The position numbers were made by a program, and so were the translations under genes. Shown here piece by piece: positions 1 through 64,000 of a stretch of DNA of 64,000 nt. Positions within the stretch are counted from its first letter, which is position 1, and each line of letters starts with the position of its first letter. The stretch spans positions 5,394,001-5,458,000 of the forward strand of contig NC_091475.1 in NCBI RefSeq assembly GCF_036971445.1. The letters run 5' to 3'. The stretch comes from Narcine bancroftii. Taxonomy: Eukaryota. The notes beneath the pieces were generated by a model. The model worked only from the letters and a program-made list of their open reading frames with translations, ran no database searches and was not told where the DNA came from.

Positions 1-1180
1 ATAGCCGCTGAGGCATTGAAATCTTCTTGCGGTGCAGTGCGGATCCCCAGAAGGACCCAGGATAGCTCATCTGCCCAGTTCAACCCCTTGAGCTGAGCCA
101 TCAACCCATTGGCCTCAGGTTGGTACACTGTGATGTGGTGGAGCTGGGTTCCCAGCAAATTGGCCAGCCTCGTCCAGAATCCTGAAGAGAGCCACGTACC
201 TTTATCAGAGGTCATATGCTCTGGAACTCCGAATATCGACACCCATGTGTTAATCAGTACCCTGGCGCAGTTCTCGGTGGTTGTGTCAGCCAGTGGGACC
301 ACTTCTGGCCACCTCGTGGAGCAGTCAATCATGGTGAGTAGATAACTCATCCCACAGGAGACCGGTAGTGGCCCCGCAATGCTAATATGGACGTGGCTGA
401 ACCTGCGTCGCGCTAGCTCGAAACTCTGGTGGGGGTGGGGGTTGGGTGCCTTGACATGTGTCTGCTCTTTGGTCATCTGGCAGAGCATGCAGATCTTGGC
501 CCACTGACTGACCTGTTTCTGGAGGCTGTGCCAGACAAACCTACTGGCCACTATTTTGACAGACGTTCTGATGGCCAGGTTGTGCACCACATCGAAAACC
601 TGCCGTCTCTATGCTGCCGGCACGATGGGGCAGGGTTTACCGGCAAAGACATCACAGAAGAGCATCTGGTTACCAGGGCCGATGGCAACATCCTTCAGCC
701 TGAGCCCGGAAACTGCTGTCCAATATGCCATGTTCTCAAGGTCTTCCTGCTGCCCCCTGGCTAGGCTGAATAGACTAATCCCTAGGACAGGGCCTGGGCG
801 GACTTGATCGCGGGGGCAGGACAGTATGTCGGCCACCATGTTGGTTTTACCACAAAGTGTTGAATGTCCATGGAGAACTCAGACGCATATGAGACGTGTG
901 GCTGCTGCCTGGCCAACCACGTGTTCAACATGTATGGAAGGCAAAAGTTAACTGTTTATGATCCATGAAACCTGGAATTCTCTACCTTCCAAAGGACACC
1001 TGAAATGCCTGACTGCCATGTACAGCGCCAATAGCTCGTGGTCAAAGGCACTGTATATGGGTTCTGTCCGGAGGTGCCTGCTAAAGAAGGCCAGGGGCTG
1101 CAATTGTCCTTTAATGAATTGCTCCAATAAACCTCTTACCGCTGGATCCACTGTTGTTTGTCGACTACATTTCTGAATGA
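1..1180 (-). mobile_element. Decayed Ty3/Gypsy pol fragment (RNase H and integrase; CsRn1-like)
   Basis: Minus-strand peptides QPLAFFSRHL..YSAFDHELLALYMAVRHFR (RNase H) and LTMIDCSTRWPEVVPL (integrase), with frameshifts. Confidence 0.8.
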
Positions 1181-1886
1181 GCTGACAACATAACAATGAA
1201 GTTCACATGGTTAGTAAATTTGGAGATAACACCATCATCAGTGGAATGATGGACATTGACAATGGATATCTAAGTTTACAACAGGATCTAGATCAGTTGA
1301 AAAGAGGGATAATGGTACAGATATATAAATATTTCAAAGCACAAGGAATCGAGGGTTATGGGCAATTGGACAGGAGTGGAGACCAGCATAAACGAGTCTT
1401 AATCATATTGAATTGTGTGGTAGACATGAGAGCCCTTATGATCCGCTCTTGCTCCTGCTTGCTTGTATGTCCATATTTTATGCTAGTTTGTCTGATGCCA
1501 CGGGGTTGTGGGCCCCAGTGGAGCAGCAAACTGGCACAGCATGGCAGAGTAGGAGAATGCCCCTCCACCAAGAGGGAGAAGTCTGGGGGAATACCCTGAA
1601 ACCACATCAGGGTCTCAGAGGCCAAAGAACCCATGCCAGGCTGCATGAGACTGTTTCATGGGAACCAGGTCTTAGCATCAGGATTCATGGGAGCTCTCAA
1701 AGGGGCTAACAGCTTCCTAATCATATCAGGGGTTCGGAAGCAGGGACCAAGGAGGGGGGTGGGTGCCTTTGTTGCCTGGTGCTTGGGTTAGCCTTTGGTC
1801 CGGATAGGAGGCTATGCAGCTACAGAAGACATGAAAGTGCAATAGGTGGTGGCTTTGGGGAAGGTGACAGGATCACTAGACATTCA

Positions 1887-2135
1887 CTCTCTCTGAACAG
1901 CACCATGAATATGCCTGGGATTGTCTGATCTTGGAAGCTAAGCAGGCTCAGGCCTGGTCAGTACTTGGAGGGGAGACCACCAAGGAACACCAGATGCTCT
2001 AGGTTCCAATGAGGGCTACTAGACAAAGTGGCAGACATTTTATGGTGGACAAAAGTTAAATAATTTCATGTATGTTGCATTCTAAATGTAGTATTACATG
2101 ACAATAATGGAACCTTTTATCCTGTTATCCTGTTA
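1887..2135 (+). mobile_element. 5S rRNA-derived SINE (SINE3-like) or 5S pseudogene with LINE-like tail
   Basis: 1887-2005 aligns to vertebrate 5S rRNA (gtctgatcttggaagctaagcagg..ggcctggtcagtacttggaggggagacc..aggtt) with many substitutions. The tail (tctaaatgtagtatta..gacaataatggaaccttt) recurs inverted at about 6165-6250. Confidence 0.8.
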
Positions 2136-2833
2136 GGGGTGCTGGACTAGTGGTGTCTCTTTGTGTAGCTTTACAGGTAAACAAATTTTGTGTATTTAGA
2201 ACTTTGAACCTTGTAAAATTGAGCCAGAAAATGAACCAAGAAATCTTAATTGCGAACATGATTTATATAAAAATACCATTTCAAATGTTACATAATTCCA
2301 GTGGAAACGTTTTGTGAGTTGAGGTATGCCATATGGAATGAATTTTGAAGCAAGCATGTGACCCCTGGACTATCCATTAACTATTCCTTTCACATCAATT
2401 CTGAAAACTGGAGTTTTAATGGAATTTTTCAATACTTTTTGTTTATTGCATCACTTCCGCAGAGAACAACAGGGAAAACGTTCATGTCAGAATTGATCTG
2501 ATGTGCACAAATCGGTGAATACAGATGTTGCATCTCTCTCAGTAAACGTATGTTTGCAGGCTAGTCAATATCCTACTTGTGTTAACACTGAAATCTAACC
2601 AACCAACAACTCCTGCCATAGGAGATGACATCACATGTGGGTGGTCAATGCTGCAACAGGCTTGATTTGTACTTCACCTCTTCCTTGCCTCTTTCTCTCT
2701 CTTCTCTTCCCTTCCCACTTTCCTCTCTCTCTCTCTCCCTTCCCCCTCCTCCTTCCATTTTCTCCAGCTTTCCTCTTCTCCTTCAGCATTATCTCAATCT
2801 CATTTTCTTCTTCTTTCACCTGTTGAGCAAATC

Positions 2834-2939
2834 CAACATCTTTTTTGATATGATCTCTAAACCACTTCTCTTATGTGAATATTAACTGGGACCGAGAGCA
2901 GTGGCCTCACATGGTTGACAGATGATGTTGTAAATTCTT
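2834..2939. repeat. Left arm of a 106-bp inverted repeat
   Basis: Reverse complement of 5253-5358 with 4 mismatches by manual alignment. Confidence 0.9.
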
Positions 2940-3399
2940 AATTGGGGAGAGAATCATTTTTTAATGACCATGTCAAATTGATATCATAGCTTTTCTTTTT
3001 TTTCCTGAAATATTTATTCTCCTTGATGCTACCTGGCATTATTTCAGAAAACATTATGATGTCCTTGTGGTGTTTTAATTCTTCCACTTAGTATCCCAGC
3101 ACTAAATGATGAGATAAAAAAGGATGCTGAATCTAAAATGATTCAACAATTTCATGCCATATCTCCCATTTAAAAATGGATTTATTCTGCAGTACTCCTC
3201 TTTATTCCTACACAGTAAATCTTTTATATTTTAGAATATCTTTCTGCCTAAGTGTTTCTTCCTTGATTTTCCCTTTTTGTGGGTTCCAGGTATTTCTGTT
3301 TTAAAGCTTTTTGATTTGAGGTGACAAAGTCAGGCTGCTTTTAATAACAAGCAGTAGAATTTTTCACAGGTGTAAGAGTCATTTGAAAGCCCTCGAGAT

Positions 3400-3763
3400 C
3401 AGTGATTCTCAACCTTTTTCTTTCCACTCACAAACCACTTTAAGTAATCCCCATGGCATTGGTGCTCTGTGGTTAGTAAGGGATTGTTTAAGGTGGGATG
3501 TGAGTGGGAAGGGAAGATTGAGAATCACTGCCATAGACCCCATCATTACTTGAGAAAAATTGTCATTGGTCCATTTCCTTTGGAGATATGAAACCATGCA
3601 CATAATGAGTCAATGAGGTACTATTAAAACAGTGGTTTTCAAACTTTTTCTTTCCATCCACATACCACCTTAAGCAATCCCTTACTATAATCACAGACCA
3701 CCAATGGCTTAGGGAATACTTAAAGAGGTATGTGAGTGGAAAGACAAAGGATGAGAACCAATG
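3400..3763 (-). mobile_element. hAT/Charlie-like dimeric MITE (family A), copy 1
   Basis: Termini cagtgattctcaac / gagaaccaatg; 8-bp flanks ctcgagat / ctctagat; inverted relative to the copies at 30821 and 40238. Confidence 0.85.
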
Positions 3764-3771
3764 CTCTAGAT

Positions 3772-4925
3772 CAGGGGTGTCAAACTCAAATTCACGGAGG
3801 GCCAAAATTAAAAACTTGGACTAAGTCGAGGGCCGAACTAAATATTTATTGAAAATTTTCAACAACATCTGCATGTTTTCTCTTCTTTCAACATATGTAA
3901 TGTTAAACTTTAGGATATAACTTTAGGAGGATAATGTTACAGGTCAGGAGTAGGTAGCTCAAGTTCACCCTTTGCTTGACCTTAGGGAAACCTATTTGGT
4001 CCCTGTGGAGATGTAGTCAGCATTCACAGGCTGTGTCCATTTTGGTCTGCATCAGGACTCAGCATTTCCTGCTCACTCCTCAGGCTCTAGGCCTCTATTC
4101 ACCCTCGACCCAGTCCTTTACCCAACCTCTACTCACCCCTCACTCCACTCGCTCTGCCTCTACCCACCCCATCCTATACACGCCCCTCTACTGCCTCTCC
4201 CCTCAACCTGTTCCTCCCTCTACCCGTCTCTCACCCTCTAATCACCCCTCCCCTACTCACCCTGCCCTCCCCTTTTACCTCTTCCCTATCCACCCCTCCT
4301 TCTACCCATCCCTCCTTCTAACTGCCCCTCGCACCACCATAACTTCCCCTGCCCATTACTCCTCACCTACACCCTCTGCCCACCCCTGCTTACCCACCCA
4401 CTCAGGCCCAGCGCGCTGCCGATCAGCCTTTGCGGACAGCCACCATCTCTCTCTTCACGTGCAGGGCCGAACCAGCCGTCCCTGGGGTCCGCGCGGGTGC
4501 AAGCACTGAAGGCCGTGGCGACCAGGAGAAGTGCACTCGCGCTGTGGAAGGGCCGTCCGGTGCCAGTCACGCGGGGCTCGCGCTGCCCAGGGGTCGTGCG
4601 CAGCCTGCCATGCCCGTCGCGCTGACAGGAAATCACAGGCGCTCGCCCATCCGCCGCACCGCTCGACAGATGGGAGAAGTGACTGGTTGTGCGGGGAGCC
4701 TTCCAACTGGCTTGCTGGCTGATGACATCGACAGACTTCTCGTGTTACAATTTCCCGTGTTACAATGGGGAAGGATGTGCAATGAAGGGGGAGGATGGTG
4801 GGGGTGACATGACCAAAAAACAGCATCGGCTCTCGCTGCAGTGCGGGCCACCTCTAATACATTTTTGAAATGATCTTGCGGGCCAAATATAATTATGGCC
4901 CGCGGGCCAGAGTTTGACATGTGTG
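3772..4925. mobile_element. Non-autonomous hAT/Charlie-like element (family B), 1.15 kb, with a CT-rich then GC/CpG-rich interior
   Basis: TIRs caggggtgtcaaactc / gagtttgacatgtgtg, subterminal (gc)gggcc motifs, perfect 8-bp TSD ctctagat (3764-3771 and 4926-4933). Confidence 0.9.
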
Positions 4926-5252
4926 CTCTAGATAGTTCTGCAGCTTGCGGTAGATTGTAACATTGATCATGAGGGTTTCTCTTTGTAGAGTTTAAATAAA
5001 TTCCAGGAAACAGAGTTGCAAACCTTCTGGTATTACAGACCATCTGTCAGTAAGACTGCATATCTACTCTGCCTTCTGCAAAGACCAAAAGAAACTCGTG
5101 GGTATGTGAATATAGACAAGTGTAAAGCAGGCCATCAGGAGCAGGGACAGCCGTGGCACCTTTATTTTACAGCCTGTCTACTCTTCCAAGTGCATTAATC
5201 ACAGCTTTATGGAAACTCCCTCAGTTTGGTTAAGAGTAAACACCAAATCTAC

Positions 5253-5358
5253 AAGAATTTACAACATCAGCTGTCAACCATGTGAGGCCACTGCTCTCGG
5301 TCCCAGTTAATATTCACACAAGAGAGGTGGTTTAGAGATGATATCAAAAAAGATGTTG
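5253..5358. repeat. Right arm of the 106-bp inverted repeat
   Basis: Reverse complement of 2834-2939. Confidence 0.9.
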
Positions 5359-5999
5359 ATGCTGTAAATCCTTGAAATCAGATTTTAAATGTTTTGTTCC
5401 ATTGAGTGTTCATGATAAGAAACCACCTGTAAATCAGAAATGCAGTTCATAAAATTCTATTTTCTTTGATCTTTGGTTCCTAAATCAGTAACATTTAGAA
5501 GCCAAGAGATTGAGAAGCCCATCTGGAGCCTTTGTAATTGATGAAGGGGAATTATAGTCGGTAGAGTGCTTTATTTCCTATGTTGAATCCTGCATTATCC
5601 CTTTGTGAGTAGGGCCCGGTAATTGGATATCCTTTCTGAATTGACAAATTCAATGCTTGCAGGGCAAGATGCAGTACAAACAGAGCTAATGCAATTAGGA
5701 TCTATTGAATTCAATGAATGGTTGGAATAGACAGGATAACAAATTATATTCGATAACTATAGCAGACAGTCCATTGAAGCGATATATTAGAGATTTGTGC
5801 AGGATGAACATTCAAGAACTGAATGCAATTGGTTCAGAAAACATTTTGGAGATATCTATTTGATGGATTTTGAAATTATATAATAAAATTATAGAAGGAA
5901 GTAAGTGGTTCAGACCATAATTTTTTATCTTTTATTGTCTTCAGTTCTAATACTAGAAAACTGCTTATATTGAATATTAATTTTAGTAAAAGCTGAAAG

Positions 6000-6830
6000 C
6001 AATTAGATTGCAAAGACAGTTGCCAAAAATTGCAGAAGGATCTTGATTGATTGGGCAGAAATATGGTTGATGGAATTTAACATAGAGAAATGCAAGTTTG
6101 CATTTTGGGAGGACTAGCATAGAGATTTGGGGAATGTTGTAGAGCAGAAGGATCTAGGAGTAAAGGGGTAAAAAGTAAAGGTTCCATTATTGTCACTTAA
6201 TACTACATTTAGAATGTAACATACCTGAAATTTCTTAACTTTGTCTACCGCAGGTAAATAGTATCTTGAAAATGGCATCTCAGGTGGAAAGGGTGGCCAA
6301 TGGGCCTTCATATTGAGTATAGAGGTCAGGAGGTTTTGTGGCAGTTGTGAAAGATATTAGTGAGGCCTCATTTGGAGTATCATGTTCAGTTTTTGACACC
6401 CTGGTACAGCAAAGATTTTGTCAAATTGCAAGGGCTGCAGAAACAATTTAAAATGATGCAGCTAAGATTTGAATGCCTGGGTGATAGGGAGAGGTTGAGC
6501 AGGCTAGGGCTTATTCCTTGGAGTGCAGGAGGATGAGAGGTGAAGTCACAGAAGTGTACAAAACCATGAATAGATAACTCGGGGACATAGGTTGAAGGTG
6601 AGGGGGAAGAGATTTTACAAGAACATGAGGGGAAATTTGTTTACACCAAGGAAAGTGGAAGAATATAACAAGCTGCTAGAAGAGGTGGTTGAGGCAGGTA
6701 CTGTTGCAATGTTTAAAAACATCTGGACAGATACATGGATAGATAAGTTTAGATGGATATGGACCAAATGCAGGCTGGGTTGGCAGAGGCAAGATGGGCC
6801 AAAAGGCCTGTTTCCCTATTGAATTACTCT
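6000..6830 (+). mobile_element. Old CR1 LINE 3' fragment, interrupted by an inverted SINE tail (about 6165-6250)
   Basis: Colinear with the CR1 3' end at 14830-15660 (gaggcctcatttggagtat, MRGNLFT..EEVVEAG, gggccaaaaggcctgttt). Confidence 0.8.
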
Positions 6831-6943
6831 ATTAAGGTTAATTTGATATTAGTCATCCTAATATTGGATATGGGAATTTATTAGAAAAAATAGGATAGGA
6901 TAAACCATAATTTTGAAAGATGTTGGTTAATCAAAGACACAAT

Positions 6944-7128
6944 AGATTTGTCAAGGGAAGATTTGTCAAAGGAAGATTTGTCAAGGGAAGATTTGTCAAG
7001 GGAAGATTTGTCGAGGGAAGATTTGTCAAGGGAAGATTTGTCAAGGGAAGATTTGTCAAGGGAAGATTTGTTGAGGGAAGATTTGTCAAGGGAAGATTTG
7101 TCAAGGGAAGATTTGTCAAGGGAAGATT
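6944..7128. repeat. 15-bp minisatellite (AGATTTGTCAAGGGA) x about 12, inside a decayed CR1 RT fragment
   Basis: Direct tandem units are visible; they translate to FVKGR repeats, and the flanks read as CR1 RT sequence. Confidence 0.95.
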
Positions 7129-7539
7129 GCATATGACTGATTTTTTTTGAGAAGTTAACAAGAATGATGGTGTATTTGACAGAGTCACTATAGATCTTCT
7201 CTTATGGGATCCAAGAGAAATTGGTATTTGGAGTACAAATTTGGCTCAGAATATTAGTAAACAATATGTAGTGTGGTTCTGCATGGCTCATTGCTTTTCC
7301 CCTGGTGTTCTTGATATATGTTAATGATTTGCCTTAAATAAAGGAATCCTGATAAAGAAGTTTGCCAACTACATCAAATTGGACATTGTGGTAAATGGTG
7401 TGGAAGAAACTTAGGCTGTAAAAGATGACCAGGGGACCTAGAATGATGTAATTGATAGAAGAATATTGAGGAGTTGGGGAAAATTATTTCCACACTGTCA
7501 GTAGTGGGGCTCTGGAGCTCATTGCATGAAAGATACAGG

Positions 7540-8370
7540 AGAAAGCCCTGTACCTCTCCCCTCGTTACGTTCATACAATGTGTCTGGATGAGCAGATGAA
7601 GTGCCTATAAGGTTAAGGCCAGGAATTTGAAAGAGGAAATAAAGAAAGCAAGTCTTCGATTACCTGACATGGACTTTGGGCAGAATGTCTTCTCTGTTTC
7701 CTGTATGATGACTCTTGTCTGATCTGCACATGATTTACAACAGCCCCAGATATTCCAAATGCTTCTTTTATTACATCACCAGCACTTTGCTTATCTGCCA
7801 CCACAGCCCAGATATTCCAATGGCCAGCCACTTTAACTTCACTTCCCATTCCCATACTAAAGTGTCTTTCCATGACCTGCTGAACTGCCAGGTTGAGGCC
7901 GCTCACATATTGGAGGAACAGCGCCCTATATTCCATCTTGGTAGTATCCAGCCAGATGGCATCAATATTGACCTCAAATTTACAGTAAAAAGCTCCCCTT
8001 GACTGTCCTCTATCTCTCTCTGGCCCTATTCCTTCTTCTCTATTCCTTCTCTTCCCCTCCTCTGCCCTCTCTATCTGCTGGTCACCCACACCAGCTCCTC
8101 TTTCCCTTCCTTTTCAGAATGCAAATTCCTCCACCCTCTACCTCTTCCTTCCATCACTTCCTAGCTTCTTTTTCTGATATTTTTTCCCTTCCCCCCCCCA
8201 TCATCTTTCAATCTATCCTCCTCCCACTCCCACCCACACCATTTTATTTGGGCTTACGCGCATTTTATGCTATTCCTGATGAAGGGGTTCAGCCGAAATG
8301 TTGACTATCCTTCGCCTTCCATGGATGGTGCCTGACCTACTGCTTTCCTTCTCCATTTTGTGTGTTCTAC
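7540..8370 (+). mobile_element. Penelope-like element 3' fragment (GIY-YIG C-terminus plus terminal repeat region)
   Basis: Peptide PMASHFNFTSHSH..LEEQRPIFHLGSIQPDGINID, CT-rich tract, then cctgatgaagggg..ccgaaa (hammerhead-like core) at about 8276. Confidence 0.75.
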
Positions 8371-9468
8371 CAGTTATGCTCTTTGACTCCCTCTGGATAT
8401 ATTGCCTTTATCTTATATAGATGGTGCCAATCCACATTTCATTGCAACTACAAAGAAAATATGCTAACCTTTTGTCACACCCCATAACGTTTACTTGGAG
8501 AGAAAGGCAATTGTGAGAATTGGCAGTTTGGTTATCCATTATATTTATTGGAAGTTTTAACTTCTTTAAAAAGAAGAATGAATTATTAAACTCAACAACA
8601 AATCACAATTAAATTATAAACTAAAACAATATATCAAACCTAAAAACAGCAAAATAAAAGCAACAATCGCAAATACCAGTGGACATCCATTTAAGGTAAA
8701 TTGATGAGAGTTTAGGATAAGTTTTATTGACTCAGAGTGGTGGATGCCCGGAATGCATAGCCAGAAAGGCTGGTACACTAGGGACATTTAAAAGACTCTT
8801 AGATGAGCACATGGACGTGAGAAAAAAATTAGCATTATAGGCTGTGAGGTTGGGAATGATTAGATTGACATGGTGTATAAGTCGACAAAACATTGTGAAC
8901 CAAAGGGTCTGTACTGTGTTGTACTGTTCCATCTTCTAAAGATGAGACATTGTTTAGCTCAGAGCTATTGTTGGGCATTCACCAGAAGTGGTGCATAGGA
9001 ATAGTTAGATGTAGAGGCAAGTGAATGAATAATGACTTCTGCAGCAAATGATCCTGGACAGGGAGATAGCTAATGCTGCAGATGTGGGAAGAGGCAATCT
9101 TACCACTGGAGTAAAGGCTCACCTCAGGGTCAAATATGCTTCCAAATTTGCAGAGTCTGATTTGTTTTCAGACAATCACCAGGGAGATAGTGACTGGGGA
9201 ACGGAATTTTTGACAATGGCTTTTCAGCATTTGGTTTCTTCTCTCCAGTGACTTGCAGTCTCACAAAGAGGCACTGGAGGTCATGCGTGGTGTGGTGCTG
9301 AGGTGCACAGCAATTCATTTAAGATTTTGCAGCATATATTCAGAAGAGGACCAATGGAAATAACAGAATGTGTTAATTTGACAAAATTCTATAAAGCCTA
9401 GTTCTGATGCAGTATTTTAGTGTTTTACATGTTGATCATATTATTACAAAAATTTAAAGCAGCATTTA

Positions 9469-10019
9469 CTACTTTTTCAAAGGACACACATATGAGAGGA
9501 ACATATCTACTTGGTTCTTGACGATGATTTGCTTGGGGTGAATCTCATGAGGCAGGTAATGGGCTAAGGTCATCTCCCACGCATCCACAAATGCCACATT
9601 GATGCCCTGGAATATCCTTCTCATCACTAAATCCAGCTGGTAGGAGAACCAGTCACTGCTGTAGAGACTAACATTTCGTGGAAGGGCCTGGACATTAGCT
9701 GTCTTTATGACAATCAATGTTTCTGGGCTTCGATCCAGCAATCGAAGAATCGATCTCCTGATGTTCTGTAGCCTTCGGATGTAATGTTCCACTGGAAAGG
9801 TGCTGAAGTGGGACCAGATGGTGAGGGCTACAACTGTGTTCTTCCCTCCTTTAATGTCATCCAGCTTATTTGCAATGAATAGCAGGTTCTGAATTATTAA
9901 AGGAGGAATGCGGATTGGAATCCCATGTGCAAAATACTCTATCTTGATTGTGTTATCCACATCTACAGCAAGATGGGGTCCATATCTCAATGAATTGCCC
10001 ACATCAATTTTTCTGAGAC
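9469..10019 (-). CDS. NXPE3: NXPE3-like last coding exon (551 bp; PC-esterase C-terminus, WSHFSTFP...VDAWEMTLAHYLPHEIHP...FLSYVC)
   Basis: Within ORF 9469..10071. Acceptor tttcctttcag|GT (phase 1), stop TAG at 9469-9471. Spliced CDS is 108+776+74+210+551 = 1719 nt = 572 aa plus stop. Confidence 0.95.
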
Positions 10020-10739
10020 CTGAAAGGAAAAAGATATTTAAACAATTCTGGGTGATAGTTTGATGGATCACTAAAAATATTTTTGTGTAATCTTTAAGAC
10101 TTCAATGTGTCAAGCTGGGACCACATCTTCTATTCTATTTAGAAGTGTAGAGGATCAATGTGTTGGTTCCAGTCAATCTATGGAAGGAGGAAGAAGCAAG
10201 AAATCTCACCATAAAGAATAGAGCAGGAGTTGCCCTCCATTTCTGCTTTCTCATTCAATAAGAACACCTATTCAAACTTCCTACCATGTATCCTTGTTCT
10301 GGATGGAAATTCCAACTATACATTATTTGTACATCTGTACTTTCTGTCCCTTCGTAATGGATTTTGTTGATCATTACCCATTACTATGATTTTAAAGTAG
10401 TACATCATTTCCACATCTATCAGTCTATTTAGACTGTATTTCTCTTCCATGATAATCAGCGATAATCAGCGATAAAAGTTTGTGACCTCTCCAACCTTCT
10501 GAAAGGCAGCATTAGTGTTATGGGATTCTAGCAGGTAGCACATATGTAATTGCTGTTTGTAATGGACTCAACTGATGTGGGTTGGTTATGTATCAAAGTC
10601 TTTGCAACTATTGCTGAGGGCTATTACCAAGTAAGTGTGATCTATTGATGTAATTTGGATTGGTTGAGAAATATGGTGATCCTTGAAACGAATGATCCTT
10701 TTCATGATTGTAACATTCTTCATATATGTTGGCATTTGG

Positions 10740-11420
10740 AATTCAAAGGTCAAATTTATTGTCAGAGTACATACATGACATCACATACAACCCTGAGATT
10801 CTTTTTCTTGTGGGCCAGGCAGAATCTCTGCTTATCAGTAATGCAAAAACTGTACTCACCAATAGAGAGAAATGTAGCCAAGAAAAGATATGTGAATAAA
10901 CTGACTAGACAATACAGAAAATAAATGTCCTAAGTAAGAGTCCTTAAATGAGACTCTAATTGAGTTTGTTATTTATGAGTCTGATGGTGGAGGGGTAGCA
11001 ATTGTTCCTGAACCTTCTGATTCAAATCTTGTACCATCTTTACAGATGGTAGCAATGAGAACAGAGGCGTGGGTCCTTGATGATTTCTGCAGTGTTGTAT
11101 GTAGATTTTCTCAATGTCAGGGAGGGTGTTGCATGTGATACACGGGGCTGTGTCCACTACCTTTTGCAGGGCTTTCTGCTTAGATGTATTGATGCCCTCA
11201 TACCAAGCCATGATGCAGCTGGTCAGCACATTTTACACTACGCATCTGTTGAAATCTGTCAAGGTTTTCGATGTCATGCCGAATCTCCGCAAACTCTTGA
11301 GGAAGTAGAGGCGGTGATGTGCTTTCTTCACGATGACATTTGCGTGTTGGGTCCAGGAAATGCCCTCTGAGATAGTGACTCCCAGGAATTGAAATTTGCT
11401 CACTCTGGATTATTGGAGTT
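10740..11420 (-). mobile_element. L2-clade LINE 3' fragment
   Basis: Minus peptides LTSCIMAWYEG..LQKVVDTA..PLFSLLPS; tail gacaataaatttgacctttga. Confidence 0.75.
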
Positions 11421-11747
11421 TTATCCCTCATGACACAAGTTAGATTGGTCCGAGGTTTTTTGTGATGTACCCAATGGCTTTCCTGTGTAATCTTTTTTAA
11501 TTACCAGATATGTTTGACCCATTTAAAAATGTTAGTGGCTTTTACTTCCATGCCTGTTTGAATATTCTTCCCAAAGAACTTTTACCCTGGATAATTTTAC
11601 GTTTTCTTGCAGCATATGTATGCTGTGTAGAAATGGTCATGACTTGGGACTTTGGCTCGAGGAACTTCAGTGAGCAGGGGCTAAGAAGGAGCTCCTTGTG
11701 TGGAAAGGTATCTTTGAAATAACATATTTATAGTAAGAAAGGAGGAA

Positions 11748-12664
11748 ATGGAGTCAGTTGGGGTAGTTAAGTGCTCCAATTGTAGGATGTGGGAAGTCGG
11801 AGACAGCACAGCTGTTCCTCACGACTACACCTGCAAAAGGTGCCTCCAATTGCATATAATGAGTGACCGTGTTAGGGAGCTTGAGCTGCAATTGGATGAA
11901 CTGAGGATCATAAGGGAAGCAGAGGCAATGATAGAGAAGAGTTACAGGGAGACAGTCACCCCTAGAAGGCAGGAGTCAGGGAATTGGGTGACTGTGAGGA
12001 AAGGAGGGAGAGTGCCTGTGCAGAGTACCCCTGTGGAAGTGCCACTCAGCAACATGTATTCGGCATTGGATACTTATGTGGGGAACAGCCTAACAGGGAC
12101 GAGTCGTGGGGGTCAGGTCTCTGGCACAGGGGCTGCCCCTGAGGTTCAGAAGGGAAGGGGGGATAAGAACAGGACTCATTAGTCAGAGGGACAGATAGAA
12201 GGTTTGTGGGACGAGATCGGGGATCCAGGTTGGTCTGTTGCCTCCCTGGTGCCAGGGTCAGGGATATCTCTGATCGAGTTCATAGCATTCTGCAAGGGGA
12301 AGGAGAACAGCCAGAAGTCGTGGTCCATGTGGGGACCAATGACTTAGCTAGAAGTGGGGATGAGGTCCTGAAACAGGATTATGTAGAATTGGGTAGGAAG
12401 TTAAAAAACAGGACCTCCAAGGTAGTAATCTCTGGATTGCTGCCCGTGCCACACGCTAGTGAGGGTAGAAATAGGAGGGTGTGGAGGATGAATGCGTGGC
12501 TAAAGAGATGGTGCAGGGGGCAGGGGACAAGATTTCTGGATCATTGGGATCTCTTCTGGGGAAGGTCGGACCTGTACAAAAGGGATGGACTCCACTTGAA
12601 CTGGAGGGGGACCAATGTGCTGGCAAGCAGATTTGCTAGAGCTGTGGGGGAAGGTTTAAACTAG
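11748..12664 (+). pseudogene. CR1 ORF1 (CxxC..CxxC zinc finger, coiled coil, SGNH esterase); frameshifted near 12170
   Basis: CSNC..CKRC, VRELELQLDEL, (G)DSLVRG at 12173, HVGTND, DGLH; split over ORFs 11748..12182 and 12206..12664. Confidence 0.9.
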
Positions 12665-12690
12665 TTTGGCAGGGGGGTGGGGAACAGAGT

Positions 12691-15542
12691 GTGAGTGCAG
12701 TGTCAAGGGAGCATGGCCACCTAGATAGGAATAATATCGATAACAAAGGTAGGATGAAGATTAGGGTAAAAGGTAGAAAAGAGAATATAGGTGAGGGTCA
12801 TTCTCTGAAATGCATATATTTTAATGCAAGAAGCATAGTGAACAAGGTAGATGAGCTTAGAGCATGGACAGATAGTTGGGGTCATGATATTGTGGCAATT
12901 AGTGAGACCTGGCTACAGGAGGGGCAGGACTGGCAACTTAATATTCCAGGATACATTTGTTTTAGATGTGATAGAGCAGGGGGTAAAAAAGGGGGAGGAG
13001 TTGCTCTGCTTGTTAAGGAGGACATTACTGCCGTGAGGTGGCAGGATGGTCTGGAGGGATCGTCCAGTGAGGCTGTTTGGGTGGAATTGAGGGGTGAAGG
13101 AGGCATGAGGGTGCTAATAGGGGTGTATTACAGACCACCAAATGGGCCAAGAAAATTAGAGGAACAAATGTGTAGGGAGATAATGTATATGTGTGAGAAT
13201 CATAAGGTAGTGATCATGGGAGATTTTAACTTCCCTCACATTGATTGGGATACCCATACAGTTAGAGGGCTGGATGGGCTAGAGTTCATTAAATGTGTTC
13301 AAGATTGTTTTCTAAATCAATTAGTAGAAGAACCGACTCGGGACGGTGTAATACTAGATCTCCTGTTAGGGAATGAGTTAGGTCAGGTATCGGACATTAA
13401 TGTTGGAGAACAAATTGGGTCTAGTGATCATAACTCTGTTTTAGGGAAGAGCAAGGAGGGGCCTAAAGTTGAGGTTCTGGATTGGAGAAGAGCAAATTTC
13501 GAAGGAATAAGAAGGGATTTGGGGAGTATTGAGTGGGACAGGATATTTTCAGGTAAGGATGTAAATGAAAAATGGAGGATATTCAAAAAAGAAATTTTGA
13601 GGGTACAGAGTAGATATGTCCCAGTGAGGATCAAAGGAAAGGCTGGAAGTCATAGGGAGGCTTGGTTTTCGAGGAATATTGGAAATTTGGTTAGGAGAAA
13701 AAGGGAGGTGTACAAGAGGTATAAAGAGCAGGGAGCTGAGAGTTTGAAGGAGGACTACAAGGAGTGTAGAAGGAATCAAGAAAGAAATTAGAAAGGCCAA
13801 AAAAAGGCATGAAGAGGCTTTGGCAGACAGAGTAAAAATAAATCCAAAGGGTTTCTATAGGTACATTAAAAGTAAAAGATTAGTGAGGGATAAAATTGGA
13901 CCCCTTGTAGATAGCGAAGGTAGGCTGAGTGAGAAGTCAGAGGAAATGGGGGAAATTTTGAATGATTTCTTTGCCTCGGTATTCACTAGGGAAAAAAAAT
14001 ATTGAACCAGTTGAAGTAAAGAAAAATAGTGGGGAGGTCATGAAGCATATAAGGATAACCGAGGAGGTAGTGATGGCTGTGTTGAAAAAGATAAAGGTGG
14101 ATAAATCTCCGGGACCGGACAAAATATTCCCAAGGACACTCAGGGAAGCTTGTGGACAGATAGTGGGGCCATTAACAGAGATATTTAGGATGTCACTGGT
14201 CACGGGGGTAGTGCCAAAGGATTGGAGGGTGGCGCATGTGGCTCCGCTGTTTAAGAAAGGGTCCAAATGTAAACCTGGAAATTATAGGCCCGTGAGTCTG
14301 ACGTCTGTGGTGGGTAAGTTGATGGAAAGTGTTCTGAGGGATGGTATTTACAAATTTTTGGAGGTACAGGGATTGATAGGGAGTAATCAGCATGGTTTTG
14401 TCAGGGGTAGATCATGCTTGACAAACCTGATTGAGTTTTTCGAGGGGGTTACAAAAAAGGTTGATGAAGGGAAAGCTGTGGATGTTGTCTATTTAGACTT
14501 TAGTAAAGCTTTTGACAAAGTTCCCCACAGGAGGTTAGGAAAAAATATGGAGGCATTAGGTATAAATAAAGAGGTAGTGAAATGGATTCAGCAATGGTTG
14601 GATGGGAGGTGTCAGAGAGTAGTGGTAGAAAATTGTTTGTCCAATTGGAGGCCAGTGACTAGTGGAGTTCCTCAGGGATCGGTCCTGGGTCCACTATTGT
14701 TTGTTATATATATTAACGATCTGGAAGTAGGGGTGGAGAATTGGATAAGCAAGTTTGCGGATGATACAAAGATTGGTGGTGTTGTGGACAGTGAGGAAGA
14801 TTACCGTTGATTAAAAGGTGATTTAGGAAGGCTGGAGGTGTGGGCTGAGAAATGGCTGATGGAATTTAATACAGATAAGTGTGAGGTGTTACAGTTTGGA
14901 AAGGCAAATCTAAATAGGCCATATGCATTAAATGGTCGGCTATTGAGATGTGCAGAGCAACAAAGGGATTTAGGAGTGATGGTAAATAGTACCCTCAAGG
15001 CTGATACTCAGGTAGATGGTGTGGTGAAGAAGGCATTTGGAACGTTGGCCTTCATAAATCGGAGTATTGAATTCAAGAGTAGGGAGGTTATGATGAAATT
15101 GTACAAGGCACTGGTGAGGCCAAATTTGGAGTACTGTGTACAGTTTTGGTCACCAAATTTTAGGAAAGATATAAACAAAATAGAGAGAGTACAGAGAAGG
15201 TTCATGAGAATGTTGACAGGATTTCAAGGTTTGAGTTACAGGGAAAGGTTGTGCAAACTGGGGCTATTTTCTCTGGAGCGTAGAAGATTGAGAGGGGACT
15301 TGATAGAGGTGTTTAAGATTTTAAAAGGGACAGACAGAGTAAACGTGGATAGGCTTTTTCAATTAAGAGTGGGGGAGATTCAAACTAGAGGGTATGGTTT
15401 AAGATTGAATGGGGAAAATTATAAGGGGAACATGAGGGGAAATTTCTTTACGCAAAGGGTGGTGGGGATGTGGAATGAGCTTCTGACAGACGTGGTCGAG
15501 GCGGGATCATTGGTTACATTTAAGGAAAGACTGGATAGTTAA
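12691..15542 (+). pseudogene. CR1 ORF2 (AP endonuclease plus reverse transcriptase), with 2 frameshifts and 1 stop
   Basis: [43 protein letters not shown]. Breaks near 13775 and 13995 (A-run) and TGA at 14808-14810. Confidence 0.93.
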
Positions 15543-15699
15543 ATGGAGAGGAGAGGACTGGAGGGGTATCGACCGGGTGCTGATCAATGGGACTAGGAGG
15601 GTGGGAATTTGTTATGGCATGGACTAGTAGGGCCGAACTGGCCTGTTCTGTGCTGTAAGTGGTTATATGGTTATATGGTTATTCATCTTCGAGAAGCAG

Positions 15700-15972
15700 A
15701 AAATATTCATATACAAAGAAGTATACCATCAGGAAAAAGGTACAGGAGCTTAAAGATGAGCACTCAATGGCACAAGGCCAACTTCTTCCCCACTGCCATC
15801 AGGTTCCTGAATGAACCAAAGACACTGCCTTACTTTTCATCCACTATTATCTTTTTTTCACGTTTTTATAGTAATGTCGTAAGATGATTATAATAGGAAC
15901 GTTGTCAGTCTGACGCTGCCCCAAAACACCAAATTTCATGACTTGTTCATGACAATACTTCCTGATTCTGAA
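15700..15972 (+). mobile_element. L2-clade 3' tail fragment
   Basis: PSGKRYRSLK..NFFPTAIRFLN and catgacaata..ctgattctga tail. Confidence 0.65.
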
Positions 15973-16054
15973 GTGTAAATTGCAGGAGAAAAACACAAAA
16001 TTGATTATGGATGGGAGTAAATATAATGCATAATGAAAAATGGGTAAACCTGAC

Positions 16055-16264
16055 CTGGCATAAAACGTATCAAATATTCAAACCACTGACGCATGGTAGA
16101 GTCTCCATGCAAATAAACATTTTTCCATCGAAGACAATTGGTAGCATTTTCTGAGATGTCGAAGTGTTGAGCACAACAAGTTTGTGATACCCATTTATCC
16201 TGATAATAAAATCCAGATGGTGAAGGCAGTGGCTTGCCAGGGACACATTCAATGAAACCTTGGT
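16055..16264 (-). CDS. NXPE3: NXPE3-like coding exon 4 (210 bp; PSGFYYQDKW...CLRWKNVYLHGDSTMRQWFEYL, containing the GDS motif)
   Basis: Within ORF 16005..16346. Acceptor ttatttttag|AC, donor CCA G|gtcag, phase 1/1. GDS codons at 16098-16106. Confidence 0.95.
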
Positions 16265-17044
16265 CTAAAAATAAGGAAAAAGAAATTTTAAAAACATGCT
16301 TTTGATATATAGTTCTTTTTTTTAAAAAAAGCTGATATTGGATCAAAACTAACTGTGATGAAATAGTGGAAAAATTAAATAATTAAAGAAGGGGTGGTAT
16401 GTATACAAGCTACAAAAAGCAATCTTGAAATGTCAATGTAGTGAAAGAAACAACATGAATTCCAAATGCATCTTTCATGTTCTCTTCAGTGCTCTCAAAG
16501 CAATCTGCAGCCAATTTAGTGACTTAGCGTGCAGGCGCCTTTATAACATGGGAAATCCGGTAGCCCATTTAATCCATTCTCGTGTTGCTCTCAAGCCTGT
16601 TTCCTCCTTCCCCATCCAGTGGTCTCTTCCTCTCCTTGCCTCTTCAGGTCTTTTTCTGACCAGTAATCTCTTGACCTCGCCACAGTTTTCCCCCTCCTTT
16701 CTTTCTCCTCTTTCTATATTTGATATCACCCCTTCCTACTTCAAAGTCAATAAAGAGACCTGACCCAAACGATGAGTGATTATTTCCATCCCTGAATGCT
16801 GCCTGATTCACTGAGTTCCTTTGACTCCTCTTAGTTCACTCAAGGTGCCAGCATCTGCAGTTTTTTTGCATTCCTCTAATGTTCCAAGCGACTTCTAGGC
16901 TACACGAGAGGATAGAGCCAGTTTTGCTTTAATAACTTGAAGAAACCAGCACTGCGGCCCTCATGCTCTCGAGGAGTATTAAGCTAGATACTCAAGTAAA
17001 AACATCTACTGCATCCGGTGCTCCTGTTCTGGCCTTCTAGACAT

Positions 17045-17530
17045 CAGAGAGACTGGACACAGACTGGGAGATTGCTTCCATTTCAATTCCACCCCCCACC
17101 CCACCCCACTTCCATGCTGTCATGTCTGTCCCACAAAGATTGCTCGTAAATTGGATGACCAAGACAATTACCATCTGGGCACTCTCCAACCGTATGGTAT
17201 TAACATCAATTTCTCCAGTTTCTGTTCGCCTACTCTCCGTCCTCCCTCCCTGCCCTTTCTCTTTGTCTTTCAAGAGCCAGCCCTCCTCCCCCTGCTTGCT
17301 GGTATACCCTCCCTCCCTCATCCACCTATTACTTCCTGCCTTTGGAACTGTGCTCCTTCCCCACCATTTTGTTCAGGTTCTGGCTGACATTTTGTCATAC
17401 CTTGATGAAGGGCTCAAGCCCAAAACGTTGGTCATGTATCATTATCTCTGCTCTATAAAGGACACTGTTTGGCCTGCTGAGTTTCTCCAGCATTGTGTTT
17501 TTACTTCAACCACTGTATCTGCAGATTTTA
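17045..17530 (+). mobile_element. Penelope-like 3' fragment
   Basis: HLGTLQPYGININF, CT-rich tract, ttgatgaagggctcaagcccaaaacgtt, cctgctgagtttctccagca; homologous to 7900-8370. Confidence 0.75.
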
Positions 17531-17631
17531 CTTCAGATATTCAAGTACCTTATTCAAATTATTGTTGAGTATTGGAATAACATGTGAGGCTTCAAGTACT
17601 GTCAATCTCAGGAAATCTGGCACTCATGCAT

Positions 17632-17790
17632 TTTTTTTACATGATAGAGGAATTAGGGGATATTGGGAGAAGGCAGGTAGGTGGAGTTAGGTCATCAGTT
17701 AGATCAGCCATGATCGTATTGAATGGCGGAGCAGGCTCGATGGGCCATTTTTGGCCGACTCCTGTTCCTACTTCCTATGTTCCTATGTAA
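17632..17790 (+). mobile_element. Short CR1 3' end, nearly identical to about 49100-49256
   Basis: Shared ttttacatgatagaggaattagggga...cctgttcctacttcctatgttcctatgt. Confidence 0.85.
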
Positions 17791-18008
17791 GTCTATGATA
17801 ATCCTACTTTTGCTGCACAAACTATTTAAAAAATTGAATAAATAAAATATTTGTTTTAATCAGTTACTTAAATCGATTGAAATGTGTACAAAACATTAAA
17901 TTCAATTTAGGATATAATTAAGTATCTGGAACAGAAAACAATTCCCACATTTCATCCCACAGAGCCCATCTAATATCTAATTTACTCGGCAGCAAGTTAT
18001 TCTCTTAC

Positions 18009-18082
18009 CTTTGTGAGGTGATGGCTCTACAATTACATCATCGTGATTATTGGGTAATATTGGCATCTTGACATTTTTCCCA
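18009..18082 (-). CDS. NXPE3: NXPE3-like coding exon 3 (74 bp; SGKNVKMPILPNNHDDVIVEPSPHK)
   Basis: Acceptor ttttcag|T and donor AAAG|gtaaga. Phase 2 in and phase 1 out join exons 2 and 4 exactly, with no stop. Confidence 0.9.
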
Positions 18083-18399
18083 CTGAAAATATATATATAT
18101 ATTTTTCATCTATTACATCCATGAAAAGGAACAAGTAAAATTTTAATTTTGCAGCATAGAAATGAGAAAAGATGGCTTATCATTTGGGCTGAAAGACAGG
18201 GTCAACCCTCACTGACTTCCTGTCCAATACCTAACCTATGCTATGAGCTATCTATTCCTCTCACTACTCTCTCACCGCACTCACTATCACCAGCCCATGA
18301 CCTCTTCCTGCCGTAGTTCTGGGCAGTAGATTAACTTTGCAGGGGAGTTTCAGTCTTATCGTTCCCAGTGACAATGTAAAAAAAATCAAGACGGAATTT

Positions 18400-21300
18400 A
18401 TTATGTAAATTTCAGCCCGTAATTTTTCCAACGGCACCCCAATGACCATCTAAAATGACCGCAGCCACTCTGCAAGAAATGGGCCTAATGAATACAACTT
18501 TCCCAATGATGTGCTGTTATGCGCGATGAACCGTTCAGCTCGTGATGTCAACGGGTGCTGTCCCACAATGGCCAGAGTGATAGTGGGCATGAAGATTGGC
18601 CTTATTTAGATCTCTGTTGGCACATCTGAGGCACCCGCCACTTTGTGCGACCCAAAACTCTGATGAGCAGCAGGGAGGATGCAACACCACCCCAAGAGGG
18701 TCTGGACCTCCGACCTCCACAGGCGGCATGCCTGAATCTGAGCAATTGAGTGACAGAGAAGCAGACGCCAGCCATGGGGGGGTGGGGGGTGGAGGGGAGG
18801 TCCTTCGCACCAGCAGGATTCAGGTAAAACCTTTTTATCCATGTGCCTGTCCTTAAGCAGCTACATGTGGACACATGTGGTGACGTGAAATTGTTTGTGT
18901 CTGCCCTCCATCAATCTCATGTTCAGATAACACCTACTGCTTTATAAAGGTGAACAGCAGCTATGTTCAGTCAGCTACCACGTGCTGTATTAGATCAGTA
19001 AGCAACAACTGCATTAAGACAGCACATGCTCCACTTTAATGGATGCGGCACCATTTTTAACTGTATGAGACTCTCTCCTGCAGCAAGGCAGCACGTCCTC
19101 CATCGGGTTGGTTTGCAAGTGCTTTAGTTATGCAATGATAAGCTGTGGTCATGCAGTTAGTTCTTCTTTGGATATTTGGGCAGCAGCTACAGTCACGTGG
19201 CAGCTCTCCTTTTGATCAATCTTACTGACGGGCATTGTGTTCCAATCCCTAATAGCGCGGAAGTGGCCTAGGAAAAGAGCATGACCAACCAAGGCCAGGA
19301 TAATATGTCAAGAGCGTTGTGACAAGCTACAATCAATGGACCATGAAGAGGTGGAGAGGCGCCACGTTCAGTAGGTGAACGTCACCATGCGGAGGAGACC
19401 GGAGGGTTTTCAAACATGTTTGAAAGACTGGAAAGGGAGAAGCATATGCAAACTGGCATCACGAGCGAGGTGGCGGGCTTGCTATCAATCCCCATCTCAG
19501 ACAATCAACTTCCTGTACCACCCCCCCCCCAACAAAATATAACCCTCACCAACCCCAGAGCCAGATTTCCTTTCATTCCCCATGTCGTGGACCTGTAATG
19601 TAGCACCTTGACGTGGCGTTCAAGTCCATTCAAGAACCTCCCTCCTCATGCTACCCTGGACCATTCCAGTAACGTGATTGCGAGAACCATGTTCACATTA
19701 GTATTTATAATGTGAGCTTTTGCGTGTTTTGCACAGTTTTGCACACACGACTACAGCCTAACATGCAGATCCATTGGGATTCACAAAGTGCAAAGCTTGA
19801 AACTGTGGTAAACCACTCTGTATATTTAGCTGTCTGGACACACCCCTTGGGCCAACTGTACCTGTGGCTCCTCCCACAGACTCCTGAATAAAGGTGACCG
19901 TCCCACAGTGCCCTCCCCAGTTCAGGACAGTCGACCAGCATGGACGTACCTCCATTCTATTGCTAATAAAAGCCTATCACTTTTACATAGCTTCTACTTC
20001 TGGAGTTATTGATGATGCATCAATTTTATTAGCAATAAATGTTGATAATGGAGCAGATCCTAAAACCTGAGAAGTTGGAAATCGACCCACGGTCATCTAA
20101 AGCCTCCAACAACATTGAACTGTTGCTTCGAAGCGTTTCTGCAGACATCATCAGAGAACGACAAGCTGCAGGTACTACATTCCCCAGTCAAGCCCCTGGT
20201 GTATTCAATGATCAGTGACGCCAAGTCATATGAAGAGGCAATGGACATCCTGAAAGGCCTGTACCTGAGGATGGTAAATGAGGTATTCACGAGACACCTC
20301 CTGGCTACCCAGAAACAGTGACCTGGGGAATTGAGTGCTGAGTACCTCCAGGCCCTGCGAGCTCTTGGACGGTGCTGCAACTGCAAGGCTATGACACCCA
20401 CGGTGAACATGGAGGACCAGATCAGAGATGCTTATGTCAAGGGCATCAGGAGCAAGGCGAGCTCAGCTTGTGAAAGGCAGTCAAACTGGCAGGCACACCA
20501 GAGATGGCCCTCCAGAATATTGAAGCCTACTTGGCAAACAACAAGGCCGCTGCCTTGGGATGTGGGAGGGCCACAGCCCCGCAGAACACCACCACCACCA
20601 CGTCCCGCCAACGATCTGACCATGGCCATTGTACTCCGTGAGCACCTAACACCACTACTGCCACATCCCACCAGCGGCCCAACCACGGCCGTCGTACTCC
20701 GTGATCACCCAAAGTGCTACTTTTGTGGCCTGAACAAGCACTTGAGGAAACGCTGCCTGGTGAAAGATGCGGTTTGCTCTAACTGTGAGTAGAAAGGACA
20801 TTACATGAAGGGGTGCATGTTGAAGTCTCCCCAACCAAGCAGCACTGCATGCGGGCCGTGGGGACTGACATTTTTGACACCTCCATCTTCGAAATCTAGC
20901 AGTGCTGCATGAGAGCCATGGGGTCCCCCATCTTGGACACCATCATTTTGGGACCGCACACCCGAACACTCTACCACATCTACAGACTCCGATCCAAAAC
21001 TGGCCTCCATCATGCTGGATCAACTCACCAGATCAATGATGGACATCCAGGTAAACAGCCATGTGTTGAGCTGCCTGTTCGATCATGGGAGCTCAGAGAG
21101 CTTCATCCACCCCAACACGGTGTGGCATTACTCCCTGGTGATAAGGCCAGTAAGCCACAAAGTCTCTTTGGTATTGAAGTCCCATACGGCTGATGTCTGC
21201 AGCTACTGTGTAATGACTCTGACCGTGTGGGGCACAGACCTGGTGATGTCACAGCTCTGCATTGCCATGCTGCTGGGGCTAGACTTTCAATGCATACTTA

Positions 21301-24300
21301 AAAGTGTGACGATGGAGTACAACAGGCCCCAACAACCCCCACTGTCAGTAACAAGCAGTTTTTAAACTGGCCACTGCGGTCCACCAGGAAAACCCACCCC
21401 GCGGCCACTTCCCCCCACCATTTCCAGCCAGCAACCTGAAGATTGCCCATTGCACACGACCTGTGGGCTCTCAACTCTCTCGATCACCCCTCCAGCATTG
21501 TTCGCTAACCTCACCCCCGACTGTAAACCTGTTGCCACCAAAGGTAGGCGGTACAGTGCCGGGGACAGGGTCATTGGAGGTGGTGAAGCAGCTACTCAAT
21601 GAGGGGATCATTGAAGCCAGCACCAGCCCCTGGAGAGCCCAAGGGGTGGTGGTGAAGAATGGGGAGAAAAACAGAATGGTCATCGACTACAGTCTGACCA
21701 TTAACAGATACATGCAGCTGGACGTGTACCCTCTTCCCCACATACCTGCTAGGTAAACCAAATCACTCAATATCGGGATTTCTCCACCATTGATCTTAAG
21801 CCAGCTTACCACCAGCTCCCCATCTGCCCGGAGGACCGCCAATATACTGGTTTTGAGGCAGCTGGCCACCTCTACCATTTCCTGAGGGTCCCCTTCAGCA
21901 TCAACAACAGGTAGTCAGTCTTCCAGTGGGAGATGGACGGGATGGTAGACCAGTACAAGATGCAGACCGCATTCCCATATCAGGACAACGTCATCATTTA
22001 CGGCCATGACCTGCAGGATTACGATACCAACCTCCAAAAATTCCTAAGATGTTTGCAGTGGCAGACCAGACCATCTGAAAGACTTGATTTGTAATAACAC
22101 CTAATTCACTTCACCCTGGCGGACTCTTTCAAAAACAAGGGGTGAATGTGGTAAAGCACTGTATATATGATTAGCTGTCTGGACACATCCCTTTGGCCGA
22201 CTGTACCTGTGGCTCCTCTCATGGACTCCCAAATAAAGGTGACCGTCCCACAGCCCCCTCCCCAGTTCAGGACAGTCGACCAGCATTGATGTGTCTCCAT
22301 TCTATTGCTAATAAAAGCCTATCACTTTTACATAACTTCCAGTCTTTTAGAGTGCTGCAACATGCCGCAATGAGCATCATTATTTGCAAACAAGTGGCTC
22401 CTGTGATGTGGACTCTCAATGAAAATGTTTAATTAAAATCATTGTGAAAATGGTATATCGCAAGTGAACCCTTCTGTTACATTGAAAGCACTGCAGGATC
22501 AAATCACGTTCTTACATAAAATCTCTTCCTACAAAGCTGACACAATCACCTCCCGTGCTTCGTGGGCACTATGGCGAGTTACTCCCAGAAAGGGAAGACG
22601 CTCAGGTGCCTCAGGGTGATCTCGTTGACAGTTGCACCACCAGTACTCCTTGTTGATCACACAGACGCTGTGAAGAACACAGCAGGCCACGACAACTTCT
22701 GGTATCAACCCACTGAGTGACCTTTTAGACGTCCGAACGCATGTTCCACAATGACCTTTGTGCTGTTCAAATGTTTGTTGTGGTGATGGTGATGCTGGCT
22801 GAGGGCTTCACGGTGGGTGAAACCCTTCATCAACCACCTCCTCAATGGATAAGCTGGTCTCCGATTAGATGCACAGGTATCTCCACCCCATTTACAATTT
22901 GTGATTTCTGTTGGCATTAACAGTGAACAATTATCAGTGTCTCATTCAGCCCATGAAAATGAGTGCTTTAGCTCTCCTCACGTGGCCAGAGGTACCCTCC
23001 TTGTCCCTCAGCCTTTCTGTAGAGGGGGCAGTTCACTAAGATGCAAGCATCGTGTGTGTGTCCAGGCCATCCCACATACACATCTATGAAGCTGGAACAA
23101 CCACAGATCTGTGCTTATAAAGGCATTAGGCTCACAAACCATTATACATAGTGCAACACAAAGCTTTATACTTACCAGTAACTGTGATCGGCAACTGTCT
23201 GCAAGACAATTGAGTGCCATCCTTTCCTATTGTAGTCATCACTGGGTGCTCTGACAGGAATACGAGTACCATCAATCCCACCACCACACATTGGATAATG
23301 CCTTTCTGCAAATCCGTCGAGTGTCTCCTGCAGTTCAGATGAATTAAACATTGCAACTTGGCCCCTCTAAGTGCTCCAGTCACCTGGCATACCACCACGC
23401 AGACAATGGCCACTCCTATACTGAAAATAACACTAATGGATCGATATTCACATGGTGTCACTTACCACCACAAAGCGAGTCTAAAACGGGAACCCAGAGG
23501 TTGCACCTGAGGTCCAGCTCAATGAGCCTTAACATAAAAGCAAAGGTACCCCGAGACATATGAAAATGAGCCTTCATCGTCATCAAAATTGTTTGGGACA
23601 TCAAGCCAGAATACAGGCCAACTTTCTCTCTCTTTCCTCCATGTTGTTCTCTGCGACATTAGTGCATTTTGACTCACAATAAAGTCATGTCTCCCAATCA
23701 AAGTGCTCCCCTTCTCTCCACCCATTTTCCTGTAATGCATTTTGTCTCACGTGGTTTTCTTCCTTGCACGTGCACAACCCGCATCTCCGCACCATGAAAG
23801 AACGCTTGAAACTAAATAGCTACCCCCTTCGCAAAGGTCTGAAAATCTGGAGTCATTCCCTCTTCTTTCCTGAGGATCTTTTGGCTGCAGGATTCTGAGG
23901 TCACTTAGGACATCCATGTGGTGACCATGTCCATCAGACGTACATTGCACGTCCGCGTTGATGTCCACCCATGTTTGTCCGCCCACGTACACAGAAATTT
24001 TGGAATTATTCCGAAAAAAATTAGCATACTTACCTCCAATGTGTCCCAATCTGGTCGTTTACACAGGGGCACTTTTACACAGCCTTTCTGTGTGGCGGAG
24101 TTGATTGAAGGGAGAACGTCGTATTCATTAGGCTTGGAGTGGTTGCAGTCAATCTACAGTGCAGCTGCTCTGTAAAAATGTGTAGGGGTCCAAGTGGAAA
24201 AATTATGGGATGGAATTTGCATTATAAATTCCTTTGTGACATTTTTACACTTCCACCAAAGCAGAAACTTTCCTGAAATGTTCTGCTGTTCAGTGACTGT

Positions 24301-24311
24301 GTAAATGTGCC
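18400..24311. mobile_element. Decayed PIF/Harbinger transposon: transposase relic on minus (about 22600-23900), probable Myb/SANT-like partner relic on plus (about 18400-19700); split by a Gypsy insertion
   Basis: Minus peptides YRSISVIFSIG, AYPLRRWLMKGF, VIVEHAFGRLKG (HARBI1-like DDE). Plus-strand WPYLDL resembles MADF/SANT partners. TIR-like tgtgtaaatgtgcc ends at 24311. The left boundary is uncertain. Confidence 0.6.
19804..22362 (+). mobile_element. Internally deleted Gypsy LTR retrotransposon (LTRs 19804-20022 and 22147-22362; gag, protease, partial RT; no RNase H or integrase)
   Basis: TG..CA LTR pair, PPT aaaaacaaggggtgaa, gag MEQILKPEKLEIDP from 20049, knuckle CYFCG..H..C..CSNC..GH, protease LFDHGSSESFI, RT SPWRAQ..IDYSLTINRY. 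No TSD recognised. Confidence 0.9.
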
Positions 24312-25495
24312 AATCACCAATAACCTAGACAACCAGTGACTAGCTGTGGAGCTTTTGAATCTATTCTTGCTATGATTTCCTGATAAGGGATCAACAGCTG
24401 GATCCTGCGTCAGAGCAGAGTCCGTGCAGGACCAAAGAACCATAGATTTCAATTGGGGTTGTAGGGCAAAGATTGATGAAGTACAGAAAAAACAAGTTCT
24501 TCTTAAACAAAGGATAATTACTTCAGATGAAAAAACTCAAAGAATTACAAATATTCTTTAAAGTTGACTTTTTATAAAAAGTTCATTTTTATTCGCTGCA
24601 GTTATGTTCAAAGGTCTTTCAATCTTAATGATGTTTAAAAACAGTTTTTTTCTGCTGTTATATCCTTAATGGATTTCACACTAGCAAAATTATGTTGCAT
24701 TTGCTCTATACTAACTGAACTTTCTCTGTAACTCTGTACTATATCTTACTTGATTTAATAGGAATGATATGTCCAGCTGGACTGCTCGCAAAACAAACTA
24801 ACTTACTGCAACTTGATACATGTGACAATAACATTGAATTTGAACTTGAAAACAATTAACACTTTGAATGGTGATTAAAATCTCTCCCGATTTTGTCAGC
24901 TGCTCGTGGCAGTGAGCAGTATTTGGTGAGTGCAGTGTGTGGCGCAAATGTGAACTGCTATGAACACAATTCCCCTTTATTTTGGAGTGCAGACGGCTGG
25001 ATCTATCACACAAGCCCTCTGCACCTAGCTCAGGAAGGGGCAGCTTGTGAGTGCCAATTCCGAGCAGAGAGATCAGCCCAGCAGGATACAGCCAATTCCC
25101 CAACATTAACACTGTTGGAGGTTTTGCCACGTTAAAGTACTTGTGTTTGCAGTAAGCCATAGCAGATTAATTTCAACGATATCCCAGACCAAGCTCAATA
25201 GGATCAAACCAAAAGCAAACTCCTGGAGGTAGTTTCTATGGAGGTAGAGGGTCAGTCAATTTTTCAGATCAAGAATATTCATTGGGATCTTCAGCAGTTT
25301 GCTTTTTGCTCCAGATCACAGCATCTGCAGTATTTTGTCTTCCCTGAACTTGACGGGAATTTGGATCAGAGGCAAAGCTTAAACTTAAATCATATTCTTC
25401 AGGTTCAGGGAGCAAAACTTTGATTGATTTATGATTTGAGCTTTGGAATGGGAACAAAAGGAACATTAATATCTAAATGAGAAGAATTTTCATAC

Positions 25496-26271
25496 CTTTG
25501 AAAATATTTAAGTTCTTTTCCATTTAAGAGGTTTCTCACGTAATATCCTGTGGCATGGTTGAGGCGTGAAGAGCAGGGAAGCTTCTCTGGTTTGTAACAG
25601 AACCAAGGCTCCCCCGTCTTGATATCAGTAAAATCACAGAGTGGTTTGGTCTGTTTCAAACACAGATTACACACACTAGATTTCATGATCTTACCTAACT
25701 TGAAAGTGCTTCTAAAATACACTCTTTGGGATTCGTTCCGTAGCTGCTGAAGTATTTGGATCCCTTCACTGGGATGAACCAAGGAAACAGATACTTGGAC
25801 TTTCCCCGGCCAGAGTAAAGTAAAATTTATATAATAAAATCCATTTTGATGATCTATAACTGTTCCTACCGATCCAGCCTTTAGCTCTGGAGTGTGGATC
25901 CGTGCTTGGAGATAGTCACCCCCATATTGCTTCGGATTTCCTTCAAAATCGTACATGCGCAGCATCACTTGTAATTGATCTCCAACGTAGAAAGTCTTTG
26001 CAGAATTTAAAATAACGAAGCGTGTCCGTGATGGGTCACTGCTTTTCATAAAATGCACGGCCGGGTTGGGAGGTTTTGGCCATTCAATCATTTTCGTCAG
26101 AACTGTACCCTCTGACCTTTCTTCAGGGGTGAAGGTGTGAATCTGGTAGCCACATTGCAAGAGTCTGTCTGTCCACATTGACAGATTTTTCTCCTTTGAC
26201 AGGTCTCTCCTGTGATCAGACTTTGGTTTTGGATATTTCTCCCGCACAAAGTAAGTTTCATTGCCACCAGA
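25496..26271 (-). CDS. NXPE3: NXPE3-like coding exon 2 (776 bp, N-terminal domain: GDQLQV...KQYGGDYLQARIH...LVHPSEG...EPWFCYKP)
   Basis: Lies in ORF 25429..26247 with NXPE-type motifs (YGGDY, DHQNGFY, LVHPSEG, PWFCYKP). Acceptor tttctacag|TCT at 26271; donor CAA AG|gtatg at 25496 (phase 2). Confidence 0.95.
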
Positions 26272-26610
26272 CTGTAGAAAGGAATAACTTATTATAATAA
26301 ATATCTTTGCAATTAATTACTAATATCAAGCCCATGGAAAACCAGGAATTTAAACAAGGGGAAGCAACCTAAGAGAGAATCTTAAGTTGATGGGAACATG
26401 TCAAGGCAATATTCAAGGAAAGAACAGAAGCTTATCTTGGTGAAACTATAGATGCAGAAGGATAGACATCGTTCGAGAAAGTGTGATTACTGGGGCTAGT
26501 AAACCAGAAATGGCCAAGTGATAGGAGAAGTCCGCAGCGTGCAAGTGTAAATGGGAAGAGCTGAGGAAACAAATGACACAAGAGAAGCATGACAAACAAT
26601 TCACCTCAAT

Positions 26611-27345
26611 TCTGCTGATGCCCAGCGCTCACTGCAGACTACATCTGCTGATCCCCAGTGCTCGCTGCAGCCTACATCTGCTGGTGCCCAGTGCTCGCTG
26701 CAACCTACATCTGCTGGTGCCCAGCGCTCACTGCAGACTACATCTGCTGATCCCCAGTGCTCGCTGCAGCCTACATCTGCTGGTGCCCAGTGCTCGCTGC
26801 AACCTACATCTGCTGGTGCCCAGTGCTCACTGCAACCTACATCTGCTGATGCCCAGCGCTCACTGCAGACTACATCTGCTGATCCCCAGTGCTCGCTGCA
26901 GCCTACATCTGCTGGTGCCCAGTGCTCGCTGCAACCTACATCTGCTGGTGCCCAGTGCTCGCTGCAACCTACATCTGCTGGTGCCCAGTGCTCGCTGCAA
27001 CCTACATCTGCTGGTGCCCAGTGCTTGCTGCAGGCTACATCTGCTGGTGCCCAGTGCTCGCTGCAGCCTACATCTGCTGGTGCCCAGTGCTCGCTGCAGC
27101 CTACATCTGCTGGTGCCCAGTGCTTGCTGCAGGCTACATCTGCTGGTGCCCAGTGCTCGCTGCAGCCTACATCTGCTGATCCCCAGTGCTCGCTGCAGCC
27201 TTCATCTGCTGGTGCCCAGTGCTCGCTGCAGCCTACATCTGCTGGTGCCCAGTGCTTGCTGCAGGCTACATCTGCTGGTGCCCAGTGCTCGCTGCAGCCT
27301 ACATCTGCTGATCCCCAGCGCTCGCTGCAACCTACATCTGCTGGT
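26611..27345. repeat. 33-bp minisatellite (CTACATCTGCTGGTGCCCAGTGCTCGCTGCARC) x about 22 in the intron between NXPE3 coding exons 1 and 2
   Basis: Tandem units are directly visible and give 11-aa periodic ORFs (LHLLVPSARCS on plus, ADVGCSEHWAP on minus). Confidence 0.97.
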
Positions 27346-28209
27346 TTGTTACTCTCAAAATTAATATGTGAATAGATATTTCTTTCCCCCCACCGCCCCA
27401 CCCCGCTCACAACCCTGCCAAGATTCTTTAAGCAATTTTCATTCATCCCAATTCATTTTATATGGCCAGATCTGAAATATTCCATTCCCTAGTTGGTTCC
27501 ACAAAATATTATACTTTCCATATTTACCAACTGATTTAATCCACAAAAAGACTAAAGTCACACACCATTATTGCAGTACCTTTTCCACCTGCAACTATCA
27601 GTGCTAGATCTATGCTCTGTCCTCAAGGGACCCATAGACCATTCTCACCAGGAACTTTATCCATTTTCTATTTCTTATTGGCACTCAGTGATTCAATGTT
27701 TTTGATCTTCCAAATTAAACATCATTTCTCACGACTGCTTTATCATATTTTATTGATAGAAATTAAGTGATAGAAATCTCCAACTTGTATGTTTTTGTGA
27801 AGTCACCCAGCCTTTGCCACCCAACAACCCTGTTTCTGTAATGTCTATTGATTTACATTTATCTATGACTATTTAAACCAGTAATTCAATTATATCTGAT
27901 TACAAATTTTGATCTTTTACTATTTTTCTTCATCTACACACCAGTAATCTCAATCTGATAACTAAGCAGCCAAATAAATGATTAAAGAATTCTCATAGAC
28001 AGGAAATAAGGAAAAATAAAAAAGCTAAAATTTGAAATATTTTACAGCAACATTTGATGAAAAAAATAACATTTTAAGATGTGAAAGCAGTTGTATGATT
28101 AACTGGAAATTCAATGCCAAGTCACCAGAAATGTTACATGACTATTCTTGACATGTCAAGTCTTAATTCATGTATCTACTTCTTTTGGGCCTAGTGTTTC
28201 ATTACATAC

Positions 28210-28317
28210 CTTCATCTGTTGGAAAATGACCAGCAATCCCATCAGCATCAACAGAATAAAACCGCACTGGAAACTGGATCTGGTAAGGATGGAGGTTTTT
28301 GAATGTTGTTCTTTCAT
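28210..28317 (-). CDS. NXPE3: NXPE family member 3-like, coding exon 1 (MKEQHSKTSILTRSSFQCGFILLMLMGLLVIFQQMK; type II TM anchor)
   Basis: Read manually; not in the ORF track. ATG at 28317 in agtATGa context, 36 codons with a hydrophobic stretch, donor AAG|gtatgt (phase 0) matching the phase-0 acceptor of the next exon. An acceptor (ttccag) at 28359-28360 implies further upstream non-coding exon(s). Confidence 0.8.
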
Positions 28318-28671
28318 ACTTGTTTTTCAATTTCATCACAAACTAATGCTTCTTAAATCTGGAATAGCACAAAACAAATATTGAAACCCAGGACTGACAA
28401 TATTTTAATGGTAAATCATACGCACATTTTCATTTTAATTGACACGATTAAAAGGAACCTACAAATGACATTTATTATCCATGAATAATCCCAGCATTTT
28501 CTGCTTTTATTTTAGATTTTCAGCATCTGCAGTTTTTTGAATCCAACTTTCCAATTATTCCTGTCTTCTCACTCCTTATACTTTTTTACTACTGTACAGT
28601 TGAATCCTGCTCTCCCCTCACTCCCCATACTCACTGATAATTCACCAATGTACAAGTCACAATGGGTGAGT

Positions 28672-28998
28672 CGTAGCGGTACGCTTGGAGAGAGTGGGCA
28701 GAACCAGTGCTTACAGCTCCTGTCTTGAGATAGCTAGACACAACAGCCTCCTATATACTAGCAACTAGCCACTAAAGCCACAAGGCATAGGTCCCGTAGG
28801 TCTACTGAGAAGCCCTGGCCTACTCAACATAGCTATGTCATGAGGTCATTAGCACTTCATGACGCCAAGTCACATGTGTGTCTATATTAAGCCTGATAAC
28901 ACTGTAATAAATGTTCTTCTCTTCGCTAGCTGACAACTTAAGGCATGGTCTCATTATTTCAACATAATGGAGTATGAGCACAAATATCATCCGTCACA
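28672..28998 (+). mobile_element. Solo LTR with 4-bp TSD (gagt)
   Basis: cgtagcgg (TG changed to CG) ... gtcaca termini, internal AATAAA near 28906, gagt at 28668-28671 and 28999-29002. Confidence 0.7.
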
Positions 28999-30019
28999 GA
29001 GTCACAATATTGTCTCTCAGATGCATGTTACAAATAGCCCCCACCAGCATTCCCCCTAGCCCACAGTTCGCAAACTGGGATGGAGCTTAGGGGTGGTTCC
29101 AAAGAGAGCAAGCTAGCCCATATGCCCAGCTTTATACTGCAGTCAGCAAGGGTAGGTGGAGGGTCAACCTTGGTAGACCCATGTGATTTTAGGTGAGGTG
29201 GACCACCAATTGGAAGGTGGTTTTATCTGTGGGTGGGTCTGATATTGATTGACAGGGAAGTGAGTTTAATCTGCTTTCAGACCCTCCAGGTTTCAAGCAC
29301 ATGGGAACTGTGCTGACCAGCTTCTTGTCTCACCTGTTGAATAATCCTCTACAGGCCTAATTCACTATCAGACATTTTGTGGACAGGAAAGGTATAGTAT
29401 GACTGGTTGATCTCTTTTGAAGGACTTTGTATCTATGTCAATGAACATTGCAACATCTGATGGTCTGCCTGAGTCAAGAAGATACATATTCACAGTGCAC
29501 AGTGGGATGGTTAATGTAAACCAAAAGAGAAATAACAGTTTAAACTATCAAAGCATTTACAGAAATCCCACAAAGAAAGTGATTTGGAAACAAGTCAAAC
29601 ATGAGGGTAAAAGTTATCAATGGAAGCTAAAAGGGATAAATATTTGGATGGTGATAGTTGAGCACCAATGCCATGGAAATATTTGACAGAAATGTTTACA
29701 TTTATCTTTACCAATGGAATTCTGCCTGCAAATTACCTATAGCAGATAATTGAGAAATTCCAAAAATTATTGGGATCCAGAAAACCAAATAAAAATGTAT
29801 AATTTCTATCTAATTATCATGGCAATGCATAACTATAGGAAAATTAGAAACTTGTTGAGGTCCACTGTCAAAAATAATGCAAACTGCAATAAATATACTG
29901 CAATAAAATTATACTTATACTAGGAATACAATAGCCTAATCATTAATAGGCAGAGGGATATGTTTTACGGTAGATGGTAGGAGGCCTTTACTTCTAAGCT
30001 ACCTGAAGAGATTTGGCAT

Positions 30020-30790
30020 TTTAAATGGTTATTTTAATACTCATCAAAATTCTACAGATGGACTGTGGAAAGTATGCTGATTGGTGGTCTGGTTTGGTAA
30101 TCCAAATGTCTAGAAATGCAAAAGGAAGCAGAAAGTGGCCAACCTAACCAAGTACATCATGGTCACTGACATCAACGTGGAACACTGCTACAAGAAGGCA
30201 GCCAACATGATAAAGGATTCTCATCACTCTGGTCAAAGCCTCTTCTCCAACAATTAAATATTTCTCATGTCATAAAACAGAACATGTAATATTACACGAA
30301 ATAGTCTTTGGCGTGCAGCATGGCAGAACTGTTTAAGGCCTTATGGAGCCATCGGCATGAGGACCAGGCAGTTGAACACTTCAGAAAGGGACTATGTCTT
30401 GGCTCCCCACTCTCCTTGGGTCCTCACCAGTGGCATCACTGCCGTTACTGCACCTTCGGCTGTGGCGCCATTTTTTCCCACCTTCAGGCAGAAACTACAA
30501 GACCCTAAAGTCCAGCACTTCTAGGTTCAAAAACAGGGTTTTTTTCCCCAACACCTAACAGTGTCTTTAACTTGCCTGGTGTTTGCTGTAAACTAGTCTG
30601 GGACCACCAAAAGATCTCATTGCACTGCAACAATATTTATCTATCCTTTTGTATTTACCATCTTTTCCTCTGCCCTGTCATATTGTGGTAATTTAATTAT
30701 TTACTATTGCAGTTGGTGTACCTCTTTGGCTGCAGCAAGTAGGAATCTTGGAGCATCTGTACAATGTACTTCCACATATGACAATAAACT
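30020..30790 (+). mobile_element. Old L2-clade 3' fragments
   Basis: Degenerate ctacagatggactgtggaaagtatgct, ccttcaggcagaaactacaagac, tail tatgacaataaact. Confidence 0.6.
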
Positions 30791-30820
30791 GTCATTACTC
30801 AGGACACAATTACTCTAAAC

Positions 30821-31199
30821 CAGTGGTTCTCAACCTTTTTCTTTCCACTCACATTCCTCTTTAAGTATTCCCTATGCCATCGGTGCTCTGTGATTATAAT
30901 AAGGGATTGCTTAAGGTGGGATGTGGATGGAAAGAAAAAATTAGAAAACCACTGTTTTAATCGTACCTCATTGACTCGTTATGTGCACAGTTTCCTAACT
31001 CCAAAGGAAATGGGCCAATGACAATTTTTCTCAAGCAAAATATGTCAGTAACAACTGGGTCTAGGAGGTTCTCAACCTTCCCTTCCCACTCACATCCCAC
31101 CTTAAGCAAGCCCTTACCAATTACAGAGCACCCATCGATTAGGGATTACTTAGTGATATGTGAGTATGTGAGTGGAAAGAAAAAGGTTGAGAACCACTG
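30821..31199 (+). mobile_element. Dimeric MITE family A, copy 2
   Basis: cagtggttctcaacc ... ggttgagaaccactg termini, with the shared internal spacer. Confidence 0.9.
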
Positions 31200-31955
31200 G
31201 ATTAGGGCTGGTGCAAAGAGTAGTTCAATTTACCGAGAAGAAAAGCAGATAATGAACAAATTATTGAATGAAAAGTTTGAGAGGATTAAGAAAAGCTCAA
31301 GAAAATTGACAATTATGGGAGAAGAAAAAAGGAGCAGTGTGAATACTGGGAATATATTTGCAGGATGGAGAGGCATTCGCATGAGAATGGGTTAATGATA
31401 AGGAGTGGAATCCAGATTGGATAATGAGTTTGATTTCTTACAATATCAAATGTCGTTGTAAGTGACTTGCACAGGATAGAACAATATCAAAACAATAACA
31501 AAAGTTGAACTTTTACCAGTACCAAAGGTTCCAGGCTGTTGAGATTATGCAGTAACAGTACGTAAACACAGCTCAGTGGCTATGTGAAATGCAATTCAAG
31601 GGAGTAAGGAATCAAATGAATAGTTAGTCTAATAATGATGCCCTCTTCATTACGCAAAAGTTCAGAATGTGCTTTCATTCTTTTACATTGTGCACTACAT
31701 TTGCTGGTCGACAGACCAATGCCATTGCATCCTATTAATACCCACCATGCCTTTCAGAGACAATCCTGCCAAAGTGTGATGACCGAGTCACAAAGTGAAA
31801 GTGAACAATTGTAGGATAATGTACCCAACAAGATATAATTACTGGTGAATTTAATTGCTGAGTTCCTCCAGCATTTTGGTGTGTTTTTACTACAATCACA
31901 GCGTCTGCAGATGTGTTTCACTCTACTGAATACTTGACCAGTTACTGGAGGATAT

Positions 31956-33357
31956 CTTTGGCTTGGCTTCGCGGACGAAGATTTATGGAGGGGGTAAAAT
32001 GTCCACGTCAGCTGCAGACTCGTTTGTGGCTGACAAGTCCGATGCGGGACAGGCAGACACGGTTGCAACGGTTGCAGGGGAAAATTGGTGGGTTGGGGTT
32101 GGGTGTTGGGTTTTTCCTCCTTTGCCTTTTGTCAGTGAGGTGGGCTCTGCAGTCTTCTTCAAAGGAGGTTGCTGCCCACCGAACTGTGAGGCGCCAAGAT
32201 GCACGGTTTGAGGCGAGATCAGCCCACTGGCGGTGGTCAATGTGGCAGGCACCAAGAGATTTCTTTAGGCAGTCCTTGTACCTCTTCTTTGGAGCACCTC
32301 TGTCACGGTGACCAGTGGAGAGCTCGCCATATAACACAATCTTGGGAAGGCGATGGTCCTCCATTCTGGAGACGTGACCCACCCAGCACAGCTGGATCTT
32401 CAGCAGCATGGACTCGATGCTGTCGGCCTCTGCCATCTCGAGTACTTCAACGTTAGGGATGAAGGCGCTCCAATGAATGTTGAGGATGGAGCGGAGACAA
32501 CGCTGGTGGAAGCGTTCTAGGAGCCGTAGGTGATGCCGGTGGAGGACCCATGATTCAGAGCCGAACAGGAGTGTGGGTATGACAACGGCTCTGTATACGC
32601 TTATCTTTGTGAGATTTTTCAGTTGGATGTTTTTCCAGACTCTTTTGTGTAGTCTTCCAAAGGCGCTATTTGCCTTGGCGAGTCTGTTGTCTATCTCGTT
32701 GTCGATCCTTGCATCTGATGAAATGGTGCAGCCGAGATAGGTAAACTGGTTGACCATTTTGAGTTTTGTGTGCCCGATGGAGATGTGGGGGGGCTGGTAG
32801 TCATGGTGGGGAGCTGGCTGATGGAGGACCTCAGTTTTCTTCAGGCTGACTTCCAGGCCAAACATTTTGGCAGTTTCCTCAAAACAGGACGTCAAGCGCT
32901 GAAGAGCTGGCTCTGAATGGGCAAGTAAAGCGGCATCGTCTGCAAAGAGTAGCTCACGGACAAGTTTCTCTTGTGTCTTGGTGTGAGCTTGCAGGTGCCT
33001 CAGATTGAAGAGACTGCGGTACCGGATGTAAACAGCGTCTTCATTGTTTAGGTCTTTCATGGCTTGGTTCAGCATCATGCTGAAGAAGATTGAAAAGAGG
33101 GTTGGTGGGAGAACACAGCCTTGCTTCATGCCATTGTTAATGGAGAAGGGTTCAGAGAGCTCATTGCTGTATCTGACCCGACCTTGTTGGTTTTCGTGCA
33201 GTTGGATAACCATATTGAGGAACTTTGGGGGGCATCCGATGCGCTCTAGTATTTGCTAAAGCCCTTTTCTGCTCACAGTGTCGAAGGCTTTGGTGAGGTC
33301 AACAAAGGTGACGTAGAGTCCTTTGTTTTGTTCTCTGCACTTTTCTTGGAGCTGTCT
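31956..33357 (-). mobile_element. 5'-truncated RTE-clade LINE, copy 1 (RT C-terminal half, 401-aa open stretch 32008..33213)
   Basis: GMKQGCVLPPTLF, LLFADDAAL, FTYLG, C-terminal CNRCNRVCLSRIGLVSH; 8-bp TSD gaggatat (31948-31955 and 33358-33365). Confidence 0.95.
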
Positions 33358-33995
33358 GAGGATATATTAGTGCAGTAATGGGCAATAAGTTCTCAAAGGA
33401 TTGTGGCTTTTCAACAGACAACGGTGCATAGAGTGGAGAAACTCCAAACAGTGATACTGTAATTATAGTCAATGAATAGTTGGTAACCAGTGGTACAATC
33501 CCATGCAGGTCCAAAGGGAGATGTGCCCAGTTAGATCAGCAGTACCAGGCTCAGACATGTGGTCAAAAAAAAAGACCCTGAAAGCATATACACTTAATAA
33601 CAATTACTGTTCATTTGTCCAAGTTCACTGCTATCAGGCAATTTTCAGCACTGATCACAGAATTAAACCAGTCATTACATTCAACAGGCTCTGGAGCCTT
33701 AACTTGTTACCGGACAGGAAGGTATTTGGTGGGTGCAGAGAGAGGTTTGTTGTTCATTGGACACGCAAACTGATTTCCTTCATTCAGCAACCGAAGTGTC
33801 TTTCCAAAGAAACTTGCCTTCTTCCAAGTTACTGCAAAGAGTTTTTCTTTTCCCCTATTTTAGGAGAAACACAATAACCAGGCACTTCAGAGATTTCGAA
33901 CAGGCTGAACATGGAACTCAGAAATGGGGTCTTCAGCAGGCTTTTCACTCTGCCAGCCTTTCACTGACTGCTGCAGTTTTTATTTTCTTCTCTCT

Positions 33996-34831
33996 CCCTT
34001 TCAGGTGGCCTGAACAACCCCTTGTAAAGCCGCATAATCTCCCTCCTTGCTAAAGACATACTTACCTGAATGTGGCAGAAGTGCCTCTGAGGTACCGAAA
34101 CCAACCCTCCACTGGGAGGGATAATTGGCAGAGCGCCATGCTCCGCCTACACACCTGAATGTGCAGCCACTTTAAGCGACTGCCTGGGGGAGGGCTGATG
34201 ACTTCATCAGCCCACAACCTAACTCCCTGATGCCTGACAGCCCCCTGGCCCGCTACCTAACAGCCCCATGCCCCCTGGGGAGGGAAGCCGTTGGGGCAAG
34301 GGCGGCCATCGGGGCAGGGGAGGTCTGCGGGGGCCATCAGAGCAGAGATGGCAGCGGGGGACTTCAGGGCAGGGGTGGCTGACAGGGCAGGGGCGGCCAG
34401 CGGGGGGTGTCAGGGCAGGGGCGGCCAGCGGGGGTGTCGGGGGCAGGCGGTGAAGGCTGTGACAGTCCGGCTGGCCGCTCCTGAACCGGGACCACTCTCT
34501 GCGGCTCAAAACATGGCATAGCAATGGCGATCTTCCCTACCCATAATCCCCTGTGCAGATGGAACTGTTGTGGAAAGCACAGAGTGGTTCCTTCTGCATG
34601 GGGGATTATGGGTAGGGAAGATGCCGCATATTTAAGACAGGTGGCGCTGCAGCACCAGTTCCCCTGCCTCCATCAGATCTGGAGGGGCTACAGGGTGCCT
34701 ACAAGTAGGCCCTTTCAGGTGGACCAGTCAATGCTGCAGCAGCCGTTTAGGGCTGCCACCTGAAAGGTGCGTTCGCAGTTTTAAATCCGCTCCTTTCGCC
34801 GGCCTCAAGTTGGAGGGTCCACCTGAAAGGG

Positions 34832-34833
<2 letters not shown>
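33996..34833. mobile_element. Non-autonomous DNA element (probably a Harbinger-type MITE), inserted in a (TC)n tract
   Basis: 13-bp TIR ccctttcaggtgg (33996-34008) / ccacctgaaaggg (34819-34831); internal repeats of acctgaa and ttcaggtgg; GC-rich core. Confidence 0.75.
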
Positions 34834-34873
<40 letters not shown>

Positions 34874-35069
34874 CAATTTGTTTCAGTTTCTAGCTCTTCT
34901 TCTTTCTGTCTTTGTTTCTGTTTCTGTAATGAGATGTTTGCTTGAGAAAAATAACCTAAACTACCTAATCATGTTCCCCCTTTTTAAACATATATTTTAT
35001 TAACTTATTCCATAATGAAATTCACAAAGATGTTATTGGAACTGGAGGGCTTGAGTTATTAGAGTTCTG

Positions 35070-36070
35070 ATGGTGGTTCGGGCTACTGCAGGCTCCCCAT
35101 GATATCCTGTTAATAAACATTTGGAGCGAACCTCCAACTCCCCGTCTTTAAGTTCATTTCTGCGAGAATGCCTCTATTTTGCCATTATGGATCATTTGGG
35201 AATGAAAGGCCATATGTTCCCCCGGACAAGCATTACTCCATGACAATGGCTACAGCGACTGGCCACTGTAACAGCCTACTCTACATCTGGGACGAACAGT
35301 CTCAGCGCAAAGTTCTAGTCGACCTGTGTGTGAAGGTTAGTGTCCTTCCTCCTTTGGGCTTTGACACCTGTACCAGAAGCGTGGGTCTGGTGCTCACTGC
35401 AGTGAATAACAGTTTGATTCGTATGTTCGGCACATGGACTATACCCCTGATATTTGGTGACAATAAGTTCACATGGAATTCATTCTTGCTGCTGTGTCCC
35501 GGCCGTTGCTGGGTGCTGACTTCCTCAGAGCCCATTCACGGATGATGGACTTAAAATGACGCTGGTTGGTGAACGCCGCAACGTTCCGGACTTTCCGCCT
35601 TGGAAAAGCCAAACCACCCGCCCCGCACTTAGACGCCGTGGAGTTTTTGAACAACGAATTCGCCAAACTTCTTGCAGAGTTCCCAGACATTGTCACTACC
35701 CAGTTCTCCACTGCCACACCCAAACGTGGCATTGCCCACCACATCCTCACCCAAGGACTTCCTCTACACGCCCGAGCTCGACGCCTGCCGTCTGACAAAA
35801 CAAGAGTTCCACAAAATGGAGGAAATTGGAATCATACACAGCCCGTGGGCTTCCCCGCCACATATAGTCCCGACCTGGTGGAGATTACATGTGTCTCAAT
35901 GACACTATCACTGCAGACCACTAACCTATGTCCCGTATACAAGACTCTACAGCTAATCTTCATGGGGCCATGATATTTCTAAAATTGACTTGGGTGTGTG
36001 GGTACCACCAAATACCTGTAAACCCAGAAGATATGCCCAAGACCACCATCATAACACCATTTGGCCCAAT
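35070..36070 (+). mobile_element. Decayed Gypsy (CsRn1-like) protease-RT fragment
   Basis: VLVDLCVKVSVLP, EFPDIVT..HHILTQGLPLHARARRL, SPWASP, GYHQIPVNPEDMPKTTIITPFG. Confidence 0.8.
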
Positions 36071-36219
36071 GGACCCAGTATGGACCCTTGTGGCACAACG
36101 TTGGTCAGAATCTTCCAATCAGAAACACATCTTTCCACTACTACCCTCTGCCATCTTCCACTAAGTTCCCCTTGGATTCCCTCCTTAATCTGCTTTGTCA
36201 CCTTTTCCAAAACTGTCAG

Positions 36220-36918
36220 GTTCTAGAGACATGACTTCCCAAACATGAAGCCATGCTGACTATCCAAATGCTGATAGATCCTTTCCTGCAGAATCCCCTC
36301 CAGCATTTTTTCTGACCAATGACATCAAGCTTATTGGTCTGTAGCTGCTTGTCCTTGCTGCCCTTTCTAAACATTAGCCACTCCCCAGTCTTCTGGCACT
36401 TCACCCAAGCTTAAAGATGATGTAAATATCTCAGCAAGGGCCTCTGCAATTTCTTCACTAGCTGCCCACTGGTGCAAGGATGCACTTCAATAAGGCCCTG
36501 TGGATTTATCCACGAAGCTCCAAGACTATCAAGAGCAAGACCTCCTCTCTGGTACTTCTAATGTGGTCCACAGAGTTCCTTCAATTCCTTGGCTTCTGTA
36601 ATCATATCATTAGAAATATTTATTCAAAATCCCACCATCTTGTGATACACAAGAACAGCCCTGTTGATCTTTAATGGAACCAATCATCTTATCAGCCTTG
36701 CCCTTCACTCTGACAGGAAGACAAGGTGCTTGGGCTCTTGCTATCTTTTAAAATATCCCACTTTCTAGTAATCCTCTTACCTACAAACACCCTCTCCCAA
36801 TCAACTTCTGCAAGTTCTTGTCTAATTGCTCCAAAATCAGACTTTCCCCAATTTAAGACTTCAATTATAGACCAATCCCATCTTTCTCCATAACTATTTA
36901 AAAACTAATGGAGTATGG
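36220..36918 (-). mobile_element. Old CR1 ORF2 fragment
   Basis: Minus-strand homology to CR1 (ttgcagaggcccttgctgagatattt, WLMF RKGSKDK). Confidence 0.7.
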
Positions 36919-36920
36919 TG

Positions 36921-38529
36921 TGTGACAGATTATGTTGTGTTTGTATTGTGTACAGATATGTTTTTGGGAGATAAATTGGGGCAGATTTTTTAGTGGAGGT
37001 CACATACAAACACTTCAAAACAGATCTTATTTAAAATACTGAAGCTAATCTCTCTCCTTTATGTTTATTTTCCTCCATCCCTCAACTAAATTTAACTCCT
37101 TCAACAATAACAATAATTTCTTAACCATTTTTTTCTTCTGTACAATTCTATCTGATTTATCAATCGCTGGATCTAAACAACAATTAAAATCTCCACCTAT
37201 TATCATATGGTCTTTGGATTCAGACATATTACACAAGACATCCTGAAAAAAGGTCTCATCATCAACATTTGGTGCATAAATATTCACCAATGTCCAAGAT
37301 TTTGCAAAAATCTTACAATTAACTGTCAGCCCTATACCTACCATCTCATATGTAGATTCTAAAGTAAAAGATAACTTATGGATTAAAATCACAACCCCTC
37401 TTGCTTTTGAATTAAAAGAATAAATAACTTGACCTACCCAGTCTTTTTAATTTTTGATGTTCACTATCTGTTAAATGCATTTCTTGTAAAAAAAAGCAAT
37501 ATCCACTTTAAGCTTCTTGATATAATTTAACTCATATTATTGAACCCATTAATATTAAAAGTAGCAAACCTTAAATTAGCCATCCCCATTACCCTCACCA
37601 TATTCTTATTTGAAGAACTGAAGAATTCATATCTAGTGAACTTTACAGAAACTATGGAGAATGCTATGCACATTCCACAAGTAGGTGCTAATTGAAATGA
37701 TGTCATAAAAGAAACAAGCAGGAGTCAGGCTGGCTGGTTGGACATCTCTGCAAAGTCCTCATTCAAAGGTCAATGAGAAGTTTTGTTTACCTAAGACATC
37801 AGATGAGAGCAAAAGACTAACTCCTATTGTTTGCTGGAGAAGGTGGGGGGTTTTGTCGCAAGTGAGAGAGTCACATAGGCTTTCTGGCAGTTGGAAGATG
37901 AAGAGAGAGAGAGGGTCTGGACAGACACAGCTGAAACAAGCAGGAAAAGCTTGTTGGAACTGAAACAGAAAGCTCCAGAGCAGGGGATGGCTGAAGTGCT
38001 ATCTGTCTGATGTTTCTCTTGGAATGAAAGGAACTCTGTGGTGGCCTGAAGAAAGAGGTTGCCATATGGTGAACCCTGATGGGGCAAGTTTCAACTGCGA
38101 GACTTTGAGGTAACTAATAGTGGTATCTCAGTTGTGGAAATCCTGGAACAACAAATCTCTCTCTGCAAACCCTAAAAGAACGTTCTTGAGTGGTAAACAT
38201 CTACCTTTCGAGCACCAAAGCCTGGGAAACTTTATACATGTTAAATTCTGTGCACAGTTTAAGAATTACCTGCAACCAGAGAACTTGGAAGAAGGAAAAG
38301 TGAGATTGAACTGTGAACCAAAGAACTTTTCTTAAATTTACACACACATCATAACATGTGCTTAGAATTAGAAGGGAGTTAATTTGGGTTAGTTAAGTTT
38401 AGAGATAAATTAAAGTTTGATTCCGTTTTCATGTTTAAAGTTGATTAAAAACAAGTTTTGTTTTAAAAACTATTTGTCTTGGTGAATGTCTATTGCTGCT
38501 GGGTTTTGGGGTCCTTTGGGTTTGTAACA
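36921..38529 (+). mobile_element. Large solo LTR interrupted by an L1 fragment
   Basis: tgtgacag ... ttgtaaca termini, flanks ggtg/ggag (probable decayed 4-bp TSD); related to the inverted copy at 38698. Confidence 0.7.
37046..37615 (-). mobile_element. L1-clade endonuclease fragment inside the LTR
   Basis: LVNIYAPNVDD, IIGGDFNCCLDPAIDKS. Confidence 0.85.
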
Positions 38530-38697
38530 GGAGCACTTGGAATTTGCGGAACCCCAATTGTCAATTACAGTTTAAAAGACCTGGTATATACTGGTCATAC
38601 CGCACTCACACAGTAAAGACGAGATAGCGTTTCTCCATGGCCAAGGAGCATATTTACATAACTTAGGTTAGAGTAGAAGTTAAACACATTAAAATAT

Positions 38698-39425
38698 TGT
38701 TACGGAGTCCAGAGGACCCCAAAAACCGACAGCAATAGATATGCACCACAACACAGAGTTATTTAAACAAAAGTAGTTTTTAATTATATTTGAACAAGAA
38801 AACAGAATTAAACTTTAACTTATTACTTACCTACTTACTTAACCTACCTAACTATTTAATCCCCCCTCTAATACTAAGTGCAGGTGTGTGTAATGTATAT
38901 TTAAGATTAGAAAAGTTCTTTGGATCACAGTCCAATCTCACTGGTTGCAGGCAATTCTTGTTCTGTGCACAGAAGTTAACATTAACAAAGTTCACCAGTC
39001 TTTGGTGCTTAACAGGCAAATGGTTACCACTCAGGAGGGTTCCTGCTGGTTTTCAGAGAGAGATTCCTTTTGTTCCAGGACATCTGCACCTGATTCCACT
39101 CAGTCAGTCTTGCTGACTAAATTTGCCCCCTTCAGGGTTCTCCAGATGATCCACTTTCTTTCAGGTCACCTTTCAGACCCCCAGTCTTCTCCTTTGACCA
39201 GGCAGCCTTTTAAAGTTTGCCAGCTTGTCCTTCTGGAGCTGATATCTGTCTCCTTTCTCTCTGTTTCACTCCCTCCCTCTCTGAGAGCAAAACTGTTCTC
39301 CTCTTGCCTGCAAAGATCACATGTTCTCCCAGGCAAGCTGTACTCTGCAACTTTGTTGCTTTCTGCAACAAACATTCTGCAAAAGTCCTGCAAAGATTCT
39401 GTGCTTTAAAGTGTTTGTGTGCAAC
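38698..39425 (-). mobile_element. Second, inverted and truncated LTR of a related family
   Basis: Reverse complement ctattgctgtcggtttttggggtcctctggactccgtaaca matches ctattgctgctgggttttggggtcctttgggtttgtaaca at about 38490-38529; cacaaacactttaaa matches about 37005. Confidence 0.7.
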
Positions 39426-39429
39426 TTGC

Positions 39430-42390
39430 TCGAACAATTCTTGCCAAGCCACCTCTAAATACTCTGCTGTTGCCCAATCTGGACGTAAGGGCCTGAGTGC
39501 TGCAGTATCTCCTACCAAATGGCAGAAGGGAGAACAGTTTACTTGAGGGGTGTGTGGAGTCTTTCACAATGTTTATTGCCTTTCATCTGCATCGAGTGTT
39601 GTAGATGATAGGAAGAGAGCCCCCAATGATCTTTTGCACGGACCACTACCCTCTGCAGGGTCTTGCGGTTCGAGGTGGTACAGCTTCCAAACCAGGTGGA
39701 GATGCAATTGCACAGGATACATCCACTGTAGAACGTAGTGAGGGTGGAGGGTGGGTGATGGACTTTCCTCAGCCTTCACAGGAAGTAGAGGCACTGCTGG
39801 GCTTCTTGGCTATGGAGCTGGTGTTAAAGGATCAAATGAGGTTCTCCAAGGAACTTGATACTTTTGACAATCTCAATGGTGTAGCCGTCAATGGTCAGGA
39901 GAGCGTGGTCCCCCAGGGCCTTCTTGAAGGATGGCCATCTCTTTTTTTTTAAACTTTCAGATACAGGTCATTGACTGTGCACCAGTCCGTTAGCAACTAC
40001 TCTCCTCATTCTCACTCATAAAGCCTACCATGATTGTGTCTTCAGCAAACCTGATTACATGGTTCAAACTGTGCACAGTCATGAGTCAGCAGATTGAACA
40101 GCAGTGGACTCAGCACACAGCTCTGGGGGTCCCCATCCTCAGTTTGATGGTCTTGGAGATGCTGTTACCAATCCAGACTGCCTGAGGTCTCCTTGACAGG
40201 AAGTCAAGAATCCAATTGCAGAGGGAAGTGTTTAGACCAGTGGTTCTCAACCTTTTTCTTTCCACTCACATCCCACTTTAAGTATTCCCTATTGCATAGG
40301 TGCTCTCTGATTAGGAAGGGATGGCTTAAGATGGGATGTGGGTGGAAAGGAAAAAGTTCGAAAACCACTGTTTTAATCGTACCTCATTGGCTCATTATGT
40401 GCAGGGTTTCATAACTCCAAAGGAAATGGGCCAATGACCATTTTTCTCAAGCAAAATATTTCAGGAACAATGGGGTCTAGAGTAGTGATTATCAACCTTC
40501 CCTTCCCACCCACATCCCACCTTAAGCAATCCCTTACTAACCACAAAGCACCAATGGCATAGGGATTACTTAAAGTGGGATGTGAGTGGAAAGAAAAAGG
40601 TTGAGAACCACAGATTTAATCCCAGCAGGCTCAAACTCCTTATTACATACTGTGGTATGATTGTGTTAAAACAGTACTTGAACATACTAGTCCTTGTTTT
40701 CCAGGTGGGTGAGGGCTAGATGGAGGGCAGAGGCGATGGCATCATCAGTAGAGCAATTGGGTCTGTATGCGAACTGCAGGGAGTCTAGTGACGGGGGAAA
40801 CAGGAGCCATGACGAGCCTCTCAGAGCACTTCATGACGATGGACGTGGGTGCGACAGGGTTGTAGTCATAGAGACAGGACACAGATGACTTCTTTGGCAT
40901 GGGGACAATGGTAGCAGCTTTGAAGTGGGACCACAGCACTGCTCAGGGAGATGTTAAAGATGTCGGTGAGAACATCTGCTAGCTGAGCCGTATATCCCCT
41001 GAGCACCCTGCTGGGAATGTTATCCAGTCCAGCAGCTGTCTGCGGGTTGACTTTGCTTAGCTCTTTTCATGTCAGCTACTGCAAGACACAGCACCAGGTC
41101 ATTTTGAGGAGAGGCAGTCTTCTTCACTGCCACATTGTTTTGAAGATGTTCAGTGCATCTGGGAGGCAGACATCACCAGCACAGGCAGATGGAGTGGTCC
41201 TGTGGTTGGTGATGTCTTGGATGCCCTTCCACGTGTTGCATGTCTTTGCTGCCCAGGAGGTGACTGTGAATGTGCAGGGCATGTGCATGCTTTGCTTCCC
41301 TAATGGCCTTAAACAGCTTGGCTCTTGCAATACCTAGGGCTACCTTGTCATCTGGTCCTGAACAGCATGCGCACCTCCGCTGTCGTCCACGGCTTCTGAT
41401 TGGAGCACGTCTTGGGCACAGTGCGTTGTCCGAACACTTACTGATGTAGCGGGTCACTGATGCCGCGTATTCTTCCAGACTGTCTCCATCAGATGCTGCT
41501 TCCTTGAACGTGTTCCAGTCAATGCGCTCAAAGCATTCTTGAATGGCCCCCACTGGCCAGGTTTTAATCTGCTTCCAAACTGGTCTGGAGCATCTGACGA
41601 GCAGTCTGTATGCTGGGATCAGCATTACAGAGATGTGGTCTGAGTATCCGAGGTGGGGGTCACTGCTCCGCATAATACGTGTCGGAGATGTTCATTAACA
41701 CAGAGTCCAACGTGTTCGCTCCTCTCATAGCAAAGTCCACATGCTGATGGAATTTAGGTTGCCTTGACATGAGGTTCACCTGGTTGAAATCCCCAGCGCT
41801 AATTATCAGTCTGTCAGGGTGTGTGGTCTGCACTTCGTTTATAGCCTCATACAGTTCCCAGATTGCCTCCTTGGTGCTGGCACCAGGGGGATGTACACTG
41901 CATGTATGAGGAGTGTGGTGAATTCCCACGGTAGATAAAATGGTCTACATCTGACTGTCACAAATTCCACCAGCTTTGAGCAATGACTGGAGATTCCTTC
42001 CAAGTCCTTGCATCATTTTGTGTTGACGTCGACGCACAGGCCACTGCCACAGACTTTACCACTCAAAGCAGCATCTCAGGCCAAAATAAGGTGAGCCTGT
42101 CCAGCTGAATGGCGGTGTCCGGGACCCTGTCACAGAGCCGCGTCTCTGTGAAGACCAGAGAACAGCAGTCCCTGTAATCGCGCTGCGAAGACGTTTGGAG
42201 TCGGGTGTCGTCCATTTTGTTCCCCAGGGAGCAGACCCTGGCGAGCAGAATGGACAGGAGAGCCGGGCGGGCAGCCTGGCACGGACCCTTGCTCTCTTAC
42301 CGCGCTTCCTGCACCCCGCGCACAGCTTCCTTCTCCTCTGCGATCCCCAGGCTTTTAGGCCTAGACCCATGATCGCATCCACCCGTCACA
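39430..42390 (-). mobile_element. Decayed L2-clade LINE (APE plus RT), interrupted by MITE A
   Basis: [47 protein letters not shown]. Confidence 0.85.
40238..40613 (+). mobile_element. Dimeric MITE family A, copy 3
   Basis: Same termini, monomers and spacer as 30821-31199. Confidence 0.9.
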
Positions 42391-42719
42391 TGGTCATGTA
42401 GCTTGTCTTTAAATAATTGATGGCCATAATTATAAAAATTAAAACTATGTAACTTTTTAACAATTTAACTGTACTGTTCAACTATTTTTAACAAAACAAA
42501 AAGGAAACTACAAGTGTCCAGGAGAGGCCTCTGCATCCAATGTCATGCCACTCCCACCCACCCGCAGCACTAGCGTCTGGGTCCGGCATGTGTTACTGCT
42601 TGAAAAGGCACCAGTCTGAGACCAAGGGTCCTGCCTGCTCCAAACCCCAATCGCCCTTGTTGTCCTGCCCCAAGTTCTTCAACTGGCCATTTCTACCCAT
42701 GGGTGATGCCCGCCCCGTG

Positions 42720-42889
42720 GTCCTCCTCCACCGATTCTCCCCCGCCCCTCCTCCGCCGATTCCCCACCTGCCCCGCTCATCCTCTGCCGATTCTCCGCCC
42801 GTCCCGCTCCTCCTCCACCAATTCCACTCCCGCTCGCTCCTCCGATTCCTCACCGCCCCGCTCCTCCTCCACCAATTCCCCACCACCCC
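42720..42889. repeat. Imperfect C-rich tandem repeat (about 25-30 bp unit, tcctcctccaccgattc...ccgc) x about 6
   Basis: Repeated ctcc(a/g)cc(g/a)attc cores. Confidence 0.7.
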
Positions 42890-43153
42890 TGTTACATAGT
42901 GGAAACTTGGGACTATTTTATGCAGTAACTGAAGCACTGCTCGACTGCAAGAGCCACATCACACTTGAGGGTGAGCATGCTCAGTGAGACACATTGTAAG
43001 AGCCCAATCACACTGAGTGGTGAGCATACTCAGTGCAACAGTGTATTCATACATGATTGGCAGCCTGAGATGTGAGTAAAATTTGTGCTGTAAACTTACA
43101 AGCTTCTCTGAGTGTTTATTAAAACCTCCGATAGTACAACCGAGGACATAACA

Positions 43154-43172
43154 TGGTGGCAGCGGTGGGATT
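43154..43172 (+). other. Primer-binding site complementary to the tRNA-Leu 3' end
   Basis: tggtggcagcggtgggatt directly after the LTR is the complement of ...AATCCCACCGCTGCCA-CCA of vertebrate tRNA-Leu(AAG/UAG type), recalled from memory. Confidence 0.8.
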
Positions 43173-43425
43173 GACAGAAACCCACATCAGATAAGAAAAA
43201 AAACCCTATAAACTAAAATAAATACGAAGAGAAGAAACAAAGGAAAGAAGCAGCATTACCTGACGACCAGAGCTGGAGAAGAAGATGGCCGCAGCAGCAT
43301 TACACCCAGTCATGGACTGGGAAGCTCACGATGTCATAAAGGTTTTGAAAAAGGTCAAGCTGAAGTTCAACCTGGCATTCAAAAGTCTCCTCAAGGGAAT
43401 CACACCAGAGGAAAAGGTTAGGTAC

Positions 43426-45285
43426 TGTGTTGGTACACCTCCGGCCTACTGCAGGGGGCAACACCTGTACCTGCAGGAGTGTAAGGGATCAGGCCCCACC
43501 CAGCCGGGTGTCAATCACCCTCCAGGATAGAAGCCTGCTCCGGCCTCCCGAAGCTCACTCAGAGTTACTGCAGCTACAGCCAGCCTGGCTCTGTGGAAGT
43601 ATTTGTAGATTAAAGCCTGTTGAACAGTCTTTATCTTGTGTGTGTCTGATTCTGGCTAACAGCGCACCACAATTTAATCCACAAAATTTTCCCACGGCTG
43701 CCATGGAAAAATTCCTGAGCGCAGGGAGCCATGAAGTCGACCCACGCCACCTGGAAGCCCAGACACACTTCAAGAGCTGGCAGCACACAATCGAGGCAAT
43801 CATCGAGGCACACTCAGATCGGAAGAGGTTGGTCCTACTCTGTTCAAAGCTGGGTCCCCACGCCCACAAAGGCTGCTCCACGTACAAGAGGGCAATAGAC
43901 ACTCTCGAGAACTTGTACAAGCCCTCCATGAATGCAGTCTGTGCAAGGTACCTCCTCAACACCCGAGCCCAGCAACCCGGGGTGACAGCTGAGTCTTACC
44001 TGGGACACCTGCAAGAGTTGGCCTGACCGTGTCTGGCTGAATCCAGGGTAGGTGCAGAGGAGGTCGAGAGGCTGATCCGGGATGCCTTTGTCCGAGGGCT
44101 ACGCTCGAGGGCCATTCAGCAGAAACTGCTGGAAGGCAATATCGACATCCTAACCAAGACAGTGGAAGTGGTCCAGACCCTGGAAGCGGCAGCCCTGCAC
44201 ATCGAAGCCTTTGATTCCAGGTTCCCCCAGGCTCCCTCATAGCCCTCTCACACTGCAGCTGCAGCCCTAGACCGAGCTGGGGAGGTAAACATCGCTGCGG
44301 CAGGCACCCAGCATCCCTGTAAGTACTGTGGGTCCTGGTGTAGGTCAGACCGACGATCGCGCCAAACCTGCCCAGCTGGGGACCAGTATTGTTCCCAATG
44401 CGGCAAGAAAGGCTACTTCACTAAGTGTGCCTCTCAAAACCAGCCGGCAGCTCAGCGGCCCTCTATGATCTATCCACCTCCCTCCACGTGCGCATGCTGG
44501 GCGGCGCCATTGTTCCCGCTATGACTTCCGCCTTCCCTGACCTTGACGTTGCAACATCCGGCTCCGCCAGTGACTGTCGCAGCGTGTGCCCCGAGCACCT
44601 GGACCAGCCCCCGCCCTCACCAGCGCTGCTCGCCGAGAACTACAGCGACGTCACTTCCGGCTGACATAATGACGTCACTGCCGCTGGCCGCGATGATGTC
44701 ACTTCCCCCGGTGCAATGAACACGGCTGGGGAAGGAGGCCAGCCACACAGTGAGCCCTCACGTGCCGCTGCCATCTTAGGCCAGGCAGTGGCCGACACGG
44801 AAGGCCCCCAACAATGTTGAGAATGATGTGGACGACACAGGCGGTGATGAGGCCGCCCTACCAATGCTAACCACGCCTCCGGATGCCATCGGCTAACGCA
44901 CGCTGCACCCCACAACCAATGTTGACATGGTCAACACAGGCGATGACCAGGCCTCCCTACCCACGCTCCCCACATCTCCGGATGCCATAAATTGCTGCAC
45001 ACAACCGAAGAGCGATGACTCCGATTCCAAGACGGTCCTGACCAGGGACGTCCCTCCCGACCTCAGGCACTGTATGATGGATTTGCAAGTCAACAGGCAG
45101 GTAATGAAGTGCCTGTTCGACAGTGGCAGCATCGAGAGCTTCATTCACCTGAGCGTGGCCCACTCCCTGAGATTAAAAGTCCACCCCACCACCTGCTCGA
45201 TTCTCATCGCCGCCAAGGATAAGACTGTTGATACTCTCGGGTACTGCTCAGCCAATATAACTGTGGGAGGGGAAACTAAACCAGA
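43426..45285 (+). mobile_element. Nested Gypsy fragment (LTR 43426-43671, gag, protease), related to the element at 19804
   Basis: gag MEKFLSAGSHEVDP..ARYLLNTRAQQPG, knuckle CKYCG..CP..CSQCGKKG, protease CLFDSGSIESFIH. Confidence 0.9.
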
Positions 45286-46646
45286 TTAAAGAAGAAACCA
45301 CAAAGGATGAAGAGCTCCAGCTGATCTCCCAATAGGTGATACAGAGATGGCCAGAAAGGATAAAACAGGTACAGCCTACAATACGTCAGTATTGGGCTAT
45401 CAGGGATGACATATCCCTGGAGAATGGGGTACTGCTGGCAGGGTCTCAGCTGATAATACCAGAGACAATGAAAAAAGAAATTCTCCAGAAAATACACCAA
45501 GGCCACATGAGAATGGAGAAATGCAAACTTAGAGCAAAGTCAGCAGTTTACTGGACAGGCATGTACAAGGACATCAACAACATAGTGGCTACATGACCGG
45601 CATGCCATAAATACAGAAATACCCAACAAAAAGAAGCGATGATACCTGCGGAAATACCCGCCAGGCCATGGGATACAGTGGGAGCAGACCTGTTCACAGA
45701 AAACCAAGAATGTTATCTGATTGTGTCCTGCTACTACTCCAAATTCCCCTTCATCAGGAAAGTGAAGGACCTGAAAGCATTGACCACCACTGCGCTCTTC
45801 ACAGAACAAGGGATACCCAACAAGTGATATGTGACAATGGGACCCAATTCACATCACGTGAATTCAGAGAAATAGCTGCAGAATATGGATTTACCATCAC
45901 TACTTCATCACCACATTACCCCAAAGGCCATGGATTCACTGAGAGGCATGTACAGAAAATTAAACCCACTCTCAGAAAGTGTTGAGAAACAAAGGAAGAT
46001 CCATACCTCGCCCTTCTGTCATTGCGAGCCATGCCTTTGAGGGCTGACATGAAATCCCCAGCAGAGCTTCTGAATGGCAGAAAGTACAAGGCAACCCTGC
46101 CAAGCAAAATCCATCCACCAGACAACCAAGAGGAAACAAGAAGAAAGTTGACTAACATACAAGAGGAAAGTTGCCAACATTATAATAAACATGCACAAAC
46201 ATGACTAGAACTCTTCAGAGGGCAGCATGTGCATGTTCAAGAGGCAGAGACAAAAACCTGGAGTTCAGCAAAGATTGTTAGAGAAGCCGAGATGCCAAGG
46301 TCATACATCATAGAGACAGAATCTGATAGGCAGCTGAGACGAAACAGAATCCACATTCGCCCAACCCCAGATCTGACACGGAAAGCACCAGAAGCACCAG
46401 CAACTTCTAACAATTCAGAAACTCATGAAGGAATGCAAGTAGAAACCCCAGCCAACAACAGCATGACAACTGAACAGCTTGCAACAGAAGAACCGAGGCA
46501 AGCAACACCACCATCCACAACTGTACTAACACCACCGAAGCAAACAAACACAACAAAATCTACAAGTGGAGAAGCAACATCCTACCATCAGTGCTATACC
46601 GCTGAGAAGAATATAGAACTGCAATTGTATAATTAGAATATTTAAT

Positions 46647-48709
46647 TCTTTTTTTTATTTTTCACACTATGAACCATATCAACCAAAATATGTACTAACG
46701 TTTCTCATTAAATTTACTTCGTGGTCTTTTCTCCCTTTTTTCCCCTTTCCCTCCCTCCCCTATATCACTCCCCTCCAAAACCCATAAACATTCAACATAT
46801 ACAATATAATAAAACCATAAAACAATATCTTCACTCAAAGGAAAATAAACAAGAAAAATACTTCATCTATTTATTACACACTGAATCTAGTCGTTTTGTC
46901 TTCTTATCATTTTCATTTTAGGGGATGGAGGTCCAAGGCAAGCTCTCTCTGATATGTTCCATGTATGGTTCCCAAATTTGTTCAAACATTGTGACTTTAT
47001 TTTTTAAATTATATGTTATTTTTTCCAATGAAATACATTTATTCATTCCCATGTACCATTGCTCTATACTCATGCTCTTCCATTTTCCAAGTTGACATTA
47101 TATTATTTTTTGGCTATTGCTAAGGCTATCATAATGAATTTTTTTTGCACTTTATCCAATTTGAGGCCTAATTCTCTACTTCTTATGTTACTTAAAAGAA
47201 ATATCTCTGGTTTTTTGTTATGTTATTTTTTGTAATTTTATTTAGTATCTGATTTAGTTCTTCCCAAAACGTATTTACTTTCGTACATGCCCAAGTTGCA
47301 TGTAATGTTGTACCCATTTCCTTCTTACATCTATCTGATAATGTTGGATCCCATTTTTTTAATTTTTGAGGAGTGATGTATACCCTGTGTAACCAATTAT
47401 ACTGTATCATGCGTGACCTTGTGTTTATTGTATTCTTCATAGTTCCAGAACATAACTTTTCCCATACTTCACATTATTTATCTTTATGTTTAGATCCTTT
47501 CCCCACTTCTGCCTAGGTTTATAGCTTTTTTCATTTCCTTATCTTGCAGCTTAATGTACATGTTGGTTATAAATCTTTTGATTATCATTGTGTTTGTAAT
47601 CACGTATTCAAAGCTGCTTCCTTCAGGTAATCTCAAGCTGTTACCCAATTTATCCTTTAAATAAGCTTTCAACTGATGATATGCAAACATTGTACCATCA
47701 GTTATTCCATATTTGTACTTCAACTGTTAAAATATTAATAAATTATTTTCCAAAAAACAATTTTCTATTCTTTTGATTCCTTTTCTCTCCCATTCTCTAA
47801 AGGAAAGGTTGTCTATTGTAAAAGGATTTTGCATCAATAGTAATTTTGGTATTTGATAATTCATTTATTTCCTTTCAAAGTGGATCTTCTTCCATGTATT
47901 AAGTAAATGATGCAGTACTGGTGAGTTTTTATATTGCACCAGCTTTTCATCCCACTTATAAAGTGTATGTTCCAATACCTTCTCCCCTATTTTATCTAGT
48001 TCTATCTTAGTCCGGTCTGGTTTTTCCCTCGTCTGGTAAAAATCTGATAAATACCTTAATTGTGTGGCTCTATAATAATTTCTAAAATTTGGTAACTGCA
48101 AACCTCTCTGTTAATTTATCTAACGCTACCCTTGGATTCCTCCCTTTCTACAAGAATTTCCTTATTATTCTCTTTAGTTCATTAAAGAATTTTTCTGTTA
48201 AAGGAATTGGTAACATTTGAAATAAGTATTGTATCCTTGGGAACACGTTCATTTTAATGCAGTTTACCCTCCCTATCAACGTTAGCGGTAATTCTTTCCA
48301 ATGTTTTAAGTCTTCCTGCAATTTCTTTATTCGTGGCTGATAATTTAGTTTGTACAAGTGGCTTAAATTATTATCTAACCTGATCCCTAGGTATCGGATT
48401 ACTTGTGCTTGCCATTTAAATGGTGATTCTTTTTTAAATTCTGTATAGTCTGCGTTACTCATTGGCATCACTTCATTTTTATTTGCGTTGATCTTGTACC
48501 CCGATATTTCTCCATATTCCTTCAATTTCTTATGTAATTCTTTTACTGATACCTCTGGTTCTGTTAGGTATACTATGATGTTATCTGCAAATAAGCTGAT
48601 TTTATACTCCTTCTCCTTTATTTTTATCCTTTTTATTTTATTTTCTATTCTTATCAGTTCTGCCAAAGGTTCTATTGCTAAGGCGAACAATGAGGGGGAT
48701 AGTGGACAT
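46647..48709 (-). mobile_element. 5'-truncated L1-clade LINE (RT to 3' end with A-rich tail)
   Basis: CPLSPSLFALAIEPL, ISLFADN, IRYLGI, LIGRVNCIKMN, HATWAC; T-rich tail at 46647. Confidence 0.92.
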
Positions 48710-49256
48710 TCTGGTCTCCATATTTGAGGAAGGATATACTGGCTTTGGAGACGGTCCAGAGGAGGTTTATTAGGTTGATCCCTGGGATGAAGGGGTTGAC
48801 TTATGATGAAAGATTAAATCGTCTAGGATTGTATTCGCTCGAGTTCAGAAGAATGAGAGGAGATCTTATAGAAACATATAGGATTATGAAGGGTATGGAT
48901 AGGATAGATGTAGGAAGGTTTTTTGAGCTGGCTGGGGAAACTAAAACGAGAGGACACAGTCTCAAGATTCGGGGGAGTAGATTTAGGACAGAGATGAGGA
49001 AAAATAGTTTTTCCCAGAGAGTAGTGAATGTTTGGAATTCTCTAACTAGGGAAGTGGTTGAGGCTGCCTCATTAAACATATTTAAAATTTGGTTAGATAA
49101 ATTTTTACATGATAGAGGAATTAGGGGATATGGGGAGAAGGCAGGTAGGTGGAGTTAGGTCATAAATTAGACCAGCCATGATCGTATTGAATGGGGGAGC
49201 AGGCTCGATGGGCCATTTGTGGCCTACTCCTGTTCCTACTTCCTATGTTCCTATGT
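48710..49256 (+). mobile_element. Young CR1 3' fragment
   Basis: Open 144-aa stretch LETVQRRF..RGDLIETY..FSQRVVNVWNSL; (CCTATGTT)-type tail. Confidence 0.92.
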
Positions 49257-49319
49257 ACAACCTCGCAAAGCAGCGTTCCTAATTTTTTTTCATGCTTAAA
49301 CTTACATAAAATTTAAATT

Positions 49320-49425
49320 TAGATGTTCAGAACTGTAACCGGCTGATTCGAATCCAGGTCCGGTCCTGAATGCTGACATTGTAAAGACGTTGCACTAACT
49401 ACTATGCCAGCCGTGCTGCCCCCAA
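49320..49425 (-). mobile_element. tRNA-derived SINE head
   Basis: Minus: ggggcagcacggctggcatagtagttag (A box) ... ggattcgaatc (B box). Confidence 0.65.
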
Positions 49426-49529
49426 ATGTCTGATCGTTGGTGCAAAACATGCATACACAATCAAGTTCAACAGTTGAAGGGCAATCAAGATCAGGTGGCC
49501 AAACCTTCACTATAAAAATGAGATTGTGT

Positions 49530-51510
49530 AGCAGAGTGGGCTAAGTCATAGTGGGAAGGCTCAAGGGGATTCAGTGAGAAGAGGCTAAGGTGATGGTGCA
49601 ACAGTTGAGATAAGAAAGGGCCACCCTGTTTGAGGAACAAAAAGGATTCAGCAGGTCAACACAGGGAAGGGCAGGTTTTAGGTATCATATTTATTTCCTC
49701 TAGTCATAAACAGCAGGAATGGCACCCAAGACAGGAATGCTCCTCTTGCAAAATGTGGGTGGTCAGGGAAGCCAGCAGTATCCCTGACAACTTCATCGGC
49801 GAGAAGTGCATCCAGCTGCAGCTCCTGACAAGCTGAGTTAAGGAATTGGAGCCAGAGTTGGATGAACTCCGGATCGTTCGGGGGGGAAGAAGGGATGAAA
49901 GACAGGAGTTACAGGAGGAAGGTAGATGGGTGACAGTCAGGAGAGGCAAAAGGAACAGGCAGACAGTGCAGGGCACCCCTGTGGCTGTTCCCCTCAATAA
50001 CAACGTGTTGCACTGTGGTGCAACAAACAAACACAAAACTCGAGAAGACTACTACAGGCTTTAATTAACTTAAAGTAGACCACCAGGTCTGTGTAGCTTC
50101 TGGTTTCAGGTGCATGACTGGTTTAGGAAGGAGCCGGATCCAGTCTTTATACGGGCTGGTGATTGACAGCCAGCATGGTGGTGCCAGCCTACCTGCATGT
50201 ACAGTGGTGGTGCCTTGCAGTAGGCCAGTGTAGTGCTTGTATCACCACAAACAAGTATACCATTTTGGATTCTGTTGGGAGGGGCAAGCCATGGTCAGGT
50301 CTCTGACATGGAGTCTGGTCCTGTAAGAAGAGAAGGAAGGAGAAGAGGTGCCCTGTAGTGATAGGGGATTCCATAGTTACAGATAAGAGGTTCTGTGGAA
50401 GAGATCAAGTATCTGAGATGGTAGGTTGCCTCCCTTGTGCCAGGGTCCGAGATATCTCGGATCAAGTTCACAGCATTCTCAGGAGAGAGGGTGAGCAACC
50501 AGATGTTGTGGTCCGTAGGGACATGAGTAGGAAGGGCGAGGAGATCCTGCAAGGAGAGTTCAGGGAGCCAAGTGCTAGGTTGAAGGACAGGACTGGTGCT
50601 GGTGAGGTTAGAACTAAGAGGATAATGCAGCTTAACATATGGCTAAAGACCTGGTGCAGGAGGGAGGGCTTCAGCTTTCTGGATCATTAGGCTCTTCCAG
50701 GCAAGGTGGGGAACTGTTCCAATGGGACAATTTGCATCTGAACTGGAGGGGGACTAATATCCTTGTGGGTATGTTTGCTAGCGCTGCTCTAGAGGGTTTA
50801 AACTAGATTTGCAGGGGGAGGGAAACAGAGGGCCAGAGAATAGAGCAGTGGAGGACAGAAAAGATTAGGTGAAAAATGCATGCGCTGTTAGAAGTCAATG
50901 GGTTGTACATGCTGGAAATATTCTAAGGTGCATCTATTTCAATGCAAGTATTGTAGGAAAGGTGGATGAGCTTAGAACATGGATTGGCACGTGGAATTAT
51001 GACATTGTGGCCATTAGTGAAACTTGAGGGGCAGGACTGACAGCTCAATTTTGTGGGGTTTCCGTTTCATATGCAATAGAATGGGGTGGGGGGGGTAGAG
51101 AAGAAAAGAGGAGGAGTGGCATTGCTCAACAGAGAAAATAACACAGCTCTGCTCAGGTAGGATAGACCTGAGGACTCATCTACTGAGGCTATATGGGTGG
51201 AGCTGAGGAACGGGAAAGGTATGACCACACTCATCAGGATGTATTATAGACCACCCAATTGTCAACAAGAATTGAGGAGAAAATCAGCTGCAGGAAACAC
51301 AAGGTTTGGATAGTAGGAGATTTCCACATATTGACTGGGACTCCCATACTGTAAAAGAGCTGGATGGCTTGGAGTTTGTCAAATGTGTTCGGGAAAGTTT
51401 TCTTTATCAATATATAGAGGTACCAACTAGAGAGAGTGGAATACTGGATCTCCTATTAGGGATTGAGACAGGACAAGTGACAGATGTATGTGTAGGGGAG
51501 CATTTTGGTT
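49530..51510 (+). mobile_element. Decayed CR1 5' half (ORF1 zinc finger/esterase plus APE)
   Basis: CSSCKMW, VIGDSIV, CLPCARVRD, FPHIDWDSH; colinear with 11748-13420. Confidence 0.9.
50006..50249 (-). mobile_element. Solo LTR related to the 43426 LTR, inserted in CR1 ORF1
   Basis: TG..CA ends, flanks aacg/aaca; shares ggcctactgca, tgtcaatcacc and attaaagcctgt with 43426-43671. Confidence 0.8.
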
Positions 51511-51682
51511 CAGTGAGAAGATCTGAGGAAAGGAAGTCCATGGCTGTCTGGGATGTTCAACGGTGGGCCCTAGACTAATGGAACATATGAACAATGATGC
51601 TGAGAACTGATATTGGTTTCTGCTCACCAGACCTTTGATTACAATTTTAGCTTCCCTTATTCAGTCATCCAACTCTTCTATT

Positions 51683-52617
51683 CTTCTTTTCTTTGGCTTG
51701 GCTTCGCGGACGAAGATTTATGGAGGGGGTAAAAGTCCACGTCAGCTGCAGGCTCGTTTGTGGCTGACAAGTCCGATGCGGGACAGGCAGACACGGTTGC
51801 AGCGGTCGCAAGGGAAAATTGGTGGGTTGGGGTTGGGTGTTGGGTTTTTCCTCCTTTGTCTTTTGTCGGTGAGGTGGGCTCTGCGGTCTTCTTCAAAGGA
51901 GGTTGCTGCCCGCCGAACTGTGAGGCGCCAAGATGCACGGTTTGAGGCGAGATCAGCCCACTGGCGGTGGTCAATGGTGCAGGCACCAAGAGATTTCTTT
52001 AGGCAGTCCTTGTACCTTTTCTTTGTCACCTCTGTCACAGTGGCCAGTGGAGAGCTCGCCATAGAACACGATCTTGGGAAGGCGATGGTCCTCCATTCTG
52101 GAGATGTGACCCACCCAGCGCAGCTGGATCTTCAGCAGCGTGGACTCGATGCTGTCGACCTCTGCCATCTCGAGTACTTCGACGTTAGGGATGAAAGCGC
52201 TCCAATGGATGTTGAGGCTGGAGCGGAGACAACGCTGGTGGAAGCATTCTAGGAGCCGTAGGTGATGCCGGTAGAGGACCCATGATTCGGAGCCGAACAG
52301 GAGTGTGGGTATGAAAACGGCTCTGTATACGCTTATCTTTGTGAGGTTTTTCAGTTGGTTGTTTTTCCAGACTTTTTTGTGTAGTCTTCCAAAGGCGCTA
52401 TTTGCCTTGGCGAGTCTGTTGTCTATCTCGTTGTCGATCCTTGCATCCGATGAAATGGTGCAGCCGAGATAGGTAAACTGGTTGACCGTTTTGAGTTTTG
52501 TGTCCCCAATGGAGATGTTGGGGGGCTGGTAGTCATGGTGGGGAGCTGGCTGATGGAGGACCTCAGTTTTCTTCAGGCTGACTTCCAGGCCAAACATTTT
52601 GGCAGTTTCCGCAAAAG
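51683..52617 (-). mobile_element. 5'-truncated RTE-clade LINE, copy 2
   Basis: Highly similar to 31956-32885; perfect 20-bp TSD agtcatccaactcttctatt (51663-51682 and 52618-52637). Confidence 0.95.
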
Positions 52618-53944
52618 AGTCATCCAACTCTTCTATTAACCACTAGCTAACCACATGAGTTAGTGAATTCTATATCACTTACATCAGCTATAACTTAGTG
52701 GATAATACTTTCACCTCTGACTCACGTGCCACCTTGACTTGGAAACAAATCTTGCATTTAAATCTTTGAACTTCTAACAGGCTCATTTCAAACTGGAAGA
52801 GTTCATGAAAATGGTGGAAGAGTTCAAGAAAATGCTTTTCCACCAAGTTCTTAAGAGCAATTTGGGATAAACCCAAAACACCAGCCTTGCTAACATCGAC
52901 TATTTCTCAGTAAAAAAATAAAAGATGCGGTTTCATGTTCCATTCTGAGAGACTTGAGCACAAAAATCCAGTTCATTTCCACTTGCACAGAGGAGGAAGT
53001 AATTTCTCCTAGAGGTTTCCTGAGCATTGTCGAGCCACAAGTAGCATAGGAAGTTGTTATTGCTGACTGTGGGGAATATGATGAACTAATCTTCGGATAA
53101 ATTTCATTCATCACAGGAATATTGACTGAAAAATGTCTTGTGATTGGCTGATGATGAAATGCTCCACATAAAAAAAGTTATTTTGCTTCATTCTGAAAGT
53201 TTATCTGATTCATCATTGACTGAATCATCTCCTATTAATGAATCTGGGCTCATATAATCCTTATAATGAGCCACTGCAGAATATCAAGATGCACAGTTAG
53301 ACCACAAGAGTGAAAGGCAAGGAACTCCGGCTGTTATTCCGGTTGTTCTTGTGAGTTAATGTGATTCTTCTCTCCAGTGTTTCCACTTAATTCAGTACTT
53401 CATTCTGTGGAAATGTTAACTAGTCAATACAGAAAGTTATTCTCTAGTGTTGTCCAAAACCGGAACCACCAGTTTTATTTAAATAATCCAATAATCTTTT
53501 ATCTAAATGGGTTGGATCTTTAACAGTTAAAACCACATCCTGTACTAACATTCTAATTGAAGAAACAGCCTTGCAGTACTGACGTACGTACAGTCTGTGC
53601 AGTATCATGACGTGTTTTCATTCAATGACACATCCTTTGTGACTATTGCAATGCCAGCAATTATTCAACTTAATTTGTTTGGCATTGTTCAGGCTTCTCT
53701 ATCCTTATCCAATATCAATATACTGAGGCATCCTCAGATGAGTTTGTTCCTTGGATCGAAGCAGGTTGTCCAAGATTAATGTTCACGAACTGATGTTCAT
53801 TAACTCTCTACATGTCAATTGTTAAATACTTTTCTGTTTAAAAAAAATGGGTCTACATTCAAAAGCAAATTTATTTAGTTGTATGCTATGGTTGCTGGAT
53901 GCAGCAAACCTTTTCAACAGGAGAAACTCAAGTTTGTTCTTATT

Positions 53945-55805
53945 CATAGGAGATAATGCAGCTTAACACGTGACTAAGGAGATGTTGCAGAAGGGAAGGC
54001 CTCAGGTCTCTGGCTCAATGGACTCTCTTCTCAGGAAGATGGGACAGTTTGAATCTGAACTGGAGTGGGACTAATATCCTTGCAAGAAGGTTTGTTAGTA
54101 CTGCTCTGGGTGGGGGTTAAACTGGATTTGTGGGGGTTTGGGAACCAGAGTCCCAGGGTAGATAAGGGAATGGAGGAGAAAAAAGATGGTGAAGATTGCA
54201 CGTGAAACGTCAGAAGTCAATGGGTTGAACGTGGTGGAAATTTTTTCAGGTGCATCTATTTCAATGCAAAGAGTATTGAGGGAAAGGCAGAGGAGCTTAG
54301 AGCGTGGATTGACATGTGGAATTATGACATTGTGGCCATTAGTGAAATTTGGTTTCAGGAGGGACAGGACTGGCAGCTCAGTGTTCCGGGCTTCCGTTGT
54401 CTTAAACGTGATAGAGCAGGAGGGATGAAAGGGGGAGGAGTGGCATTGGTTGTCAGGGAAAATATCACTCAGACTGGACAGACCAGAGGGCATGTCTACT
54501 GAGGCTATGTGGATGGAGATGAACAGCGGGAAAGCTATGACCACACTCATGAGGTTGTATTATGAAGCCATTTTAGAGTGTTAAAAGAAGCGAATGTAAA
54601 GGTGGATATTCTCTGCCTTTACATCGCTGAACCTACCTTTATAAAAACACAGATGGTGGATGCTGGATGCAAACTCCGATCCATCTAGGGGGGTAGTCCC
54701 AGAGATGGAGCGAGTCGCTTCGCCTCATTCTGTAAATGCAATCCCGCTGAAGGTGGCTGCTTAAGGCCAGGCTGATGACATTGCAATGACATCGTCAGCC
54801 TATGACCCAGGAGCCATCGCCAGGGCTCCCACAGTGATTGGTGCTGGGGTTAGGGCTCTCTCCTGCCATTCAGAAATGTCCTCTTCCCATTCCCCCTCTG
54901 CCCCTCGCACCTATCTTTCAAAGCTTGCAGAGGGATTTAGACCAGCTGGAAAAATGGGCTGAACAATAACAGATGGAATTTAATGTGAACAAGTGTGAGG
55001 TGTTGGATCTTGAAAGGACAAACCAAGAAAGGACATACACAATAAAAGGTCGGGCACTGAGGAGGGTGGGAGTATAGAGGGATCTGGGAATACAATACAT
55101 AATTCCCTGAAAGTGGTGTCGGGTAGATAGGGTGGTAAAGAGAGCTTTTGGCCATTGGCATTCATACATCAAAGTATTGAGTACAGGAGTTGGGATGTTA
55201 TAGTAAAGTTGCAGAAGACAATGGTAAGACTAAATTTGAAGCATTGTGTGCAGTTTTGGTCACATAACTACAGGAAAGATATCAATAAGATTGAAAGAGT
55301 GCAGAGAAGATTTATTAGAATGTGGCTTGAACTTCAGGAACTGAGTTACAGGAAATGTTTAGACAGGTTAGGACTTTGTTCCCTGGAGTGTGGGGAGATT
55401 TGATAGAGGTATTTAAAATTATGAGGATAGCAGAGTAAATGTAGATAGGCTTTTTCCCACTGAGAGGAGGTGAGATACGAACCAGAGGACATGGGTTAAG
55501 GGTGAAAGGGCTTTTCAAAAATAAACCGTTGGAAGTGCCAGCGACTCACAATGTGTCATCTCCTCATTTCACTTCCCTCAGTAACTACTGCTACAGGGAG
55601 AACATGAGGCGTGTGGAGCGAGCTGCCCGCTGAAGTGGTGAATGCAGGCACAATTTTAACATTTAAGAAGAATTTGGACAGGTACATGAATGGGAGGGGC
55701 ATGGAGGGCTATGGACTGGGCACAGGTCAGTGGGACTAGACAGAATAATAGTTTTGCACAGGCTTGAAGGGCCAAAGGGCCTGTTTCTGTGCTGTAATGT
55801 TCTAG
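53945..55805 (+). mobile_element. Fragmented old CR1 (ORF1 end/APE 53945-54562; RT 3' end 54920-55805)
   Basis: WNYDIVAISEIWFQEGQDWQL; KDINKIERVQRRF; gggccaaagggcctgtttctgtgctgtaa tail. Confidence 0.85.
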
Positions 55806-57239
55806 GGTCTGACCACTGTTACATGCATGTTACCAGTAAACCTTCCTGTACACCTTATTAGAATACAGTATCTGTAATATCTGTTCAATTATATTTATAG
55901 GTTACAGCGTCTCAGAAAAAAAGGTCTTCACTCAGTTAACTATTCAAAGTAAAACTCAAGTTTTAATTCAAACTCAAGTGAACTAAGAAGGATCTGCACA
56001 TCCTCAAAGAAAGATCTTTCTCAGTGGAAGGAGGCAGAACCTACTCTCAGAGTTTTCAAAAGCCCAACTATTGCATAGGATCATAACAGCAGGCAGGGAA
56101 CAGGCATTCAACCTATTCTGTCCATGCCAGACCTTTATGTAGAGACAAACCTGTTGAAAAATGAAATGGACATGTTTACAGAATTGTTTTAAATAACATA
56201 AAGGTAATATTTAATATAGAAAATTCATTATCTCCGAAAATGTCAGTGGGTCACACAGGTCCTGTGGAAACAGACATACCAGACTTATTCTTTGATGCAT
56301 GGGTTGTGAAGAAGTTTGATCTAAATCTGCTGACGTTATTCTCCGCCGATTCGTTTTGTGGCAAGCCTTAGGTTTCTATCTCTCTGACATCCTACTTCGT
56401 GGGCGATGCTGGATGAGAGAAGTGGCACAAAAAAACATTCAAGCAAACATCATCAGTGAAAATGAGTTGCACTCCAGCAGAAGAGAAAGAGAGTGGCTGG
56501 CTGTAAGTCATGTTCCACTGCCCCCACTGCCTACCACAAAAGGACAAACCTTAATGTCGGAGCAGAACTGATACCGGCAACCAGCTCCGACTGTTATCAG
56601 TTACTTTCCTGCTGCCTCCACTCTTTCCTGCCTGCTGTCACTTGTAGGAAGCTGCTGCTACGTGATTATGCAGTTTTTTTATTCCACTTTCCCACCGGAA
56701 GCTTGTTTTGAGGTGTGCTTTTCATCCCCTGGTCACAATATTTTAGTTGCCTGTATTATCTGTCTAATTGGTCAGGAAAAAAACCTCAACCCGTGGTGAA
56801 ATGCAATGGACAGATGTTTTCTGTAATTCACCTTACCTTTTTCTGCAAGAGGGTGTTTAAGCAGGATCTGGAACTGCCATTCAAAACAACAAGTTCCTCC
56901 TGGTGAAGGATGTAAGGCAGAATTAAGTCGTTGTTGTAAGAGCTCTCTCTGTGGGAATGAAATTTGTGAAAAACCTGTATTAGGAATCCCCTGCCAGAAA
57001 CAAATTGAAGCCATCATCAAAAGTAAATAATCGGCACATCATTAATTTGTGCTCCAGTTCAATATTGTTAACATTTTAGAAACACTGCTGACCTCACTTC
57101 ACGTACTGCTGAAGATTAATGAATAAAATCCCCAAAATGAAGTTGGGAGCACCTTATCTTTGCAAATAAAAGTTAAACAACAAATCCTGATTTATGCCAA
57201 GACAGAACAAAGTCATCAAAACCACTTGTGACTCCTTAA

Positions 57240-57950
57240 CATAGAACATTGCAACACAATGTTGTGCAGACTGATTAAAACCTACTCAGCAAATTAAACC
57301 TTCCCTACCTCACGCTCTCGATTTTTTCATCCACCGGCCTGTCTAAGGTTGTCCCTATTGTACCAGCCTCCACCTCCATGCATTCTATGCACCCACTACT
57401 CTCTGTAAAATCTTACCCATGACAACTCCCCTAAACTTTCCTCCCCTCACCTTTTACAGGTGTCCTCTGGTATTTGCTACCCTCATCCAAGGATAAACGT
57501 GCTTGCTGTCCACCCTATTATTGCCATTCATAATCTGTGGACCTCTCATTCTTCTTCACTCCAAAGAGAAAAGCCCTAACTCTGTTAACCTTGCTTTATA
57601 AGACACCTTAGCTAATCCAGGAATCATTCTCATAAATCTCATCTGCACCCTCTTCATACCTTCTATATTCTTTCTGTAATAACTTGACCAGAACTGAACA
57701 CAACATTCCAAGTGTGGTCTAACCAGAGCTTTATAGAGCTGCAACATTACTTCATGACTTGAATTCAATCTCCCGACCAATGAAGGCTAACATACCATAA
57801 GCCGCCTTCTTATCTGTGGGGCAACCTGGAGAGATCTTTGGATTTGAACCCAAAGGTCCCTCTGTTCTTCCACGCTATTAAGAATCCTGCCTTTAACCAT
57901 GTACTCTACCTTGAAGTTTGACCTCCAAAATACATCACTTCATACTTAGC
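57240..57950 (-). mobile_element. Old CR1 3' fragment
   Basis: LYKALVRPHLECCVQFWS..LGLFSLE. Confidence 0.85.
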
Positions 57951-58489
57951 TACAGGTGTATTCCAAAGTTTGCCTACTTGTCTGCTCCTCAATGTCCTGA
58001 GGGCTGTTTCTGACTCACTCAGTAGACAATCCCTCCACAACATCCTTCTTTTCTCTACTGCTGTGATACTATGCCTGATTAGTAATGCTGCTCTACCCCT
58101 TCTTCTACATCCCTCTCCATCCTATCCCTTTTAAAGCATCTCAACACCGGCACCTGCATCCTTTCTCTCTGGTCACTTGGATAATGGCCAGGAGAGACTT
58201 ATTACAACAGACTTAATTGAACTGGAGATTGAAGAGAGGGGCCACGAGCCTTTTTTTTTTGCGCAGAAGTTTCACCATTTTCTGTTCGGAAGACATTTTA
58301 TCCCACTGAGGAATTATAAACATCTGTGAATCATTTTGGGTCCAAGTATCAGTGAAATTTTCCAGGATGCAGAGAAGGGCAATGTTGTTGTCCCTGGGCA
58401 GACTCTCCAACCAGCATGCAATAAACAACAACCTGTCATGTTTAAGTTTTGAGAAAGTTAGGAGTCACATATTGGATACTTTTGTTAAA

Positions 58490-59365
58490 TTTTTTTTTAA
58501 ATATTTAAGTTTCATACATGAATTAATATCCAAATTCAAAATGTGCTTCAGTTTTATATGTGAACACTCTTAATACATAGTACATAATATTTTCCCCCAT
58601 ACCTCCCAAACACTTCCCCCGAAATAATAATCCCATAAGAGAGAAAAAGAAATAGGAGAAGATATTCTGATTAGAACTTACAAAAATTAAATTATTTTTT
58701 GCCTTTAACCTAAAATAATATATAATCAGCAAGGAATTGAGAAGGATCAAGGCTCAGGGAATCTTTCATAATGTAATACCTACTCTACGTAACTATGGGC
58801 ACCAAATTTTTTAAAAGTTATCAAGCCTATTTCTCAAATTATATGTAATTTTTTTGAAGTAAGCAGCTACGTATTCAGAGTGCCATTTATCTATTCCTAA
58901 ATTTTAATTTAATTTCCATGAGACTGCTATAGTTTTCCTTGCAAATGTCAAAACAATTTTCACAAATTGTGTTTGATATTTATTAAACTTTAATTTTGGC
59001 CTAATTCCAGAAAGATTACCTATCCAAAAAAAAATCATTGGATCTTGAGGAAATTTAACTTCTGTAACCCTTTCTGTTCATTCTGTTCAAAAAGGTCTCA
59101 ATTTTGAACATGACCAAGTAGAGTATAAAAAAGTGCCCATTTCCTGATTTCACCAAAAACATTTATCTGATAAATTAGACTTCAACCCATTTAATTTCTA
59201 GGGGGTGAGATATAATTGATGCAAAAAATTATATTGAACCAATCAATATCGAACATTTATTATATTTATCATACTATCATGGGACAATTCTGACCTGTGT
59301 TTCTCTCCGATAGTAATATTTAAATCAGTTTCCCACCTTTGTCCAGATTTATGAATTCTTTTCTG
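58490..59365 (-). mobile_element. Old L1-clade 3' fragment
   Basis: Homologous to 46900-47520 and 63105-63720 (caatataattttttgcatcaattatatctcaccccc; tactcttacttggtcatgt-like HxxWxC region). Confidence 0.75.
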
Positions 59366-59388
59366 TTAAATTTGAAGAGACCTCCACA

Positions 59389-59553
59389 TGATTAGTAAGG
59401 GATTGCTTAAGATATTCTGTGAGTAGAAAGAAAAAGTTTGAAACCCACTGTTTTAATCGTACCTCACTGACTCGTTATGTGCACGGTTTCAGAACTCCAA
59501 AGGAAATGAGCCAGTGACAATTTTTCTCTAGCAAAATATTTCAGTGACAATTG
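59389..59553 (+). mobile_element. Partial dimeric MITE family A (end of monomer 1 plus spacer)
   Basis: gtaagggattgcttaag ... ccactgttttaatcgtacctca ... ctccaaaggaaatg. Confidence 0.85.
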
Positions 59554-60213
59554 GAGCACTGATGTCCTCCTATTCTCCTCGTGTATTATTTACCTATAAT
59601 ATGGTTAGTAAAAAGATTGAAAAAGAAAGATAATCAGCACCTGTGAGATTTCTCTGAACTGACCAGCTGGAACACATCCCTGTGGGTCATCGTGGTGGCT
59701 ATGGTCTGGATCACCTACCCTTAGGGAAGTGGAACCTCCACAGGACCTGTTCTGATCTATACCGACTCATGGGCCAACGGCATGGCCCTCTGGATGGCCT
59801 AGTAGCATGACATGGAATGATTATCCTGAATGACAAACTATAACTTCAAGGCTATTTGAAAATCACTTTGCTAAATGTCAAACTGGCCACCTGTTTTTCA
59901 GCTTGAATCAATGTCAGTCATTTTAGGGTTTCTCCCTCATCTTTCAAAATGTCTAGAACAAAACATCGATGAAATTTGAAAGCCTTAGTCACCACTTTAA
60001 GCCAATTAGCTTTTGGTTATAGAACATGATTTTGCAGCTGGCTGTGTCAACTTTCCACCTAATAAAACCAGAAAAATATCAAGATAATATCAGCCATCTG
60101 AACGTCAGGTTCTTTACTGCCAAAAACATACATTTTGACACATTTGGAGGAAGATAATTTGCATAAGACGAGCTTCTACAAATAGTACCTGATGCTTTCA
60201 AATTAAATTTAGA

Positions 60214-60430
60214 CAAACAGGCCCTTCCGGCCCATGAACCCATGCTGCCAAAATTCGTCAATTAACCTACAATCCCCATACGCATTTGAAGGGAGGGGAC
60301 CAGAGTGCCTGGAGGAATCCCATGCAGACACAGGAAGTACATACAAACTCCTTATAGACAGCGGCAGATTTAAAATTGGGTCACTGGCGCTGTAATGGCA
60401 TTGAGCTAATGGCTACGCGAACCATGCTGC
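60214..60430 (-). mobile_element. tRNA-derived V-SINE (HE1-like) with CR1-type tail
   Basis: Minus: tRNA-like head, V-domain-like ggagtttgtatgtacttcctgtgtctgcatgggattcctccaggcactctgg, tail atgggccggaagggcctgttt. Confidence 0.75.
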
Positions 60431-61594
60431 TTCTCAGCGAACATCTAGTTATATTGTTCCAAAGATGGGCACATCTGTCAGATGCAGAACTACATATGTC
60501 AATATTTCCTCATTTTGTCGAGCACAAAAAAATCAAACTTTTTAAGTAGTTTTTGTAACATAAATTCCCTTTGTTAACAGAAAGAGTGAGATTTTGCATT
60601 GAAATGTAATGGACCAGCAAACTAATCGTTTCCTCCTTTTCAGCTGCACCAACTTCCTAGGATTTCCCAAGATCACCCCTAATCAATTGTGTTACGAGGC
60701 AATGTGAGAACTTAGCTCACTGGGCAATGAACCAATGGGGGAAATTAGGAACATCAACTTTTAAAGGATCACCAGGAAATTGAAAGGAATGTGACCATGG
60801 AAACCTGAACGTCCATGGGCAGTAATGATGATGGGGTTAAACCGGAGAGTCTGCTGATGCTGGGGATGTAGTTCAATGCACAAAAATGCCAGAGAAACTC
60901 CGCAGGTCATGCGGCATCTAGAGGAAATAACCCATGTTTCAGTCTCAAAATAGCTGCCAGAATATTGCACTTGATGCAAGAGTAGCTGCGGTCAAATTTG
61001 CAGAGGGAACTTCTTTGTATAAATAAGTTTATTTTGAGAAGCAGAAGCTCAAGTAAACGCATCAAAGGGTGCTCACCATTAAGAAAACACATTTGATAGA
61101 TCAAAACAAACTAAAGTTAAGAAGCTGAATACAAATGTTAAAAATAATTTCATTGCAATTGTGGCTCAGTTTATTTAACAGATTGGAGTTACCCCAAAAT
61201 TACTTGACTTAAATGTTGAACTCATTCATGGTTTCTCCAAAGGGTTAGCTATATAAATAAAGTAGGTTTGTGCAGGCTCTCCCCAGCGTGAATTTCCCAA
61301 ACTAATTGTGTTATCAAGGAGTTGAATAAATTTGAATCATAAAACAGATTTCATAATTTATTTTGGAATTTACGTTAACAGGGGCAAGCTGACCAAAAGC
61401 ATGGGTCGTGACGGTGGTCGTGAAGGATTCTTATTCTGATGGATGCCTGTAACTCGTGACATGCTGCAGGGATTAGTGTTGGGTTCATTGGTGTTTCTTA
61501 ACAATTTTTATGAGAGTGTAGTTGGGCATGGTTAGCAAGTTTGGCAGATAGCCGCAAAATTGGTGGTATAATGGTCATTGAAGAGAGTTAGTAA

Positions 61595-62545
61595 AAACAC
61601 ACAGAAATCCTGGAGTAACTCAGTCTGACAGTGTCCAGAGGAGGTAAAGATATATAACTGACTTTTCAGGCCTGAGTCCTTCTTCAGATTGAAGCAAAAA
61701 GCAGTCAGGTGTCTGAATTAAAGACTGGGAGGGGGAGGAGTCGAGACCAACAGACAAAAGGCATTAATTTGATAAGAGAAAAGGTGAGAATTGATTTTGG
61801 CTCCGTGAAAGGAAACAGAGGGAAAAGGTGAGTGAGAGAGAGACATACAGACAGAACTAGAGGAAAGGAGACATGGGGAGGAAGTGAGGGGGACACTGTT
61901 CTCTCTAAGCTGTGCACTTGTGAGGGTGTACACACGTTTTGCAACCAGAGCACAAAGGAAATTAATGTGCGCACAAAAGGTTAGTTACCAAAAATAATGC
62001 AGTAAGGAATAATTATACTTATTGAAAACAATCACTTAGAAAGCTGTTTCTTGTTAACTTGTTAGTTGGTTAAACAAATAGTCAATCTTATATTAAAATA
62101 TGCCAATACAGTTTTATTAGCCGTGAGAGATAGGCTGGGCCAAAGCTATCTTGAAATATTTTCAAATTATCATTTGCACAAGTAGTCAGCCCGCACATAC
62201 TTTCGTCACAGGAAAGCAATTTGCCCAACCTAAGATGTTTGCGCACACTGATGACTAAAAATTAGAGGGAACATTATGGGGGTGGGGGGACAGTTTTAAT
62301 CGAAACCGAAGAAGTCGATGTTAATGCCATCCGGTTGGAGGGTGCCCAGAGAGAAGATGAGGTGTTATTCCTCCATTTTGCGGGTGGTCTCAGTCTAGCA
62401 GCACACGAGACCGTGTGCAGACGTCAGCAAGGGAATAGGAGAGAAAATTGAAATGAGTGGGCACTGGTAAATCCACACTATCGCAACGGGCAAAGCCGAG
62501 GTGGTCAACGAAGTGATCTCCCAGTCTTTGCCCAGTCTCTATGAT
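61595..62545 (-). mobile_element. Penelope-like 3' fragment interrupted by a MITE
   Basis: Minus: cacctcatcttctctctgggcaccctccaaccggatggcattaacatcgacttc (HLIFSLGTLQPDGINIDF); hammerhead-like core at about 61659-61687. Confidence 0.8.
61894..62276. mobile_element. Short non-autonomous DNA element (hAT-like)
   Basis: Imperfect TIRs cactgttctctctaa / ttagagggaacatta; no clear TSD. Confidence 0.6.
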
Positions 62546-63104
62546 GAGGAGAATTATCTGAGATGATAGAAGTCCAGTTCAACTGGAAATGAAAACGCAG
62601 GCAAGTGAAAGACATAGATAAAGTAAACAGGGTTGGGATTTTTTTTCCCCAGGATAAAAAATTACACACCCTAAAGGATGTGTTTAAGGGGAGGGGGTCA
62701 TTTTTTTTACATTGAAAGTGATGGGTATTTAGAAAGGGCTGCCAGGTGAGAGTAGTAGAGTTTTAATTTAATTTGGCTATTTTTATAGCCAAACATCTTG
62801 GGGTGAATGGCTTACTCTTGTACTGTACAAAGAATGGTGGTACTGCTGCCGGTGTGGGCCTGCAGGGTCCATTCACCCAGCCCGACTGCCGTTGCCTCTG
62901 TGCAGGCTTTAAACAGCCTGTTAAAGGAGACTATGGCGGTTTATTTTTAAATCTTTGTTTAGGCCCAAGATGGCGGTGCTGATGATCGACAGCAACCTCG
63001 AGGAGTTGCAGACTCTGGGGAAGTTGGCAGGGCATCAGAAAATGGGGAGAGCACCCCCCCCCACCACCACACACCCCACCGTTTGAGAAGGAGAAACAGA
63101 GATG

Positions 63105-63968
63105 TAAAGAAATTATTACAAAAGGAGTTCATAAATCAAGATATAAATGGGAGGTAGATTTAAATAAGCAAATAGATGAACGTAAATGGATTCAGATATG
63201 TAGAGAGAGTATGAAAAGTACAATAAATGTGAGATAATGGTTAGTTCAGTAAAATTTTATTCATCAGTTATATTTAACACCACAAAAGTTACATAATATG
63301 AATTATATAAATGTGTTTTAGGTGTGGACAAGAAGTTGGTACTTTTTTCCATTTGACTTGGCAGTGTTCCACAATTAAACCTTTTTGGCTTAATTTGGGT
63401 AATTTATTAGAACGGATAGCTGGAGTAAGATTCCCACAAGATCCAAATGTTAGTTTTACTGGGAGATGTTAGAGGGATTAAACCTAAATTAAAATTGACT
63501 ATATATCAAGTAAAATTTGTTCAGATTGCCTTGGCAATAGCTAGAAAATGTATCGCTATAACTTGGAAGTCGGATATTGATTTGGGAATGGATAGATGGC
63601 ATGTAGAAGTTCGGAGTTGTATTCCACTTGAGAAAATTACCCATAAGAATTTAAGAGATAAATATCATACATTTTGTGAAATAGGGAGCCCATATTTACA
63701 ATCTGTTGGTATTAAAATCTAAATGAATCTTGAACATTCCCTTTCTCTTATAGGTCTCTTAAGTTTAAAAGTATTGGAAAGTGAAGTGGTCCTGTTGTGG
63801 TTTTCTAATAGGGGGTTGAGGGGAGGGGGTGGGGGGGTATTTATAAGTTTTTCTTTCTTTTGTATTTCTTTATTTTCTTTTTTTATATAAAACACCACAT
63901 GTACTTGGATTAAATTTGAAATATCGTGATATGTTTGCGAAGTAGTTTTATATTAAATAAAATATAAA
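63105..63968 (+). mobile_element. L1-clade 3' fragment
   Basis: CFRCGQEVGTFFHLTWQC, IALAIARKCIAITWKS..PLEKIT; G-rich then AATAAA/A-rich end. Confidence 0.85.
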
Positions 63969-64000
63969 CGAGACGGAGAAACAGAGGGGATGACCCATGG

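Follow-up and report, generated by a model that had tools for sequence, protein, structure and literature searches.

A covarying stem between the LTR and the primer position of an animal Gypsy clade is consistent with tRNA-free self-priming

To our knowledge, fission-yeast elements are the only ones for which self-primed reverse transcription has been demonstrated; beyond these it is inferred mainly for their relatives among the chromoviruses and for a single Copia lineage of plants. The primer of Tf1 is 11 nt long, and Tf1 reportedly requires a helper U5 stem, a finding attributed to Lin and Levin in 1998. In the accessible text of the respective papers, self-priming is described for the Tf1/sushi group and predicted for the plant elements Tcn1 and TAR (PMC6317226, PMC2864245, PMC5006619), and liberation of the self-primer by RT-mediated cleavage is reported for Tf2 and Tj1 (PMC5341516, PMC4600332). 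The plant predictions concern Tcn1, which is chromoviral, and the TAR elements Houba and Osr-1, which belong to Copia; they would mean that self-priming arose more than once. They were drawn from LTR-PBS complementarity, as in the elements described here, and the accessible part of that source does not mention an overlap with a poly(A) hexamer (PMC6317226).

Like Tf1 and Tf2 of Schizosaccharomyces pombe, Tj1 of S. japonicus and the Tf1/sushi group, the elements studied here have no primer-binding site (PBS) for a tRNA; the sequence found in its place is complementary to their own LTR. Unlike Tf1/sushi, they lack a chromodomain, encode gag-pol in one short ORF that includes a double zinc knuckle, often have the RT motif YxDN and reside in animals, from cnidarians to cartilaginous fish. 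Furthermore, their candidate primer comprises 13-16 nt instead of the 11 nt of Tf1, ends in AAA, usually overlaps a poly(A) hexamer and is probably internal to the transcript.

The window, i.e. the whole stretch of 64,000 nt of Narcine bancroftii DNA that was analysed, contains two of these elements, both on the forward (+) strand. The 5' LTR of element 1 extends from 19804 to 20022 (219 nt, TG...CA, about 90% match to the 3' LTR) and finishes with ..ATGCATCA at 20022, an end that is backed by the alignment of 30 copies. A TATA-like motif at 19887-19893, which precedes the arm end by 85 nt, may represent the promoter. The arm itself, the 5' strand of a helix termed P1, lies at 19958-19971, reads TATTGCTAATAAAA and includes AATAAA at 19965-19970. 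The LTR is followed by a one-base spacer, A at 20023, and by the non-tRNA PBS at 20024-20037, the 3' strand of P1, which is the exact reverse complement of the arm over 14 nt. The perfect pairing of the 14 nt that follow the LTR and a single A, as the original prediction had described it, is thereby confirmed, and the second copy of the 14-mer is present in the 3' LTR at 22303-22316. As also stated there, no TGG-type tRNA site follows the LTR; intact young copies of related elements have none either. Folding predicts a U5 hairpin, P2, at 19972-20017, beginning directly after the arm. The arm is treated below as a candidate self-primer with its 3' end at 19971 and a putative cut site at the 19971/19972 boundary.

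Downstream, a broken gag-pol (20048-22100) was recovered by three-frame translation, encoding a gag with double zinc knuckle, a protease and a partial RT (match at 21753-22046); stops and frameshifts are spread over the three frames, and RNase H and integrase are deleted. The polypurine tract at 22131-22146 finishes with GGGGTGAA, which is also how the tract of the young family introduced below terminates, and is followed by the 3' LTR (22147-22353). This LTR breaks off near 22353, so that its last ~17 nt are missing, and there is no target-site duplication. The original prediction is thus slightly corrected: the 5' LTR begins at 19804, and the 3' LTR begins at 22147 and is incomplete. By these sequence features, element 1 belongs to Gypsy, is old and has lost internal parts. 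A search of Rfam with the interval 19700-20200 gave no match.

The longest complement of the LTR within 20 nt past its end is the 14-nt stretch itself; 5000 mononucleotide shuffles of the LTR reached 12 nt at most, hence 14 nt in 0/5000. Element 2 (43426-43685; 5' LTR 43426-43671, arm with ATTAAA 43602-43614, spacer 43672, PBS 43673-43685) has the same geometry in other letters, in agreement with what had been noted for it. The copy in the window carries one mismatch, and 20/30 copies of its family pair at 13/13 positions. Element 2 is nested in the gag of an older Gypsy element (window 42890-43425 and ~45500-46300), whose TGG site, at 43154, is of the normal type and whose RNase H-to-integrase remains resume beyond the point where element 2 breaks off. 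The window also holds tandem arrays at 26479-27471 and 6914-7168 with periods of 33 nt and 15 nt, and, at 11700-15500 and 50600-54600, decayed segments that recur and contain long open frames, which are probably LINE copies.

We then collected further copies. Similarity searches in the own genome returned 3667 and 4376 first-look candidates, and the best 30 + 30 copies were analysed; pairing at 11 or more of 13 positions was found in 27/30 copies of the first set and 30/30 of the second. A motif pattern fixing only the ends of the stem matched the own genome at least 1,781 times, compared with 34 matches of the reversed control, and of 97 distinct places among the first 100 pattern matches listed, 89 pair at 11/13 or better. 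A young family, from which 8 copies among 32 scored places were analysed, has a perfect stem of 14-15 bp, LTRs that are 99-100% identical, 5-bp duplications in 8/8 copies and a single ORF of ~1,450 codons; all 8 copies pair at 11/13 or better. Since this young family has the stem and no tRNA site, such elements have moved recently.

Ninety foreign loci came from metagenome and MAG contigs. A rule-defined junction was found in 40, 35 of which pair at 11/13 or better, and three circular contigs pair at 12, 13 and 13 of 13 positions. No analysable LTR-PBS junction was obtained from 47/90 loci (short contigs, or contigs without gag or LTR); by eye, L102 and L125 appear to have decayed stems, and L129 and L164 have no upstream LTR. 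For one locus, L092, the assignment follows the junction rule applied first, which gives 13/13; the other of the two rules gives 7. Ten GTDB bacterial bins (L171-L180) hold contigs of this animal clade, which represents host contamination. The junction rules applied to the 97 pattern matches and the 40 foreign loci demanded CA-x-TTT, and therefore these two sets could not reveal a TGG member.

In total, pairing reaches 11/13 or better in 189/205 copies. When the PBS was combined with the LTR of a foreign family, the best match attained 11/13 in 160/3000 draws (5%). The spacer base is A in 200/205 copies, G in 4 and T in 1, with the A partly imposed by the junction rules. Leader similarity sorted the 205 copies into 40 families, 38 of which include a copy at 10/13 or better; the single-copy families L149 and L209 reach 9/13. 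A conservation and covariation test of the kind that had been proposed for family members thus found the stem kept in 38/40 families, and a covarying stem initially claimed from two elements extends far beyond them.

The covariation is most directly seen at positions 6-13, which are free of search rules: 290/304 family-level cells are Watson-Crick pairs, compared with 156 +/- 8 and a maximum of 192 in 10,000 permutations. Because the permutation ignores kinship, families were also matched on the similarity of their gag, which gave 19 disjoint pairs. Among these, 57/71 differing positions are double Watson-Crick changes, distributed over 17/19 pairs; the remaining differences are 7 one-sided mismatches, 3 one-sided G-U pairs and 4 others. 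The 38 families have 37 distinct PBS 13-mers, and those of the own genome all differ from each other (17/17). For instance, L005 and L010 show changes on both strands with pairing maintained. In L016 the arm is altered and the PBS unaltered. The T run at the start of the PBS follows the A run at the arm end (3/3 or 4/4).

G-U pairs are rare. Over positions 1-13, the 16 well-sampled or young families have 206 Watson-Crick pairs, 0 G-U pairs and 2 mismatches; the corresponding numbers for all 200 copies with a stem are 2450, 34 and 116. G-U pairs make up 7/458 in P1 versus 18/187 in P2, a comparison biased by the use of best-pairing representatives. The perfect run measures 13-16 bp in 24/24 fully paired representatives, and the share of families with a Watson-Crick pair falls from 34/38 at position 13 to 17/38 at position 15. 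At the G-C pair formed by arm -10 and PBS 10, G is present in 35/38 families and the neighbouring pairs are variable. The G at arm -10 and the terminal AAA are thus kept beyond the need for pairing, which suggests recognition by a protein, something that the model leaves unexplained.

To see whether a host tRNA fits the PBS, the own-genome PBSs were compared with the 3' ends of 35 tRNA predictions of 14 types; the screen of post-LTR sequences, which had been suggested from the start, gave a match for 0/17. The longest PBS match anywhere inside the tRNAs was 5-8 nt for the 14 types sampled; the diversity of the PBSs speaks against priming by an internal tRNA fragment, as in half-tRNA-primed elements. 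The control family L190, which has a TGG site, matches tRNA-Ser over 14 nt, and seven TGG-type control copies as well as the host element of element 2 pair with their own LTR at 6-8/13 positions. TGG was not found in any of the 68 copies with a junction set by similarity or by the LTR pair. As 17 different own-genome PBSs each track their own LTR, no single host RNA fits. The TGG family L189-L193 is a young own-genome Gypsy family with a tRNA-Ser site and the unusual RT motif ISDD, which we take to be Mag-like; L194-L200, presumably Gmr1-like, form an older own-genome Gypsy group with long LTRs and an integrase match upstream of RNase H.

The leaders share a common layout. P1 starts one base past the CA of the LTR, at the same place as the tRNA site in the TGG control family. 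The arm terminates in AAA, followed by (A/G)CCT, and the loop up to the LTR end measures 20-67 nt. P1 is part of the minimum-energy fold in 35/38 families, and a second helix begins at the first post-arm base in 26/38. With P1 fixed, bases +1 to +4 pair with a probability of 0.60-0.66 versus 0.35-0.37 in shuffled loops; post-arm pairing exceeds that of shuffled loops in 31/38 families (Wilcoxon p ~1e-5), and P2 is weak or absent in 7/38. Folded as a whole, the leader has only modest stability (z = -1.8, equalled by 8/200 shuffles). AATAAA or ATTAAA lies within the arm of 27/38 families, including all 17 of the own genome, 15 of which come from a pattern demanding TAAA. The other 11/38 families keep the stem with neither hexamer in the arm; two of these 11 have a hexamer further on, unpaired by P1. 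L108 and L176 likewise keep the stem without the hexamer. A TATA-like motif is located 79-96 nt before the arm end in 10/17 own-genome families, none of the 17 has one within 60 nt of the arm end, and in 21 foreign families there is no TATA-like peak. The young family is represented in contigs from four runs of a single study; they do not map transcript ends. One contig, from run X3, passes U5 and PBS as far as L182:1144, where 11 letters follow that form the reverse complement of the sequence immediately upstream of the arm. This fold-back, a self-primed junction or a library artefact, occurs, among the loose contig ends listed, in one contig and in 1/4 runs, and it was not counted as evidence.

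At the protein level, an unbroken RT query retrieved 555 proteins at E <= 1e-40, with rays, sharks, a sea anemone and an ascidian as sources among the 120 matches listed. A deep-branching member used as query added labels of a tapeworm, nematodes, crustaceans, a spider and a sea cucumber; these proteins share the RT motifs of the clade, and such members are known from proteins alone. The Pfam order PR-RT-RH-IN in 6/6 proteins, together with LTRs, a polypurine tract and 5-bp duplications in 8/8 young copies, places the elements in Ty3/Gypsy (Metaviridae). A chromodomain at the integrase C-terminus was found in 0/6 proteins scanned, and PF00385 was absent from the 120 matches listed. The closest solved relative is the Ty3 RT, at 183 bits versus 226 bits for the TGG control family, which shows, as far as such scores can tell, that the clade is not specially close to Ty3.

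In a quick RT tree, whose rows include no named reference element, a branch with SH-aLRT 98 has 83 rows on one of its sides, among them 31/32 stem-bearing ones. Seven TGG-type own-genome rows are apart, the TGG family L189-L193 is on a separate long branch, and row L278 lies outside on a very long branch. A search for a chromoviral reference in the own genome gave 16 chromodomain matches, and none of the 5 inspected has an RT. Of the first 120 proteins listed, 97 carry the catalytic RT motif YxDN in place of YxDD, and so does the young family. Stem-bearing families comprise both YLDD and YxDN types, and thus the stem seems older than the change to Asn. No relatives were found by a gag-only protein search or among viral contigs.

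Mag elements have a double zinc knuckle. With the Mag lineage, Cigr-1 and MolGy, the stem-bearing clade shares short LTRs, the double zinc knuckle and a wide animal range; unlike it, the Mag-like family of the own genome has the tRNA-Ser site and the separate branch mentioned above. MolGy1 and MolGy2 are described as large unplaced mollusc Gypsy clades in the accessible text of the mollusc survey, where PBS and primer are unmentioned, and the protein motifs of our clade are absent from its readable supplements (PMC6238403). Saci2/lennie of flatworms are likewise animal Gypsy elements with a single gag-pol; the available parts of the reports give them a tRNA-Leu PBS and 4-bp duplications (PMC4558846, PMC12471100), and identity with them was rejected, given the 5-bp duplications and the lack of a tRNA site in our clade. 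Troyka was rejected as well, as it has CG ends and 3-bp duplications according to the accessible part of its description (PMC12440569). The stem is not described in the accessible parts of PMC3601003, PMC10886601 and PMC12859917. Titles and abstracts of the open literature searched contain no description of such a stem, and the YLDN motif was not found in the open literature searched. The original prediction names 'Selfy' as a self-priming Gypsy group of Repbase; if it exists as an animal group of this kind, it may be this very clade. The name was not found in the open literature searched. As these searches covered the open literature, an earlier description in subscription journals or, for example as 'Selfy', in Repbase Reports is quite possible.

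Altogether, the stem is conserved and covarying, it is situated exactly at the primer position of elements that have no tRNA site, and these elements have been mobile recently. We regard self-priming in some form as very probable. More specifically, we assign a probability of roughly 0.65 to the reading that the stem is a tRNA-free primer site, with an internal arm that is cut from the transcript and extended by the RT of the element. The full-length RNA would fold such that arm and PBS form P1 (13-16 bp, a helix shown by the covariation), and the predicted P2 would begin with the base that follows the arm. Cleavage at the AAA/RCC boundary, where P1 meets P2, would be carried out by a nuclease, by analogy with Tf1 most likely the RNase H that the element itself encodes. 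The freed 3'-OH, opposite PBS base 1, would copy the spacer and then U5/R, and the strong-stop DNA would jump to the 3' R. In the fish families the arm is probably 35-50 nt inside the transcript and not at its 5' end, since the spacing of the TATA-like motifs puts the start 35-50 nt before the arm. When plus-strand synthesis copies the primer, the PBS would be rewritten with the sequence of the arm. Such rewriting would account for the missing G-U pairs; with the arm changed and the PBS not, L016 indicates that it would not be absolute. In arms with AAUAAA or AUUAAA, P1 would additionally mask the 5' poly(A) signal, and the 3' copy, having no partner, would stay free.

Four explanations compete with this reading. 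A stem that arose by chance, or as an artefact of local duplication in a single decayed copy, could draw on the AT-rich 14-mer and the modest leader fold, but none of the shuffled LTRs reached 14 nt and the stem is conserved and covarying over 38 families; the cross-family null, the covariation and the disjoint-pair tests refute this explanation, to which we attach practically no probability. A transcript that starts at the arm or a few bases before it, making the capped 5' end of the RNA the primer exactly as in Tf1, appears unlikely to us. Pairing halts sharply after 13-16 bp, as a 5' end would produce, an initiator-like A-N-T-Y-Y is often seen by eye before the arm, and in Tj1, according to the accessible text, the PBS is complementary to the mRNA's 5' end (PMC4600332), but the TATA-like motifs 79-96 nt before the arm end in 10/17 own-genome families, with none within 60 nt, speak against such a start. 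The arm copy in the 3' R, on the same or a co-packaged RNA, is a conceivable primer too: the arm is transcribed at both ends, is AAA-terminal and usually carries a poly(A) hexamer, and sequence cannot distinguish which copy pairs. However, the 5' copy is just 20-67 nt from the PBS, and P1 folds locally in 35/38 families. Poly(A) 3' cleavage normally occurs 10-30 nt beyond the hexamer, so that extra trimming would be needed, and we consider this origin of the primer very improbable.

Retroviral 5' poly(A) hairpins exist and provide a precedent for a stem that solely hides the 5' poly(A) signal, with some host RNA or tRNA fragment as primer. The hexamers in the arms of 27/38 families, among them all 17 of the own genome (15 by the TAAA-demanding pattern), fit this explanation, yet 11/38 families without a hexamer in the arm keep the stem, two of them with an unpaired hexamer elsewhere. 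Moreover, a fixed host RNA cannot follow 17 PBS sequences that in one genome each follow their own LTR, and a regulatory stem would be free to start elsewhere and should accept G-U pairs. We give this explanation little credence. Self-priming is the best reading because the stem begins one base after the LTR, is formed almost entirely by Watson-Crick pairs and is kept in the 11/38 families with no hexamer in the arm; hiding of the poly(A) signal would be secondary, and the cleavage and priming steps are proposed by analogy. The original prediction had offered a primer, a poly(A) switch or both; from sequence, priming is better supported, and hiding is a plausible side effect in 27/38 families, where the hexamer in the arm makes a regulatory role inseparable from priming.

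Self-priming as such is already known from the Tf1 precedent, and the possible Repbase name further limits novelty. We therefore put forward only tentatively, and with more doubt than confidence, that these elements constitute an animal-wide, non-chromoviral Gypsy clade, undescribed in print, that self-primes independently of Tf1 with a primer from mid-R at a fixed two-helix junction. If true, this would be an independent origin of self-priming with a different RNA anatomy, an internal primer over the poly(A) signal. The clade is large, given at least 1,781 motif matches in the own genome and proteins across many animal groups, and it is missed by LTR finders that require a tRNA PBS. Its young families offer material for testing how primers are cut out of transcripts, and a self-priming clade would evade tRNA-fragment control.
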